DNA of 64,000 nucleotides from Planktothrix tepida (GCF_904830955.1 NZ_LR882970.1), one strand, 5' to 3'; shown: positions 1 through 64,000, numbered from the stretch's first letter. The notes: a model not told the origin generated them from the sequence alone. A program made the numbers and translations.

Positions 1-2
1 CC

Positions 3-458
3 GGTCAAGAGTTTTTACAAAAAATCAGCCAAACCGGGTTATTATCTTTAGTAATAATCTTGACAATCTATAATATTAATCTGCCTATTCCTTATATTTA
101 TAAAACCTTCCCTAGTTTTTTCAATAATGTGCATCAAGTGGTCTATGAATATTCTAAAAAAAATCCGGGTCAAGTTTATTTTCCTTGGCATCCCTTTTCA
201 GTTCTGATGGCAGAGCATCAATTATATCATATTGATTCTGGCCCTTTTGATCGCTATTTAGCTGGAGTTCCCATTAGTAAAGAGGAGTTTATGGCTTACC
301 TCCCAGAGAATTTTACCCAAATTGCTATCCCCGCTTGGGCAGATTTAAGAGGGGAATTTGGCAAATTTTATCTTCATTATTTACCCGATTTTACTCGAAG
401 AATTGAAGTACCAGAGTTATCCGGTTTTGTGGTTTATACGACAGAACAAAATTCTTAA
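3..458 (+). CDS. Hypothetical protein, probable C-terminal fragment of a gene that starts upstream of the window. The reading frame is open back to position 3, and the track ORF starts at a TTG at 60.
   Basis: There is no stop codon in this frame from the window start. The ORF-track protein begins at a TTG codon. No recognisable motif. Confidence 0.35.
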   Translation, partial: GQEFLQKISQTGLLSLVIILTIYNINLPIPYIYKTFPSFFNNVHQVVYEYSKKNPGQVYFPWHPFSVLMAEHQLYHIDSGPFDRYLAGVPISKEEFMAYLPENFTQIAIPAWADLRGEFGKFYLHYLPDFTRRIEVPELSGFVVYTTEQNS

Positions 459-523
459 ACTATACGAGGAAAAAACGCCGATTAGTTCAATGCTCAGATT
501 AACATTAAAATTTTGGAATCCTA

Positions 524-976
524 ATGGCAAAAAAATTTTTTAAATTTATAATTGGGGGAGGTTTAACAACCTGTTTTAATATCCTCTTAATTTTTCTGCT
601 AATTGATAGGTGGGGCTGGAATACTCCTGTGCTTCATAATTTAGCCAATGTAATTTCTATTGAACTCTCGGTTTTATTTAGTTTTTTTCTGTATCGTCTT
701 TGGATATGGACAGAGGGAAACTGGGAATTCAAAGAAATTTTCTTGAAGCAACTTCCTCTGTTTCATTTAGCAGCCGGAAGTGTGGTTATTGCTCGAATTG
801 TGTTTTTATTTCCCCTCTTAGACTATGGTAGTATTGATCCTAAAATTAATACATTAGCTGGAGGTTTATTTGGTGCAGTCCTCAACTATATTATGAATGA
901 TTTTTGGGTATTTAAAGGGGACAAGAATAATCAACAAGCAGAATTATTTGATTCTGAAGAAAGGGGGATTTCCTGA
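524..976 (+). CDS. GtrA-family small polytopic membrane protein (polysaccharide synthesis or flippase-like)
   Basis: 150 aa with four hydrophobic segments. The N-terminal KFFKFIIGGGLTT...LLIF pattern is typical of the GtrA family. It sits next to a GT2 gene. Confidence 0.7.
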   Translation: MAKKFFKFIIGGGLTTCFNILLIFLLIDRWGWNTPVLHNLANVISIELSVLFSFFLYRLWIWTEGNWEFKEIFLKQLPLFHLAAGSVVIARIVFLFPLLDYGSIDPKINTLAGGLFGAVLNYIMNDFWVFKGDKNNQQAELFDSEERGIS

Positions 977-1034
977 GAACTACAAGAGACTTTTAATCTT
1001 CGATAAAACCATCCTACAGAAATGTAGCATCTGA

Positions 1035-2195
1035 TTACATCGCCTTTTTATGTTCGACATTGAGAGAGTTTAGGGTAAAACCATGAGAGTCTTGGATTAA
1101 ATACAAGGGACGTTGTTTAACTTCCTCATAAACTCTTCCCAAATATTCTCCTATTATTCCTAATCCCATTAACTGGATACCGCCTAAAAATAGAACAACC
1201 ACCATTAAGGAGATATAACCGGGTACTGTAATTCCCTGAATCATTGTCAAAACAATTAAATAGGCCGCATACAAGAACGCCACAAACGATAAAATAAACC
1301 CAATATAAGTCCAAATATTCAGGGGAATTACACTAAAAGAGGTAATACCATCTAAGGCAAAATTCCAGAGTTTCCAGTAATTCCATTTGGTTTGTCCTTG
1401 ATAACGGGGTTGTCGGTCATAGAGAACAGAACAGTGTTTGAAACCCACCCAAGCAAATAAACCTTTCATAAAGCGAGTGCGTTCAGGCATCTTTTTTAAG
1501 GCTTCTACAACTCGGCGGTCTAATAAGCGAAAATCCCCTACATTCGCCGGAATATCCACCGGGCTTAACTGAGCAATGGTATAATAAAATCCTTTGGCTG
1601 TTAAGCGTTTTAGCCAGCTATCATCAATGCGAAATTGACGCTTGGCATCAACAATATCATAGCCTTCGCGCCACTTACTCACCAGTTGTTCAATCAGTTC
1701 TGGAGGGTCTTGAAGATCAGCATCAATGGGGATAACAGCTTTTCCTTGTGCGTGTTCAAGTCCTGCGGTTAAGGCAATTTCTTTGCCAAAATTCCGCGAT
1801 AAACTCACAATTTTGATAGCTGGATTTCGGGAGCGATTATCGATTAAACATTTAAGGGTATGGTCACTACTGCCATCATCAATACAGATAATTTCGTAGG
1901 TCATGTTTAACTGATTCAAAACCGAAGAGAGCCGCTCAAATAAGTGATCAAGATTCGGTTCTTCATTGTGACAAGGAATAACAATAGACAATTCAAGATC
2001 ATCTAACTGGGATTCCATTGAAGATTGAAGCAACTCTTCAGTTTCATGGGGTGATAGGATTGTTGGCTCCGCTATTAATTTTTCATCAACAGTAAGTACC
2101 ATTTTATGATCTCCTGGAGAAATTTCAGAGGGAAGACTAAGGGTTACTTGAGATTCTGTTGTCACAGTAGCGATTACTTCAATCGTGATCATCAC
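1035..2195 (-). CDS. Family-2 glycosyltransferase, polyprenyl-phosphate sugar transferase type (GtrB/DPM1/ArnC-like)
   Basis: Carries the IVIPCHNEE...DDGSSD GT2 signature and a DxD-like IDAD motif. Two C-terminal TM helices, as in GtrB/ArnC. A ~70-aa N-terminal extension is present. Confidence 0.8.
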   Translation of the reverse strand: MMITIEVIATVTTESQVTLSLPSEISPGDHKMVLTVDEKLIAEPTILSPHETEELLQSSMESQLDDLELSIVIPCHNEEPNLDHLFERLSSVLNQLNMTYEIICIDDGSSDHTLKCLIDNRSRNPAIKIVSLSRNFGKEIALTAGLEHAQGKAVIPIDADLQDPPELIEQLVSKWREGYDIVDAKRQFRIDDSWLKRLTAKGFYYTIAQLSPVDIPANVGDFRLLDRRVVEALKKMPERTRFMKGLFAWVGFKHCSVLYDRQPRYQGQTKWNYWKLWNFALDGITSFSVIPLNIWTYIGFILSFVAFLYAAYLIVLTMIQGITVPGYISLMVVVLFLGGIQLMGLGIIGEYLGRVYEEVKQRPLYLIQDSHGFTLNSLNVEHKKAM

Positions 2196-2326
2196 ATTCG
2201 TTCAAAATTAGGTTACACTTTTTAGGTACTTTGATTTTATCAAGCATATCATAGGACTTACACATTGACAAAAAAACTCGAATCTGATAATGATTAACAA
2301 TATTAAACATAAACACTTTAAAAATA

Positions 2327-4099
2327 ATGGGTAATCTATCTAGGATTTTTAATAATCAAGGGTTAAAAACTTTTTTTATCCTAGCTATTATTACGTTTAT
2401 AGCTCACTTTTGGAACTATAAAAATCTTGGTTTATATGAAGATGATTATTTTTTGATCGCTCAACCGATGTCCATGGATATCACCGAATTTGGTGATTTC
2501 ATGAAATGGCATATCCTAAATTTTAATGTTACAGAAGGTCGTCCGCTTCTTTATTTAATCGAGTTTTCTGTTGGATTTTTGGGACAGTTAATCGGTGATT
2601 TTCAATTTCTTTATTTGATCAATTATTTAGTTATTTTAATTAATAATATTTTGTGCTATATCTTTCTAAAGTCTCTTTGGAATAAACCGATTTTTATCAT
2701 CACTGGAACTCTAGCTTTTACTTTGTTTCCAGCCGATACAAATCATGCTTATTTAACCCATATTTCTCTTTATTCATCTTTAACCTTTTTATTACTAGCT
2801 TTTATCTGCTATTTTAACAACCAAAAAATATTATCCTATCTCCTGATTTTTTCCACTCTATTCTCTTATGAAACAGTGTTTCCACTTTTTCTGACTGCGC
2901 CATTGTTTAAAAATCAGTGGAATAAAAGTTTGCTCAAGGAAATTCTGAGAAATACATTAATTTTATCTACTATGTTAGTTCTAGTGTTTGTGGCGCGCAA
3001 GCTCACGGGTGAAGCTAGAATTAATCAGCTAGATTTTTTGACCTTAATTTTGACTCCCCTGCGTCAAATGGTGATTGGGCCTTTTGTAAGTTTGAGTCTG
3101 TTGATTTATCGTCCTGCTCAAACCTTGTTCAACATCAAAGACGAATTATTGATTTTTGTACCTTTATCATTTTTGGGCTTTATTTTACTATTATCAGGTT
3201 TAAATCAGGAACCGGATCAGGATACGTCTAATGATAATTCTATTTTGGTTTCACCTGTTAAAAACTTAACAATTTTGGGATTAACGCTGTTAATGTTATC
3301 CTATCCTTTATTTTTTACTCGTGCGGCGACTGAAATTAATGGACGAGGTTCGCGAGTTCACATGACAGCATCCATCGGTATTTCTATTCTGGTGGGTTTA
3401 TTGTGTTATCTCATCCTTAATCGAGCCCAGAACCATAATTTTACCAAAACTCTAGCTAATGCAAGTTTAGCTGTATTTTTCTCTTTATTAGTCGGATTCG
3501 GTTTAACGGTACAGCAGGAAAATCGAATTAGTTGGGAATATCAACGAGCATTTTGGACAGACGTGATTCACCTTTGTCCTGATATTACCCCAGATACTAT
3601 TATTTTAGTGGATGCTCCTCTGAATACAGGCAAACATTTACACTCCTTTATTCAGTGGGGTGTTCCGATGACCTTGAGACAAATTTATCAATTTCCTAAA
3701 AGTTGGGAACGTCTGGAGGAATTGCCAAAAACTGATGATCAACCCAGATGGTACTATTGGCGAAAATATACGTTGTATCCCAAAGTATATCGGTTAAATC
3801 CTAACTGGCAAGAGCAATTAGTTCATAACGGTAAATTGGATTTTAGTCCCACTAACAAAGCCTTTGAGTATTTCCTCCAATGGGAACCCCCCCGTCTGAT
3901 TGATAGCCGTAATATTATTTTATTACAAGAACATAACCATCAATTGTTCCGTAGAAGTGAACCTTTAAGGATGGGTGATCAAGTGTTGGAATTTAAACCC
4001 GTTTCTCAACCTACCCTTCAATCCTTTGAACCCGGAGCGCTGTATTATGACTTAATTAAACCCGACAATCAGGTTTCAATCGATTATTTCCACTCTTAA
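2327..4099 (+). CDS. Large polytopic membrane protein, possibly a GtrII/ArnT-like serotype-specific glycosyltransferase
   Basis: 590 aa with at least 10 predicted TM segments in the N-terminal two thirds and a soluble C-terminal domain. Context is next to the GtrA-like and GtrB-like genes. No specific motif recognised. Confidence 0.45.
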   Translation: MGNLSRIFNNQGLKTFFILAIITFIAHFWNYKNLGLYEDDYFLIAQPMSMDITEFGDFMKWHILNFNVTEGRPLLYLIEFSVGFLGQLIGDFQFLYLINYLVILINNILCYIFLKSLWNKPIFIITGTLAFTLFPADTNHAYLTHISLYSSLTFLLLAFICYFNNQKILSYLLIFSTLFSYETVFPLFLTAPLFKNQWNKSLLKEILRNTLILSTMLVLVFVARKLTGEARINQLDFLTLILTPLRQMVIGPFVSLSLLIYRPAQTLFNIKDELLIFVPLSFLGFILLLSGLNQEPDQDTSNDNSILVSPVKNLTILGLTLLMLSYPLFFTRAATEINGRGSRVHMTASIGISILVGLLCYLILNRAQNHNFTKTLANASLAVFFSLLVGFGLTVQQENRISWEYQRAFWTDVIHLCPDITPDTIILVDAPLNTGKHLHSFIQWGVPMTLRQIYQFPKSWERLEELPKTDDQPRWYYWRKYTLYPKVYRLNPNWQEQLVHNGKLDFSPTNKAFEYFLQWEPPRLIDSRNIILLQEHNHQLFRRSEPLRMGDQVLEFKPVSQPTLQSFEPGALYYDLIKPDNQVSIDYFHS

Positions 4100-4141
4100 A
4101 CCAACCTGAGTTTGACCGAGTGCAATTACCTTGGGAATTTT

Positions 4142-5176
4142 CTAAGCCGCTGGGTTCGGATAACGCCGATGAATGGCATCAATTTCTGTCAGAATAGTTT
4201 CATCTAATTCAACGGTAACACTAGCCAAGTTCTCTTGCAATTGTTCTATTTTTGTCGCTCCAACAATTGTACTGGTCACAAACCAGCGAGACCGAACATA
4301 AGCTAATGCAAGTTGTGCGGGTGTGATTCCGTTTTGTTGGGCTAAATCAGCATAACTTTGTGCTGCTGCGGCTATATTATTCTGATCATAACGGGAATAC
4401 ATTCCTCCAAATAAGTCCAAACGTGAATCTTTAGGAATTCCTGAAAGATATTTACCCGTTAAGAAACCAAACGCTAAGGGATTATACGCTAATAATCCCA
4501 CCTGATTAAACCGACAAGCTTCCGCCAGATGAATGTGAAAAATCCGATTCATCAAGCTAAACCCGTTTTGAATCGAAACAATTTTCGGTAAATTCAATTG
4601 TCGAGCTATATGACAAAATTCACAAACCCCCCAAGGCGTTTCATTACTGACCCCTAAATAACGAATTTTACCCGCTTGAATTAAATCCGCAAATACTTCT
4701 AACTGTTCGGTGATCGGTATAGTTTCCCGTTCCCGTTTTGGATCATAATCCCCATCACCAAACAAAGGAACATAGCGATCAGGCCAATGAATTTGATATA
4801 AGTCAATATAGTCCGTTTGTAACCGTCTTAAGCTCGATTCTACGGCTTCTGTTACATTCGCAGAGTCAATCCGATTTTGACCGTTTCTAATCCAAGTTAG
4901 CGGTGTTACTCCCGCTACTTTAGTGGCAATGATTAACGAGTCACGGCGCTGATGGATTAACCATTCTCCAATATATTCCTCGGTTATTCCCAGTTTTTCG
5001 GCTTTATTGGGAAAAGGATACGTTTCGGAAGTGTCAATAAAATTAACTCCCTGAGAAACTGCATAATCTAAAAGTTTTTCAGCTTCTTCACGGGTATTTT
5101 GTTGCCCATAGGTCATCGTTCCCAGACAGATTTCAGAGACCTGTAGGTCACTATCTCCTAATTTGTTGTACTTCAT
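4142..5176 (-). CDS. NADP(H)-dependent aldo/keto reductase (Tas-like)
   Basis: The N-terminal LGTMTYG motif and the overall AKR sequence pattern with IHWPD are present. 344 aa. Confidence 0.85.
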   Translation of the reverse strand: MKYNKLGDSDLQVSEICLGTMTYGQQNTREEAEKLLDYAVSQGVNFIDTSETYPFPNKAEKLGITEEYIGEWLIHQRRDSLIIATKVAGVTPLTWIRNGQNRIDSANVTEAVESSLRRLQTDYIDLYQIHWPDRYVPLFGDGDYDPKRERETIPITEQLEVFADLIQAGKIRYLGVSNETPWGVCEFCHIARQLNLPKIVSIQNGFSLMNRIFHIHLAEACRFNQVGLLAYNPLAFGFLTGKYLSGIPKDSRLDLFGGMYSRYDQNNIAAAAQSYADLAQQNGITPAQLALAYVRSRWFVTSTIVGATKIEQLQENLASVTVELDETILTEIDAIHRRYPNPAA

Positions 5177-5208
5177 TTTCGTTGATTCGAGTTTCTTGGA
5201 TTATACTG

Positions 5209-5967
5209 TTATTTGAGAACTCGATAGGGTCGTTCGGCTGTCCAATGGCGATCAGAAGATTGATAAATTCTCATATTTTCTAAACCCGCAGACTCGCTCA
5301 AATTAATGATTTCATCTAAGGTATAAGCTGCTTGTAAGGAGTCTCGAAATAATTTTTTCTGATGATCGTTACAATCTCCAGCATATTGTTCAACTAAATT
5401 ATTGAGTTCCGTTTCACTACAGGGACGAGTTAAATCCCTCAGAAATATTCCCCCCTGGGGTTTTAATACACGCTGAAGTTCTTGAAAAAATAGCAGAGGA
5501 TCTGACAAATGGTGAACAATACTATTAGAAATAATCATATCAAATTGATCATCGGGATAGGGTAACTGTTTGGCATCCACTTGCTCTAATTTAATTTGTT
5601 CCTGTAACCCCGCTTCCTCAATATTTTGATTGCCAATAAACAGCATATTGGCTGATAAATCAATTCCGGTAATTTGCCATTGCGATGCGTTATCCACGCC
5701 GCTGCGCGATCGCTGTTTTGCAATTATAATTGGAATCCGTGCTGTCCCCGTTCCTGCATCTAAAATTAATCCGGTTTCTGGCCCTAATTCGATGGCTAAT
5801 TCGGCAAATTCTTGATTAACTTGGGTAAAATCCATGGCATCATATTCCCTGGCTTCTTCCCAAGTATCCATGACTTCTACTTCTGGGATACGTTCCATAA
5901 CGGTAATTCCGATTAAGGTTAGTTCAGAAGTATTGTAGAAGTTCCGAACGCTAGAAAAGCAATGCAC
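5209..5967 (-). CDS. Class I SAM-dependent methyltransferase
   Basis: Motif I LDAGTGTARIPIIIA and a downstream acidic motif are present. 252 aa. Confidence 0.75.
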   Translation of the reverse strand: MHCFSSVRNFYNTSELTLIGITVMERIPEVEVMDTWEEAREYDAMDFTQVNQEFAELAIELGPETGLILDAGTGTARIPIIIAKQRSRSGVDNASQWQITGIDLSANMLFIGNQNIEEAGLQEQIKLEQVDAKQLPYPDDQFDMIISNSIVHHLSDPLLFFQELQRVLKPQGGIFLRDLTRPCSETELNNLVEQYAGDCNDHQKKLFRDSLQAAYTLDEIINLSESAGLENMRIYQSSDRHWTAERPYRVLK

Positions 5968-6322
5968 ATTATTACTCTTTTGTCAATATCCCCAATTGTT
6001 CCCCCATCCGTTGTCTAAAAAACTCGTGCATCCCTACGGCTAAATTCTGTCAGGGTTTCACCACTTTTTACGAGATTATCGGGGTTTGAGTATAGGGTTT
6101 TGAGGTTAAGTTATAATTCCCCAGATTTTCATTTTTTGATTATAGCCCAAACCCCCTAATTCCGTCAACTAATTGCAACCTGTTTGCAATAACCTCTTGA
6201 CAAAAATCCGGTTTTTTTCTCCAATTCTTTTGAAATTTAAAATCAACTCTCATAACCTATAGCTTTTCCTTATTAAAACTCGTTCTTGACACCAAACCTG
6301 GAGTAATACTTTAAAAAAGCTT

Positions 6323-6604
6323 ATGATTAAAAAATGTTTGAGTAAACTATCAATGATTATGAAAGCAATTGAAACGACAGCGACTATTAATGAAAGTGGG
6401 CAACTAACACTTGATCAATCATTAGGAACCACTAAACCACAGCGTGTTCGGGTTATTGTTTTAATTCCTGAAGATGACGAAGTTGATCCCAATGAAACGC
6501 CGACTGAAATTCTGATAGAAGGGATTCGTCAAGGTTTATACGAAGCATTAACGGGACAGACTATTCCGCTCTCAGAAATGTGGGAAGGTATTGATGCTGA
6601 GTGA
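6323..6604 (+). CDS. Putative type II antitoxin (AbrB/MazE-like fold). The true start may be an internal Met.
   Basis: Small ORF whose 3' end overlaps the toxin gene start by 14 nt. KAIETTATINESGQLTL resembles a swapped-hairpin antitoxin. Confidence 0.45.
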   Translation: MIKKCLSKLSMIMKAIETTATINESGQLTLDQSLGTTKPQRVRVIVLIPEDDEVDPNETPTEILIEGIRQGLYEALTGQTIPLSEMWEGIDAE

Positions 6605-6953
6605 ACCACCACCCATCCAAATCGCGCTTACTCCCCGCTTCAAAAGGGATCTTCGAGAACTTGCTAAACGCTATCGTTCAATTCGTACCGATCTTCAACC
6701 GTTAATCGAACAACTTCAAGCAGGTGAAATTCCTGGTGATAGAATTGCAGGTATTAAATATACCGTTTTTAAAGTTCGTCTTAAAAATAGTAATATCCAA
6801 AAAGGAAAAAGTGGGGGCTATCGAGTTATTTATTATCTGAAAACAAATCAAGCCATCATTCTTGCTACAATTTATTCCAAATCTGACGACTCAGATATTA
6901 GTCATAAAATCATTGAAGAGGTGATCACTCAATATGAGAACGAAATTGGTTAA
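6591..6953 (+). CDS. Type II toxin, RelE/ParE superfamily
   Basis: 120 aa. The KSGGYRVIYY...ILATIYSKSD motif is typical of RelE/ParE-fold toxins. It overlaps the upstream small ORF, a classic TA arrangement. Confidence 0.6.
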   Translation: MMLSEPPPIQIALTPRFKRDLRELAKRYRSIRTDLQPLIEQLQAGEIPGDRIAGIKYTVFKVRLKNSNIQKGKSGGYRVIYYLKTNQAIILATIYSKSDDSDISHKIIEEVITQYENEIG

Positions 6954-7045
6954 TTCAATGGGAATCTGTGGCTCCCTCGCCATCTTAGGACAAAAACTGC
7001 TATAATTGATTTAAACGAAGTCGTTATGAGTTTGAAATAAGAAGA

Positions 7046-8413
7046 ATGACAAACCCAACCGTTGAAAATCTTGTAATTATTGGTTCTGGGCCTGCTGGTT
7101 ATACAGCAGCAATTTATGCTGGACGGGCGAACTTGAAACCCGTTGTCTTTGAAGGCTATCAACTGGGGGGAGTTCCGGGGGGTCAGTTAATGACCACCAC
7201 AGAAGTTGAGAACTTTCCCGGTTTTCCCGAAGGCATTACCGGGCCGGAACTCATGGATAGGATGAAAGCCCAAGCCCAACGGTGGGGGGCGGAACTCTTT
7301 ACCGAGGATGTGATTTCCGTTGATTTGAGTCAACGTCCCTTTACCGTTAAATCAGAGGAGAGGGAACTCAAAACCCATGCCATTGTGATTGCGACGGGGG
7401 CGACGGCGAAACGCCTACATCTTCCCCATGAAGACCAATTTTGGAATGCAGGAATTTCCGCCTGTGCGATTTGTGATGGGGCGAGTCCGATTTTCAAAGG
7501 AGTCGAATTAGCGGTTATCGGGGGAGGAGATACCGCCGCCGAGGAAGCCGTTTATTTAACCAAATACGCCACCCACGTTCATTTATTAGTCAGACGCCAT
7601 GAACTGCGGGCGAGTAAAGCCATGCAGCAACGGGTTCTGACTCATCCTAAAATTACGATACATTGGAATACCGAAGCGGTGGATGTTTATGGCAATGATA
7701 AATTAGGTGGGATTAAAATTAAGAATAACCAAACCGGAGAACAACAGGATTTACCCGTACAGGGGTTATTTTATGCCATTGGTCATACTCCCAATACCCA
7801 AATTTTCCAAGGACAATTAGACCTAGATGAAGTGGGATATATTGTCACGAAACATGGCACTCCTGAAACCAGCGTTGAAGGGGTTTATGCCGTTGGGGAT
7901 GTTCAAGATCATGAGTTTCGTCAAGCCATTACAGCCGCCGGAAGTGGGTGTATGGGAGCGATGTTAGCAGAACGGTGGTTATCCATTCATGGGTTAGCGC
8001 AGGAAGTTCAACAAACAGAAACTTCTGAACTGGAAGCGGAAACTCCAACTTCAACCCAACCTCAAATTACCACTTCTGAAAATTTCGATATCCAAAATAC
8101 CCGCCATACGGGGGGTTATGCCTTGCGGAAACTTTACCATGATAGCGATCGCTTAATTATGGTAAAATATGCCTCACCCACCTGCGGGCCATGCCATGCC
8201 CTTAAACCCATTTTAGATAAAGTGGTTGGTGAATTTGAGGGTAAAATTCACTATGTCGAAATTGACATTGAAGAAGATCCAGAAATTGCCCAAAGTGCAG
8301 GGGTGGTTGGCACTCCAACGGTGCAGATGTTCAAAAATAAAGATTTAATTCAAGATCTCAAAGGCGTGAAACCCAAGAGCTTATATCGGGAATTAATTCA
8401 GAATAATTTGTAA
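7046..8413 (+). CDS. ntrC: NADPH-dependent thioredoxin reductase fused to a C-terminal thioredoxin domain (NTRC)
   Basis: Contains the [16 protein letters not shown] motif, the redox CAIC motif and a second GGGDTA NADPH motif. The C-terminal domain carries the thioredoxin WCGPC-type motif (SPTCGPCH). Confidence 0.9.
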
Positions 8414-8480
8414 GACTCAAAACCCGGTTTCTCAAGTAACATTCGTAGTAAGTCCTTTAGGACTCTTAACTCAACTGCGG

Positions 8481-8506
8481 AAAAGAAAGAAAGCCCTTCA
8501 GGGCTT
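8481..8506 (-). terminator. Putative intrinsic terminator downstream of yggT (hairpin aagccc-ttca-gggctt followed by a T-rich tract on the minus strand)
   Basis: GC-rich 6-bp stem at 8491-8506. The reverse complement is followed by TTCTTTCTTTT. Confidence 0.4.
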
Positions 8507-8525
8507 ACTACGTTTGGAGTTGGAA

Positions 8526-8816
8526 TTAAAATGCCATTTGCTGCATACTGCCTAATAAAGCAATAATAATTTGAGAGCCAAATTGGAGAGCAAAAATAGC
8601 AATAATGGCTGAAAAATCAATTCCTCCTAAAGGTGGAATAAAGGAACGGAAAAGATTGAGATAGGGGTCAGTTAACTGACTTAAAATTGAGAAGGGGGGA
8701 TCAAACCAGTTAATGGTCGGAAACCAGCTTAATAAAATCCTAATAAATAGGATTAACATATAAATGTTCAGGAACTGTGCCAGGGTGTTAGCGAGTAAGC
8801 TGAAAGGAAGTGCCAT
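8526..8816 (-). CDS. YggT/Ycf19 family membrane protein
   Basis: 96 aa. The YMLILFIRILLSWFP motif is characteristic of YggT. Confidence 0.8.
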   Translation of the reverse strand: MALPFSLLANTLAQFLNIYMLILFIRILLSWFPTINWFDPPFSILSQLTDPYLNLFRSFIPPLGGIDFSAIIAIFALQFGSQIIIALLGSMQQMAF

Positions 8817-8927
8817 AAAATTTATTTGATGTTTAACTCAATTTGACAAAATTTGAGATAAAGTTATGACCCTTAGTGTATCACATTTAAGAAAAGGGGT
8901 GAAAATCAAACGGGATAGCCCCATCGA

Positions 8928-9224
8928 TTAATCATAAGTTTCTGAGCTACTATTGCCATTGACATTGCCTAACTGTTGACGAACATCATCAATGGCTTGA
9001 TTGAGTTGAGCAATTTTATCCTCCAAACTCAAACGGGCGGTTTCGATATTTTCTCCCGCCAATTTAGCAGACTTCCCCGACTTTCCCGGTATTTCTGGCA
9101 AGGGTTCACCGCTTTCGGAATTGGTGATGCGAGAAGCGAGTACCACCCCTAATACCCCGCCCACAAACCCTCCTAGGGTTGCACCGAGGAAGAAGCCACT
9201 ACCAAAACCATCTCGATTACCCAT
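8928..9224 (-). CDS. Small hypothetical protein with a Gly-rich hydrophobic N-terminus
   Basis: 98-aa ORF with a single N-terminal hydrophobic segment. No recognisable domain. Confidence 0.4.
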   Translation of the reverse strand: MGNRDGFGSGFFLGATLGGFVGGVLGVVLASRITNSESGEPLPEIPGKSGKSAKLAGENIETARLSLEDKIAQLNQAIDDVRQQLGNVNGNSSSETYD

Positions 9225-9339
9225 AATTTAACCACTTTGTCACAATAGCTTGATTTTATAGTAGGGAACAGGCAACAGGGAACAGGCAACAGCCAGGAAA
9301 AAAGGGAGACACGCTTACTGTTGCGACAACAACCGCGAT

Positions 9340-10011
9340 CTATTCGGTGGGGAGACGGTCGAATGTGCCAAACGTTCGATCTCCTGCATCTCCCAAACCG
9401 GGTACAATAAAGCCCTGTTCATTGACTTCAGGATCAATAATAGCGGTATAGATTTGCAAACTGGGATAAGCTTGACTTAATTTTTGTAACGCTGGGGGGG
9501 CGGCGACAATGGAAATAACCCGAATCAATGCGGGTTCAAGATGACGCTGGGTGAGTTCTTCCATCACGGCCATGATTGTTCCCCCCGTTGCTAACATCGG
9601 TTCACTAATAATCACCCGCGTTTGAGGATCAAATTGGGCGGGTAATTTATTTAAATAGCAACTGGCTTCTAAGGTGTCTTCGTTGCGTACCATGCCAATA
9701 TGATAAACCGAAGATAAAGGCACAACGCTTTGAATTCCTTCCATTAACGCTAAACCAGCGCGTAAAATAGGAATCACAATCAGGGGAACTTCAGGATTAA
9801 CAAAGGTGGCACTACATTCGGTTAAGGGGGTTTGTACCGTTGTTTCCAGGGTTGGTAACCAGTCTCTGGCGGCTTCGTAGGTCAACCAACGTCCTAACTC
9901 CGTCATCGCCGTGCGAAATAAAGCCGGAGGAGTGGCCTGATCACGAGCAACTCCTAACCAATGTTTAATTAAAGGATGGGGGGGGACATAAATACGCAGT
10001 TGATTAGCCAT
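9340..10011 (-). CDS. upp: Uracil phosphoribosyltransferase
   Basis: The LRIYVPPHPLIKHWL N-terminus and the PRPP-binding region VISEPMLATGGT are present. Confidence 0.9.
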   Translation of the reverse strand: MANQLRIYVPPHPLIKHWLGVARDQATPPALFRTAMTELGRWLTYEAARDWLPTLETTVQTPLTECSATFVNPEVPLIVIPILRAGLALMEGIQSVVPLSSVYHIGMVRNEDTLEASCYLNKLPAQFDPQTRVIISEPMLATGGTIMAVMEELTQRHLEPALIRVISIVAAPPALQKLSQAYPSLQIYTAIIDPEVNEQGFIVPGLGDAGDRTFGTFDRLPTE

Positions 10012-10123
10012 AACAAAATCGTTAGAAAGTCTCCACTATCATCCCACACCATTGCCAGAGATGGGTTGACGGTTTTTAACCTTGAGCGATTAAAATATTA
10101 GTCTCTGTCTTCAGTGATCATTT

Positions 10124-11587
10124 ATGAAAGCAATCATGATTGTGGGAACTACTTCCCATGCTGGAAAATCCATGATGGTCACGGCCATTTGTCGAATTTT
10201 ACATCGTCGCGGTGTGCGGGTTGCTCCCTTTAAAGGGCAAAATATGGCTCTGAATTCCTATGTTTCTCCGGCCGGATCAGAAATGGGTTATGCTCAAGCG
10301 GTGCAAGCCTGGGCGGCGGGAGTGACTCCTTCTGTTTCTATGAATCCTATTTTATTAAAACCTCAAGGAAATATGACCTCTCAGGTAATTTTAAAAGGCA
10401 AACCTGTGGGAGTTGTACAAGCGAGTGATTATTATGAACACTATTTTGATCGGGGTTGGCAAACGATTACTGAATGTTTAGACTATTTAACCCAGGAATT
10501 TGATATTTTAGTTTGTGAAGGTGCTGGCAGTCCCGCCGAAATTAATCTCAAACATCGAGATTTAACGAATATGCGGGTGGCCAAATATTTGAATGCCAAA
10601 ACGTTATTAGTGGTTGATATTGATCGCGGGGGGGCCTTTGCTCATGTTGTGGGAACTTTGCAATTGTTAGACTCCGATGAACGGGCATTAATTAAAGGAA
10701 TTATTATTAATAAATTTAGAGGACAGCGATCGCTATTAGAATCGGGGATAAAATGGTTAGAGGAGTATACGGGAATTCCGGTTGTTGCGGTTATTCCTTG
10801 GATTGATCATCCCTTCCCCGCAGAAGATTCTTTAAGTTTATTAGATCGTCGTCCGAGTTCCTCCCAAGCGGAATTAACCATTGCCGTTATCCGATTTCCT
10901 CGCATTGCTAATTTTACAGATTTTGATCCCCTAGATGCTGAAACCAGCGTTAAAATTAAGTATGTGATGCCTTCTGACACTTTAGGACATCCCGATGCCG
11001 TCATTCTTCCAGGGTCTAAAACGACTATCTCTGACTTGCAAGTCTTAAAACAATCGGGAATGGCAAATCAAATTAAAAATTATGTTGAGGCGGGGGGTCA
11101 GGTCATGGGAATTTGTGGCGGTTATCAAATGTTAGGAAAAATTGTGTCAGATCCCTATGGTTTAGAAGGACAACAGGGGGATTATGAAGGTTTAGGATTA
11201 TTACCGACTAAAACCGTTATGTCCACTCAAAAAACCTCCCGTCAACGGTTGGTTTCATCCCATTATCCCCAAGAAGGTTTACCTGTTGAAGGATATGAAA
11301 TTCATCAAGGACGAACTCAATTGTTAGATTCTAACGATATTTCTCCTTTATTTAATGACCCGAATTTAGGATTTGTTAATCAGCAAAAATCGATTTGGGG
11401 TCATTATTTACATGGGGTTTTTGATAATGGCCCTTGGCGACGAACCTGGTTAAATCATCTACGAAAACCCAGAGGGTTAAATGCTTTACCCACTGGAATT
11501 GCTAATTATCGAGAACAGCGAGAATTGTTATTAGATTTATTAGCAGATACAGTAGATTCCTATTTAGATTTGAGATCGGTTTTATAG
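10124..11587 (+). CDS. cobQ: Cobyric acid synthase
   Basis: The N-terminal IMIVGTTSHAGKS P-loop is present. The C-terminal glutamine amidotransferase domain carries GICGGYQMLG. Confidence 0.9.
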   Translation: MKAIMIVGTTSHAGKSMMVTAICRILHRRGVRVAPFKGQNMALNSYVSPAGSEMGYAQAVQAWAAGVTPSVSMNPILLKPQGNMTSQVILKGKPVGVVQASDYYEHYFDRGWQTITECLDYLTQEFDILVCEGAGSPAEINLKHRDLTNMRVAKYLNAKTLLVVDIDRGGAFAHVVGTLQLLDSDERALIKGIIINKFRGQRSLLESGIKWLEEYTGIPVVAVIPWIDHPFPAEDSLSLLDRRPSSSQAELTIAVIRFPRIANFTDFDPLDAETSVKIKYVMPSDTLGHPDAVILPGSKTTISDLQVLKQSGMANQIKNYVEAGGQVMGICGGYQMLGKIVSDPYGLEGQQGDYEGLGLLPTKTVMSTQKTSRQRLVSSHYPQEGLPVEGYEIHQGRTQLLDSNDISPLFNDPNLGFVNQQKSIWGHYLHGVFDNGPWRRTWLNHLRKPRGLNALPTGIANYREQRELLLDLLADTVDSYLDLRSVL

Positions 11588-11611
11588 AAGTCAACCTCAA
11601 CAACAGTCAAC

Positions 11612-11845
11612 ATGAAAATCCATTTCTTACCCGATAAAGTTACCGTTGAAGCCCAACCTGGAGAACCTTTATTAGCCGTCGCCGAACGCGCCGGAGTTGT
11701 AATTCCCACTGGATGTTTAATGGGGTCTTGTCATGCTTGTGAAGTGGAACTAGACGAAGATAATTTTATCTGTGCTTGCATTTCTTCCGTTCCCTCTGGA
11801 AAAGCGGAAATCACCATTAATATTTATAGTGATCCTACTTGGTAA
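11612..11845 (+). CDS. Small 2Fe-2S ferredoxin-like protein
   Basis: 77 aa with Cys residues in a CxxGxCxxC-like arrangement (GCLMGSCHACE). It is probably co-transcribed with cobQ, 24 bp downstream. Confidence 0.55.
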   Translation: MKIHFLPDKVTVEAQPGEPLLAVAERAGVVIPTGCLMGSCHACEVELDEDNFICACISSVPSGKAEITINIYSDPTW

Positions 11846-11961
11846 ATGTTATAGCGCTACTTGAAGAGGGAAAAGTAAGAAGTGAAAGGGTTTCAGGTTT
11901 CACTCAATACTCCCATGCGTAGCACTATATAGCCAGAAATTTTGATAACAGAACAACCCGA

Positions 11962-11990
11962 TGAATAAAAATCAAGGGCTTGCGCCCTGG
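11962..11990 (-). terminator. Intrinsic terminator for the minus-strand tRNA-Leu
   Basis: Hairpin caagggc-ttgc-gccctgg at 11973-11990. On the minus strand it is followed by ATTTTTATT. Confidence 0.5.
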
Positions 11991-12022
11991 GATTTTCAGC
12001 CCAGCTTTTTAAAGCTGATTAA

Positions 12023-12104
12023 TGGGCGGAGAGAGACTCGAACTCTCACGACCGAAGCCGCCGCATTTTGAGTGCGGTGCGTCTACCAATTCCGCCACCC
12101 GCCC
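12023..12104 (-). tRNA. tRNA-Leu (anticodon CAA), type II with a long variable arm. No encoded CCA.
   Basis: The minus strand reads GGGCGGGTGGCGGAATTGGTAGACGC...CTCAAAA...GGTTCGAGTC...CCGCCCA. It has a 7-bp acceptor stem and a GTTCGAGTC T-loop. The anticodon loop CT-CAA-AA gives anticodon CAA. Confidence 0.85.
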
Positions 12105-12961
12105 TTGTTTGGGTTAGCTTCACTATTATAAACCATAAAGTTTCGTTTTAGCAAGTCCTGATAATTAGGACTACTCGACCAACGATCAATTTCTCTGGCT
12201 CGCAAGACCGGAAGGGGATGGGTTAACTGGGCAGTTTGAGCTTGCTGAAGGAGTTCTCCCAATTCTGTGCGACTAATTTGATCATACGTCCGGGCTTGGG
12301 CAACAAAGGCATCTAAATTCAGTTGCGAAGCTAAACTGGGAGAACCCCCCGACAGTTTCATCAACACCGACATTACGACTCTCGGATCTTGAGTTGCTAA
12401 TAGGGCTGCGCGATCGCAAGTAAACTCAGCACAACGCAACCATTCCATTAACTGCGCTTGTAACCCCTGAGCCAAAATTGTTCCCCAAGGAGACAATTGA
12501 TTCGCCGCTAAGACCACTAAATTCGCTAAGGTTAAATATACCCCATGTTCGCATTTTAAATGTCCTAACTCATGGGCAATTACCGCTTGAATTTCTTCCG
12601 AGGTTAATAACTCAATTAACGACGTATGAATGACAATAAACGGTTGTTTTCCCCGCATCGCAAAAGTATAAGCATTGGGAACCGGATGTTGGCGAATATA
12701 AAGTTGAGGCGGTTCTAAATCTAAAGTTTTGCAAGCCTCTAATAATAATTGATGAAGATCAGGTAATTGTTGATCACTAACTAAAATACTAGACGCAATA
12801 TTTTCTAAATAAAAAAACTGTTCCCCGACACCGCCTAAAATTTGCCGGACTAATAAATCTAAACCGGGCAATTGTTTCAAAGCATTGGTCGCTTGTAAAT
12901 CCAACGGATGACGGAAATGATCGGCTCGGAGTCCTATTAAAGGGGTCGTTGAAAACGTCAT
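12083..12961 (-). CDS. M48-family zinc metallopeptidase (HtpX-like)
   Basis: The HELGHLKCEH HExxH motif is present. 292 aa. The 3' end overlaps the tRNA-Leu 5' half by 22 nt. Confidence 0.75.
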   Translation of the reverse strand: MTFSTTPLIGLRADHFRHPLDLQATNALKQLPGLDLLVRQILGGVGEQFFYLENIASSILVSDQQLPDLHQLLLEACKTLDLEPPQLYIRQHPVPNAYTFAMRGKQPFIVIHTSLIELLTSEEIQAVIAHELGHLKCEHGVYLTLANLVVLAANQLSPWGTILAQGLQAQLMEWLRCAEFTCDRAALLATQDPRVVMSVLMKLSGGSPSLASQLNLDAFVAQARTYDQISRTELGELLQQAQTAQLTHPLPVLRAREIDRWSSSPNYQDLLKRNFMVYNSEANPNKGGWRNW

Positions 12962-13123
12962 AGCTACATACAGATTAAAGTCAAACTATAACAAATCTAA
13001 CGTCTGCCTGATCAAAATTGGGTGGGTTGTGAGTTGTAATTAACCCTAAAACGCACCCTAAACAACTCACAACAAACACTCCATTTTTGAGGTTAAGCGA
13101 CTGTCTGCTAACAGATCAGTTGC

Positions 13124-14497
13124 TTATTCCTTTTCTATTAGCGCATGATCAATACGCTGGAGTTTGGCTCCTAATTGTCGGAGTTTAGCTTCCAATTGTT
13201 CATAACCCCGATCCAAATGTTTTAACTCCTGAATGGTGGTTTCTCCCTCCGCCGCTAAAGCCGCTAGGACTAAAGCCGCAGAAGCGCGTAAGTCGGTTGC
13301 TGTTACAGGTGCGCCCGATAAAAACGGAACTCCTCGAACTAAGGCAGTCGTTCCCTTAACCCGAATATCTGCACCCATGCGGCTCAGTTCAGGAACATGA
13401 CCAAACCGATTTTCAAACACCGTTTCGCTGATCAAGCTATTGCCTTCACACAGCGTTAACAGAGCCATAAAGGGGGCTTGCATATCCGTAGGAAATCCCG
13501 GATAGGGTAGGGTTTCAATGTCCGTTGCCGTTAAATTCTCCACCGGGAGAATGCGTAAATGGTTTGACCCTTCCATCTGGATTTTGACCCCAATGGCTTT
13601 GAGTTTAGCCAGTACCGGAGTCAAATGTTCTGGAATAATGGGAGATAAACTAATTTCAGAGCGGGTGATGGCTCCTGCTATTAAAAAAGTTCCGGCTTCT
13701 ATTCGATCAGGAATAATCGAATAATCGGCTGAATGCAGACTAGGAACCCCAGAAATCACAATGGTTTTAGTTCCAGCCCCCTGAATTTTTGCTCCCATCG
13801 CACAACAGAAGTTGGCTAAATCGATGACTTCCGGTTCTTGGGCGGCATTTTCGAGAATGGTTTCTCCCTCGGCGAGGGTTGCTGCCATCATCAAAGTTTC
13901 CGTTGCTCCCACACTGGGATAATCCAGATAAATACGAGCACCTTTGAGTCGGGGGTTATATCCCTTAACATGAGCATGAACAATGCCATGATCAATATGA
14001 ACTTCAGCCCCTAAAGCTTGCAGTCCCCGAACATGAAGATCTACAGGTCTAGCTCCAATGGCACAACCTCCTGGTAAGGGAACTCTGGCTACCCCTAAAC
14101 GAGCGAGTATTGGCCCAATGGCAAAGAAACTAGCCCGGAGTTGGCTGACGAGTTCATAGGGAGCTTGTGACTCTGATAATTGACCCGCTTTAATATCGAG
14201 AACATCACCCTGACGGTCGATTTTAACCCCCAGCGCCGTGAGAATTTCACTCATGCGGTTGACATCAACCAAGGAGGGAACGTTACGAAGCCGACAATCT
14301 TCAGAACACAGCAATGCACCGGCCATTAAAACTAAAGCGGAATTTTTAGCCCCGCTAATCGAAACATGACCTTGTAGGGGTTGATTCCCCCAAATTTTTA
14401 GAATGGACTGGTTAGGATTGGACGCAGTAGCGAGATTTGATGAGCGTATAGCGAGTGTAATGGGCTTATCCTCCAAAAATGGGTTGTACGTTAACAT
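13124..14497 (-). CDS. murA: UDP-N-acetylglucosamine 1-carboxyvinyltransferase
   Basis: [31 protein letters not shown] and the active-site region around Cys (LPGGCAIG) are present. 457 aa. Confidence 0.9.
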
Positions 14498-14918
14498 TCG
14501 TTAATTTTTTGTTCTGATTCTACCGAAAAGATTCCAGATGTCTAGGGGTAAACAGTCATTAATTGGTAATCTATGACCCGGAATCACTCTGAGGGAGGGG
14601 TTTTATCGGAATATTAATCTTGGAATACCCAACTTAGAAATCATCAAGGATATTTAAAGATTGGGTTGTAAGTCCCCCCCTGAATTTTATACTCAGATTA
14701 GAAACTCCCAGCAAAATTTTCTGTATCAACTGATTGATCAGTTCCTCAACGATAGCCAAGCGGTTATATTACAAAACCCTTGATCCCCAGAGCGGAGTTC
14801 ATGAGCATAACAGATCAAAAGCAATTTCTAATGTAGGGTGGGAAACATTCACTTTATGATCCTCTAAATTAGAATACAACGGTTGAAAGATAGCGCACGT
14901 CAGACGAAGGAGAAATAA

Positions 14919-16010
14919 TTGATTATGCAAATTGGGATTCCGAAAGAAATTAAAGATCAGGAATTTCGGGTGGGATTGAGTCCCGGTAGTGTGCGAGTGT
15001 GCTGTGAACGAGGTCATCAAGTTTTTGTGGAAATGGGTGCAGGGAATGGCGCTGGGTTTACCGATGAGGATTATACACGAGCCGGAGCCATAATTGTTGA
15101 ATCTCCGGCTGATGCTTGGTGTCGGGAACTGGTGGTGAAAGTCAAAGAACCCTTACCCCCGGAATATGAGTTAATCCAGAAAGAACAACTCTTATTTACT
15201 TATTTACATTTAGCCGCAGATCGGGAACTAACCGAACAGTTAATTCATAAGGGTGTCCATGCCATCGCCTATGAAACCGTAGAACTTCCTGATGGTCGCT
15301 TGCCTTTACTAACTCCAATGAGTATTATCGCGGGACGGTTATCGATTCAGTTTGGGGCTCGTTTTTTAGAACGACAACAGGGAGGACGGGGGGTTTTATT
15401 AGGGGGAATTCCTGGGGTAAAAGCTGCCACTGTTGTGATTTTAGGGGGAGGTGTGGTTGGCACAGAAGCGGCTAGAATTGCCCTAGGGATGGGGGCTAAA
15501 GTGCAAATTTTAGATGTGAATGTGGAGCGATTAGCTTATTTAGAAACGGTGTTTGGATCGAGTGTGGAATTACTCTACAGTCATTTATCCCAAATTGAAG
15601 AAAGTGTTCCCCAAGCAGATTTATTAATTGGTGCGGTTTTAATCTTAGGAAAACGCGCCCCTAAATTAGTTTCTCGTGAGTTAGTTGCTCAAATGCGCCC
15701 CGGTTCTGTCATTGTGGATGTGGCAGTAGATCAAGGAGGGTGTATTGAAACCTTACGGCCTACGTCCCATAGCCATCCGACTTATATTGAAGAAAAGGTG
15801 GTACATTATGGCGTTCCTAATATGCCCGGTGCTGTGCCTTGGACAGCGACCCAAGCCTTGAATAATAGTACCTTACCTTATGTTCTTCAGTTAGCGGATC
15901 GGGGACTCAAAGCATTAGAATTGAACCCGGTTTTAGCCAAAGGTTTAAATGTGGAAAATCACCATTTAGTCCATCCGGCTGTTCGGGAAGTTTTTCCTGA
16001 TTTAGTTTAA
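14919..16010 (+). CDS. ald: Alanine dehydrogenase
   Basis: The IGIPKEIKDQEFRVGLSP N-terminus and the NAD-binding motif VVILGGGVVGTEAA are present. 363 aa. Confidence 0.9.
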   Translation: MIMQIGIPKEIKDQEFRVGLSPGSVRVCCERGHQVFVEMGAGNGAGFTDEDYTRAGAIIVESPADAWCRELVVKVKEPLPPEYELIQKEQLLFTYLHLAADRELTEQLIHKGVHAIAYETVELPDGRLPLLTPMSIIAGRLSIQFGARFLERQQGGRGVLLGGIPGVKAATVVILGGGVVGTEAARIALGMGAKVQILDVNVERLAYLETVFGSSVELLYSHLSQIEESVPQADLLIGAVLILGKRAPKLVSRELVAQMRPGSVIVDVAVDQGGCIETLRPTSHSHPTYIEEKVVHYGVPNMPGAVPWTATQALNNSTLPYVLQLADRGLKALELNPVLAKGLNVENHHLVHPAVREVFPDLV

Positions 16011-16056
16011 AGGAACAGCTTAACTGGGAATAGGGAATAGGGAATAAAAATTTGGA

Positions 16057-16974
16057 TTAACGGGAAATTCCGACTTGTTTTAAAACTGTTAGGGGGTGAT
16101 AGGATTTCAGCCATTGTAGTTGTTGGGAATTTCTGACTAATAATCCTCCCGCAAACCCTAAAGAATTAATTGAAATACCCTCAAACTCTTCTTGAGATCG
16201 AGGAACAATCATCATCCAATTTCGGGTGGCTAATAAATTATAAGCTCCTGATTGAAAGGGATGATCGTCAACGGATAAACCCACGGCTGATAATAATGCA
16301 AAATACAATTCTAGGGTAAAAATTGAGGCTTCTGATGGGGTATGAATCCAATTGGGATTAAAAGAGGCGATCGCATGAACAAATGGAAATTCGAGAATGA
16401 TGCCAATAGAATTTTTAAATTGTACAGAAGTGATCGCGGGTTCAATGGGAAGATTTAAGCCATCGGGAACTAAGGGGAAAGGAACTAATTGTAAATGTTT
16501 ATGCCGTTGACTTGCTCCCGCTAATTTACCCCCATTATAAAACATTAATCCATCAATTTCTGCTAAACCCATCCACATAGCTGCAAAATCGGCTTGAGTC
16601 AGCCAGGTTTCTTGTTCTTCAAATTCGCGGGTTACAATTAATAAATGATGCTCAACTACATTAAATTTATTCAGTAAACATAAATGAGTTTTCGATAAAT
16701 CAGCAACAAATAAATCTTTTTCATAAGGAAGAAAAGGGTTAAACTCTTTCCCGGATTTCTCTATTTTTTTTTGCTGTTTCTTCGCTTGTTCCTTACGCGC
16801 TAAGTTAGCTAAAATTCTGACTAAAAAGCGAATATCCCCCTCTTCAATAAAATCATAATCTGTTGCAATTGATTGAAGAGCACCACAGTTGAGAGCATAT
16901 TCAGTTTGAGTAATAATCCGTTGCCATAATGTACCTGTTGGCAAGACTGAGGTTGCTGCTGTCTCTGTTGTCAT
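16057..16974 (-). CDS. ATP adenylyltransferase / Ap4A phosphorylase-II family protein (HIT-like GalT branch)
   Basis: The HKHLQ sequence (HxHxQ nucleotidyl-transfer motif) lies in the C-terminal domain (QRHKHLQLVPFP). A lysine-rich linker is present. 305 aa. Confidence 0.6.
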   Translation of the reverse strand: MTTETAATSVLPTGTLWQRIITQTEYALNCGALQSIATDYDFIEEGDIRFLVRILANLARKEQAKKQQKKIEKSGKEFNPFLPYEKDLFVADLSKTHLCLLNKFNVVEHHLLIVTREFEEQETWLTQADFAAMWMGLAEIDGLMFYNGGKLAGASQRHKHLQLVPFPLVPDGLNLPIEPAITSVQFKNSIGIILEFPFVHAIASFNPNWIHTPSEASIFTLELYFALLSAVGLSVDDHPFQSGAYNLLATRNWMMIVPRSQEEFEGISINSLGFAGGLLVRNSQQLQWLKSYHPLTVLKQVGISR

Positions 16975-17190
16975 TTTAATCTAAATTGGAATTGAGGTCT
17001 TCTTCCTATCTTAAATTAATTCAGCACTTTATTATCAATAGGGAAAAGGGAACAGAGGGGATAGGAAAAAGTGATTAGCCACCCTAGCAAGTATTTGTAG
17101 TCAACATTGAAGGATGGAATCTCACCCCCTTCTTCCTATGAGTCGGGGGTTGAAGCAGAGATCAAACCCATCTAAAATTCCAATTTTGAG

Positions 17191-17946
17191 TTACCCACAA
17201 GAACGGGACACTTTAGTTTTTAATAACTCATCTAAACTGGGGTCTTGAATCTGAAGTGAGGAAGATTCCATCAGAGCATCTGACCATAACTGATGTTCCA
17301 CAAAATATTGAATCCGAGCTAAAGTAATTGCTTCTGCGGTTGCTTTTTGTTGATGCAGTTGCGTTTCTAATTGTTCTAAATCCTGCTGAATTTTCTGGTG
17401 TTGATGGGTTTCTATGACTTTAAAAGTTAAAGAGTCACGGGGAAAATCACTGATATCAGGATTAGAGATATCATAAAGTGATAATTGATAGGTTTCTCCG
17501 GGTTGAAGTGGTTCTCCCGTATAGGAAATACTTTGCTTAGAATCCGAAATATTTTGACTCCAAATTAAAGTCTCATTGTCATCAGAATGCAGTTCTACAT
17601 ATTTAATATCCCCTCGCCAAATAAAGGTAGGTTTGTCACTCCAAATTTCACTATCAACCTGATTATTATTAGGTTGGGTTAGAGGAACAATTGTACAAAT
17701 TTCATTTCCCCGTGAACCCCCAGGAGAATAGACAGGCGGTTCATGATTAGTCGTTGAAGAATCCTGATTAGCAAGCTGATACAATTCTTCCCAAGCAGGG
17801 GAAATCTTTTTAAATTCTGAAGGATGAAACGTGGGTTCACTCAAGGCGGGAGAGATAACCGAAAATCCCATTATGCTTACCAAGGTTGTGCATCTCCAAA
17901 GAGAACGCACAAAGTTGAACTTAGCCATAAAATTTCCTTTCCACAA
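17191..17946 (-). CDS. Secreted hypothetical protein (DUF928-like), last gene of the CHAT-CHASE2 operon
   Basis: It has an N-terminal signal peptide (VSIMGFSVISPALS). 251 aa. Its start overlaps the stop of the upstream CHAT-CHASE2 gene. The family assignment is from memory of cyanobacterial DUF928 proteins, not a computed match. Confidence 0.5.
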   Translation of the reverse strand: MWKGNFMAKFNFVRSLWRCTTLVSIMGFSVISPALSEPTFHPSEFKKISPAWEELYQLANQDSSTTNHEPPVYSPGGSRGNEICTIVPLTQPNNNQVDSEIWSDKPTFIWRGDIKYVELHSDDNETLIWSQNISDSKQSISYTGEPLQPGETYQLSLYDISNPDISDFPRDSLTFKVIETHQHQKIQQDLEQLETQLHQQKATAEAITLARIQYFVEHQLWSDALMESSSLQIQDPSLDELLKTKVSRSCG

Positions 17947-20428
17947 ATGTCAGAAAAATATACATCCAAAACATCAAGGCTGGTAACACCCAAGGAAGCA
18001 AAAGTTCGCCTGTAATATAAACCTGTACACTCACTAATCCATATATTCCTGTTAATCCCACAAACACCAGGATATACTTTATTTTTTGAGGACGAACTGT
18101 TGCTAAGGATAAGGTCGCTCCTTTTCCGAATAAAGCGGCAATTAAAATCAGCAAAAGGTCAGGAATGGGAATCACAAATCGTTGCTGAATAAAGTGATGA
18201 GTCATGTAAGCATGAACTTCACCTCCCGGTAAGACTTGGCGATAATTGCGTGGTGTTTCCTGAGAATACCAATAATTTAATGCCATAGGTAAAGGAAAAT
18301 TATCTTGACCTTCTGTTGCAATTCCGGCTTCACCATATCCCCCTGGTGCAATTAGAACGACAAAGGGAGTAGAAAGTTTCAAGGTAGACTCTGGAGACTC
18401 AAATAATTGCCAAGCGGGAAGACTTTGATAAACTTGTTTTGGGGGAATTGAAAAATCAATCAGGGGATGAAACCACCATTGCTTTAATAAATATGCCCAA
18501 TTTGTGATCGGTTGTAAACGTGCTTTTGATGAAAATAACCTTTGATAATCTGTTCCGGTATTATCAATTAAATAGGCTTTTAAATGGGATAGCCAATCAA
18601 CGGATGAGTCCAGTTGAGGGGCAGGGGTAGATTCTCGTTCTTGAAAGTTTAATTGATACGCTAAAGCCAATAAATAAGCGAAGGGTAAAGGTTGTTGTCG
18701 AGAGTCAGGAAGAGGCAGTAAGGTGGTATAGAGGGGAGGATAACCTAATATTCTTAAATCGCCTTGTAAGCTCCAATTAGGACTCGCTAATTCGGGTAAG
18801 GTTTCAAACCATCCTCCGGTGGGATTTTTACTCGTTCCAAATATTAACCAAGTTTGATGATTTTGAACTGCATTTTGTAAAGATTGGGATAAGATGGGAT
18901 CGTTTTGAGGTTGATGACGATCTAATAAATAATCAATGCCAATTACTTGCATATTGAGTTTAATTAAATGATTAATAATCTCAGCTAAATAACTTCGATC
19001 CATCGGTCTTGGATTAGAAATTTTAGCTTTTAGAATAGATTTTTCATCAATTAAAATTAGTAGAATTGGGGGAGAGGATTGAGTTGGAATTTGATGAGTT
19101 AAATTTCGATAAATTGCTTGAATCAAAATTCGTCGTTCTAATAAAAAATTTTGAATAGGCGTTTGCCAAGCGATAACGCATAAGGTTGTTAGGGCAAGGA
19201 GTTCTTTTTTTGTGGGGAACCATCGTTTTAATCGTTGTTTCCAACTGAAGGCTTGTAATTTAAACGGAGGAGCTTTGGGATGGCGGAATAAGGAAGGAAT
19301 TAAATAGGCACTGGGATAAGTTAAATGTTTTTCTAATTTGAGGAATTGACAAGCGGATAATAAGGCATCATGGACATCATAATATTCCGTTAAGCTCCGA
19401 ATAAACCGTAATAAAAATTCTTGAGCCACTTGATTATGGATAGGTTCTCGCATAATCGCCACTTGATTTAATCCTAAATCAATCAAGGTATTCGCTAAAC
19501 TTAAACCATTACAAGAATTAAATAAGGCAAATTGTAAGCCTCGTTGTTTTGCAACAGTTAAGGGTTGAATCAGTTCGGATAAGGACAACGAAACTGAGGG
19601 CGCAATCCCTAATTCTCCTCCGGTTAATTCCGTTTCATTACTATGACCAGCAAATAGTAAAATATCCCAACCTTTTTGATCTTGAATAGCTTTAACGACT
19701 GCAAGTTTAACCTCCATTACAGTTTGTTGAGGTTGCCAACCGACAAACTGAATTTCTGCAATTGGAGCGAGCGCTCGCACCGCTTCTTTATCAGCTTGAA
19801 AATTTAACCCCGTTTCATCTCCTAAAATCACTAATACCCTAACTTTATTGCGGGTTGGTCGATGTTCGGGAGTCGTTGTAACCTGACGAATATTAATTGG
19901 TTGACGAACAATTCTAATTTTTCCAGTCGCCGCAAATTCTGTACCAATTTCCCACGCTTCCCAAGGAAGTCGAGCCACATCTATCGGGTCAGTGGTGAGA
20001 AACACATCAATATCTAATCCAACGCCACGCGGTAAAGTTTCTAAATTCTGCTTTGATGTCGCTTTAGCCAGAGTTGCTCGAATTTCATATAATTCTTCAT
20101 GTCTTAACCAGCGATGAAATTCATATAATAATTTTGCTTCTGCTTGAACTAATTTAGCGTGCCAATCTGTTTGGCTTTGGGTAAGTTTTCCGGTCGCTTC
20201 CACTCGACCTCGCAGTGCTTTCTGATAAAAACTCAAATAAATATATTGCCACTCTTGATACAGTTGAGTTAATCGTTCAGGATAGGGAAGCGTGACTCCC
20301 AAATTTTGCCCTTCCCCCCAAGATAATTGAAATAAGCAAACCTGCTCAACTCGTTGAACTTTGAGATAAAAAGGGGAAACAATGGCATTCATATTTAGGT
20401 TTTGAATCTTAATTGAAACTAAATTCAA
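17921..20428 (-). CDS. CHAT (caspase-like) protease domain fused to a membrane-anchored CHASE2 extracytoplasmic sensor domain
   Basis: The caspase-type catalytic dyad is present as LLFAGHSN (His) and ALFNSCNG (Cys). Downstream there is one TM segment, a CHASE2-like block (ILLILIDEKS...DRSYLAEIINHL...VIGIDYLLD) and three C-terminal TM helices. Confidence 0.8.
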   Translation of the reverse strand: MNLVSIKIQNLNMNAIVSPFYLKVQRVEQVCLFQLSWGEGQNLGVTLPYPERLTQLYQEWQYIYLSFYQKALRGRVEATGKLTQSQTDWHAKLVQAEAKLLYEFHRWLRHEELYEIRATLAKATSKQNLETLPRGVGLDIDVFLTTDPIDVARLPWEAWEIGTEFAATGKIRIVRQPINIRQVTTTPEHRPTRNKVRVLVILGDETGLNFQADKEAVRALAPIAEIQFVGWQPQQTVMEVKLAVVKAIQDQKGWDILLFAGHSNETELTGGELGIAPSVSLSLSELIQPLTVAKQRGLQFALFNSCNGLSLANTLIDLGLNQVAIMREPIHNQVAQEFLLRFIRSLTEYYDVHDALLSACQFLKLEKHLTYPSAYLIPSLFRHPKAPPFKLQAFSWKQRLKRWFPTKKELLALTTLCVIAWQTPIQNFLLERRILIQAIYRNLTHQIPTQSSPPILLILIDEKSILKAKISNPRPMDRSYLAEIINHLIKLNMQVIGIDYLLDRHQPQNDPILSQSLQNAVQNHQTWLIFGTSKNPTGGWFETLPELASPNWSLQGDLRILGYPPLYTTLLPLPDSRQQPLPFAYLLALAYQLNFQERESTPAPQLDSSVDWLSHLKAYLIDNTGTDYQRLFSSKARLQPITNWAYLLKQWWFHPLIDFSIPPKQVYQSLPAWQLFESPESTLKLSTPFVVLIAPGGYGEAGIATEGQDNFPLPMALNYWYSQETPRNYRQVLPGGEVHAYMTHHFIQQRFVIPIPDLLLILIAALFGKGATLSLATVRPQKIKYILVFVGLTGIYGLVSVQVYITGELLLPWVLPALMFWMYIFLTFVERKFYG

Positions 20429-21779
20429 AAGGCGGTAATGTTTCTGTTATATCTTCCCTTAAACTCACCGTCACCACAAATTTTTCTTGACAGGTTCCGA
20501 CCACACGAGTAAATAAATAAGAACACTGATCTTCGCGATTTGAATCTTGTTCAACTAAAATTCCGGTGGCGTCACTGACTCGTAATTTCACACCCACTGG
20601 TAAATCCGTTCCTGTAGTTAAACCTAATATTAATAATAGCGTCCATTCGGGTTCAATTTCCCATTCTAACGGCCAAGTTAAAGCATATAACCGCAGAGAA
20701 CGTCCTCCTAAACCTAAATCTCGATAAGCACCTTTGGCTTGGGGAGAAATTTCGACCCCATTTTCTTGGAGTTGTTTGACTAAACTGGAAATTTCAGTTC
20801 CGTCACGCAAGGCGGTTTCTGGAGAAAAATCTGGAATAAAAACCCAGGATAAAGCTGTTGATATTATGTCTAATTCCTGGTTAAACCATCCCGCTAAATT
20901 TAGCGTCGGTTGTGTTAATAAATTGAATAAATCTGTTAAATAAGCAATAGGATTTTTATGGAATTGAGAAATCGGTTGTGCCGATAAAATGGCTTGGTTT
21001 TGTACTTCATAAATCCATCGCAGTAATTCAGGATAACTGAAAATAATCTTTCCCTGTTCCCAAGTTAAAATTTGCCACAATTCATGAAAACTACCAGGTT
21101 CTGAGGATTGCAGTTGAGAAAGTTTGCTAATTAATTCTTCTCGAATTTGAGATAATAGTATTGCAGGATTCTGAATTTCCGGTAAAGGAATTGCAGAAAC
21201 TTCTAAACAGCGTACAAATAATAAAAATTGATCGGGTTCTGTGTTAAACCAAGATAAGGGGACAGAATATGTCCAATCTGCTTTGGGTTCTAAATCAATC
21301 TGTGTTTTATGGGCTTGAAAATCTGAATAGGAAATAAACCCATAAATTGAAGTTGTTTCTAATTCTTCTTGAACCTCAATTAAAATATAATAATGAGCCC
21401 TATATTCCGGTAATTCAAATATAGCCCTAGGTAAAATAATAGTATCCGTCCTAGAATTTCCCAAGGCGACTAAGCAGATTTTAAATTGATTGACGGCTAA
21501 GTTACAAACGGCTTCAATAAAATAAGCTAATTCAGGTTTTTCTAAAGAAGGATGATCTAAATTGAAGACAAGTTCTGATGAACGCTGTTCTAACCAATTT
21601 TGAAACCCAAAGAAGGCTAGAGAATTGAGATAGGTTTGCCATTGTTTTCGATCATCGAGAATAGAACGACAATAATCTAAGGATTGATTAATTTGTTCAG
21701 AAGATAAGGGTAAGGCTTCAGGGTTAAGCGGTTCAAACTCAAACAAAACCTCTGATTCATCTAGGAAAGAAGTAAACAT
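20409..21779 (-). CDS. DUF1822-like hypothetical protein (a cyanobacteria-restricted family)
   Basis: 456 aa with no catalytic motif. It is translationally coupled to the CHAT-CHASE2 gene: its stop overlaps that gene's start. The family call is from memory of DUF1822 sequence character. Confidence 0.5.
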   Translation of the reverse strand: MFTSFLDESEVLFEFEPLNPEALPLSSEQINQSLDYCRSILDDRKQWQTYLNSLAFFGFQNWLEQRSSELVFNLDHPSLEKPELAYFIEAVCNLAVNQFKICLVALGNSRTDTIILPRAIFELPEYRAHYYILIEVQEELETTSIYGFISYSDFQAHKTQIDLEPKADWTYSVPLSWFNTEPDQFLLFVRCLEVSAIPLPEIQNPAILLSQIREELISKLSQLQSSEPGSFHELWQILTWEQGKIIFSYPELLRWIYEVQNQAILSAQPISQFHKNPIAYLTDLFNLLTQPTLNLAGWFNQELDIISTALSWVFIPDFSPETALRDGTEISSLVKQLQENGVEISPQAKGAYRDLGLGGRSLRLYALTWPLEWEIEPEWTLLLILGLTTGTDLPVGVKLRVSDATGILVEQDSNREDQCSYLFTRVVGTCQEKFVVTVSLREDITETLPPFEFSFN

Positions 21780-21781
21780 TA

Positions 21782-23269
21782 TTAATAGCTCCGTCGGGAA
21801 TTTTTAGATAATAAAGAAATCATGGAATGAATCAATTCTGGACTTTTTTCTCTTAAATCTAAATAGTAGCAAACGCCTTTAAAAAAGGGACTATTTAGGG
21901 GACGATTTTGAGCAATATAGGAATCAGATTCAGCTTGTTTAAACAAGGTTTCCAATTCTCCATCTAAGGCTAATTCAATTTGTTTTTCCCACTGTTCTAA
22001 CTCTTGGGAAAGATGCTCAGGTTTGGCATACTCTAAAATGCGATCGCGTAACTGAAATAATAAGTGATGTCTGACATCAGCGCGAAAGGCTTTAAGCTTT
22101 AATAAACGAGTTACTTGATACTGAGCTTTTAATCCTAATGTAGCTGCAATTTCGCTCATAGATTGACCCTGACAATGAAACAGATAAAGGGCGGTTAAAA
22201 ATTGTTCCGCTTTTTCTCCGTCTCGCTTTTGGCAAGTTGTTAACCAGGTTTCTAAAACTTGAGCAATACTGCTATGTAAACACATCAAAAACTGTTTTTC
22301 ATACCAGTTTAAAAACTCCTGTTTTTTGATTTGTTCCTCATCGTTTTCTAGGGGTTCAGGGCTAGGAATTTGTTCAATGATGGAATCAGAATCATCAACA
22401 AAAATTAAGGATTGGTTGGGTAACTTTCCTCCTCGAATATAGGTGCGATATTGGCGTAATAGAGTCGCTAGATTTTGTAATTTCAGGGCGACGGCTTTAG
22501 GAGAAATCCTCTGTTGAATTAAGGTTTCTAACCGTTGAGCAATTTGTTGATATTGTTGAGCCGTTGGCGGTTGACAGCGTTTTCTAGCTCCGGCTTGACG
22601 TTGTTGTAAACGTTGGCTACGGTAAACGCTATGGTAGCAAGCTAAAAGCTGTAATCGTTGTTCAACTTCCAGGGACGTTAATTGATAAAACTGGGTTAAA
22701 ATTTTTTCCAGTTGTTGAGGATGGGTATCATTTAAAATTGCCCAATCACTCACGAGATACACCCCATGCTCTAGTAAAAACTTATTGATTTCACTATTAA
22801 ATTTAACTCGTCGGTTTGTCCAAGTTGCTAAACTACTTTGCTGGGGATCAAAGGTTTGTAAAATTTCCCGTGCAAAGGATTGATAAGAAGTTTTTGTTTG
22901 TCCTAAATGGCGCTGACGATTAATTCCTTCTTCATCCAAAACAAAGGGGAATAAGTCTTGGCTTCTAAAACCATGATAGGTTCCAAATTGTTGAGCTAAC
23001 TGAAGACAAACCTGTTCAATTTCCCAAGAAATAAAGCATAAAAGACAACATTCTGCATTTTGGCTATTGATATTATTCCCTTGAGAATTGCCATCACGAA
23101 GCCATTGTACTAATTGCTTCTGAATGGGTACATCGGGAACATCCGCCTCTGCGAGGAATTCTGGAAAAGCCCTCTCAAAAAAGGCTTTGGCTGCTGCTAT
23201 TTCCGACCGTTTTTGTCGGCCAGAACTTTCGAGTTTAACCAGTGTCCAATACTTTGATGCTTTACTCAT
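21782..23269 (-). CDS. Hypothetical protein, lead gene of the CHAT operon, with a possible C-terminal HTH-like segment
   Basis: 495 aa. Its stop lies 2 nt upstream of the DUF1822-like start. The segment MSEIAATLGLKAQYQVTRLLKLK resembles a helix-turn-helix. Otherwise unrecognised. Confidence 0.5.
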   Translation of the reverse strand: MSKASKYWTLVKLESSGRQKRSEIAAAKAFFERAFPEFLAEADVPDVPIQKQLVQWLRDGNSQGNNINSQNAECCLLCFISWEIEQVCLQLAQQFGTYHGFRSQDLFPFVLDEEGINRQRHLGQTKTSYQSFAREILQTFDPQQSSLATWTNRRVKFNSEINKFLLEHGVYLVSDWAILNDTHPQQLEKILTQFYQLTSLEVEQRLQLLACYHSVYRSQRLQQRQAGARKRCQPPTAQQYQQIAQRLETLIQQRISPKAVALKLQNLATLLRQYRTYIRGGKLPNQSLIFVDDSDSIIEQIPSPEPLENDEEQIKKQEFLNWYEKQFLMCLHSSIAQVLETWLTTCQKRDGEKAEQFLTALYLFHCQGQSMSEIAATLGLKAQYQVTRLLKLKAFRADVRHHLLFQLRDRILEYAKPEHLSQELEQWEKQIELALDGELETLFKQAESDSYIAQNRPLNSPFFKGVCYYLDLREKSPELIHSMISLLSKNSRRSY

Positions 23270-23430
23270 GGATTAGGAACAGAGGAAGTCGGTGTCTTGT
23301 TGAATTCGGCTTATAAATCCCAAGCCACCAACAACTCCAACGAGTGATTTAGGACAGAGGGGCAAGGTGATCTCACCCCTCAAGTTTACCTATCTCTGAA
23401 GTGATTCAACTTATGCAAGCTCAAACAGAA

Positions 23431-24087
23431 TTAGAGCCCCAAAGAATTTGATATTTTAGGCGTTGGGGTGATTTTAGCTTTGGGTTTCCAATCATATTCC
23501 ATGTATTGAGCCGTTTTTAAAGCTTTGTCATCCCCTAAAAGTTTAGCAATAACATAAAGAGACACATCAATTCCCGCCGAAATTCCGGCCGCTGTGATAA
23601 TTTTGCCATTATCAACATATCGTTGATTGTCTACAATAGTAGTCTGGGGAGCAAGCGCTCTTAATTGCTCTAAGGCTAGATGATGAGTAGTCGCAACTAA
23701 CCCATCTAATAAACCAACTTTAGCTAACAGTAAAGCCCCCGTACAGACCGATACAATTAAATCAGCATAATGTCCTTTAGATTGAATCCAAGCTAAAATT
23801 TGAAGTTGATTCATCGCAGCCTTTGTGCCAATTCCACCCGGTATAAAAATTACATCAGGGACGGGACTATCTAATAAGGTGAAATCAGGATTAATACTTA
23901 AGCCATTATGGGATTGAAGAGAATTTAAGGTTTCTGCCACTAGATAAACATTAAAGGGTTTATCTTCGTTAATTTCTGAGGCAATAGAAAATACCTCATA
24001 GGGGCCAGCAAAATCCAGAATTTCAACGTCATTAAACATTAAAATAGCAATATTTTTTTGAGTCATTAGTTCAGTAATCCTAAACAA
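23431..24087 (-). CDS. DJ-1/PfpI family protein (class I glutamine amidotransferase-like)
   Basis: The nucleophile-elbow Cys sits in IVSVCTGALLLAKVGLL. 218 aa. N-terminus NIAILMFNDVEILDFAGPYEVF. Confidence 0.85.
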   Translation of the reverse strand: MFRITELMTQKNIAILMFNDVEILDFAGPYEVFSIASEINEDKPFNVYLVAETLNSLQSHNGLSINPDFTLLDSPVPDVIFIPGGIGTKAAMNQLQILAWIQSKGHYADLIVSVCTGALLLAKVGLLDGLVATTHHLALEQLRALAPQTTIVDNQRYVDNGKIITAAGISAGIDVSLYVIAKLLGDDKALKTAQYMEYDWKPKAKITPTPKISNSLGL

Positions 24088-24107
24088 AAAGGATAAGGGG
24101 TTAAAAT

Positions 24108-24482
24108 ATGGTAAAAAAGCGTTTTGGGTTTCAGAATCTTATTCTGGCTATTACAATCATTTTAGGGGTTACGCTGGGTTGGAATAGTTTGACCTTAGCA
24201 CAAGGTTCAGCCACTCAGCTTGAATATCGCATGAGTCGATTAGAAGCACAAGTGTCTCAACTGGCAGGACAGATTAATAGTTTGCGATATCAAAGCTCAG
24301 GAACAACAGTAATTCAGGTTGAACCAGATGCAACCAGTCCTCCGCCTCAACCGGAAAATCGTTTCCTTTCGGGTGATCCGATGTTTGATCGGTTAGCCAC
24401 CTTAGTCATAGAAACAAAACAAGATGTGCAACAACTTCAAAAACAAATCGCGGATTTAAAAGCGCGAATAGACACCCAATAA
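24108..24482 (+). CDS. Hypothetical exported coiled-coil protein
   Basis: It has an N-terminal signal/TM segment. Heptad-like LEAQVSQLAGQINSL and LQKQIADLKARI segments are present. Confidence 0.45.
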   Translation: MVKKRFGFQNLILAITIILGVTLGWNSLTLAQGSATQLEYRMSRLEAQVSQLAGQINSLRYQSSGTTVIQVEPDATSPPPQPENRFLSGDPMFDRLATLVIETKQDVQQLQKQIADLKARIDTQ

Positions 24483-24641
24483 TTAACGGTTAAACGGGTC
24501 GAGGAGATGTGACTGTAGCGGAATGTCAAATATCCTGAAATCATAGTGCTGCTCGATGATCTGAGAAGTTAAAATTTATTCTCCTCATCTTAGAAGATTG
24601 ATCAAGAGCAGCACAATCTTTAAAAGTGGATGATGTTAAAA

Positions 24642-24758
24642 CTATACAATGATGCCGAAATAGTAAGCGGCAACTAAAAAGTTAATCCCTAACAGAAGCA
24701 GTGCCCAAAACACACGAAAGGTATAAGGGCCACCGGATTTTTGAGTTTTGCTAGTCAT
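24642..24758 (-). CDS. Putative 38-aa single-TM micro-protein (MTSKTQKSGGPYTFRVFWALLLLGINFLVAAYYFGIIV)
   Basis: This short ORF is below the track cutoff. It has a polar N-terminus followed by one strongly hydrophobic helix, the typical shape of cyanobacterial photosynthetic or NDH small subunits. It has not been matched to a known one. Confidence 0.3.
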   Translation of the reverse strand: MTSKTQKSGGPYTFRVFWALLLLGINFLVAAYYFGIIV

Positions 24759-24967
24759 AGGTTTGGTTCCTAAAATACGTTGATTTTATTAAATCACAGA
24801 AGCAGACGGTTTCAACGAATCAAAGATCGGGCGTCGAAAAGCAGGAATTAATACTCAAACCTCAGTCCCGATTGTGATCTATTCACTAACTTATTTCGTT
24901 TTACATGATCCCCGCTTCTATTAAAAGTTATAACAGGAGTCTGGAGACAGAGGTGAACCATTAATCA

Positions 24968-25165
24968 TCCCCCCATCTCCCTTTCCCCTCATCTCCCCGT
25001 CCCCTTGTCCCCTCATCCCCCGTCCCCTTGTCCCCTTGTCCCCTTGTCCCCTTGTCCCCTTGTCCCCTTGTCCCCTTGTCCCCTTGTCCCCTTGTCCCCT
25101 TGTCCCCTCATCTCCCCGTCCCCCCGTCCCCTCATCTCCCCGTCCCATTCCCCTACTCCCCTGCA
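24968..25165. repeat. C-rich (plus strand) 8-bp microsatellite: about 10 perfect tandem copies of CCCCTTGT flanked by degenerate CCCCTCAT/CCCCGTCC units
   Basis: Seen directly at 25023-25107. It abuts the lipA stop codon at 25153-25155. Confidence 0.9.
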
Positions 25166-26082
25166 TGATAAGAACTACGAACTAACGGCCCAGAACGAAC
25201 TTGAGCAAAACCCATCTCCGTTGCGATCGCTCCTAAATGCTCAAATTCTTCCGGTGTCCAATATTTTTGGACGGGGAGATGCTCTAAAGACGGACGCATA
25301 TATTGACCGAGGGTAATGCGATCGCATCCCGCCCCGCGTAAATCTGTTAAAGTTTCAATAATTTCTGCTTCCGTTTCCCCGTGCCCTAACATTAAACCGG
25401 ATTTTGTAGGAATTCGAGGATCAAGCTGTTTCACAATTCTTAATACATCGAGCGATCGCTCATATTTTGCGCCCCGTCTGACAGGCGCTTGTAACCGTTG
25501 GACAGTTTCGACATTATGGTTATAACAGGCAGGTTGAGCTTTAACTACAGTGGCAATGCGTTGATATTGAAGGGCTTGGGGATTCCCCCCACCTTGCCCG
25601 CCCCAAAAGTCAGCCGTTAGAACTTCAATCTGAGTCTCTGGGGTGAGATGTCGGATGGCATCCATGGTCGCGACAAACCAGCCTGACCCCGCATCGGCTA
25701 AATCATCTCGCGCCACAGAGGTTAAAACCACATACCGTAACCCTAAAATTTGTACCGCTTCCGCTACCTTTTGGGGTTCTTCTGGATCAAGGGACATGGG
25801 TGCATGACCCTTATCCACCTGACAAAAAGCGCAGGAACGGGTACAAGTTGGCCCCATTAACAAAAATGTTGCGGTTTTCTGAGCATAACATTCCCCTCGA
25901 TTTGGACAACGACCTTCTTCACAAATGGTGTGAATTTGACGCTGTTTGATAATTCGTTGTACCGCAGAGAGTTCACTCGCTTTACCCAGGGGACGGCGTA
26001 ACCAATAAGGGAGCGGTTCAACAAAATTTTGAGACCGATTACGATAAGATTGTTCAGCAGAGGAATGGGGAGATGGGGACAT
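25153..26082 (-). CDS. lipA: Lipoyl synthase
   Basis: The radical-SAM CxxxCxxC motif is present as [11 protein letters not shown], along with the auxiliary cluster [12 protein letters not shown]. 309 aa. Confidence 0.9.
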
Positions 26083-26714
26083 ACTTTTACAGATGAGGAT
26101 AAAACATTTAACTCAAAAGTTTCCCGGCAAGAGTCAGGCTTTAGGCCGAATCTCTTCAGACTACTGGGGTCAAACCAGACCAAAGCCAGGTTATTTTACC
26201 CAGAAATGGGCTTGAAAGCCCGGTGCTTCTAGGACGGCTTTTTGAGGATTTATGATAAAATTGAAAAGTCTCAACAACAGCACCCTACCTAACATTTTTG
26301 GAGTTAGACTCTATGCTAACAGTATAAAAAAGAAGCGTACATTAAAGACGCTGAGGGTGGGTTGAAAAAAATGGGCAGCGATTCCCAAGGGACAAAAGCC
26401 AAAAAACTAAAGAAGTAGCTAAACCTGAAAAGTTAAAGCTTTTCCAATTAAGGCAACTCAAAACGTAACTTGGGTGTAAGATAACGCCCTGGTTCAATAT
26501 TCGAGTAAGTCTCTGGAGATATAGCCTTGGGAATATCAACTAAGTTAGGCTTGTTCTGATGTTCTGTAGAACAATGAAACGGTTTAAGTAGTGCTCGTGA
26601 GAGCCTAGTTGATTGTAAGGTTTGTCTGGGAAAGAGAAACCCTGAACAGCAATATTTTAGAATCTCCGTCTTGAAGTGCGGAGAAAACCTTAAGCATCAT
26701 TATGGGAGTCAGTC

Positions 26715-27293
26715 GTGGCAGGCCGGAAAATACTGGTAATTGACGATAGCAAAGTCATTCGGGTGCGAGTTCGAGAAATGTTACCCCCTGGTAACTTTGA
26801 GGTATTAGAAGCCAAAGATGGCAAAGAAGGTCTCGAATTTGTTCAGAGAGAACATCCTAATTTGATTATGTTGGATTTCCTCCTGCCTAAGTTAAGTGGC
26901 TGGGATGTTTTTAGGCAGATTCAAGCCGATGAAACCTTACGGCGAATTCCGCTTGTGCTGATGTCAGGGCGGAAGGAAGAAGTAACTGAAAAAATTTCAG
27001 AACCGTTTCAATATTTTGAGTTTATTGAAAAGCCGTTTGAAAAGAAACAACTGCTTGATGCCATTAAATCCGCGTTTCAGAAAGCGAATTTACCCCGTCA
27101 ACCGTTACCTAAGTCTGGGCCTGAGACTTCTCCCGTTCCTGACTCTGTTCCTACACCTGCTTCTGCTGCAAGTGGAGACGCAGCAGACATGGCAGCGATG
27201 AAGGCGGAAATGGCGAAGATGAAGGCAGAAATAGAGGCTCTGAAAAAACAAGTGTTACAAATCAAAACCTTTATTCAGAAGAAACTGAAATAG
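26715..27293 (+). CDS. Response regulator receiver (CheY-like REC) protein with a C-terminal Pro/Ala-rich linker and coiled coil
   Basis: KILVIDDS...LIMLDFLLPKLSGWDV matches the REC domain with its phospho-acceptor Asp. The C-terminus has the repeat MAAMKAEMAKMKAEIEALKKQ. Confidence 0.8.
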   Translation: MAGRKILVIDDSKVIRVRVREMLPPGNFEVLEAKDGKEGLEFVQREHPNLIMLDFLLPKLSGWDVFRQIQADETLRRIPLVLMSGRKEEVTEKISEPFQYFEFIEKPFEKKQLLDAIKSAFQKANLPRQPLPKSGPETSPVPDSVPTPASAASGDAADMAAMKAEMAKMKAEIEALKKQVLQIKTFIQKKLK

Positions 27294-27384
27294 GCTGTTG
27301 ACTGTTGACTGTTGACTGTTGGCTTGTTAATAGACAATAGACAACGGACAACGGACAACGGATAACAGATAACGGATAACGAAC
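27293..27384. repeat. STRR-type heptamer tandem repeats: CTGTTGA x4 (reverse complement of STRR3 CAACAGT) followed by GACAA(C/T)(A/G) x about 7
   Basis: Seen directly. They lie immediately upstream of the kinase gene start at 27385. Confidence 0.8.
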
Positions 27385-28410
27385 ATGATATTGGATGCTT
27401 CATTTTTAGCAGAGTTAAATGCCTCGATGGATTCGTTATGTGAACGAATGGATCGATTTTCTCAGGTGAAGGTTCTGGTGGTGGGGGATTTAACGTTAGA
27501 TGAATTTCTCACAGGTCAGGTAGAACGGTTATCGCGGGAAGCTCCGGTGTTAATTTTGCGTCATGAAAATACTCGCCAAATTCCTGGGGGAGGGGCAAAT
27601 GCTGTTTACAATTTGGCAAAATTAGGAGCATCGGTAAAAGTTGCCGGGTTTGTGGGAAAAGATGATCAAGGCATCGCTTTGTGTCGAATTTTTGAGCAGG
27701 CAGGAATTGATATTAGGGGAATTTTAATTGATCCTGACCGTCCAACGGTAACAAAAACTCGCATTTCCGGTCATGCCCGTCAATCCGTTACGCAACAAAT
27801 TGTTAGGGTAGATCGTAAATCTGATGAGTTACCCGATTTAGAATTACAGTTAAAATTAGCAGAATATATTCGGGAAAATATTGATACCGTTGATGCGGTG
27901 GTTTGTTCAGATTATGGGGATGGAGTTTTAACCCAAACGATCATTGAAGCGGCATTAAAAGCTCCTCTCACTATTGTAGATACTCAAAAAGATTTACATC
28001 GGTTTGCCGGGGCAACGTTATTTACTCCTAATCTTCCTGAAGCGGAAAAAGCCGTCGGATATTCTATTATAAATTCACAAACGTTACAACAAGCAGGACA
28101 AGATTTATTAACGTTAACTCAAGCCCAGGCGATGTTAATTACGCGGGGGGAAGAAGGCATGAGTTTATTTGAAAAAGGGCAACTTTTGCAGATTCCAGCC
28201 TTTAATCGCACCGATGTTTTTGATGTGACGGGTGCAGGGGATACGGTTGTTGCTGCATTAACGTTAGGTTTATGTACAGGTTCGTCCTTGTGGGAAGCTT
28301 CGGTTTTAGGAAATTTAGCCGCTAGTTTAGTCGTGCGTCAATTTGGTACGGCAACAACAACTATTGAGGAAATGAAAGAAGCTTTGCGATCGCTTTTAAA
28401 CTTAGAATAA
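27385..28410 (+). CDS. PfkB-family carbohydrate kinase, RfaE domain I / heptose-7-phosphate kinase-like
   Basis: The N-terminal VLVVGDLTLDEF...REAPV...GGGANAV motif is present. The C-terminal GAGDT motif is present as DVTGAGDTVVAAL. Confidence 0.8.
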   Translation: MILDASFLAELNASMDSLCERMDRFSQVKVLVVGDLTLDEFLTGQVERLSREAPVLILRHENTRQIPGGGANAVYNLAKLGASVKVAGFVGKDDQGIALCRIFEQAGIDIRGILIDPDRPTVTKTRISGHARQSVTQQIVRVDRKSDELPDLELQLKLAEYIRENIDTVDAVVCSDYGDGVLTQTIIEAALKAPLTIVDTQKDLHRFAGATLFTPNLPEAEKAVGYSIINSQTLQQAGQDLLTLTQAQAMLITRGEEGMSLFEKGQLLQIPAFNRTDVFDVTGAGDTVVAALTLGLCTGSSLWEASVLGNLAASLVVRQFGTATTTIEEMKEALRSLLNLE

Positions 28411-28412
28411 GA

Positions 28413-28548
28413 GGGAACAGGGAATAGGGGGACAAGGGGACAAGGGGATGAGGGGATGAGGGGATGAGGGGATGAGGGGATGAGGGGATGAGGGGATGAG
28501 GGGATGAGGGGATGAGGGGATGAGGGGAAGGGGAGATGGGGGAATGTT
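28413..28548. repeat. G-rich (plus strand) 8-bp microsatellite: GACAAGGG x2 then GATGAGGG x about 10
   Basis: Seen directly. It begins 3 nt after the kinase stop. Runs of four G separated by four nt satisfy the G-quadruplex consensus. Confidence 0.9.
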
Positions 28549-28643
28549 TAATGGTAGTTAAATTGTTAATACAGTATTGGATGGGAGAGGTAAATACTGG
28601 TTATTACCTATTTTTTATTAACACCCATAAAATTACTATTTAT

Positions 28644-28679
28644 TATTGCCTATTGCCTATTGCCTATTACCTATTGCCT
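28644..28679. repeat. Heptamer tandem repeat TATTGCC x5 (one variant copy)
   Basis: Seen directly. Confidence 0.7.
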
Positions 28680-28781
28680 CTCTAATTATTAATACCTAAT
28701 CAGTCTCTTTTCGGGGATTAGACTTGACAAATATTTATTTTAAGATAAAATCCTGATGAACCTCTATTTTTATGAACGCGA

Positions 28782-29480
28782 ATGTTAACCCAGGATAAGC
28801 CTTTAACAGAAACAGCATTTCTGGCTAAACTCAACGAAATTATTGAAACCCATCACTTACTCAAGCATCCCTTTTATCAAATGTGGAATGAAGGGAAATT
28901 GACATTAACGATGCTACAAGAGTATGCCCAAGAATATTATCTGCACGTTCATAACTTCCCCACCTATGTTAGTGCAACTCATGCAGCTTGTGATGATATC
29001 AACATTCGCAAAATGTTGTTAGAAAATTTAATTGAAGAAGAACGGGGTTCTGCCCATCACCCGGAATTGTGGTTACGGTTTGCAGAAGGATTAGGAGTTG
29101 AACGCAGTGAAGTTCTCAACCGGAAAACTTTAAGTAAAACCCAAGAATCTGTTCAGATTCTTAAAGAATTATCTCGCAGTGAAGAACCCGAAAAAGGGTT
29201 AGCTGCTTTGTACGCTTACGAATCTCAATTCCCTCAAGTTTCGACTACTAAAATTGCGGGACTAGAGGAATTTTATGGGATTAATGAAGAATCGGCTTTA
29301 TCCTTCTTTAAAGTTCATGAAAAAGCAGATGAAATCCACAGCCAAATGACTCGCAAAGCCTTGTTACAACTGTGTCAAACCGCAGAACAACAACAAGCAG
29401 CATTAGACGCGGCACAAACTGCTGTTGATGCGTTTAACTTGCTCTTAGATGGAGTGTATGAAGAGTATTGCCAAAATTAG
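28782..29480 (+). CDS. TenA/PqqC-like (CADD-type) haem-oxygenase-fold protein
   Basis: The HPFYQMWNEGKLTL...EYYLHV start and the EExxH-type metal ligands (IEEERGSAHH) are present. 232 aa. Confidence 0.65.
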   Translation: MLTQDKPLTETAFLAKLNEIIETHHLLKHPFYQMWNEGKLTLTMLQEYAQEYYLHVHNFPTYVSATHAACDDINIRKMLLENLIEEERGSAHHPELWLRFAEGLGVERSEVLNRKTLSKTQESVQILKELSRSEEPEKGLAALYAYESQFPQVSTTKIAGLEEFYGINEESALSFFKVHEKADEIHSQMTRKALLQLCQTAEQQQAALDAAQTAVDAFNLLLDGVYEEYCQN

Positions 29481-29568
29481 AATGTAGGCGAAATCCCGGT
29501 TGATTTTTCTTAAAAATTCAGTAGAGGCGTTCACAATAACGTCTCTACTGTGAGCTAATCAAGAGAAC

Positions 29569-29979
29569 TTAAATCGCCTCAACGATTCCATTAGTGCCAA
29601 TACTAATACTTTTATGGCCTGCACCGCCAGAGTAAATATTGACGGTGAGTTCATTTTTTTCGGCATCATAACTGCCTTTAAAGCCCAGAGGAGTCCCATC
29701 CTGGGTATAAATTAAAATGTTGACTCCCCCCGTTTTTACCTGTGAGAATGGCATAGCCGTTGATTGTCCACTGGCTAAAACTTTCGAGGAATTTTGGCTT
29801 AAACCATACTGAATTGGTTTTCCCGCTTCATTGATGAGTCGAACGGTAAACTTTTGATCCGTTTTAACTCGAAATCCTGTATAAACTTGGGCAAAACTGG
29901 GACTAGGGAAAAGTATTGTTGGAGTAGCGAAACCTACTGTCGCAACTAAAGCAACCGTTGTTAGAATTTTGAGTTTCAT
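29569..29979 (-). CDS. Small secreted hypothetical protein
   Basis: A signal peptide MKLKILTTVALVATVGFATP is present. 136 aa. Confidence 0.45.
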   Translation of the reverse strand: MKLKILTTVALVATVGFATPTILFPSPSFAQVYTGFRVKTDQKFTVRLINEAGKPIQYGLSQNSSKVLASGQSTAMPFSQVKTGGVNILIYTQDGTPLGFKGSYDAEKNELTVNIYSGGAGHKSISIGTNGIVEAI

Positions 29980-30212
29980 AGGTTTTATGGAATTAAAGTA
30001 GAATCAGTGTGTCAATCATTCTAATCTATATTTTTGAGGTTCACACTTTAATTTTTTACCTGAGAAACAAATAACTTTTCTGGCTGATGTCAAATCAAAA
30101 TTTTAGATTTTCTCAACATTTAATGATTGACTTTTTTACTGTTAGTTTTATAAAATTTTAGATTGATTAAAACGGTTGACTGTTAGCTGTTGACTGCTCA
30201 TGTAGCACTATT

Positions 30213-30326
30213 CTTCCCCTCATCTCCCCATCTTCCCATCTTCCCATCTTCCCATCTCCCCTTGTCCCCCCATCCCCCTGTCCCCCTGTCCCCTACTCCC
30301 CACACCCCACTATCCCTTGTCCCCCA
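30213..30326. repeat. C-rich (plus strand) 8-bp microsatellite: TTCCCATC x4 followed by CCCCTTGT-family and CCCCCTGT units
   Basis: Seen directly. It overlaps the last ~30 nt of the minus-strand gene 30293..31228. Confidence 0.85.
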
Positions 30327-31228
30327 GTGGCGCAGACTTGTTCTGCCATTCCCAGGGCGACGGCATCAAATACAGGTGCGGCCCATTGTCGTCCCGCTTC
30401 AATAGACCCGGCTCGTTGAATAATTTCTGCGGCTTGAGCGACTTCAATAATGGCAATTTTAGGATTATATTCGGCGGCTCGTTCAATCATGGGATGCCAT
30501 GCTAAGGAATGACCCTCACGGTTATTTTGACCTCCCCGCACTCTTGGCCCAATATTGACTAAACGTTGTTGTTGATAAAAGGGTGCTAAACGGTTTTGAA
30601 TGCGATATTCCCACCACAAATCACGGGGATGAAGTCCCGTTACTAACATTTGCGCTCCTGGATGAGGGTTAGCTGCATTAGGAATATTAGCATCGGCACT
30701 TAAAACCACCGTTTGTACAGAAGAATTTCCCTTATGAACTCCCGCAATAAAATGTTCTAAAGCTTGAAATCCATCAATCGTTTCTCCATACATAGAAATG
30801 GTCGGAGTTAATACATAAAACTCTAACGCTTCTAAGCGTCGTTTCATTTCTTCAACGGTGATAGAATTCCACACTCGACCGACAGAAACACCATTCACAC
30901 TTGCCCCAGATTGTAGTCCATTCCGGGTATATTGCATCGGTAAAATAGCAATGGGTTTATTGGTATTAATCCGAATCGGAGCAACATCGGCATGAGTCCA
31001 ATTTTCCCCCGTATAATTGTAGCGAACTCGATAAATCCCTTGTCCGGCTTCATATTGATATGACCGACCATCTTCTAAAATAGCAACGGTTTCTGTGGGG
31101 TTGGAATTTCGACATTGAACAATAGAAGTTGGGGAGTTTGTTGGACAGGAGTTTAGAGTTTGGGCTGTAACCGGGTAGGAAAAACCTAATATTAGGGAGG
31201 TTAGACTGAGTGCAATCTGGGTTTTCAT
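30293..31228 (-). CDS. Secreted hypothetical protein
   Basis: A signal peptide is present. 311 aa. It lies downstream of the ABC-3 permease. No ZnuA-type His-rich or DPHxW motifs, so it is not a typical metal-binding lipoprotein. Confidence 0.5.
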   Translation of the reverse strand: MKTQIALSLTSLILGFSYPVTAQTLNSCPTNSPTSIVQCRNSNPTETVAILEDGRSYQYEAGQGIYRVRYNYTGENWTHADVAPIRINTNKPIAILPMQYTRNGLQSGASVNGVSVGRVWNSITVEEMKRRLEALEFYVLTPTISMYGETIDGFQALEHFIAGVHKGNSSVQTVVLSADANIPNAANPHPGAQMLVTGLHPRDLWWEYRIQNRLAPFYQQQRLVNIGPRVRGGQNNREGHSLAWHPMIERAAEYNPKIAIIEVAQAAEIIQRAGSIEAGRQWAAPVFDAVALGMAEQVCATGGQGIVGCGE

Positions 31229-31332
31229 GGAGAATTGACACGTTAATTGAGAAAGCTGTTAAAGCTTCAACAAAGAACTGTAGCATAAATCAGGAAAACT
31301 GAACAAACCCCAAAATTTTTTTTGGCAAAGTG

Positions 31333-32187
31333 TCAAACCTCAACAACTTGTTTAATGAAAGTTTTGAAGCTTAAAGTCAGTAAATAAGCGAAACCTGCGA
31401 CTAAAATAATGGTTGCACCCGATGTTAAGTTAAAAAAGTAAGAAATTCCTAAACCGAGGGTGGTGAAAATCATTCCTAAACTACTGGATAATACCATCAT
31501 TTGTTTTAAATCCTTCACAAATTGTCCTGAAATCGCAGCCGGAATAGTTAACAGGGCAATCACCAAAATTAAACCGACCACTTTCATCACCATGACAACG
31601 GTTAAGGCAATGGCAACAATTAACATTAAATACAGTTGATCAACGGGTACATTTCGAGTTTCGGCAAAAACAGGGTCAAAGGAAATGGCAACTAACTCTT
31701 TATAAAAGAGGATGACCATAACTCCAATTAGAATATCTAATCCCAGCATTAGAATTAAATCGGATTGAGGAACAGTAAGAATACTGCCAAATAAATAACT
31801 CATCAAATCAACTTTATAACCGGGCGTTAAATCAATTAAAATAATGCCAATTGCCATTCCAATCGCCCACATCACCCCAATAATGGTATCGGCTCTTTGT
31901 TGAGTTTTTCGATAGACTAACCCCATTCCTAATGCAGAAAAAACAGAAAATGCGATCGCTCCAAAAACAGGATTAAATTGAAAAAAATAACCCATGCCAA
32001 TACCCCCGTATGCTGCGTGAGCAATTCCGCCACTGATAAATACAATTCGATTGACAACAATAAATGTTCCCATCATGCCACAAGCGATACTCACTAAGAG
32101 TCCGGCTATTAAGGCATTTCGCATAAATTCAAATTGAAATAATTTAATTAATTCTGTTATCATTTTTTGTTCTTGATCAGAATTCAA
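31333..32187 (-). CDS. Metal (Zn/Mn) ABC transporter permease, ABC-3 family (ZnuB/MntB-like)
   Basis: There are 8 or more TM helices. FMRNALIAGLLVSIACGMMGTFIVVNRIVFISGGIAHAAYGGIG is typical of ABC-3 permeases. Confidence 0.85.
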   Translation of the reverse strand: MNSDQEQKMITELIKLFQFEFMRNALIAGLLVSIACGMMGTFIVVNRIVFISGGIAHAAYGGIGMGYFFQFNPVFGAIAFSVFSALGMGLVYRKTQQRADTIIGVMWAIGMAIGIILIDLTPGYKVDLMSYLFGSILTVPQSDLILMLGLDILIGVMVILFYKELVAISFDPVFAETRNVPVDQLYLMLIVAIALTVVMVMKVVGLILVIALLTIPAAISGQFVKDLKQMMVLSSSLGMIFTTLGLGISYFFNLTSGATIILVAGFAYLLTLSFKTFIKQVVEV

Positions 32188-32463
32188 TCGTTTTATTCTA
32201 TAATTTTTTAGGGTGTTTTTTATTTTCTATTTCTAATTTTCTATTTTTTATCTCCTCTTTTAATCACTAATTTACCATAATCAGTCCTGAATCCAAGGGG
32301 GTCTACAGATACCTGAAAAGCAGGATTTTTCAAAAAAGAGGGTGTTATATGAAGCCAGATTAGCCTTGTGTAAAGATTAGGTAAAAGTGCTTGCATCAGG
32401 CAATTAGATGAAATAATCTAAACACTAAGGATTTGCATTAATTGACACCCTAATGTTGCTGCT

Positions 32464-33039
32464 ATGTTCAGATTACCAGACTCTAACCTTAACTCCCGTT
32501 TAGCCTTTTTCCCGGTCGGATCTGCTGAAACAACATCCTCAGAGATTGCTTTTTTTGCTGCCGATGTTCCCAATTTACCTATCCTCCTCAATGGTTTAAT
32601 GCCGGGGGTTGAAGCGATTATTCTTGAGGCAAATGGCACAGAATTGCAACAAATCGCTGATATCCTGAAAACAAAGCAATATCGCGCAGTCCATATTTTT
32701 TCTCACGGTAAAGCGGGAGAAATGGGATTAGGGAAAACAACCCTCACCCAAGATAACATCTATAATGATGCCTCAATTATTCGAGAATGGAAACAAGGTC
32801 TAACTCCCCGGTCTGAGATTTTATTGTATGGATCTAATATTGCCAAGTCTTCTAATGTTTTGATTACGATACTATCGGAACTTACAGAAGCTAATATTAC
32901 CGTCTCAAACAATTTTAATACAAATTCGTCTTTAGAGGGAGATTTGGGCTTAAAAGTCCATACTGAAAGCATCAAACCCCCCCTGGCAATCCAACTGTTT
33001 GCGTTTCAATCCCCCCTTTTACCATTATCAATTGCCTAA
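32464..33039 (+). CDS. Hypothetical protein (DUF4347-like N-terminal-domain protein, stand-alone)
   Basis: 191 aa. Its pattern resembles the N-terminal domain found on large cyanobacterial cadherin/RTX-like proteins. No catalytic motif. Confidence 0.35.
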   Translation: MFRLPDSNLNSRLAFFPVGSAETTSSEIAFFAADVPNLPILLNGLMPGVEAIILEANGTELQQIADILKTKQYRAVHIFSHGKAGEMGLGKTTLTQDNIYNDASIIREWKQGLTPRSEILLYGSNIAKSSNVLITILSELTEANITVSNNFNTNSSLEGDLGLKVHTESIKPPLAIQLFAFQSPLLPLSIA

Positions 33040-33075
33040 AAAAACAGGCTACTGATAAAATTGTGGCTAAATTTA

Positions 33076-34086
33076 TTAAAATAAAGCCCCAATAGAACGC
33101 CCCATATTTTCCAGTTTCATCGCTTCTATTGCTGCGGTTGGTTCATAACCACAGTGAACCATACAATCTGCACATTTGGGATTTCCACTCGATTTTCCGT
33201 ATTTTGTCCAGTCGGTTTTTTCCAATAATTCTTGATAACTGGAATAATACCCTTCATTTAATAAATAACAGGGTTTTTGCCATCCTAAAACACTGTAACT
33301 TGGGCTTCCCCAAGGGGTACAATCATAATCTTCTTCTCCGATCAGAAAATCGAGGAATAAGGGATTATGATTAAAATTCCATTTCTTTTTCCCTAATTTA
33401 TAGGGAGATAAAATTTCACGAAATAAGGCTTTGGTTTGTTCTCGTTTGAGGAAATGGTCTTGATCCGGTGCCCATTCATAACTATAACCGGGAGAAATCA
33501 TCATTCCATCCACACCCAAAGTTTCCAGAAAATCAAAGAATTTCTGCATTTCCTGGGGGTTAGTTCCTTCAAATACCGTTGTATTGGTTGTGACTCTAAA
33601 TCCTTTTGATTTTGCGGTTTTAATCGCTTGAACTGCAATATCAAACACGCCTTCTCGGTCTACACATTGATCATGATGTTCTTTTAATCCATCTAAATGC
33701 ACACTAAAGGTTAAATAGGGAGAGGGTTTAAATTTATCTAAACTTTTTTCCAATAAAATTCCATTGGTACACAAATAAATAAATTTTTTGCGGGCGACTA
33801 ACCCAGCTACAATTTCATCAATTTGCGGATGTAATAAAGGTTCACCCCCAGGGATAGAGACCACAGGAGCACCACATTCTTCAACGGCTTTAAAACAATC
33901 TTCCGGCGTTAAATTTTGCTTGAGAATTTCTTTCGGATGTTGAATCTTTCCGCACCCAGAACAAGCTAAATTACACCGAAATAACGGTTCTAACATTAAC
34001 ACCAGGGGAAATTTTTTCCGCCCCATTAACCGTTGCATGAATAAATATTTACCAACGGCGATCGCTTGTTCAATTTGAATAGCCAT
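33076..34086 (-). CDS. hpnH: Hopanoid-biosynthesis-associated radical SAM protein (adenosylhopane synthase-like)
   Basis: The N-terminal [29 protein letters not shown] segment contains CxxxCxxC. 336 aa. Confidence 0.75.
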
Positions 34087-34107
34087 TTTTCTCCTCTCAC
34101 CTGAAAC

Positions 34108-35082
34108 TTATTGTGATAACATAAACCAATTAACGGCATCTTTCAAGGCAGTTTTAATCGAAGATTGAGGTAAACCCAATTCTTGAACCGCTTTTGAGGC
34201 ATTATAATACATCGATTGTCGGGACATTCTCACGCCATCTAAGGGGATAGAAGGGGTTTTCCCTAGCCGTGATAAAATCATTTCATCGACCCAGGCAACG
34301 CTTAAGGGAAGCCAAATCGGGATAGTTTTTTGAGGGGCGGGTAAACCTGTAATTTCTGATAATAAGTCTAAAAATTCTTTTAAGGTTAAATTTTGATGAC
34401 CTAAAATATAACGTTCTCCCGTTTTTCCTTTTTCTAAAGCGAGAAAATGACCTTGGGCGACATCTCGGACATCAATAAAATTTAATCCGGTATTCACATA
34501 GGCGGGCATTTTTCGGTTCAGGAAGCGTAATATTAACTCCCCTGTGGGTGTAGGTTTAATATCCCAAGGCCCAATAGGGGTACTGGGATTAACAATCACA
34601 ATATCTTGACCTAATTTTACCGCATGATGGGCTTCTTGTTCTGCCCAATATTTAGATTTTTTATAATATCCGACTAAATTCTCAACGGGACTTTGATAGG
34701 TTTCATCCACCACAACGCCGGGTTTTACCCCAATAGCAGCAACGGAACTGGTATAAATCGTGCGTTCAATTCCCACTTGTCTGGCGGCGGCTAAAATATT
34801 ACGAGTTCCGAAAATATTATAGCGTTCTAATAAGGATTTATCCTTCTGCCATAAAGAATAATGGGCAGCACAATGGAATAAAACTTGACAGCCTTTTAAA
34901 GATTGAGATAAATTAGAATTTGTTAAATTTCCTTCAACAATTTCAACATCTAAATTCTTTAAGTTTTCTAAATTACTATTAGGACGAACTAACGCTCGAA
35001 CCGCATAGTTATTGTTTAATAATAGTCGAACTAAATTCGCTCCAATAAATCCCGTCCCACCGGTTACAAAAGCTTTGATCAT
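34108..35082 (-). CDS. hpnA: NAD-dependent epimerase/dehydratase (hopanoid-associated HpnA-like)
   Basis: The Rossmann motif VTGGTGFIGANLV and a YxxxK motif (YYKKSK) are present. It is immediately downstream of hpnH. Confidence 0.65.
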   Translation of the reverse strand: MIKAFVTGGTGFIGANLVRLLLNNNYAVRALVRPNSNLENLKNLDVEIVEGNLTNSNLSQSLKGCQVLFHCAAHYSLWQKDKSLLERYNIFGTRNILAAARQVGIERTIYTSSVAAIGVKPGVVVDETYQSPVENLVGYYKKSKYWAEQEAHHAVKLGQDIVIVNPSTPIGPWDIKPTPTGELILRFLNRKMPAYVNTGLNFIDVRDVAQGHFLALEKGKTGERYILGHQNLTLKEFLDLLSEITGLPAPQKTIPIWLPLSVAWVDEMILSRLGKTPSIPLDGVRMSRQSMYYNASKAVQELGLPQSSIKTALKDAVNWFMLSQ

Positions 35083-35133
35083 GAGGGTTGCTTTGAGAAA
35101 AAAAGAAGGAGGCGTGAACGCCTCACAACGATT

Positions 35134-36009
35134 TTAACGACGTCTTCTAGCCCCAGAGGAAGAACGACTGCGGGAACCACTGCCAAAACTAGGTTTGCGT
35201 TGTTGGGTTGAGCCTTTATTGGGGGACTGACGTAAATCTGTTGCGCCAACACCCGAACCCGTTGAACGGCTGGAATTGGGGGAAGTCCGACGATTTACGG
35301 AGGAATTCGGACTGGAGTTGCGGATATTTCCGGTGGTGCGTAAGGTTGTACGATTTTTCACCGCCGCTGGGGGACTATTATAACGAGTCCGATAGTCGTT
35401 CACCGCTTGGTTATAGCTAGAACCATACCCTCCATATCCGATTAAAGGGCCTCCCGATACATACACCGGAGGGACATAATAACGGGGGGCAAATAATGTA
35501 TTAGCGATGGCACTTCCAGCAAAAGAGGCGGCAAAAGGTGTCCAGAAACTCGATTCTTGGCGGACAACAATGGTTTGGGGTTGACCTGTGGCGGGGTCAG
35601 GCTGGGTTTCAGTGACGTTATGAACGTATTCAATCCGAAAATCGGGCGTTAAATAAAAAACGGGTTGACCGTTATTAATATCTAAGTTGCTTTTTTCTCC
35701 GGCTTTGATTTGTTCATCCGTTAACTGTGCCATCTGTAAATTGGAGGTTTGATAGGTGGCAGATTTACCCGCAGGAGTATTCAATAACATCAGGGTATAG
35801 GTTCCATCCACATCATTATATTGAGCTTGTTGAACGGGATATTTACCCTCTTTAACTTGATTGGTTGGAGCCGATACAACCGGAGTTGATTGTTGAACCC
35901 TAGATGAAGTTGTTGAAGACCCACAGGCAACTGTTGTCCAACAAAAGGTGAGTGAAATGAACAGAATTAAAAGCTTTTTCCACATAAACCAATTAACTTT
36001 TGTGAACAT
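35134..36009 (-). CDS. Hypothetical lipoprotein with a Ser/Arg-rich basic C-terminal tail
   Basis: A signal peptide with a lipobox-like TTVAC is present. The C-terminal ~80 aa are low-complexity S/R/N-rich. Confidence 0.45.
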   Translation of the reverse strand: MFTKVNWFMWKKLLILFISLTFCWTTVACGSSTTSSRVQQSTPVVSAPTNQVKEGKYPVQQAQYNDVDGTYTLMLLNTPAGKSATYQTSNLQMAQLTDEQIKAGEKSNLDINNGQPVFYLTPDFRIEYVHNVTETQPDPATGQPQTIVVRQESSFWTPFAASFAGSAIANTLFAPRYYVPPVYVSGGPLIGYGGYGSSYNQAVNDYRTRYNSPPAAVKNRTTLRTTGNIRNSSPNSSVNRRTSPNSSRSTGSGVGATDLRQSPNKGSTQQRKPSFGSGSRSRSSSGARRRR

Positions 36010-36086
36010 TGACTTGCTCCAACATTAAACCAAAAATCGGTTGAGTTAGATAAACTTGTTGAAAGCAGGAAAACCGATGCTATTCC

Positions 36087-36689
36087 TTAAAGCGGAATCA
36101 GTTCCGGGAAATTCTGCAATAATTGATCATTGGTTAACTCATCTCCTAAACGAGCCGGAGAAAAATGAATTTGAATTCCTCTGAGTCTGCCTTGATAGTG
36201 AAGATTAATTAATGCTTTTAACCCTCGATTCATCGCCTCCATACTCGCTAAATCTGTTTCTAAATCGGGAACTTCTCCTTCACTAACTATTGTAATCATT
36301 ACCACTAAATTGTGGGTGATGGGTAAGGACAGAGGTTGATTTTCATACATCGGTTGAGATAAGTCAGGTTCGCTCAAATACCGTTGGCCAGAGTCGGTGA
36401 ACAGTTCGTTAAAGTAATCTGCGGCTTCTCCTTCGTTCCAAACTACATCCCCTTCATTCGATCCTGACTGCCAATAGGTATCATACTGAAGTAGACTTTG
36501 GCAAACTTGGACTAATGCTTCTCCGGCCACCTCCAAGTCTCCCTCGGCTTCAATGACGTTTCTGGCGGCTTGGTTGAGTACCCCTAATAGTGGCGCCACC
36601 TCATCACCGCCTAAATGCAGAAACAAACGACTGACCACAAACCGGGTTTTTCCTATCATGCGATTAAAGCGATCGCCTAAAGGAGCCAT
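36087..36689 (-). CDS. Hypothetical acidic protein
   Basis: 200-aa ORF with good coding character. No recognisable domain. Confidence 0.4.
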   Translation of the reverse strand: MAPLGDRFNRMIGKTRFVVSRLFLHLGGDEVAPLLGVLNQAARNVIEAEGDLEVAGEALVQVCQSLLQYDTYWQSGSNEGDVVWNEGEAADYFNELFTDSGQRYLSEPDLSQPMYENQPLSLPITHNLVVMITIVSEGEVPDLETDLASMEAMNRGLKALINLHYQGRLRGIQIHFSPARLGDELTNDQLLQNFPELIPL

Positions 36690-36806
36690 AATTGGATCAC
36701 TCCCAAATCATTATTACTATTTAATTAGCATATCGTTTTAGGCTATCCTGTTGTCAGCCATCCGTTCTTGATTTTAGGGTGGTAATGTTCTCTGATATTA
36801 ATTCTT

Positions 36807-38231
36807 ATGAACTCAACGCCTTCTGCAACGGTTTCTCCTCCAGAAAAGCTCAGTTTATCTACAAAATTAGCCTTTGGTGCGGGAGATTTAGGCCCTGCAA
36901 TTACGGCAAATATTTCTGTATTTTTTGTTTTGGTTTTTCTGACTAATGTTGCGGGTTTACCTGCGGGATTAGCTGGAAGTGTGTTAATGGTAGGAAAAAT
37001 TTGGGATGCTATTAATGATCCCATTGTAGGGGTTTTAAGCGATCGCACGGTTCATCCTTGGGGAAGACGTTATCCTTGGATGGTTTTTGGTGCAATTCCC
37101 TTTGGAATTTTATTTTTTTTACAGTGGATCGTTCCTAGTAATAATAACTCGGTTTTGTTTTGGTATTATGTGATTATTGGGATTTTATTTAATACGGCTT
37201 ATACTGCTGTTAATTTACCTTATACCGCTTTAACCCCTGAATTAACCAAGGACTATAACGAACGAACCAGTTTAAATAGTTTTCGCTTCGCGTTTTCGAT
37301 TGGGGGTAGTATTTTTTCTTTAATTTTAGCACAAATTATTTTTGGCTTTTTTCCCAATGCCCCTTATCAACGCTATTTAATTTTAGGAGCGGTTTGTGGT
37401 TTTTTATCTGTTCTCCCACTTTTTTGGTGTTTTTTAGGAACCCGTAAACAAGTTTTCTCTCGACAAGTTGGAGAAACGATTGAGGATAATTCCGAAAGTC
37501 TTCCTATTGCTGAACAAATTAAAGTTGCTCTCAGTAATCGACCTTTTTTATTAGTGATTGGAATTTATCTCTGTTCCTGGTTAGGCGTTCAATTGACGGC
37601 TTCTATTTTGCCTTATTTTGTCGTCAATTGGATGAAACTTCCTGAAACCACTTTTCCCCAGGTTGCCATTGCTGTTCAAGGAACGGCTTTAGTAATGTTA
37701 TTTGTTTGGAATTTAGTGAGTCAACGCTATGGAAAAAAAGCCGTTTATTTTATGGGGATGGGATTATGGATTGTTACTCAAGCAGGTTTATTTTTCCTGC
37801 AACCGGGACAAACTACGTTAATGTATATTCTAGCAATTTTAGCCGGATGTGGTGTGGCAACAGCCTATTTAGTTCCTTGGTCAATGATTCCTGATGTGAT
37901 TGATTTAGATGAATTAAATACCGGACAAAGACGAGAAGGGGTTTTTTATTCGTTTATGGTGTTATTGCAAAAAATTGGATTAGCCATTGGGTTATTTTTA
38001 GTCGGACAAGCCTTAGATTTTGCCGGATTTATTTCCAGTATTCCGGGTCAAATTCCCCCCATTCAACCAGACTCTGCTCTGTTAGCCATTCGCTTTGCTA
38101 TTGGCCCGTTACCGACAATTATCTTAATTATTGGGATGATTTTTACTTTTTTATATCCGATTACAAAAGAAGTTCACGCCGATATTTTACTCCAACTCAG
38201 CGAAAGAAAACGCAACGAAACTCTGGATTAA
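36807..38231 (+). CDS. MFS transporter, glycoside-pentoside-hexuronide:cation symporter-like
   Basis: 12 predicted TM segments. A GPH-type N-terminal pattern (KLAFGAGDLG) and a conserved Asp/Arg motif are present. 474 aa. Confidence 0.8.
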   Translation: MNSTPSATVSPPEKLSLSTKLAFGAGDLGPAITANISVFFVLVFLTNVAGLPAGLAGSVLMVGKIWDAINDPIVGVLSDRTVHPWGRRYPWMVFGAIPFGILFFLQWIVPSNNNSVLFWYYVIIGILFNTAYTAVNLPYTALTPELTKDYNERTSLNSFRFAFSIGGSIFSLILAQIIFGFFPNAPYQRYLILGAVCGFLSVLPLFWCFLGTRKQVFSRQVGETIEDNSESLPIAEQIKVALSNRPFLLVIGIYLCSWLGVQLTASILPYFVVNWMKLPETTFPQVAIAVQGTALVMLFVWNLVSQRYGKKAVYFMGMGLWIVTQAGLFFLQPGQTTLMYILAILAGCGVATAYLVPWSMIPDVIDLDELNTGQRREGVFYSFMVLLQKIGLAIGLFLVGQALDFAGFISSIPGQIPPIQPDSALLAIRFAIGPLPTIILIIGMIFTFLYPITKEVHADILLQLSERKRNETLD

Positions 38232-38364
38232 AATTGCGTAGGAATATGTACTTAAAATCTCTATCTCATCCCTGAGATTGAAAGGAGATTTTTGTTTTCC
38301 ATTTATTGGATAATGTGGTAATATAGTAAACAAATAATATTAATACCGCCATTGAGTTCCCACA

Positions 38365-38760
38365 ATGACAAATTCCACTTTAAAATCCATGCAACCGACT
38401 TCAAGCTGCGACTATTTACAATTATCTCCCGCCGCCTTAGCGTTGATGGCAGACTTTTTTAAAGTGTTATCGGAAGTCAGTCGTTTACAAATTGTTTGTT
38501 GTTTAAAATCCGGGGCTAAAAATGTGACCCAAATTATTGAAGCAACGGGATTAGGACAGGCGAATGTTTCTAAACATTTAAAAGTTTTAGCTCAAGCTGG
38601 AATTGTTACCCGGACTCAACAAGGCGTGAGCGTTTATTATGAAATTACCAATCCCTTTTTATTTGAAGTGTGCGATTTAGTCTGTGAATCTTTAGTGGCT
38701 CAAATGCATCAGCAAAATCAACAGTTAGAACAACTACGGGCTTTGAAAACTGCTGTTTAG
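38365..38760 (+). CDS. ArsR/SmtB-family metalloregulatory transcriptional repressor
   Basis: A winged HTH is present (NVTQIIEATGLGQANVSKHLKVLAQAGIV). A CC pair sits in the alpha-3 region (QIVCCLK), as in SmtB-like metal sensors. Confidence 0.8.
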   Translation: MTNSTLKSMQPTSSCDYLQLSPAALALMADFFKVLSEVSRLQIVCCLKSGAKNVTQIIEATGLGQANVSKHLKVLAQAGIVTRTQQGVSVYYEITNPFLFEVCDLVCESLVAQMHQQNQQLEQLRALKTAV

Positions 38761-38777
38761 TTGTTCTTTTATCCCTC

Positions 38778-39539
38778 ATGGTACTTGATATTATTATGAA
38801 TGTCGATGAATTTCTCCGAAGATATGCAGCGGCGGAACGTAATTTTCCTGAGATTGACTTATCTTCTGTTGATTTACAAGAAGCCAATTTAGTGAACTTA
38901 AACCTCACCAGAGCTAACTTAAGTTATTCGGATTTACGAGAAGCGAGATTAGGAAAAGCTAACCTGTCTAAAGCCAATCTTGTCCAGGCTAACTTAAGTG
39001 AAACTATTCTCTGGGGGGCTGATTTAACTGAAGCCAATTTATATCAAGCTCAGTTACGAGAAGCCGATTTAACTGGGGCGAAACTTTTTAAGGCATCCTT
39101 AAAACAAGCCCAACTCATGAAAGCGTGTTTATCGGGATGTGATTTAAGAAATGTCAATCTTTTCCAAGCAATTCTTTTTGAAGCTAATTTTCGCCCCAAT
39201 CATAATCAACAAACGGATTTAAGTTATGCGATTTTAGCGGAAGCCGATTTAAGTTATGCCAATTTTAGTGGGGCGATTTTACATCAAGCTAACTTGGAAA
39301 AAGCCAAGCTCTGTCACTCTATTTTTGGGGTTTCGGGTTTAGGGCTTTTAAGCTCTGAACAAAGTTATCATACCAACCTCAGCGAAGTCAATTTAAAAGG
39401 GGCTGATTTAAGTTATGCGGATTTAAGTGGGGCTAATCTATGCAATGCTGATTTGCGAGGTGCTGATTTAACTCGCACCATTTTAACGGATGCTAATCTC
39501 AATGGGGTGATTATGCCAGATGGTAGTATTCATGATTAA
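38778..39539 (+). CDS. Pentapeptide-repeat protein
   Basis: Tandem A(D/N)LxxA(N/D)L pentapeptide repeats run through the sequence. Confidence 0.85.
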   Translation: MVLDIIMNVDEFLRRYAAAERNFPEIDLSSVDLQEANLVNLNLTRANLSYSDLREARLGKANLSKANLVQANLSETILWGADLTEANLYQAQLREADLTGAKLFKASLKQAQLMKACLSGCDLRNVNLFQAILFEANFRPNHNQQTDLSYAILAEADLSYANFSGAILHQANLEKAKLCHSIFGVSGLGLLSSEQSYHTNLSEVNLKGADLSYADLSGANLCNADLRGADLTRTILTDANLNGVIMPDGSIHD

Positions 39540-39698
39540 GGATTCTGTAGAAACGGGGCTTTGAACAAGATAAAATTGATGAAAAAACCCAGTTTCTCTC
39601 GGAATTAATATTTAGTTTAGGAGTGTAGTTCCATAGGATTATCCTTAATCTTCTACACCCCAAACCTGCTCTAAATCCCAGGTTTTGAGAATCGCAAC

Positions 39699-40775
39699 TT
39701 AATGCACTTCTCCCCGTAATGCTTCAGCATCAATGGGTTTGGTAATATAAATTCTGAATAAATTCCATAACGTTGAACAGTTAGAGGGTAATTTTAATAA
39801 GAATTTAACCCATTTCGGTTTGTTGCTGGCATCAATTTTTTGGTTGTTGGCATTGTTCTCGGAACATTTTTCGAGGCGGCGGAAAAAGTCGGGATGTTCT
39901 GTATCTAAAACCTCTGGAAATGCTCTTAACGAAGTTTCATTGGTTTTGCGAACAACATGACGATTATATTCCTTTGCATCTAATCCCAAGGTATCATAAA
40001 AGTCTGCCCGTTCATCAACCGTTAAGGTATGGGTAGCAAAGACCGTTAACAGGAAAAATCTAGCCCATAATCTTCCTTGCCAACTTTGCCACATTTGCGG
40101 TTGAGAACGCAATAAAACCTTAAAGAAATCTCCATGTCGGTTTTCATCCTGACACCAACTTTCAAAATAACGGAATAAGGGATAATATTGATGTTCGGGA
40201 TGGGCTTCTAAATGGCGGAACACTGTAATATAACGCCAATATCCAATTTTTTCCGATAAATAAACCGCGTAAATAATCCACTCCGGTTTAAAGAAGGTAT
40301 AAGTCCGGTGTTTGGTTAAATACCCTAAATCCAAAGATAAATTAAAATCCGACATGGCTTTATTAATAAATCCCGCATGACGCGCTTCATCTCTAGCCAA
40401 TAAAGTAAAGGCTTCAGATAACAAGGGATTTCGAGTTTTGAGTTGACGAGATAACTCTTTAAATAATAAAAATCCAGAAAATTCCGAAGTACAAGACCGT
40501 TCTAAAAAGTCCACAAATGCCAAGCGTGTTCTCTCATCAATTTGTTCCCAACTTTGTTCAAATTCTTCATCCCGAACAAAATGATGACGGTTATAGTCCG
40601 ACCGTAACTCCTCTAAAACTGCTGAAAATTCCTCCTCATAGGCCGATAAGTCTAGGTTCGCCATCGCGTCAAAGTCTGTGGTGTAGAAGCGAGGCGTCAG
40701 CAATGTCTCTTGAACCGGATTTTTAATACCGGGGCGCAGTTCTTGAGTTCCGGGGTTTTGGACAGTATTCACCAT
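39699..40775 (-). CDS. acsF: Mg-protoporphyrin IX monomethyl ester oxidative cyclase (AcsF/ChlA)
   Basis: The LLTPRFYTTDFD N-terminus and the di-iron ExxH motifs (EARHAGF, ENRHGDF) are present. 358 aa. Confidence 0.9.
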   Translation of the reverse strand: MVNTVQNPGTQELRPGIKNPVQETLLTPRFYTTDFDAMANLDLSAYEEEFSAVLEELRSDYNRHHFVRDEEFEQSWEQIDERTRLAFVDFLERSCTSEFSGFLLFKELSRQLKTRNPLLSEAFTLLARDEARHAGFINKAMSDFNLSLDLGYLTKHRTYTFFKPEWIIYAVYLSEKIGYWRYITVFRHLEAHPEHQYYPLFRYFESWCQDENRHGDFFKVLLRSQPQMWQSWQGRLWARFFLLTVFATHTLTVDERADFYDTLGLDAKEYNRHVVRKTNETSLRAFPEVLDTEHPDFFRRLEKCSENNANNQKIDASNKPKWVKFLLKLPSNCSTLWNLFRIYITKPIDAEALRGEVH

Positions 40776-40860
40776 CGCTGCGAGTCCTTAAATATTACTG
40801 ATTAGTTATTAAACTATATGACTCCGGTTTTGTCTAGTACCCGTTGTCATTTTTTTTGCC

Positions 40861-40908
40861 TGTAAAGAATTGTAAAGAATATATAACCAATCAGTGATAT
40901 AGTGATAT
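40861..40908. promoter_or_regulatory. Two perfect tandem direct repeats (TGTAAAGAAT x2; AGTGATAT x2) in the divergent acsF / heme-oxygenase promoter region. They are candidate regulator-binding sites.
   Basis: Seen directly at 40861-40880 and 40893-40908. They lie about 90-140 bp from both divergent start codons. Confidence 0.35.
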
Positions 40909-41003
40909 GCTCATTCGAGTGGTGAAGACAAAACCTTGTTTTCCTCTGTTGGGAATGGGTTAAGTCTTCAGAGAAGTTTCATCTTAAATTCATTGATAAA
41001 ACC

Positions 41004-41651
41004 ATGACAAACTTAGCTGAAAAACTCAAACTCGGAACCCAACAATCTCATAGCAATGCGGAACATACCGGATTTATGAAAAACTTTTTATCAGGGGGTG
41101 TCAGTCGAGATTCTTTTTGCCAACTGTTAAGTAATTTATACTTTGTTTATAGTCAATTAGAATCGGAATTGCAATGCCATCAAACCCATCCGATTATTAG
41201 CAAAATTTATTGTCCAGAACTGAATCGCAAAGCCAATTTAGAAAAAGACTTAACCTTTTATTATGGAGAACATTGGCCGGATAATATCACCCCTTCTCCA
41301 GCCGCACAAGCTTATGTTTCCCGACTGCGTGAACTTTCTGCCACCGAACCCGTTTTATTAATTGCTCATGCTTATACTCGCTACATGGGTGATTTATCTG
41401 GGGGGCAAAGCTTAAAGAAAATTGCCCAATCCATCTTTCATTTAGAAGAACATCAAGGTATTTGTTTCTATGAATTTGATGAAATTCCTGATGTGAATGA
41501 ATTTAAAAATCAATATCGTCAAAAATTAAATGAATTAATCCTGAGTGAAGACCTGCAAGATGAAATTGTTGCAGAAGCCAATAATGCCTTTACCCTCAAT
41601 ATTGCCATGTTGAAAGATTTAGGAGAAACCCAAACTCCAGTCACCGTTTAA
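41004..41651 (+). CDS. Heme oxygenase
   Basis: LKLGTQQSHSNAEHTGFMKNFL contains the proximal His. 215 aa. Confidence 0.85.
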   Translation: MTNLAEKLKLGTQQSHSNAEHTGFMKNFLSGGVSRDSFCQLLSNLYFVYSQLESELQCHQTHPIISKIYCPELNRKANLEKDLTFYYGEHWPDNITPSPAAQAYVSRLRELSATEPVLLIAHAYTRYMGDLSGGQSLKKIAQSIFHLEEHQGICFYEFDEIPDVNEFKNQYRQKLNELILSEDLQDEIVAEANNAFTLNIAMLKDLGETQTPVTV

Positions 41652-41701
41652 TTCAATTTTTCTATTATCTGCAATTACAACTGATTTAGGAGATTCTATC
41701 A

Positions 41702-43087
41702 ATGGTTTTTTCGGTAGCGAATGTGGCGTTTGATTTTGATTTAATTCAAAAATATGATAATGCGGTTCCTCGTTATACCAGCTATCCCCCAGCAACGGAA
41801 TTAAAAGATGGATTTACTTCCTTAGATTGGGAATTTGCCATTACTGAATCCAATCAACGTCAATCGCCCTTATCGCTCTATTTTCATATTCCCTTCTGCC
41901 AAAGTGCCTGTTATTTCTGCGGCTGTAATGTGATTGTTTCTAATAATAAAGATGCAGCTAGAAGCTATATCGATTATTTATCCAGAGAAATTGATTTTAC
42001 CTCCCAGTTTATTGATACTCGTCGCCCGGTCACACAACTACACTGGGGCGGAGGTACACCCAATTACTTATCCTTAGAACAGGTTGATTCCTTATGGGCA
42101 ACCATTAATAAACAGTTCACTTTTGCAGATAAAGCCGAAATCTCCATTGAAATTAATCCTCGATATGTGGATAGAAATTATATCTTTTTCTTGAAAGAAA
42201 TGGGGTTTAATCGGATTAGTTTTGGGATTCAAGATTTTAATCCTGAAGTTCAAGAAGCCGTCAATCGAGTTCAACCCGAAGCTCTGCTCTTTAATGTTAT
42301 GGACTGGATTAAAGAAGCCGGGTTTGAAAGTGTGAATGTAGACTTAATTTATGGTTTACCTTATCAAACAGTACATACCTTCAAAGAAACGATTCAAAAA
42401 ACCCTTGCTCTCGATCCAGATCGCATTGCAATTTTTAACTTTGCTTATGTTCCCTGGATGAAACCTGTACAGAAAAATATTCCCCAAGCGGCCTTACCCC
42501 AACCCCATGAAAAGTTAGAAATTTGGCAAATGTCTATCCAAGAATTAACCGATAAAGGCTATGTTTTTATTGGCATGGATCACTTTGCTAAACCCAATGA
42601 TGAATTAGCGATCGCTCAACAAAATTCAGCCTTAAAACGGAATTTCCAAGGCTATACAACTCAACCAGAAGCCGAACTCTATGGATTTGGGTTAACTTCC
42701 ATTAGTATGTTAGAAGATACCTATGCTCAAAACCATAAGCGATTAAAAGAGTATTATCAAGCCATTGATCAAGGAATTTTACCCGTTAGCAAAGGGTTTA
42801 AATTAAGCCGAGATGACGTTCTGAGACGAGATGTAATTATGCAAATTATGTCTAATTTCTACTTAGATAAATCTCAAATCGAATCTAAATATCACCTCGA
42901 TTTTGATACCTACTTTGCCGAAGAATTAATCGAGATGCGCCCCTTAATTGCGGATGGGTTAGTTCAATCCAATTATGATTCAATTGTGGTGACAAACTTA
43001 GGCAGACTCTTGGTCAGAAATATTGCCTTTTTATTTGATACCCATACTCCCGCCCAACAGCAACAAAGATTATCCAGGGCGATTTAA
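41702..43087 (+). CDS. hemN: Oxygen-independent coproporphyrinogen III oxidase (radical SAM)
   Basis: The LYFHIPFCQSACYFCGCN CxxxCxxC motif plus the extra Cys is present. 461 aa. Confidence 0.9.
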   Translation: MVFSVANVAFDFDLIQKYDNAVPRYTSYPPATELKDGFTSLDWEFAITESNQRQSPLSLYFHIPFCQSACYFCGCNVIVSNNKDAARSYIDYLSREIDFTSQFIDTRRPVTQLHWGGGTPNYLSLEQVDSLWATINKQFTFADKAEISIEINPRYVDRNYIFFLKEMGFNRISFGIQDFNPEVQEAVNRVQPEALLFNVMDWIKEAGFESVNVDLIYGLPYQTVHTFKETIQKTLALDPDRIAIFNFAYVPWMKPVQKNIPQAALPQPHEKLEIWQMSIQELTDKGYVFIGMDHFAKPNDELAIAQQNSALKRNFQGYTTQPEAELYGFGLTSISMLEDTYAQNHKRLKEYYQAIDQGILPVSKGFKLSRDDVLRRDVIMQIMSNFYLDKSQIESKYHLDFDTYFAEELIEMRPLIADGLVQSNYDSIVVTNLGRLLVRNIAFLFDTHTPAQQQQRLSRAI

Positions 43088-43156
43088 TTGCCAGATTGTC
43101 CAGAATCCGGTAAGGTGGGTTATGCCCACCTTTATTTTTAGGTTGTCATTGGATCT

Positions 43157-43714
43157 ATGACTTATTTTTGGTTTAAATCCTTTCATATCATCGGAATGGT
43201 TGTCTGGTTTGCGGGTTTATTTTACCTGGTGAGATTATTTGTTTATCATGCTGAAGCGGAAGAAAAACCGGAGCCCGCCCGCAGCATTTTAAAAGAACAA
43301 TATGAATTGATGGAAAAACGCCTTTATGGAATTATTACAACCCCTGGAATGGTGGTGACGGTGGTAATGGCGATCGCACTTTTAATTACAGAGCCCAGTC
43401 TTTTAAAAGATATGTGGTTGCATCTAAAGTTAGGATTAGTTGCCGTTTTAGTCGCCTATCATTTTTATTGTGGTCGAATCATGCGACAATTAGCCACTCA
43501 TAAAATTATGTTCACCAGTCAACAATTCCGCAGTTTAAATGAAGTTCCAACTGTACTTTTATTAGTGATTGTGTTGTTAGCTGTCTTCAAAAATAGTTTA
43601 CCCCTGAACACCGCAGTCGCTGTCACTGGCAGTTTTATTTTAGGGATGATTATTTTCTTTCAACTCTATGCTATACATCGACAAAAAAACAGTCAGCAAG
43701 CTATGAGTCAGTAA
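43157..43714 (+). CDS. hemJ: Protoporphyrinogen IX oxidase HemJ (CopD-like membrane protein)
   Basis: The N-terminal FKSFHIIGMVVWFAGLFYL contains the conserved His. Four or five TM helices. It resembles the slr1790 family. Confidence 0.75.
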   Translation: MTYFWFKSFHIIGMVVWFAGLFYLVRLFVYHAEAEEKPEPARSILKEQYELMEKRLYGIITTPGMVVTVVMAIALLITEPSLLKDMWLHLKLGLVAVLVAYHFYCGRIMRQLATHKIMFTSQQFRSLNEVPTVLLLVIVLLAVFKNSLPLNTAVAVTGSFILGMIIFFQLYAIHRQKNSQQAMSQ

Positions 43715-43736
43715 GGGAATATTAACAGACTATTGA

Positions 43737-43775
43737 ACAGGGAACAGGGAACAGGGAACAGGGAACAGTAATGGG
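43737..43775. repeat. Heptamer tandem repeat GAACAGG x5
   Basis: Seen directly. Related copies occur at 9244-9283 and, as the reverse complement, at 58150-58190. Confidence 0.7.
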
Positions 43776-43811
43776 TAGCGTTATAACAGGAAATTCAATT
43801 TTAACCTCATC

Positions 43812-43837
43812 AAAAAAAAGCTGGGCTTTACCCAGCT
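43812..43837 (-). terminator. Intrinsic terminator (agctggg-cttta-cccagct hairpin followed by a T8 run on the minus strand) downstream of the ATPase gene. It may also serve hemJ bidirectionally.
   Basis: A perfect 7-bp stem at 43819-43837. An A8 run at 43812-43819 on the plus strand gives U8 on the minus strand. Confidence 0.6.
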
Positions 43838-43870
43838 AAAATCTGTTAAATCTGTTTAAGTTTAATGTCT

Positions 43871-45229
43871 CTAAATGCCTAATCCAAACTCCTTAGCTTC
43901 CGTCAATATCGGGTTAATATCATACCAAAAATGTTGAGCATGATTATATTCAAAAACCCATAAACTTCTGATTAGGGTTTGATATTCAATTTGACCACTC
44001 AACTTTTTAGTCGCTGCTACTTGGCGTAACATTTGCCATTCTTCAGCTTCAATGGCTAAGGTTAATTGATGACGACGTTGTAGAATTACCTCTTCTAAGG
44101 ATTCTCTTGTTAAAGGGGGATCTTCTTTTTGTAAACAGCTATATAACAAAATTAATAAACTCCGAACATGACCGCCACTAATGGTACAAAGACGATCTAA
44201 GGTTTCAGGACTATCAAAAATTGTATCAATTAAAGCTGGATAATCTTTCGCAGCCAGACCTGGAAATGCTCTTGCCATTACCATTTGTCTTAACAATTCA
44301 ATTCCCTCTTGACAAGGTGCGCCATCTTCAAATTTTACCGTCACCATCGGTAAGGTTTTTGGGTCATTCCCAAAACGATTCATCAGTTGTCCTAAATCAT
44401 TAGAAAAAATCAAACCTAAAGGAATGGTATAAACTACATGACAATTGAGTTTATTGAGTTGTTCACCGCGATCAATAAATAAATATTCGGGTTGAAATCT
44501 TCCCGTACTATTGGGGCTATAACTAATCCGATCTAAATTATCAATAATCACCACTAAACCTTGTTTTCCCATCTGTTTTAATTGTTGGATGGAAGGTTCC
44601 AATAATTCTTTATTGATAGCCTCTAAAATATTATTGGTTCGGGGTTCTAAATATTGACGTAATAAAGACCGTAAATCTCGACTATCTTTCGTCTTAGCCG
44701 TAATATTTCCAATCCCTGTAGAGAGGGAAAATTCTCCTTCTGTGTTAGCAGCCAATGTTCCCAGACCGGGGACGTTAATATCTGCTTTTAAGTCAATTTC
44801 TGTATTTAAAACATTAATGACTCCACTTAATAAACTTTTAAATCCTTTCGGTTGTAATTTAATTTTCAAGCTTTCAATACTTTCACTCACTTGACGAGCG
44901 ATCGCTAATAAAATATCGGTAATATCCACATCCCCCATATCTAAATCTTTACTCGATTCAAAATAAACGACATGGAATCCTTCTTTTTGGAGTTGAGCTT
45001 TCAACCTCAATAATTCCGTTGATTTCCCTGAACCTACTGGCCCGGTAAACAGTTGGCAGGTGGGGCGATCAGGGGATAACCGCGTAATTGTTCGTGCAAT
45101 TTGTTCCATGCACTTACCGCCTCGTGCTGGAGAAAAATCAATATAATATTTTTGATCTTCTGGACGTTCAACATCGAGGGTTTCAGCCGGATTAGAAGCT
45201 TTAAAAAAGCGAGATAAATCAAGTTCCAT
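43871..45229 (-). CDS. P-loop ATPase (AAA_16/Arch_ATPase-like)
   Basis: Walker A LFTGPVGSGKSTELL and Walker B GLVVIIDNLD are present. 452 aa. Confidence 0.6.
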   Translation of the reverse strand: MELDLSRFFKASNPAETLDVERPEDQKYYIDFSPARGGKCMEQIARTITRLSPDRPTCQLFTGPVGSGKSTELLRLKAQLQKEGFHVVYFESSKDLDMGDVDITDILLAIARQVSESIESLKIKLQPKGFKSLLSGVINVLNTEIDLKADINVPGLGTLAANTEGEFSLSTGIGNITAKTKDSRDLRSLLRQYLEPRTNNILEAINKELLEPSIQQLKQMGKQGLVVIIDNLDRISYSPNSTGRFQPEYLFIDRGEQLNKLNCHVVYTIPLGLIFSNDLGQLMNRFGNDPKTLPMVTVKFEDGAPCQEGIELLRQMVMARAFPGLAAKDYPALIDTIFDSPETLDRLCTISGGHVRSLLILLYSCLQKEDPPLTRESLEEVILQRRHQLTLAIEAEEWQMLRQVAATKKLSGQIEYQTLIRSLWVFEYNHAQHFWYDINPILTEAKEFGLGI

Positions 45230-45353
45230 TGTTTTCCCTGAGTGATACAGTTAACAGACAATTTTAAATTCCCGATCATCCTTCTTCAAGGAGGGGACTT
45301 TTCTCTTTCTTTCGGAAGATATCCTCCCAATTCCGTACTAAGATTCACTTGAG

Positions 45354-46436
45354 TTAGTGGGCTAACCACCAGCCAAAACTCAAGCCCAGACCGGAGGTAA
45401 TCGCTAAAATTAAAAAGGTGTAAAATCCATTGTAGGACGCAAGTAATTTTTCTCCGGCAACCATTTGCGCCACCGTCCCTGCAACCACAGCGATCGCACC
45501 CCAAGCCGCAATAATCACCTCTGGCTGCATTCGTTGGATCACCCGCATCATCGCTTGTTTCCCGGCGCCGATCCAAGCTCCGATCCATCCTCCTAAGACT
45601 AATCCCAATAAACTTCCGGTTCCCAGTTTCGCCCTAGACCGAAAAATCGCATCTAAAATAATTCCTAACATTAATCCCATTATGGAGCCAAAACCCCCAC
45701 CCACCAAAGAACTTAACCAGTCTCCCTTTTTCGTTCCGGCGATTAACCCAGCAATTGCCGCAATTCCCATGATTGTCAAGAGCCCAATTACCCCTTTAGC
45801 AGGGCTTTCTGAGCCTGCCATCGCCCCTAATCCCAAGCCCACGCCTCCCCAGACTAGGGCGGTAATCATCCCCCCAGCTTCGTTTCCTAACACCCATCCG
45901 GCGATCGCTCCGGCAAAGATTAAGGCCATTAACCAAGGTTGACCGGACTCAGAATCTTCACTCGCCGCGATCGTAACCATGAGCCAACCCACGCTGAGAA
46001 AGACCCAAACCCAGGAAGGAATCTTCAATGTGGTTAAAATCCAGGCAATGATGGCATAGCTGAGAAAGACCCCGGTTAACCAACCCATTGGTAGAGGTGG
46101 GGAAGTTGGGGGCACTTCGACAGGCTTAGTGACCACAGGGGGAGTTGGGGGTACTTCGACAGGCTCAGTAACCACAGGGGGAGTTGGGAGGGTAGGGTAG
46201 GGGCTACTTAAATCTGTTTTTAAGGTTTCGTAGGCGTGGCTAATTTCTTTAAATTTGGCTTCCGCTTCCGCTTGTAAGATAGAATTCTGGGGATAGCGAT
46301 CGGGATGCCAAATCAACGCCTGATGGCGATAGGCTTGTCTGACCTCCTCTAAGGACGCCCCCGGTTCTAGGTTTAAAATTTTGTAGTATTTTTCGATCTC
46401 CACGTTTGAAATCTGTTGATCTTCTTTTATTTTCAC
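45354..46436 (-). CDS. J-domain protein with a Pro-rich tandem-repeat linker and a C-terminal Gly-zipper multi-TM domain
   Basis: The J domain YYKILNLEPGASLEEVRQAYRHQALIWHPDR carries HPD. The repeated PPVVT(E/K)PVEVPPT unit occurs twice. The C-terminal half is hydrophobic and G/A-rich. Confidence 0.7.
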   Translation of the reverse strand: MKIKEDQQISNVEIEKYYKILNLEPGASLEEVRQAYRHQALIWHPDRYPQNSILQAEAEAKFKEISHAYETLKTDLSSPYPTLPTPPVVTEPVEVPPTPPVVTKPVEVPPTSPPLPMGWLTGVFLSYAIIAWILTTLKIPSWVWVFLSVGWLMVTIAASEDSESGQPWLMALIFAGAIAGWVLGNEAGGMITALVWGGVGLGLGAMAGSESPAKGVIGLLTIMGIAAIAGLIAGTKKGDWLSSLVGGGFGSIMGLMLGIILDAIFRSRAKLGTGSLLGLVLGGWIGAWIGAGKQAMMRVIQRMQPEVIIAAWGAIAVVAGTVAQMVAGEKLLASYNGFYTFLILAITSGLGLSFGWWLAH

Positions 46437-46496
46437 CTACAGAGGCAGAAGGCAGATCGTTAGAATAAAGATTGTATTGCGCTTGGATTAAAAACG

Positions 46497-49382
46497 GTGT
46501 TGGAACATCCCCTATTACTTTTGGTTGATGGTCATTCGTTGGCATTTCGTTCCTATTTTGCCTTTGGGAAAAGTCGCCAAGGAGGGTTACGCACGTCAAC
46601 GGGTATTCCGACCAGTGTTTGTTTTGGGTTTTTGAAGTCATTATTAGACGTTATGGCAAGTCAAAAGCCGGATTATTTAGCGATCGCTTTTGATTTAGGA
46701 GTTCCTACGTTTCGTCATGAAGCGGATGAAAATTACAAAGCGGATCGCTCTGAAACGCCTCAAGATTTTATTGAAGATGTGCAGAATTTACAAGCGTTAT
46801 TACAAGCGTTTGATTTAAGCATTGTTACGGCTCCGGGTTATGAAGCGGATGATGTTTTAGGAACCTTAGCCAACCGGGGAAGCCGGGAAGGATATCGAGT
46901 TAAAGTTTTATCGGGAGATCAGGATTTATTTCAATTAATTGATCTTGAAAAACAGATTAGTATTTTACATTTAGAACCGGGCAAAGGTAGTGTTCCTACA
47001 GAGTTTTTAGCTCAACAAGTTTATGATAAATTACAGATTTATCCTCATCAGGTGATTGATTATAAGGCATTATGTGGCGATAAATCCGATAATATTCCAG
47101 GGGTGAAAGGCATTGGGAAAACTACGGCTGTTAAATTATTAGGAGAATATGGTTCCTTAGAAAATATCTATGCTCATCTTGAGGATATTAAAGGCGCAAC
47201 TCGCCAAAAATTAGAGGAAGGAAAAGCCGATGCGGATCATTCTCAAACCTTAGCGCGAATTATTCAGGATGTACCTTTAGAGGTTGGTTTAGAAAATTTT
47301 AAATTACAAGGGTTTGATGTCGCTAAAATTCAACCTATTTTAGAGAAATTAGCCTTTCAAACATTTTTAGGAAAAATCAATCAAATTCAACAGCAATTTA
47401 AAGGAATAATTCAAACAGAAGTTACAGAAAATCCGGTTACTGTTGGGGACGATATCGATTTTTGGACACCGGAAGAAACCACAGCTTACCAAGAGCAAAA
47501 ACGGTTAAATAGTCCTGTGTCTAACATTAAAGTGCGTTTAATTCAAACTTCAGACGCTTTAGAAGAGTTAGTTGATATTTTAAAACAGCATACTGATGTT
47601 AACTATCCCGTTGCTTGGGATACGGAAACCACCTCTTTAGAATTCCTAAAAGCGGAATTAGTTGGAATAGGATGTTGTTGGGGAACAGAAGCAACCGATG
47701 TGGCTTATATTCCGTTAAATCATACTCAAGGAACAAATTTAGATAAAGTCCAAACGTTAGATCTTTTACGTCCGATTTTAGAAAGTGATCGCTATCCTAA
47801 AACGTTTCAAAATGCTAAATATGATCGGTCAATTTTTAGATCTCAGGGCATTAATTTACAAGGTGTTGTCTTTGATCCAATGTTAGCCGATTATATTTTA
47901 AACCCGGAAGCTAATCATAATTTAATTGATTTAAGTCTCAGACATTTAGGATCTGAATTAATCGCTCCTAGTTATGATGAATTAGTTCCTAAAGGGAAAA
48001 CTATTGCAGATATTAATATTAATCAAGTCGCTGAATATTGCGGAATGCAGGTTTATGTCACTTTTCAATTAGTAGAAAGCATCAAAGCCAAATTGATAGA
48101 TAAGCCTCATCTGATGAAACTTCTAACCGATGTTGAACAACCTTTAGAAGTTGTTTTAGCCGATATGGAATATTGGGGAGTAAATCTCGATATTGAATAT
48201 TTGCAAACTTTGGCAGAGCAACTCGATAAACAGTTAGAAATTATTGAAAATCAAGCTTATGAACTAGCTGGAGAAAAATTTAATTTAGGTTCTCCTAAAC
48301 AACTTAGCCAACTGTTATTTGAAAAATTAGAATTAAATACCAAAAAAACGCGCCAAACAAAAACAGGCTATTCAACGGATGTCAATGTTTTAGAAAAATT
48401 ACAAGGAGATCATCCTATTATTGATGTTATATTAGAATATCGAACTTTAGCGAAACTGAAGTCAACTTATGTGGATGCGTTACCCACAATGGTTGATGCT
48501 AAACAACGCATTCATACCAGTTTTAACCAAACCGTTACCGCAACAGGACGGTTATCTTCTTCTAATCCTAATTTACAGAATATTCCGATTAAAACTGAAT
48601 TTTCTCGAAAAATTAGAAAAGCCTTTACAACGGAACCCAACTGGTTATTAGTATCAGCCGACTATTCCCAAATTGAACTCAGAATTTTAGCTCATTTAAG
48701 TCAAGAACCTATTTTATTAGACGCTTATCAAAATAATCAAGATGTTCATACCGTGACCGCTAAATTATTATTTGAAAAAGACACCGTAACATCCGATGAA
48801 CGACGGTTAGGGAAAACCATTAATTTTGGTGTAATCTATGGAATGGGAGCCCAACGATTTGCACGGGAAGCAAAGGTGAGTAGTGCAGAAGGTAAGCAAT
48901 TTATTGAACGATTTAACCAACGCTATTCCCAGGTTTTTGCTTATTTAGAAACGGTTAAAAGACAAGCAATTGCTCAAGGGTATGTCGAAACTATATTAGC
49001 AAGAAGACGGTATTTTGATTTTCAAGGAAGCAGCTTAAACAATTTAAAAGGAGTTGATATTAATTCCATTGATTTAAGCCAATTAGGAAAAAAAATGGGT
49101 CAAAATGATGCCCAACTATTAAGAGCCGCTGCTAACGCTCCTATTCAAGGTTCCAGTGCTGATATTATTAAAATGGCAATGGTACAAGTGCATCAACTAT
49201 TAACTCAATATCAATCTCGATTAGTATTACAAGTTCATGATGAATTAGTCTTTGAAATTCCTGAGACGGAATGGGAAGAACTTCAACCCAAAATTAAAAC
49301 TATTATGGAACAAGTGCTTCCTTTAAGTGTTCCTTTAGTTGTAGATATTCACGCTGGACAAAATTGGATGGAAGCGAAATAA
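46497..49382 (+). CDS. polA: DNA polymerase I
   Basis: A 5'-3' exonuclease N-terminus is present (LLLVDGHSLAFRSYFA). The 3'-5' exonuclease domain and the polymerase motifs are present: motif A DYSQIELR, motif B RRxxKxxNFGxxYG as RRLGKTINFGVIYG, and motif C QVHDELVFE. 961 aa. Confidence 0.95.
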   Translation: MLEHPLLLLVDGHSLAFRSYFAFGKSRQGGLRTSTGIPTSVCFGFLKSLLDVMASQKPDYLAIAFDLGVPTFRHEADENYKADRSETPQDFIEDVQNLQALLQAFDLSIVTAPGYEADDVLGTLANRGSREGYRVKVLSGDQDLFQLIDLEKQISILHLEPGKGSVPTEFLAQQVYDKLQIYPHQVIDYKALCGDKSDNIPGVKGIGKTTAVKLLGEYGSLENIYAHLEDIKGATRQKLEEGKADADHSQTLARIIQDVPLEVGLENFKLQGFDVAKIQPILEKLAFQTFLGKINQIQQQFKGIIQTEVTENPVTVGDDIDFWTPEETTAYQEQKRLNSPVSNIKVRLIQTSDALEELVDILKQHTDVNYPVAWDTETTSLEFLKAELVGIGCCWGTEATDVAYIPLNHTQGTNLDKVQTLDLLRPILESDRYPKTFQNAKYDRSIFRSQGINLQGVVFDPMLADYILNPEANHNLIDLSLRHLGSELIAPSYDELVPKGKTIADININQVAEYCGMQVYVTFQLVESIKAKLIDKPHLMKLLTDVEQPLEVVLADMEYWGVNLDIEYLQTLAEQLDKQLEIIENQAYELAGEKFNLGSPKQLSQLLFEKLELNTKKTRQTKTGYSTDVNVLEKLQGDHPIIDVILEYRTLAKLKSTYVDALPTMVDAKQRIHTSFNQTVTATGRLSSSNPNLQNIPIKTEFSRKIRKAFTTEPNWLLVSADYSQIELRILAHLSQEPILLDAYQNNQDVHTVTAKLLFEKDTVTSDERRLGKTINFGVIYGMGAQRFAREAKVSSAEGKQFIERFNQRYSQVFAYLETVKRQAIAQGYVETILARRRYFDFQGSSLNNLKGVDINSIDLSQLGKKMGQNDAQLLRAAANAPIQGSSADIIKMAMVQVHQLLTQYQSRLVLQVHDELVFEIPETEWEELQPKIKTIMEQVLPLSVPLVVDIHAGQNWMEAK

Positions 49383-49406
49383 TGATTTTCTATAAAGCAG
49401 CCTAGA

Positions 49407-50948
49407 TCAAGTAGATTTTGTATTAATTATTCGAGATCTATAGCTATCAAAAAGTTCATCAATTTTTTGGGGGTCAGATACAAGTGTTCCCCGTTCATCT
49501 CGAAAGGTGCGATCGCGATCGCCCTTAAAAGAAAGCCAATTAAAACTTGTTGTAACAGCAAATTTTCCATCAGATATGAGGATTTTTGCGTGGGTATCTC
49601 CAAGACGTTTAAGGATAAAATTACCTTGGTACTGATTTGCTAATTTTTCAAGATTTTTCTCAGCTTGAATATCAGATTTTGAATTTTTATCATCGTTTTC
49701 TCCTAAACCGTACCCAATCAAAACTTGTACTCCCCGTTTGAGAAGATTTTCAAACTGTTGAATAAACTTTTTATCCACAGAACTTGCTCGAATCCAAGGA
49801 GAGATAATCATTAAACGTTTTTGACTCTCTTTAAGTGCTTGTTCGAGGATAGGACGGTGTTCGTACATTTCTAGCCATCGCATCGGAACTGAAGCTAGAA
49901 TAGAATCAAGTTGAGCTTGAAGTTCTTTTATTTGCTGTTGTGCTTCTTGAAGCTTTTGATCAAGAATGAGTTTTTCCTGATCATCTTCAGTTTGTTCAAG
50001 AGTATTTTGAGTTGTTTGTATTTTTTCTTCTATTTGAGCTTGAGCAGCAAAAACTTTTTCCTTAATCGCTTCAATTTCTTGTAAAGGAGCTTGAGCAACA
50101 AATTCATATCCTAAAACTGCTTCAGCTAACTTTCGGGGTGCGCTCTCTTTTAGGTTTTCTAATATCTGAAGTTTTTTGATTCCATTAGTACGATCAAAAA
50201 TTTCTTCATGATCATTAGAAATAACATCATCAATCGCAAAAGATACCTGAATATTATCACTATCTTTTGCCTTATAAATCAGCATCAAAGCGGGTTGAAA
50301 AAATATCGACCTGCGCTCAATAGCTTTCAAGGCTAAAAGGTCTCGCTCTTGCTTAACTCTGGCTTTGCTGGCTCCGTCAATCTGGCGAATAATTTTGTCT
50401 ACATCTTTGAGTTTAAGATCGGAAATTTCTGGTGACTTTTTTGGAAAGGGATCAATTTCTATAATGTCTTGATTACGCAAGTCTTTTTGCTTAAGTAAAC
50501 GTGACTCTAACTTTCCGTACCAACGAGGATACCGTAAAAGTCCATCAAAATTGATATCAAATGTTCGCTCTTCTGGAACAATAATTTTAGCCTCGCGGAG
50601 TGTTCCTTCACCTTTTTTCGTCAACTTCCAAACCTGTATCTGAGAGCCATCAGGAGCTATGAGGTCTATATCCTCACTCATCCTTAAATTGATCATTGCA
50701 TCCCTGACAATAGGCAATTCAATGCCAAGAAATCCAGCAATATCCGTTTCAGAGGATAAACCAGCATTAATCGATTTCAAGACATATTCTTCTATTGGTG
50801 GAATTGGTTTATGCAGTTGAGTTAGAGCTTGAACAGTAATTTTATAAACAGGTAAACCGACTTGTTTACAACTCACTAAATCGAAGCCTGTACGATTATT
50901 GTAGCGACGCAGTTCTTCTGGAGAAAAATCGAGATTTTCTAACTTCAT
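49407..50948 (-). CDS. Single-HKD phospholipase-D-family nuclease (MkoB-like), with a ~330-aa N-terminal region and a central coiled coil
   Basis: The C-terminal HKD motif is present as GDTHAKILISDGKFAVTTSFNWLS (HxK(x)4D followed by S/N). The coiled-coil segment spans EKIQTTQNTLEQTEDDQEKLILDQKLQEAQQQIKELQAQL. Confidence 0.7.
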   Translation of the reverse strand: MKLENLDFSPEELRRYNNRTGFDLVSCKQVGLPVYKITVQALTQLHKPIPPIEEYVLKSINAGLSSETDIAGFLGIELPIVRDAMINLRMSEDIDLIAPDGSQIQVWKLTKKGEGTLREAKIIVPEERTFDINFDGLLRYPRWYGKLESRLLKQKDLRNQDIIEIDPFPKKSPEISDLKLKDVDKIIRQIDGASKARVKQERDLLALKAIERRSIFFQPALMLIYKAKDSDNIQVSFAIDDVISNDHEEIFDRTNGIKKLQILENLKESAPRKLAEAVLGYEFVAQAPLQEIEAIKEKVFAAQAQIEEKIQTTQNTLEQTEDDQEKLILDQKLQEAQQQIKELQAQLDSILASVPMRWLEMYEHRPILEQALKESQKRLMIISPWIRASSVDKKFIQQFENLLKRGVQVLIGYGLGENDDKNSKSDIQAEKNLEKLANQYQGNFILKRLGDTHAKILISDGKFAVTTSFNWLSFKGDRDRTFRDERGTLVSDPQKIDELFDSYRSRIINTKST

Positions 50949-50958
50949 ATTTATTTAA

Positions 50959-51321
50959 CTAAATCTCTATTTCGGGTAATAGGTTCATTAATTTAGCAAC
51001 TACTTCAATTAGGACTTCTGGAGGCATTTTACAAGCAAACTCTGCTTGCCTTGCTTGCCAATCAAAGGATTTAATTTGATCGGCTAAAACAACTCCTGAT
51101 ACTGCCAATCCTTCTGGAATTGCTACTTCAAAAGGATAACCTTTTACTCGGCTAGTAATTGGACAGACTAAAGCTAGTCCAACTCGGCGATTATATGTTG
51201 TTTTTGAGATAACAATAGCTGGACGACGACCTGCCTGTTCCCTCCCTAATTGCGGAATAAAGTCAATCCAAATGATATCACCTTGACGGGGAATATACAA
51301 CTGAGGATTATCAGAATTCAT
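50959..51321 (-). CDS. mazF: MazF/PemK-family type II toxin (mRNA interferase)
   Basis: The 120-aa sequence PRQGDIIWIDFIPQLGREQAGRRPAIVIS...LALVCPITS matches the conserved MazF/PemK core. Confidence 0.8.
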   Translation of the reverse strand: MNSDNPQLYIPRQGDIIWIDFIPQLGREQAGRRPAIVISKTTYNRRVGLALVCPITSRVKGYPFEVAIPEGLAVSGVVLADQIKSFDWQARQAEFACKMPPEVLIEVVAKLMNLLPEIEI

Positions 51322-51327
51322 ATATTA

Positions 51328-51537
51328 TTATAACCCAATTTCACTATGAATGCTATCAGGTTTGATTGCTTCTAATAATTGCTTCAATTGACTCTCTCTT
51401 TGAATTAAACAAGGTAATTTAGCAGCAATAATTTCAATTGCTAAATATTCTATTGATTCTTCTTTTATTTCGGCTAGCAAAGAGAGTTGCTCAAAAAGCG
51501 TTTCCGAAATTTCTAATGTTATTTTGTGGTCTTTCAT
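51328..51537 (-). CDS. Putative cognate antitoxin (MazE-like) for the downstream MazF
   Basis: 69-aa acidic protein whose stop lies 6 nt upstream of the MazF start. Confidence 0.5.
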   Translation of the reverse strand: MKDHKITLEISETLFEQLSLLAEIKEESIEYLAIEIIAAKLPCLIQRESQLKQLLEAIKPDSIHSEIGL

Positions 51538-51619
51538 TGAACACCTGCTTATTTCGTAATCTACCAGTTGTAAAATGAGTAATATACAGACTATTTACCC
51601 GATAAAGGCTATACAGGAA

Positions 51620-54600
51620 TTATAACCCAGGCTCAGTTAAATCGCAATTTTCACGGTGACATTCAATATACTCTAAAACTCGGTGTAATGGATTCTCCTG
51701 TGAAGTTCGACAGAAATGGTGATCTCCCACAATTACTAAACCCACTTTACCTCTGGATAAAGCCACATTTAATCGTTCTGCATCACGCAGAAAACCCACT
51801 TTACCTTGTTTGTTAGAACGAGTTACAGAATACACGGCAATATCAGCTTCACGTCCTTGGAACGCATCTACTGTATTACACTCAACTGTTAATGCTTGCC
51901 AATTGTTTAATTCTGAATTAAGCCTACGATTAAGTAATTTTAGCTGTGCTGCATACCCGGTTAAAACAGCCACACTATATTTTTTTTCAGCTTTTACTGC
52001 TGTCTGATTTAGCTGTTTGAGAAACTCAACAATGACGTTTACTTCACAGGGATTGTTAAAGCTAGAATTTACAGACTGTTCATGAGAATTTTTAAGTTTA
52101 CTTGTTGTTAACCAAGTAACGGTTTTTGGTAATATTTTAGCCAGGTCTTTATCGATATCTGTCCTGGCACTTTTGAGTTGACCTTCATAAAAGCATTCAC
52201 TAACTAAATTGCCAATTGGTGCAACCATCCGATGTTGAATCGTTAACATCTTGCGACACCCATCTGGGAGTGTTCTAAGCAGTCGATCAAATAGAGTTTC
52301 TCGAATATCATCTTGAGTCAGTTCGTATTCGTCTAAAAAGTCAGAATTTCTGCTAACTTCATCTTTAAAGGGTGGCAGTTGTTTAGGGTCACCAACCAAT
52401 ATCCAGCGATGAGATCGCGCCATTGGGACTAATACTTCTGTCGCCGTAGCTTTTGAAGCTTCATCAACAATACACAGGTCAAATTCTATGTCTTGAATCT
52501 CTCTAGGAATTCCGATACAAGTCCCAGCTATTACTTGCGATCGCTTAATTAAAGGTATATTGAATTTGTCATTTCGACCAAACTGCTCAAACCATTCTGT
52601 TTGAATTTTTAGCAAGTTTTGTAGCATTTTTGAATCTGAATTATTTTGATCAATGAGTTGATTAATCTGTTCTTGTATCTCCTCAACCGATAATCTCAAA
52701 AGTTGATTGATACTACTTCTAGTTAATTCTTTTAACCGCTTGGCTTTTTCTTTCTGTTGCTGTCGCGCTTCTTTTAACTGCTGACGTAGAATGTTAATTT
52801 CCACTTCAATACTTTGACATTCCTCTAGCTTATCTTTGGGAATATGAGTTTCTAACAATGAATCTGGATTTTCTATGTCGTAATTTATTGCTAGAATTTC
52901 ATCTAAATCCTGTTTCCAGGCATTAACTTCTTCCCTGAAAGTTTCAATTTTTATTCCCAGATTTCTCATTTCTTGAAATAGTGTGGCTATTTCACTGTTA
53001 TGCCCAGAAATACCTCGTTGTGCTGACCAATTATCAATAAATTCCTGTCCTTTAGCGATCGCCGACTCTCTCCATTGTTCCATTTGTTCTTCCAGTAACA
53101 GAGAATGAACATTTTCTGATACCCTTTCATGGTTGCCAATTCGCAACAATTTCAAGTTAGGATCTTTCACTTTAATTCGTTCTAATGCGTTATCTAGTGC
53201 AACATGAGTTTGTGAACTCAGCAAAATTCTAGTCTCAGGTTTTTGATTAAGAATTTGCAGAACAACTTCTGTAATAAATGTTGTTTTTCCTGTCCCTGGT
53301 GGCCCTTGAACAATTAGAAAATCTTCTGTAGAAAGTGCAGCTTTGACAACTTGTTCCTGTGATTCATTCAGAGATTGAATAAACTGCACATCCACTTCTA
53401 AATCAGGAATACGAACTTCTTGGGGATTGACAAGTAATTGGCGAATATCTGAACGGACTCCCCTATCAAATCTAATTGCATCTAGGGCATTTTTTTGTCG
53501 ATTTAGGGAAACCTCAGCAGCACGAGTATCAAAACGTAATTCTCCAGATTGTGGGAGTCTTTCTGATTCTCCATATTTAATATAAAGAGTCAATTTGTCA
53601 CCGATAACTTGCTCAACATCTCCCTCCAAGATGATCGATTCTTTGGCATTTTTCACATAGCGTGGTTGTCCACCTAGATCATCTTCTGGAAGTTCTGATA
53701 ATTCAAAGGTAACGCGATTTCCATGATGAGTAAAGTCTTTGTATTTAATCGGTTTCTCTCTATTTTTTTCCCAATCACCCTTCGCTCTAAGAATATCCCA
53801 CCAAACTTGAAATATTCGTTGCTTTTCTTTCTCATCTTCCTGTTCTTTTAAGTTATCTTCATGCTCTATAACTGCATCCTCTAAATCCCGAATTACATCT
53901 TCTGCTTCATATAAATTCCGTGGCTTTCCAAATCTGAACTCGTAGGGAAGAATCCAAGAACGTTCTCGACGTTGTTCTAATTGCCAGTAAGAAGTAGACC
54001 AAGCATTCAAAATAACTAGGTGCTGTCGTTGGTTTTGATCTATCTTTATATGATATCGATAGGAAATACCATAAATTTCGTAGTGATCTTCACGGGACGC
54101 AGCATCGTTGGTGTCGTCCTTAAATTTAAAGGGACGAATGCCACAACCAGATTCATTATTGATATCTTCAAGGATAAGATTCTTGATCTCAACTTCTGAA
54201 GAAATCTTCAATTCATTCCTAAGTCGTTCTAAGCACCTTGGTGTAAGCTCAATAAAGCAAGGACGTTTTTTAATTTCTCCTGTTTTTGTCTTTCTTTGAA
54301 TAGCATTAATTTCAGCTAACAATACATCTGCATTATGCTGACGCTCTGCGGGGTCTAAGGAAACAGCACGCTCGATTACTTCTACGATTTCAGAGGGTGC
54401 ATTAAACGCTTTTAGAGCGGTGGAAATATTATTATGTTCTGTTAGTTCAATATTAGTTAAACACTTCAAAACCAATACACCAAAACTGAAAACATCGCGG
54501 GTGTAAGTATAGGAACCATCATCAAATTCTGGCGGCGTGAATGTACGCGATACAAAGTCTTTGAGTGTAATATTGGGTTCCAAATATCTTTTAAGCTTAG

Positions 54601-55072
54601 ATATGCCAAAGTCAGCAAGTTTGAGTTTACCGTCAATTCCTACTAAAATATTGCTAGGTTTAATATCCCGGTGTATAATTCCGCGATTATGGGAAAATGC
54701 TAAAGCTTCCAATGTGGGTAAGGCTATTGCTTTCCAGAATGAATCCCAATCTTCCGGGGGAGATTCTTTTAAAAGTGTTGTTAAATCTTTCTCCATCCAC
54801 TCCAGAACCAGAAAATAATTCCCCGTAGTTTCATCCTTTCCAGAATCAAGGAGTTCCACAATTCTAGGGTGTTTTAACTCTTGGAGAGCTAGGGTTTCAC
54901 GTCTGAAGGATTCGGCTAGAAAATCTGCTTCAATTTGTCCATTTTTGAATTCTTTTACCGCAACTAGCCGTTCTTCTTGGTTGTAGTCTCTTGCGCGGTA
55001 GACATCTGCCATTCCACCTGATCGTGGGTTGGGGGATAGAGCATAGCGATCGTTGATGAAGCGAGGTGGCAT
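51620..55072 (-). CDS. Ser/Thr protein kinase fused to a Upf1/DNA2-like SF1 helicase (COG1112-type), MkoA-like
   Basis: The kinase motifs are the VAVKEF lysine, HRDIKPSN catalytic loop, DFG (LADFGISK) and a TPPEF APE-like motif. The helicase motifs are GPPGTGKT, DEAS (CIVDEASKAT), QHRM and VDAFQGREADIAV. 1150 aa. Confidence 0.8.
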   Translation of the reverse strand: MPPRFINDRYALSPNPRSGGMADVYRARDYNQEERLVAVKEFKNGQIEADFLAESFRRETLALQELKHPRIVELLDSGKDETTGNYFLVLEWMEKDLTTLLKESPPEDWDSFWKAIALPTLEALAFSHNRGIIHRDIKPSNILVGIDGKLKLADFGISKLKRYLEPNITLKDFVSRTFTPPEFDDGSYTYTRDVFSFGVLVLKCLTNIELTEHNNISTALKAFNAPSEIVEVIERAVSLDPAERQHNADVLLAEINAIQRKTKTGEIKKRPCFIELTPRCLERLRNELKISSEVEIKNLILEDINNESGCGIRPFKFKDDTNDAASREDHYEIYGISYRYHIKIDQNQRQHLVILNAWSTSYWQLEQRRERSWILPYEFRFGKPRNLYEAEDVIRDLEDAVIEHEDNLKEQEDEKEKQRIFQVWWDILRAKGDWEKNREKPIKYKDFTHHGNRVTFELSELPEDDLGGQPRYVKNAKESIILEGDVEQVIGDKLTLYIKYGESERLPQSGELRFDTRAAEVSLNRQKNALDAIRFDRGVRSDIRQLLVNPQEVRIPDLEVDVQFIQSLNESQEQVVKAALSTEDFLIVQGPPGTGKTTFITEVVLQILNQKPETRILLSSQTHVALDNALERIKVKDPNLKLLRIGNHERVSENVHSLLLEEQMEQWRESAIAKGQEFIDNWSAQRGISGHNSEIATLFQEMRNLGIKIETFREEVNAWKQDLDEILAINYDIENPDSLLETHIPKDKLEECQSIEVEINILRQQLKEARQQQKEKAKRLKELTRSSINQLLRLSVEEIQEQINQLIDQNNSDSKMLQNLLKIQTEWFEQFGRNDKFNIPLIKRSQVIAGTCIGIPREIQDIEFDLCIVDEASKATATEVLVPMARSHRWILVGDPKQLPPFKDEVSRNSDFLDEYELTQDDIRETLFDRLLRTLPDGCRKMLTIQHRMVAPIGNLVSECFYEGQLKSARTDIDKDLAKILPKTVTWLTTSKLKNSHEQSVNSSFNNPCEVNVIVEFLKQLNQTAVKAEKKYSVAVLTGYAAQLKLLNRRLNSELNNWQALTVECNTVDAFQGREADIAVYSVTRSNKQGKVGFLRDAERLNVALSRGKVGLVIVGDHHFCRTSQENPLHRVLEYIECHRENCDLTEPGL

Positions 55073-55210
55073 AACTTAGCTATCAATAGAAGACATTTGT
55101 TTATTTATAACACAAATTACATTTTTAAGTCATCAAGCCTTTCTACTGTTAATCATCCGAAATCCTCAAGGATGCGGTGGTAGATTTAGAGTAATCCCTG
55201 AATCAATCAG

Positions 55211-55606
55211 TTGAAAATGAAACGATCTCAAAAACCTTGGCAAATTGCTTGTTTTCTCTATTTTTTGTTGTTATTATTAATTGTAATTACAGCAGATCTA
55301 GGAAATTTACCCTATAGTTTATTAGAACAAATTCCCTATTATGATGTCTATGGACACTTTATTTTATATGGAATTGCCTCTTTTTTAACTCATTTAGCCT
55401 GGGGAGGAAAAAAGATTATCATTTATCCCCTATTTTTTCCCCTAGGGCCATTTGTTTTTGCCCTAGTCACTATCGCAGAAGAAATGATGCAAACTCTTTT
55501 TCCCAGTCGTACCTTTAGTTTACTCGATTTAAGCTCAAGTTTAATTGGGATTATTCTATTTTATTATTTAGCAGAATTATGGATTTTTTATCATAAAAAA
55601 AACTGA
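55211..55606 (+). CDS. VanZ-like family membrane protein
   Basis: 131 aa with four TM segments and a VanZ-like hydrophobic pattern. Confidence 0.55.
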   Translation: MKMKRSQKPWQIACFLYFLLLLLIVITADLGNLPYSLLEQIPYYDVYGHFILYGIASFLTHLAWGGKKIIIYPLFFPLGPFVFALVTIAEEMMQTLFPSRTFSLLDLSSSLIGIILFYYLAELWIFYHKKN

Positions 55607-55709
55607 GGGAATAAAATTACCCTTGCTTATTTAACTCAATTATGAGAAAATTCAAAACATCCCAAACGGGGAATTGAGTTTTGTTAAAATAGCATAATCC
55701 CTTAACCGC

Positions 55710-58100
55710 ATGACCCATTCTAGCCCTATTAACAATATTCCTGAGTCTACTTGGAGTCGTCCCATTGGTTTAGGGTGGGAAAAACCTTATACCGTTCGCT
55801 ACGCCAGTAATTTAGATGATGGCCCTTGGCACGGAATGCCGTTAGGGGGGTTGGGTGCAGGTTGCATTGGACGGTCTTCACGGGGAGATTTTAACCTTTG
55901 GCATTTGGACGGGGGAGAACATATTTTTAGAAATCTTCCCGCTTGTCAATTTAGTATTTTTGAAGAAATCAACGGTCAAAAAAAAGCTTACGCTTTATCA
56001 ACAGAACCGCCAGAAGATGGGAGTTTAGCGGCGTGGAATTGGTATCCTAATCCTAAAAATTATCCTGAACAAACAGGAACCTATCATGCGTTATATCCTC
56101 GCAGTTGGTTTGTTTATGAAAATGTATTTTCAGCACAATTAACTTGTGAACAATTTTCTCCAGTTTGGGCAAAAAATTATCAAGAAAGTAGTTATCCTAT
56201 TGCAATTTTTGAATGGATAGCTCACAACCCAACGGATGAACCGATTACCTTAAGTATATTATTAACGTGGGAAAATACGATTGGATGGTTTACCAATAGT
56301 TTAGCGAGTCCTGAAGTCAAAGTCAGAGATGATGGCAGTCCGGTTTATGAATATCAACCCCGATGGGGAAATAGTGCCGGAAGTGTTAATCGATTAGTTG
56401 AAGATTTTCATCGTATTGGCTGTTTAATGACTCGTCTAAGTACCCATGAAGAGGTGCGGGAAGGGGAAGGACAAATGGCAATTGCCACCATTATAAATCC
56501 TGCGGTTGAAGTGTATTATCAAACCCGTTGGAACCCGACTGGAACTGGACAAGATATTTGGGAATATTTTGCTGAAGATGGCACATTATTAGATCAAGAA
56601 AGTGAACATCCGGCCAAAGAAGATGAACGACTTGCAGTTGCTTTAGCAGTTAAATTTACAATTCGACCGGGAAAAACTCGCAAAATTCCATTTTATTTAG
56701 CCTGGGATTTACCTATTACTGAATTTGCATCAGGAATTAATTATTATCGTCGTTATACTGATTTTTTTGGTCGGAATGGTCACAATGCTTGGTCAATGAT
56801 TCGCACAGCGATGAAGCATTCTGATACTTGGCGAGAACAGATTGAACTGTGGCAAAACCCAATTTTACAACGTCAAGATTTACCCAATTGGTTTAAAATG
56901 GCACTCTTTAATGAGCTATATTTACTCACGGATGGAGGTGCACTTTGGACTGCGGCAGATGAACGTGATCCAGTCGGTCAATTTGCCGTTTTAGAATGTT
57001 TAGATTATCGCTGGTATGAAAGTTTAGATGTGCGATTATATGGGTCATTTTCTTTATTAATGTTATGGCCAGAGTTAGAAAAATCAATATTAATCGCCTA
57101 TTCCCGTGCGATTTCTCAAGGCGATAATACTCCGCGAATTATTGGTTATAATCAAGCCTCTGCGATTCGGAAAGCTGTCGGTGCAACCCCCCATGATTTA
57201 GGAGCACCGAATGAACATCCTTGGGAAAAAACCAATTACACCAGTTATCAAGATTGTAACCTCTGGAAGGATTTACCTTGTGATTTTATTTTGCAAGTTT
57301 ATCGAGATTTTCGATTAACGGGGGGAACAGATTACGAGTTCTTAAAAGATTGTTGGTCAGCAATGGTTGAAACCCTCAATTATCTGAAAACCTTTGATTT
57401 AGATCAAGATTCAATTCCTGAAAATAGTGGCGCACCCGACCAAACCTTTGATGATTGGAGATTACAGGGAATTAGTGCCTATTGCGGGGGGTTATGGTTA
57501 GCGGCATTAGAGGCAATGATTGCGATGGGTAAGGTATTAGAAAAGGAAACTGTTACCCCGTCTCCTCAAAGCGTTCTTCCGACCTATCAAACTTGGTTAG
57601 AAACGGCTAAACCTTTGTATCAAAAAACCCTTTGGAATGGTCAATATTATCGTTTGGATAGTGGTAGTGGTTCTGATGTAGTCATGGCGGATCAATTATG
57701 TGGTCAATTTTATGCTAGATTATTAGAATTACCTGATATTGTTCCTACTGATTGTACAATTTCGGCTTTAAAAACCGTTTATGATTCCTGCTTTAAAAAG
57801 TTTCATAATGGACAATTTGGTGCAGCTAATGGTGTTAGACCGAGTGGAGAAGCGGTTAATCCTCAAGATACTCACCCCTTAGAAGTTTGGACAGGAATTA
57901 ATTTTGGGTTGGCGGCGTTTTTCATGCAAATGGGAATGAAAGCGGAAGCGTTAGAATTAACGGAAGTTGTGGTTAAACAAATCTATGAAAATGGTCTACA
58001 ATTTCGGACTTCCGAAGCCATTACAGCCGTTGGCACATTTCGCGCCAGTCATTATTTAAGAGCGATGGCAATTTGGGCAATTTATTATCAATACTTGTAA
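55710..58100 (+). CDS. Glycoside hydrolase family 116, non-lysosomal glucosylceramidase (GBA2)-like
   Basis: The N-terminal beta-sandwich (GMPLGGLGAGCIGRSSRGDFNLWHL) and the C-terminal (alpha/alpha)6 catalytic domain are present. 796 aa. Confidence 0.8.
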   Translation: MTHSSPINNIPESTWSRPIGLGWEKPYTVRYASNLDDGPWHGMPLGGLGAGCIGRSSRGDFNLWHLDGGEHIFRNLPACQFSIFEEINGQKKAYALSTEPPEDGSLAAWNWYPNPKNYPEQTGTYHALYPRSWFVYENVFSAQLTCEQFSPVWAKNYQESSYPIAIFEWIAHNPTDEPITLSILLTWENTIGWFTNSLASPEVKVRDDGSPVYEYQPRWGNSAGSVNRLVEDFHRIGCLMTRLSTHEEVREGEGQMAIATIINPAVEVYYQTRWNPTGTGQDIWEYFAEDGTLLDQESEHPAKEDERLAVALAVKFTIRPGKTRKIPFYLAWDLPITEFASGINYYRRYTDFFGRNGHNAWSMIRTAMKHSDTWREQIELWQNPILQRQDLPNWFKMALFNELYLLTDGGALWTAADERDPVGQFAVLECLDYRWYESLDVRLYGSFSLLMLWPELEKSILIAYSRAISQGDNTPRIIGYNQASAIRKAVGATPHDLGAPNEHPWEKTNYTSYQDCNLWKDLPCDFILQVYRDFRLTGGTDYEFLKDCWSAMVETLNYLKTFDLDQDSIPENSGAPDQTFDDWRLQGISAYCGGLWLAALEAMIAMGKVLEKETVTPSPQSVLPTYQTWLETAKPLYQKTLWNGQYYRLDSGSGSDVVMADQLCGQFYARLLELPDIVPTDCTISALKTVYDSCFKKFHNGQFGAANGVRPSGEAVNPQDTHPLEVWTGINFGLAAFFMQMGMKAEALELTEVVVKQIYENGLQFRTSEAITAVGTFRASHYLRAMAIWAIYYQYL

Positions 58101-58149
58101 CCCCAAAGACACGAAGACACGAACCAGGATAATTCAAGTGAAGTCTTTT

Positions 58150-58190
58150 CCTCCCTGTTCCCTGTTCCCTGCTCCCTGTTCCCTGCTCTA
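58150..58190. repeat. Heptamer tandem repeat CCCTGTT/CCCTGCT x5 (reverse complement of the GAACAGG family)
   Basis: Seen directly. Confidence 0.6.
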
Positions 58191-58194
58191 AAAT

Positions 58195-59991
58195 ATGGTA
58201 GGTTATAAAAGACGTTTTGATGCTCACAACTTGAAACAAAAACAACCTTCTAGCTATCAGGAATTAATTCCTTATATTCGCACCCAAGGACAAACCATTG
58301 CTAAAGCATTAGTTTGTACCCTTGCCTTTACCGTATTCTGGCCGTTATTAGCGTGGTTAGCGGGGCAAATGGCGGGGTATATTGGGGCTGGAAATGTCTC
58401 CGCCATTTCTCAATTAGCCGGAGTGGCGGCGGTGGTTTTTCTAGTGCGGGGAACGGTACAATATGGTCAAGATACCTTGATGGCAAAAGCTGCCTTAACG
58501 ATTTCTTTGGAATTAAGAAAACAAGTTTATCGTCATTTACAACGGCTGAATATTGGCTATTTTGAAACCGCTAAAACCGGGGATCTCGCCTATCGCCTCA
58601 CGGAAGATATTGACCGCATTGGCGAAGTAATTAATAAATTTTTCCATCAATTTGTTCCCTGTATTTTGCAGTTAATTGTAGTTTTGGGATATATGATTTA
58701 TCTCAACTGGCAATTAACCCTCGCTACGTTAATTATTGCCCCGTTTATGGCAGTATTAATTGGTTGGTTTGGCGAAAAATTATTAACCTTTACTCGCCAT
58801 AGCCAAAACCGAGTTTCTAATTTAGCAGCGTTATTAACAGAAGTGTTTGGAGGAATTCGGTTAGTCCAAGCGTTTGCGGCGGAAGAATATGAAATTAATC
58901 GCTTTAGTTTAGAAGCCGAACAAAATCGCAAAGCCAAATATTTAGCCGAACAAGTTAAGGCGTTACAATTTGTGGTGGTTGGCTTTTTAGAAGCCATGAG
59001 TGTAATTTTATTATTCTTTTTAGGAGGATGGCAAATCTCCCAAGGGAATTTAACGGGAAGTGGGTTTATTAGTTATATTGCGGCGGTGGCGTTATTAATA
59101 GATCCCATCTCTTTAACTACGAGTAATTATAGTGATTTTAAACAAGGTCAAGCTTCTTGCGATCGCATTTTTGAACTGTTAGCCGTGCAGCCAACGGTTC
59201 TTGAAAAACCTAATGCTTTTATTTTACCCCATGTGACCGGGAAAGTCGAATATTATAACGTTAATTTTACTTATCCTAAAACGGATTTTTCTCAAAGTCA
59301 AGATCACAATAAACCGGTTTTACAGAATCTCAATTTATGTGTTAAACCGGGGGAAATGGTGGCTTTAGTGGGGCCGTCGGGGGCTGGAAAAACAACATTA
59401 GTGAGTTTATTACCCCGATTTTATGATCGCCAGTCAGGAACTATTAAAATTGATGATATTGATATTCAAGATGTCACCTTAAAAAGTCTCCGGCGACAAA
59501 TTGGGATTGTTCCCCAAGATATTACCTTATTTTCAGGAACCATTGCTCAAAATATTGCCTTTGGTCAAGCTTATTATGAATTAAAAGATATCGAAGAAGC
59601 TGCAAAAATTGCCAATGCTGATTCGTTTATTATGCAGTTTCCGAATGGCTATCAAACGATTGTTGGAGAACGAGGAGTAAATTTATCCGGGGGACAACGA
59701 CAACGAATTGCCATTGCTAGGGCTGTTTTATTAAATCCCAGAATCTTAATTTTAGATGAAGCCACATCAGCCTTAGATTCAGAATCAGAAGCCTTAGTTC
59801 AAGAAGCTTTAGAACGATTAATGCAGAATCGAACCGTTTTTATTATTGCTCATCGTTTGGCAACGGTTAGACGTGCTACTCGAATTTTAGTCTTAGAACA
59901 AGGTCAAATTGTGGAATCAGGAACCCATCAAGAGCTATTAGAAAAAGGTGAACGTTATGCTTTATTTTATGCTCAACAATTTGATTCATAA
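58195..59991 (+). CDS. ABC exporter, fused permease and ATPase (MsbA-like)
   Basis: A six-TM N-terminal domain is present. Walker A GPSGAGKTT, the signature LSGGQRQR and Walker B ILILDEATSALD are present. 598 aa. Confidence 0.9.
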   Translation: MVGYKRRFDAHNLKQKQPSSYQELIPYIRTQGQTIAKALVCTLAFTVFWPLLAWLAGQMAGYIGAGNVSAISQLAGVAAVVFLVRGTVQYGQDTLMAKAALTISLELRKQVYRHLQRLNIGYFETAKTGDLAYRLTEDIDRIGEVINKFFHQFVPCILQLIVVLGYMIYLNWQLTLATLIIAPFMAVLIGWFGEKLLTFTRHSQNRVSNLAALLTEVFGGIRLVQAFAAEEYEINRFSLEAEQNRKAKYLAEQVKALQFVVVGFLEAMSVILLFFLGGWQISQGNLTGSGFISYIAAVALLIDPISLTTSNYSDFKQGQASCDRIFELLAVQPTVLEKPNAFILPHVTGKVEYYNVNFTYPKTDFSQSQDHNKPVLQNLNLCVKPGEMVALVGPSGAGKTTLVSLLPRFYDRQSGTIKIDDIDIQDVTLKSLRRQIGIVPQDITLFSGTIAQNIAFGQAYYELKDIEEAAKIANADSFIMQFPNGYQTIVGERGVNLSGGQRQRIAIARAVLLNPRILILDEATSALDSESEALVQEALERLMQNRTVFIIAHRLATVRRATRILVLEQGQIVESGTHQELLEKGERYALFYAQQFDS

Positions 59992-60354
59992 ACTAAACCT
60001 TTAAACTGCAATCCTTGAGATTAAAACAAGTTTTTAACCTCTTGTTAACCCCTAATCCCCTATTTTTATCTGTTTTGAGCAAAAATTCTATCTTGAGATA
60101 GAGGATAAATTACCAAATATTTTTCAATCTAGTGATATCCTTTCCAATCTTTCCGCCTAGGACAGTTAAATTTTCTGTCCTTTGTTATCTTATTAGGGAA
60201 ACCAGGGTTTTATCGATTAAGTTTCAGGAGTCAATCTTTAACAAAAAGTTTCAAGTTGTGGTTTTTTCAAAAGAGCCAGCTTTTAAACTGTCCATGTTGA
60301 GTTGTCAAACCTGTTGATCTCAGCTAACTTAAATTCAAGTCAATTATTTTAATT

Positions 60355-60555
60355 ATGCTGCAAGAACGCCCGATAATTTCCCCTTTATATCGCCAATCTC
60401 AACAAAGACGGCAGCGCCTTGAAAAAATAGAACAAATATTAATTGACATTCATCAACGCTTAAATACCATGACTGATGAGAACCGCAAGCTCATAGAAAC
60501 CCTAGAATTTAATTCTCGAATTGATTGGATTCAAAAAAAGTTAGGTCAATTATGA
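60355..60555 (+). CDS. Small hypothetical coiled-coil protein
   Basis: 66-aa ORF. Weak evidence only. Confidence 0.25.
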   Translation: MLQERPIISPLYRQSQQRRQRLEKIEQILIDIHQRLNTMTDENRKLIETLEFNSRIDWIQKKLGQL

Positions 60556-60607
60556 GTTCGTTAAAAATTTCTTCTGCTATAAGTGAAAGCTGTTCTAAAA
60601 TTGACCC

Positions 60608-61063
60608 ATGAGGACAGTCCTCATGCAACAGCAGATAGGGGTTAAAAAGCAGGAGGCCGAAATGGGATTAAACCCTTCGCCAGATGATTCAACGTTTAAT
60701 GCTCAAGTGCAAAAATTGCATCGACTCACCGTTTACACCCGATGGTTAGTCATTGGAATTTTGTGGATTACCGTAGCGCCTTTAAGTATGTGGGCGTTGC
60801 GCGGAGAAATTGCCCTTTGGCAAAACCATTTTACTTGGTCGGCGGTTCGTTATGGTTTAGCTTATAATCGTTTTGCCGCTTTGGGGTTGGGGTTGTGTAT
60901 AGGTCTGACAACAGCAACGTTAGTCTGGCATAGTCGCAACATTTTATTCGGGGTTTCTCCCGCCTATCAACACCGTTTAGAACAGCAAGTCTTTAAAATT
61001 CTGAAACAGGGGCCAACTCATCCCTTTTGGAAGTGGATTAGTTCAACCCAGGATGACCCCTAG
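60608..61063 (+). CDS. Hypothetical membrane protein (2-3 TM)
   Basis: 151 aa with hydrophobic segments WLVIGILWITVAPLSMWAL and ALGLGLCIGLTTATLVW. Confidence 0.4.
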   Translation: MRTVLMQQQIGVKKQEAEMGLNPSPDDSTFNAQVQKLHRLTVYTRWLVIGILWITVAPLSMWALRGEIALWQNHFTWSAVRYGLAYNRFAALGLGLCIGLTTATLVWHSRNILFGVSPAYQHRLEQQVFKILKQGPTHPFWKWISSTQDDP

Positions 61064-61089
61064 TTGCTACTCTCAAAATAGTTGATGTT

Positions 61090-61647
61090 TTATTCTCTAG
61101 CTCGAAGATTTTGAACTAACCAATTAAATTTAGCTTGAGCTAAAACTAAAAATTCTTTGGTCTGTTCACTAAATTCTTCAGGTTCTAGTACATCTATTTC
61201 ATATTCTGTCAGATCATCATAACCTAAACGTCGAATTGTGCCTCGCATCCGACTGGCTAAACATAGGGATAAACCATGATAAAATCGGGCAGCAAATTTA
61301 GAATCATGGTGAAGTTTGCTATTGAGATCAAAACGAGAAATAGCTAAAACTTGAGTGGTTTCTAAGGCTTTAACCGTTGCTAAAGGTGGGCGACTATCGA
61401 TAAAAGAAATTTCTCCAACGACTTCCCCTGTCGTAATTTGGGCTAATTCTCGATCTTCTTTCGATCCTATCACCACCGTTAACAATCCACTCAATACAAA
61501 ATAAAGGGCATTAATGGGGCGTCCTTCATAAATTAACCGTTCGCCTGGGGGCAGTTTTTCTATTTTTGCTTTATTGATAATCCAGCTTAGATCATCATCG
61601 CTGAGTCCGCCTAAAAGAAAAAGTGCTTTTTCTGTTTTGTGAGTCAT
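61090..61647 (-). CDS. Cyclic-nucleotide-binding domain protein (cNMP-binding only, no HTH)
   Basis: The GEVVGEISFIDSRPPLATVKA phosphate-binding-cassette-like motif is present. 185 aa. Confidence 0.7.
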   Translation of the reverse strand: MTHKTEKALFLLGGLSDDDLSWIINKAKIEKLPPGERLIYEGRPINALYFVLSGLLTVVIGSKEDRELAQITTGEVVGEISFIDSRPPLATVKALETTQVLAISRFDLNSKLHHDSKFAARFYHGLSLCLASRMRGTIRRLGYDDLTEYEIDVLEPEEFSEQTKEFLVLAQAKFNWLVQNLRARE

Positions 61648-61771
61648 CTTTTAATCATCATCCTAGGAGTAATTAAGAAAAAAATGTTGAATTTAACCTT
61701 GAGGATATAATTTTATCCGATTGCAAAAAATAGGAAAATAATAAACTCTAAAAAAACGGATAAATAAAATG

Positions 61772-62377
61772 TTATGAATGAGAGTTTATACGGTTCACAA
61801 ATTCCATGAGATGTTCATGAAACTTAGGAGTTGCTTTCATGTAACAAGCATGACCGGCTTGTTCTAAAATTACAATTTGTACATTGGGCATGAATTGTTG
61901 AAGTAACTTTGCGTGATCCAATGGAACAATTCTATCATTACTTCCCCAGATGGCTAAGGTTGGCAGTGAAATTCTTTGCAAATGTTCTACCATCTGAGGG
62001 ATACCCACGGGAGCAACAGCGACAAATCCTCCTAAGCGGTCTGAATGTTGAGCGATAAAGGGTAAGCTATAATTCCCACTCATCGAAGGAGAGACTAACA
62101 CGCACCCTGATAAGTTCAGATGATCAATGAGCTCTAATAAAAGCTCAACTCGATTTCCGCTAAAGGATTGAGATTTGCCATATCCAGGGAGATCCACAGC
62201 AATAGCATGATATTGGTTTTGACCCATCAATTCTAGGGTTCCAATCTCTTGCCAAGTCTTCGCTTTAAAGCTGGCTCCATGAAGGAATAAAACCGATGGA
62301 TTTTGAGAGTTTCCTACTTCTAAGAAATGAATTTTTGCTTCTTTAATTTGGATAAAATTTGATAAAACTTTAGTCAT
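61772..62377 (-). CDS. Alpha/beta-hydrolase fold protein
   Basis: The HGASF oxyanion region, the nucleophile elbow VSPSMSG (GxSxG-like) and a C-terminal His (AGHACY) are present. 201 aa. Confidence 0.75.
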   Translation of the reverse strand: MTKVLSNFIQIKEAKIHFLEVGNSQNPSVLFLHGASFKAKTWQEIGTLELMGQNQYHAIAVDLPGYGKSQSFSGNRVELLLELIDHLNLSGCVLVSPSMSGNYSLPFIAQHSDRLGGFVAVAPVGIPQMVEHLQRISLPTLAIWGSNDRIVPLDHAKLLQQFMPNVQIVILEQAGHACYMKATPKFHEHLMEFVNRINSHS

Positions 62378-62522
62378 TTTTTATCACAAATAGTTTGAAT
62401 TTGGTTTAACTTGAAATTCAGTAGCTCTTCTATTATAATCAGAAAATGCAACTCAGCCTAAATTTTAATAAAATTGTTAAAAATGAGTTGTTTTTCCTTC
62501 TTGCTGTCTTAACTCACGACCC

Positions 62523-64000
62523 ATGAAAATCGGTGATTCCTCAGAGCAATCCTCAACCTCTAATCCCCTAGAGGGTAAACCCTTGCCCCCCATTCCTCTA
62601 TTTACCATGTTTCGGTTAGGTTTGTATCAAATGGGGTTAGGAATTATGTCTTTACTAACCCTGGGTGTGATTAACCGAATTATGATTGATGAGTTAAAAG
62701 TTCCGGCGTTAATTGCAGCAGGGGCGATCGCAATGCACCAATTTGTTGCTCCTGCTAGGGTGTGGTTTGGTCAGATGTCCGATACCAAACCGTTATGGGG
62801 ATATCATCGCAGTAGCTATGTATGGATTGGGTTAATTTTATTTACCAGTGCTTCATTTTTAGCGATACAAGTGGTTTGGCAATTAGGGGCTAGTATTCAA
62901 GCCAATGGATTTAATGGAATCGCTTATTTATGGGCTGGTTTATTAGCGTTTATTTTTGCCGGATATGGTTTAGCATTAAGTGCGAGTTCCACTCCCTTTA
63001 CTGCCCTTTTATTTGATGTTTCCGATGAAGATAATCGCTCTAAATTAATTAGTATTGTTTGGTCAATGTTAATGGTGGGAATTGTCATTGGAGCCATTAT
63101 CAGTTCTAAAATTCTTCATCGTCCTGAACTGTGTGGGGCTGCGATTTTGACCGAGAACCCCATAGCAACAACCACAAATTTACCTGAATTACAAGCCTCT
63201 GTTACTCCGTTATTTATCATTGTACCGTTAATGGTGATCGGATTATCCGTGATTGCAACCATCGGTATTGAACGTCGGTTTTCTCGTTACCAATTTCGCT
63301 CTACTGTTGTGGAACGTGAAGATCAAATTACTTTAAATCGCGCCCTCAAAATTTTAACCGCTAGTCCCCAAACGGGATTATTTTTTACCTTTTTGTTGGT
63401 GATGACGATTAGCTTATTTATGCAGGATGCGGTTTTAGAGCCCTATGGGGGTGAAGTTTTTGGAATGTGTGTGTCTGAAACTACAAAATTAAATGCGTTT
63501 TTTGGAACAGGAACCTTAATAGGCATTGCTTCAACGGGATTTTTAATGGTTCCTCGTCTCGGTAAAAAAAATACAGTTAAAATTGGTTGTGTCGGAGTTT
63601 CAATTTGTTTAATATTCTTCATTATAGCAGGGTTTACCGCTAACCCTGTCTTTTTAAAAGGGTCATTATTAGGCTTTGGTTTATGTTCAGGAATTCTAAC
63701 GGCGGGAGCGATTAATTTAATGTTAGATTTAACCTTAGCTGAAACAGCCGGAACTTTTATTGGAGCTTGGGGTTTAGCTCAAGCAATGGCGCGAGGATTA
63801 GCAACGGTTTTAGGGGGTGCGGTTTTAGATTTAGGACGGGCGATCTTTCAGGTTCCTGTTTTAGCTTATGGAACGGTTTTTACAGTTCAAGCCATCGGAA
63901 TGATGCTGGCAATTATCTTATTAAATCGGGTAAATGTGCGAGAATTTAGCGAAAATACAAAACGAGCGATCGCTAATGTATTAGAACAGGAATTAGATTA
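62523..64000 (+). CDS. BCD/PucC-family MFS transporter (partial; continues past the window end)
   Basis: ATG at 62523 with no stop in this frame to 63998. It has many TM helices. The N-terminal FRLGLYQMGLGIMSLLTLGVINRIM is typical of BCD/PucC-family transporters. Confidence 0.6.
   Translation, partial: MKIGDSSEQSSTSNPLEGKPLPPIPLFTMFRLGLYQMGLGIMSLLTLGVINRIMIDELKVPALIAAGAIAMHQFVAPARVWFGQMSDTKPLWGYHRSSYVWIGLILFTSASFLAIQVVWQLGASIQANGFNGIAYLWAGLLAFIFAGYGLALSASSTPFTALLFDVSDEDNRSKLISIVWSMLMVGIVIGAIISSKILHRPELCGAAILTENPIATTTNLPELQASVTPLFIIVPLMVIGLSVIATIGIERRFSRYQFRSTVVEREDQITLNRALKILTASPQTGLFFTFLLVMTISLFMQDAVLEPYGGEVFGMCVSETTKLNAFFGTGTLIGIASTGFLMVPRLGKKNTVKIGCVGVSICLIFFIIAGFTANPVFLKGSLLGFGLCSGILTAGAINLMLDLTLAETAGTFIGAWGLAQAMARGLATVLGGAVLDLGRAIFQVPVLAYGTVFTVQAIGMMLAIILLNRVNVREFSENTKRAIANVLEQELD

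Follow-up and report, generated by a model that had tools for sequence, protein, structure and literature searches.

A gene that joins a Ser/Thr kinase to a nucleic acid helicase in one polypeptide raises the question of which system it belongs to, and of what its kinase contributes. In Planktothrix tepida such a gene lies on the minus strand of the window (the whole 64,000-nucleotide stretch of DNA that was analysed), as one unbroken 1150-aa frame with an ATG start. Judging from its sequence, this ORF is very probably mkoA, the sensor/motor gene of a two-gene type I Mokosh anti-phage system on the Planktothrix chromosome. The features of the locus, in the order of transcription, are as follows.

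51620–55072, minus strand: mkoA, type I Mokosh helicase-kinase, 1150 aa (PADLOC MkoA; Pfam Pkinase, AAA_11 and AAA_12)
51619–51647, minus strand: weak, putative promoter-like sequence TTGCGA-17-TATAAT, which overlaps the stop codon of mkoA and lies shortly before the toxin-antitoxin pair (consensus scan, 10/12 matches)
51328–51537, minus strand: 69-aa ORF, putative antitoxin (ORF call; position and co-conservation)
50959–51321, minus strand: mazF/pemK-type endoribonuclease toxin gene, 120 aa (Pfam PemK_toxin, NCBIfam MazF)
49407–50948, minus strand: mkoB, 513-aa PLD-family nuclease partner of MkoA (PADLOC MkoB, E 1.7e-89; Pfam PLDc_2)
49527–49844, minus strand: PLD (HKD) catalytic domain of MkoB, residues 369–474, with H453-x-K455-x4-D460 and N470 (Pfam PLDc_2 369–471)

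Identity and pairing of the genes

The PADLOC MkoA profile PDLC03920 (1112 positions) aligns with residues 4–1145 of the protein over profile positions 5–1107 (E 1.1e-270, 899.5 bits), and the N-terminus (MPPRFINDRY...) matches the start of more than 100 homologues. A first-pass annotation of this DNA had described a 1150-aa kinase–helicase fusion and named domain HMMs as a check. The fusion is real – a single frame in which Pkinase (residues 18–233, E 4e-35), AAA_11 (568–902, E 1.5e-45) and AAA_12 (924–1118, E 3.6e-46) all score far over the curated Pfam cut-offs. An ORF with such length and scores cannot be of chance origin. The annotation had also considered such fusions rare outside defence contexts; its hint at defence was right, but there is no unexplained rarity, as the protein is matched as the MkoA of type I Mokosh (PADLOC E 1e-270). 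On these matches the fusion is not a new architecture; it is the defining one of MkoA.

Type I Mokosh was defined by an Upf1-like helicase gene with a Ser/Thr kinase domain and a separate PLD nuclease gene, and in E. coli its homologues gave a phage defence that was lost in mutants of the helicase ATP site and of the PLD active site (Millman et al. 2022, 10.1101/2022.05.11.491447). The locus studied here has this composition: an Upf1-like (COG1112) helicase, a kinase domain, and an adjacent PLD gene with an HKD motif. The HxKx4D motif of MkoB is intact, and H453, K455, D460 and N470 are at least 95% conserved among 65 MkoB sequences. Among 80 related loci spread over at least six phyla (Cyanobacteria, Acidobacteriota, Planctomycetota, Pseudomonadota, Actinomycetes, Bacteroidota and others), 79 have mkoB directly downstream of mkoA on the same strand, and two are plasmid-borne. 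No third conserved neighbour of mkoA and mkoB was found across the loci. In the window the two genes share a strand, and mkoB lies 672 nt downstream of mkoA; a toxin gene and an antitoxin gene have been inserted between them. The first-pass annotation had missed both mkoB, 0.67 kb downstream, and the intervening pair.

It is extremely improbable that MkoA serves the cyanobacterium as a housekeeping protein of RNA surveillance or signalling and that its gene has no immune function. Its resemblance to the RNA-metabolism helicases Upf1, IGHMBP2 and SETX would suit such a role, as would its immediate neighbours (polA, GH116, ABC transporter and haem genes). Against this, the system is patchily distributed and in some species plasmid-borne, and at one and the same chromosomal site some members of a single genus have it, others have it disrupted and others lack it. 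The pairing with a PLD nuclease in 79/80 loci, the end-to-end match to a defence profile, and the experimentally demonstrated anti-phage activity of homologues likewise argue for an immune gene.

Domains and catalytic residues of MkoA

Six regions were delimited in the protein.

54287–55072, minus strand: residues 1–262, Hanks-type (PknB-like) Ser/Thr kinase domain, RD kinase, activation-loop T169 (Pfam Pkinase, PDB hits, BLASTP)
53930–54265, minus strand: residues 270–381, folded alpha/beta domain of no sequence family, weak RelE/ParE-like fold
53762–53914, minus strand: residues 387–437, single long helix joining the alpha/beta domain to the helicase module (AlphaFold secondary structure)
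53429–53749, minus strand: beta-barrel 442–514 and stalk helices 517–548, Upf1/IGHMBP2-type 1B accessory module before RecA1 (AlphaFold model)
51635–53377, minus strand: SF1B Upf1-like helicase core, RecA1 566–650 and 860–915, RecA2 916–1146 (AAA_11, AAA_12, PDB hits, Foldseek)
52529–53116, minus strand: residues 653–848, all-helical insertion of ca. 195 aa in RecA1 at the position of Upf1 domain 1C (AlphaFold secondary structure)

When residues 1–271 were searched against solved structures, CDK7, StkP and PknB were found (E 4e-26 to 1e-21); BLASTP gave 33% identity between the kinase domain and PknB. The PADLOC kinase profiles PD-T4-6 (E 6.5e-42) and mad6 (E 6.6e-41) match residues 3–263. A structure prediction, which the first-pass annotation had also advised, led through AlphaFold and fold searches to a PknA/PknB-like fold for the kinase and SETX/IGHMBP2/Upf1-like folds for the helicase. 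The kinase motifs that the annotation had judged intact can all be read in the translation – RSGGMADVY (17–25), VAVK (37–40), HRDIKPSN (134–141), DFG (154–156) and TPPE (179–182). In an alignment of 68 MkoA proteins (67 from full-length loci and that of the window) K40, E59, H134, R135, D136, N141, D154, T169, D193 and R244 were identical in every sequence, and E182, the glutamate of the APE motif, was kept in 60; in the protein of the window none of these residues is substituted, an outcome that had been named earlier as a possible refutation of the fusion's activity.

The Gly-rich loop had been called degenerate, with possible effects on ATP handling. In the stretch R17-S-G19-G20-M-A22-D-V24 the first and third glycines of GxGxxG are indeed replaced, by Arg and Ala. 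The loop nevertheless aligns to GFGGMSEV of active PknB, and G19, G20, (A/S)22 and V24 are conserved family-wide as GGM(A/S)xV, the usual bacterial type. In this sense the loop is not unusually degenerate, and nothing in its sequence points to poorer ATP handling. These replacements, with the lack of any report of a kinase test or a kinase-dead mutant phenotype in the literature searched, are what could be cited for a pseudokinase, a non-catalytic scaffold serving only assembly or nucleotide sensing. That reading is very unlikely. Pseudokinases typically lack at least one of the lysine, the HRD aspartate and the DFG aspartate, and here K40, E59, H134, R135, D136, N141, D154, D193 and R244 are kept in 68/68 sequences over at least six phyla, the loop G19-G20-M21-A22-x-V24 matches GGMSEV of active PknB, and dN/dS of the kinase domain is 0.21. 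That the catalytic residues of the kinase and T169 do not vary in a sample of at least six phyla speaks for an essential role of phosphotransfer in type I Mokosh.

The ca. 300-aa segment between kinase and helicase had been taken for a linker rich in charged and coiled-coil residues. AlphaFold instead shows folded domains there, with pLDDT mostly 78–90; the long helical or coiled part is located inside RecA1 (653–848) and not between the two enzymes. In the long helix that follows the alpha/beta domain, W424, L428, K431 and E435 are at least 91% conserved. The region between kinase and helicase, which is conserved and folded but belongs to no assigned family, may be of use to specialists.

The remainder of the protein, searched against solved structures, matched IGHMBP2, Upf1/Nam7, Dna2, SETX, Sen1 and ZNFX1 (E 1e-36 to 5e-22; individually, IGHMBP2 9e-37, Upf1/Nam7 1e-36 and Dna2 2e-33), with the phmmer alignment to IGHMBP2 beginning at about residue 506, in the stalk. 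Foldseek matches to SETX, IGHMBP2 and Upf1 (E 4e-24 to 1e-19) spanned ca. 780–810 columns. The complete SF1 core claimed earlier was confirmed by GPPGTGKT (590–597), DEAS (870–873), QHRM (946–949) and VDAFQGREAD (1068–1077), all present in the translation. The checked residues of motifs I, Ia, II, III, IV, V and VI are kept in 68/68 sequences, among them K596 of Walker A and D870/E871 of motif II, with the exception of E1075 (66/68). By these motifs and matches the helicase is a complete Upf1/DNA2-class SF1B enzyme. The helical insertion in RecA1 is the least conserved part of MkoA, with a mean identity of 0.39 over residues 651–835, the lowest of all regions. The catalytic centres of kinase, helicase and nuclease are all intact and strictly kept.

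The mazF cassette and the Planktothrix series

The 672-nt insert lies exactly at the mkoA/mkoB junction and carries the 69-aa antitoxin-like gene and mazF, separated by 6 nt. MazF is matched by Pfam PemK_toxin (E 1.2e-26) and by the NCBIfam equivalog NF007386 ('endoribonuclease MazF', 125.9 bits against a cut-off of 120). With the small gene upstream of the toxin, the pair has the classical antitoxin–toxin order of type II MazEF systems; unlike their antitoxins, the 69-aa protein has no MazE (AbrB/SpoVT-type) match, nor a match to any other family in Pfam or NCBIfam. We infer its antitoxin role from position and co-conservation, since it is always immediately upstream of mazF in the Planktothrix and Hormoscilla loci; its beta-strand-helix-helix pattern suggests a ribbon-helix-helix antitoxin. 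The antitoxin occurs in 11 protein clusters (a word-indexed search, which may overstate its rarity), and all of these with a source name are from Planktothrix. Outside Planktothrix the pair is absent from the mkoA/mkoB junction in all loci, though three Hormoscilla loci have a homologous pair right after mkoB (antitoxin 57% identical, MazF 70–78%).

The mazF stop codon is followed after 10 nt by the start of mkoB, a spacing compatible with co-translation, and the cassette is probably co-transcribed with mkoB now. In Microcoleus mkoA and mkoB overlap by ATGA; the insertion removed this tight coupling, so that stoichiometric co-expression of the two genes is uncertain here. P. agardhii, which has the toxin-antitoxin pair by itself, retains the TATAAT of the promoter-like sequence, but promoter-like sites in the region are in total not above shuffled expectation, and promoter and terminator calls were no better than chance.

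The locus is not the same throughout the genus. At this chromosomal site in P. pseudagardhii mkoA is split at ca. codon 352 by a 3.1-kb IS insert with two DDE transposase genes. In Planktothrix FACHB-1365 the match to mkoB stops at residue 251, and what follows, up to the end of the contig, is unrelated. In P. agardhii, again at the same chromosomal site, both mkoA and mkoB have been deleted, and the toxin-antitoxin pair stands alone between remnants of the mkoA and mkoB ends. Mokosh is thus decaying around the cassette within Planktothrix: along the series from intact operon with nested pair, through IS-disrupted mkoA, to the pair alone with remnants, the defence genes are lost and the addictive toxin-antitoxin persists.

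Because the system decays in sister species, its activity in this strain is not guaranteed. The locus might be a relic, in which the insertion uncoupled mkoA from mkoB and defence is no longer effective although the frames have not yet decayed. The disrupted mkoA of P. pseudagardhii, the mkoB match of FACHB-1365 that ends at residue 251, the deletion of both genes in P. agardhii, and the loss of the ATGA overlap seen in Microcoleus all fit this reading, which is unlikely all the same. Neither gene is shortened and none of the catalytic residues has been lost, the position of mkoB 10 nt past mazF is compatible with co-translation, and both genes are under purifying selection. Between the window and FACHB-1365, which both have the insert, dN/dS of mkoA is 0.19 (kinase 0.21, helicase 0.14), a value that applies to the time since insertion; for mkoB against P. 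pseudagardhii it is 0.04.

The cassette is most likely an independent, addictive hitch-hiker and not a functional Mokosh component. It is doubtful that the four genes form one unit, either with MazF and its antitoxin as an extra arm of Mokosh – for example if the sensing of infection by MkoA set MazF free or switched it on, possibly via phosphorylation of the antitoxin or toxin – or with an auto-regulated toxin-antitoxin promoter that sets the dosage of mkoB. The precise position between the genes, 10 nt from the mkoB start and with no predicted terminator, would agree with a unit, as would the persistence of purifying selection on mkoA after insertion; RNA is the target both of MazF and of the proposed Mokosh mechanism. 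The homologous pair right after mkoB in Hormoscilla means that the antitoxin was placed twice independently next to Mokosh, which looks non-random because the family is rare (11 clusters), though the word index limits the search and may exaggerate that rarity. However, a pair of this kind is lacking near Mokosh in 75 of the 80 genome loci, two of the three Hormoscilla loci have a truncated MazF, and defence loci commonly receive toxin-antitoxin modules. P. agardhii retains the pair after the loss of both Mokosh genes, which indicates that the pair is self-sufficient.

Comparison with known systems and possible mechanism

With E. coli type I Mokosh (Millman et al. 2022) the locus has in common the two-gene composition and order, the single-HKD PLD partner, and the MkoA architecture of N-terminal Ser/Thr kinase, middle region and Upf1-like COG1112 helicase. 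It differs in its host, a filamentous cyanobacterium, in the mazF cassette between the genes, and in being known from sequence alone. Identity to proteobacterial MkoA homologues is ca. 36–40%; the homologues compared here come from the genome scan and are not the E. coli proteins that were tested. In type II Mokosh a homologous helicase and PLD domain are found in one polypeptide, MkoC (E. coli YjhR-like), with no kinase, whereas here the genes are separate and a kinase is present (10.1101/2022.05.11.491447). The MkoC profile matches the C-terminal region of MkoA (E 2e-35) and the PLD domain of MkoB (E 2.5e-20). Other Hanks-type anti-phage kinases, PD-T4-6 and Mad6 of MADS, are like the MkoA kinase domain, and Stk2 of Staphylococcus is a Hanks-type kinase in anti-phage immunity. 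Those kinases stand alone or in other systems, without an Upf1-like helicase or a PLD partner.

The eukaryotic Upf1 family (Upf1, IGHMBP2, SETX/Sen1, Dna2, ZNFX1, MOV10L1) shares with MkoA the SF1B core with all motifs and the barrel and stalk. MkoA differs from it by the absence of CH and zinc-finger domains, the 195-aa helical insertion in RecA1, the fused kinase and the bacterial operon, and identity in structural alignments is 17–21%. The partnership of helicase and PLD nuclease has a parallel in MOV10L1 and PLD6 (Zucchini) of the piRNA pathway, as noted by Cury et al.

We infer the substrate, the order of events and the part played by the kinase as follows. MkoA would be an ATP-driven sensor and motor, its SF1B core with 1B barrel and stalk loading on and translocating along phage-derived nucleic acid, and MkoB, a single-HKD PLD-family nuclease, would be the effector that cuts the target. 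RNA or RNA/DNA intermediates have been proposed as the Mokosh target, as a hypothesis only (10.1101/2022.05.11.491447). The N-terminal PknB-like RD kinase appears from its residues to be catalytically competent and an obligatory part of the type I protein; most probably it autophosphorylates on the invariant activation-loop T169, and MkoB or further proteins of host or phage may be substrates as well. Through phosphorylation the kinase would control when the complex becomes active, or else provide a second arm of defence. The idea of the first-pass annotation, that the sensing of nucleic acid is coupled to signalling by phosphorylation, is plausible. The literature searched held no experiment on this MkoA or on any cyanobacterial Mokosh, and in the one biochemical survey found, purification of type I Mokosh was unsuccessful.

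A bolder scheme, to which we give little probability, would make the middle module (residues 270–381 with the RelE/ParE-like fold, then the long helix) a sensor that docks on ribosomes or mRNA. On that view type I Mokosh would be a bacterial surveillance machine coupled to translation, in the style of Upf1, and the MazF pair in Planktothrix and Hormoscilla would have been recruited as an extra RNA-cleaving arm under control of the kinase.

The general picture of how such systems work is unchanged by these findings. Their main value is correct annotation: MkoA-like proteins are deposited under the generic labels "serine/threonine-protein kinase" or "AAA domain-containing protein", whereas this gene very probably encodes the core of a recognised anti-phage system.

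The kinase–helicase protein and its modules

The gene under study encodes a Hanks-type kinase fused to a DNA2/Upf1-class helicase, as the first-pass annotation had proposed, and every kinase and helicase motif quoted there was found in the translation. Domain HMMs detected Pkinase, AAA_11 and AAA_12, all three well over their gathering scores.

51620..55072, minus strand: mkoA, one unbroken frame of 1150 codons
MkoA residues 18–233: Pkinase (Pfam, E 4e-35)
MkoA residues 568–902: AAA_11 (Pfam, E 1.5e-45)
MkoA residues 924–1118: AAA_12 (Pfam, E 3.6e-46)
Kinase motifs in the translation: VAVK 37–40, HRDIKPSN 134–141, DFG 154–156, TPPE 179–182
Helicase motifs in the translation: GPPGTGKT 590–597, DEAS 870–873, QHRM 946–949, VDAFQGREAD 1068–1077

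When searched by sequence against the PDB, residues 1–271 matched CDK7, StkP and PknB, and the remainder after residue 271 matched IGHMBP2, Upf1/Nam7, Dna2, SETX, Sen1 and ZNFX1. The PADLOC-DB MkoA profile PDLC03920 covers the protein end to end (residues 4–1145 on profile positions 5–1107 of 1112, E 1.1e-270). By every sequence-level criterion of the family, the gene classifies as a cyanobacterial mkoA of type I Mokosh. Mokosh is a family that pairs an RNA helicase (COG1112, Upf1-like) with a PLD nuclease; in E. coli, the type I system protects against phages, and mutations of the helicase ATP site or the PLD active site abolish defence (Millman et al., 10.1101/2022.05.11.491447). The host here differs, being a cyanobacterium. 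Since the MkoA of type I Mokosh already has such a fusion, according to Millman et al., the architecture is not new – it is that of the defining protein of an already described defence system.

An AlphaFold model of MkoA was built from a 55-sequence alignment (mean pLDDT 75.7).

Modules of MkoA in the AlphaFold model
1–262: kinase
270–381: compact alpha/beta domain
387–437: single long helix
442–514: beta-barrel
517–548: stalk helices
566–650 and 860–915: RecA1
653–848: all-helical insertion of ~195 residues, breaking up RecA1
916–1146: RecA2

Foldseek against the PDB ranked SETX, IGHMBP2, Dna2 and Upf1 at the top (E 4e-24 to 1e-19, with alignments of ~780–810 columns), and for the kinase part PknA and PknB came first. 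The stretch between kinase and helicase had been described as a 300-aa linker; this layout and the Foldseek alignments show structured modules, so it is not a linker. The activation loop, residues 156–174, has low model confidence, a usual feature of activation loops that are not phosphorylated.

The alpha/beta domain in the middle of the protein has a weakly RelE/ParE-like fold. Only D303, L304, G335, L352, A357, E366, R369 and F379 are at least 85% conserved across phyla, the SYRYH motif is cyanobacterial and is not conserved in other phyla, and residues 266–566 had no Pfam match even at E<=10. For these reasons the domain is taken as a conserved module, probably non-catalytic, which may serve as a docking or sensing surface. 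An active RNase of RelE/ParE type was considered here and dropped as unsupported, the SYRYH motif not being conserved outside the cyanobacteria.

Conservation of the kinase and helicase centres

The window MkoA was aligned with 67 full-length translations from the loci of a genome scan (n=68). Nine kinase residues (K40, E59, H134, R135, D136, N141, D154, D193 and R244) are identical in all 68 sequences, F155 and G156 are almost invariant, and E182 is kept in 60. Helicase motifs I, Ia, II, III, IV, V and VI are likewise identical in 68 of 68, with one conservative exception at E1075. The earlier statement that the catalytic residues of both domains are intact thus held on this alignment, and the kinase domain is unlikely to be a pseudokinase.

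The arginine of the HRD motif is invariant, and MkoA is on this basis classed as an RD kinase. Kinases of this class are usually turned on by phosphorylation of the activation loop, so T169, a loop residue identical in 68/68, is the obvious candidate phosphorylation site. Position 175 is serine in 60/68 sequences and threonine in 5/68.

The glycine-rich loop (R17-S-G19-G20-M21-A22-D-V24) had been called degenerate, with a possible effect on ATP handling. This description does not stand: G19, G20, A/S22 and V/I24 are conserved across the whole MkoA family in the 68-sequence alignment, and the loop aligns to GFGGMSEV of PknB (BLASTP, 33% identity over 211 residues). The PknB sequence used is consistent with the PknB matches in the PDB. 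The loop therefore appears to be an ordinary bacterial variant, with no sign in its sequence of impaired ATP binding. Taken across the family, the conservation suggests that the kinase is essential to type I Mokosh.

The mkoA–mkoB pair and the toxin–antitoxin insert

The second Mokosh gene, mkoB, lies downstream of mkoA on the same strand, and the junction between the two carries a toxin–antitoxin pair.

51328–51537, minus strand: antitoxin-like ORF of 69 aa, after an 82-nt gap from mkoA
50959–51321, minus strand: mazF/PemK toxin gene (Pfam 1.2e-26; NCBIfam MazF equivalog 125.9 bits against a cut-off of 120)
50949–51619, minus strand: the whole 672-nt insert, made up of the 82-nt spacer, the 69-aa gene, mazF and 10 nt
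49407–50948, minus strand: mkoB, 513 aa (MkoB profile of PADLOC-DB, E 1.7e-89; PLDc_2 of Pfam), starting 10 nt past mazF

Residues H453-x-K455-x4-D460 and N470 of MkoB are at least 95% conserved among 65 sequences. The N-terminal 354 residues had no Pfam family even at E<=10, and a sequence search of the PDB gave no match for MkoB. This N-terminal part (residues 1–160 and ~160–354; window 49407–50470, minus strand) has a Gln/Glu-rich helical stretch at ~290–355, right before the PLD domain, which might pair with the helical insertion at 653–848 of MkoA.

More than 1200 relatives of MkoA were found in the protein database at E<=1e-10. Of the best 120, almost every one is a full-length cyanobacterial protein of ~1150 aa whose annotation goes no further than "serine/threonine-protein kinase" or "AAA domain-containing protein"; the Planktothrix sp. 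FACHB-1365 protein is nearest, at 93% identity. Scanning one genome per species gave 80 loci with full-length MkoA matches (35–83% identity) in Cyanobacteria, Acidobacteriota, Planctomycetota, several classes of Pseudomonadota, Actinomycetes, Bacteroidota, Latescibacterota and Desulfobacterota. Two of the 80 are plasmid-borne (Nostoc linckia NIES-25 and Anabaena azotica SJ-1). By tblastn, 79 of the 80 loci have mkoB immediately 3' of mkoA and on its strand; in the sole locus where it was not detected, the contig stops 110 nt past mkoA. A housekeeping role for MkoA is unlikely. Clustering of all flanking ORFs of the 80 loci gave no third gene, such as a phosphatase, common beyond close relatives. 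The Mokosh unit is therefore a pair of genes that stands by itself, and no phosphatase or other partner is conserved with it.

In Microcoleus, the mkoA stop and the mkoB start overlap as ATGA, a signature of translational coupling, and the insert in the window occupies exactly that junction. Among 81 loci (the 80 genome loci and FACHB-1365), the pair is nested between mkoA and mkoB only in Planktothrix. In three Hormoscilla loci a homologous pair (antitoxin 57%, MazF 70–78% identity) directly follows mkoB (L024 12389–12782, L025 12339–12906 and L065 12455–12848), and two of these loci have a truncated MazF. Chance may or may not explain why this rare antitoxin family recurs next to Mokosh. The 69-aa protein fell into 11 clusters of a word-indexed database, and Planktothrix is the source of all those that name one; the P. 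tepida PCC 9214 protein among them is 100% identical to the one in the window.

A scan for promoters and terminators yielded no more sites than shuffled sequence did, so a four-gene operon is proposed only on the orientation of the genes and the short gaps between them. One weak promoter-like site is well placed as a putative toxin–antitoxin promoter (51647–51619), its TATAAT overlapping the mkoA stop codon. The spacer upstream of the antitoxin gene has a direct repeat, two copies of CTGTATA 27 nt apart (51583–51616, minus strand), largely retained in P. agardhii as ATGTATA and CTGTACA; it may be an antitoxin operator.

Locus history and a possible mechanism

The Planktothrix genomes share a chromosomal site in the order GH116, membrane protein of 131–132 aa, Mokosh locus, polA.

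State of the locus in Planktothrix
P. tepida (window): wholly intact
FACHB-1365 (L001 10878–11074): four genes; the mkoB match ends at residue 251, followed by unrelated sequence to the contig end
P. pseudagardhii (L086 1404–4519): four genes at 97–99% identity; mkoA split at codon ~352 by a 3116-nt insert
P. agardhii (L082–L085 6596–7747): toxin–antitoxin pair alone, with what is left of the mkoA 3' end and of mkoB on either side

The 3116-nt insert carries two DDE transposase genes; Rfam gave no match to a group II intron or any other RNA in it. In P. agardhii, whose antitoxin is listed on 272 contigs, base-level alignment showed the mazF stop and 10 nt joined straight to the last 45 nt of mkoB, and, upstream of the pair, the final ~50 nt of mkoA in decayed form, its TATAAT included. 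On the strength of these remnants on both sides, the reading that the pair was ancestral at the site and Mokosh inserted around it was rejected; the ancestral Planktothrix state was mkoA, toxin–antitoxin pair, mkoB. Since then, several Planktothrix lineages have lost Mokosh or suffered damage to it while the pair persisted, which is how an autonomous addictive module would be expected to behave. It is possible that the four genes form one integrated Mokosh–MazEF system, as the precise nesting at the junction and the recurrence beside Mokosh in Hormoscilla would favour, but this is the poorer reading because the pair is absent from 75 of the 80 loci and stands alone in P. agardhii.

Compared between the window and FACHB-1365, which both have the insert, mkoA gives a dN/dS of 0.19 overall, 0.21 in the kinase and 0.14 in the helicase. 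Purifying selection on the gene thus continued once the insert was in place. All three catalytic centres of the locus are intact, and they show strict conservation and purifying selection. The decay of Mokosh within the genus could also mean that the window holds a relic, a possibility disfavoured by the intact frames and low dN/dS.

The predicted membrane protein (55211–55606, plus strand) is divergent from mkoA and has a weak VanZ-like match (E 0.2); it is kept at the site in all Planktothrix genomes with or without Mokosh, and so is not part of the system. On the far side of polA (43871–46436, minus strand) are a DnaJ-domain protein (360 aa) and a KAP/STAND-type P-loop NTPase (452 aa) with a weak PADLOC PDC-S20 match (E 1e-6). 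P. agardhii has there an AAA_16 protein, a gene with a faint PPC-domain match and a DNA methylase. With the Mokosh site also variable, both flanks of polA look variable and defence-prone.

In the proposed mechanism, MkoA would load on phage nucleic acid, MkoB would cut the target, and the kinase would autophosphorylate at T169, gating or extending the response. RNA or RNA/DNA intermediates have been suggested as the Mokosh target (Millman et al., 10.1101/2022.05.11.491447), and the closest solved relatives of the MkoA helicase are RNA helicases. The literature searched contained no mechanistic study of type I Mokosh or its kinase, and no report of a kinase mutant, substrate or structure; one survey failed to purify the system.

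The MkoA of type I Mokosh was already known, and what is added here is a cyanobacterial example. Points of interest are a kinase that is probably essential, the middle module with no family assignment, and a toxin–antitoxin pair nested in Mokosh, with a series of decay within the genus.
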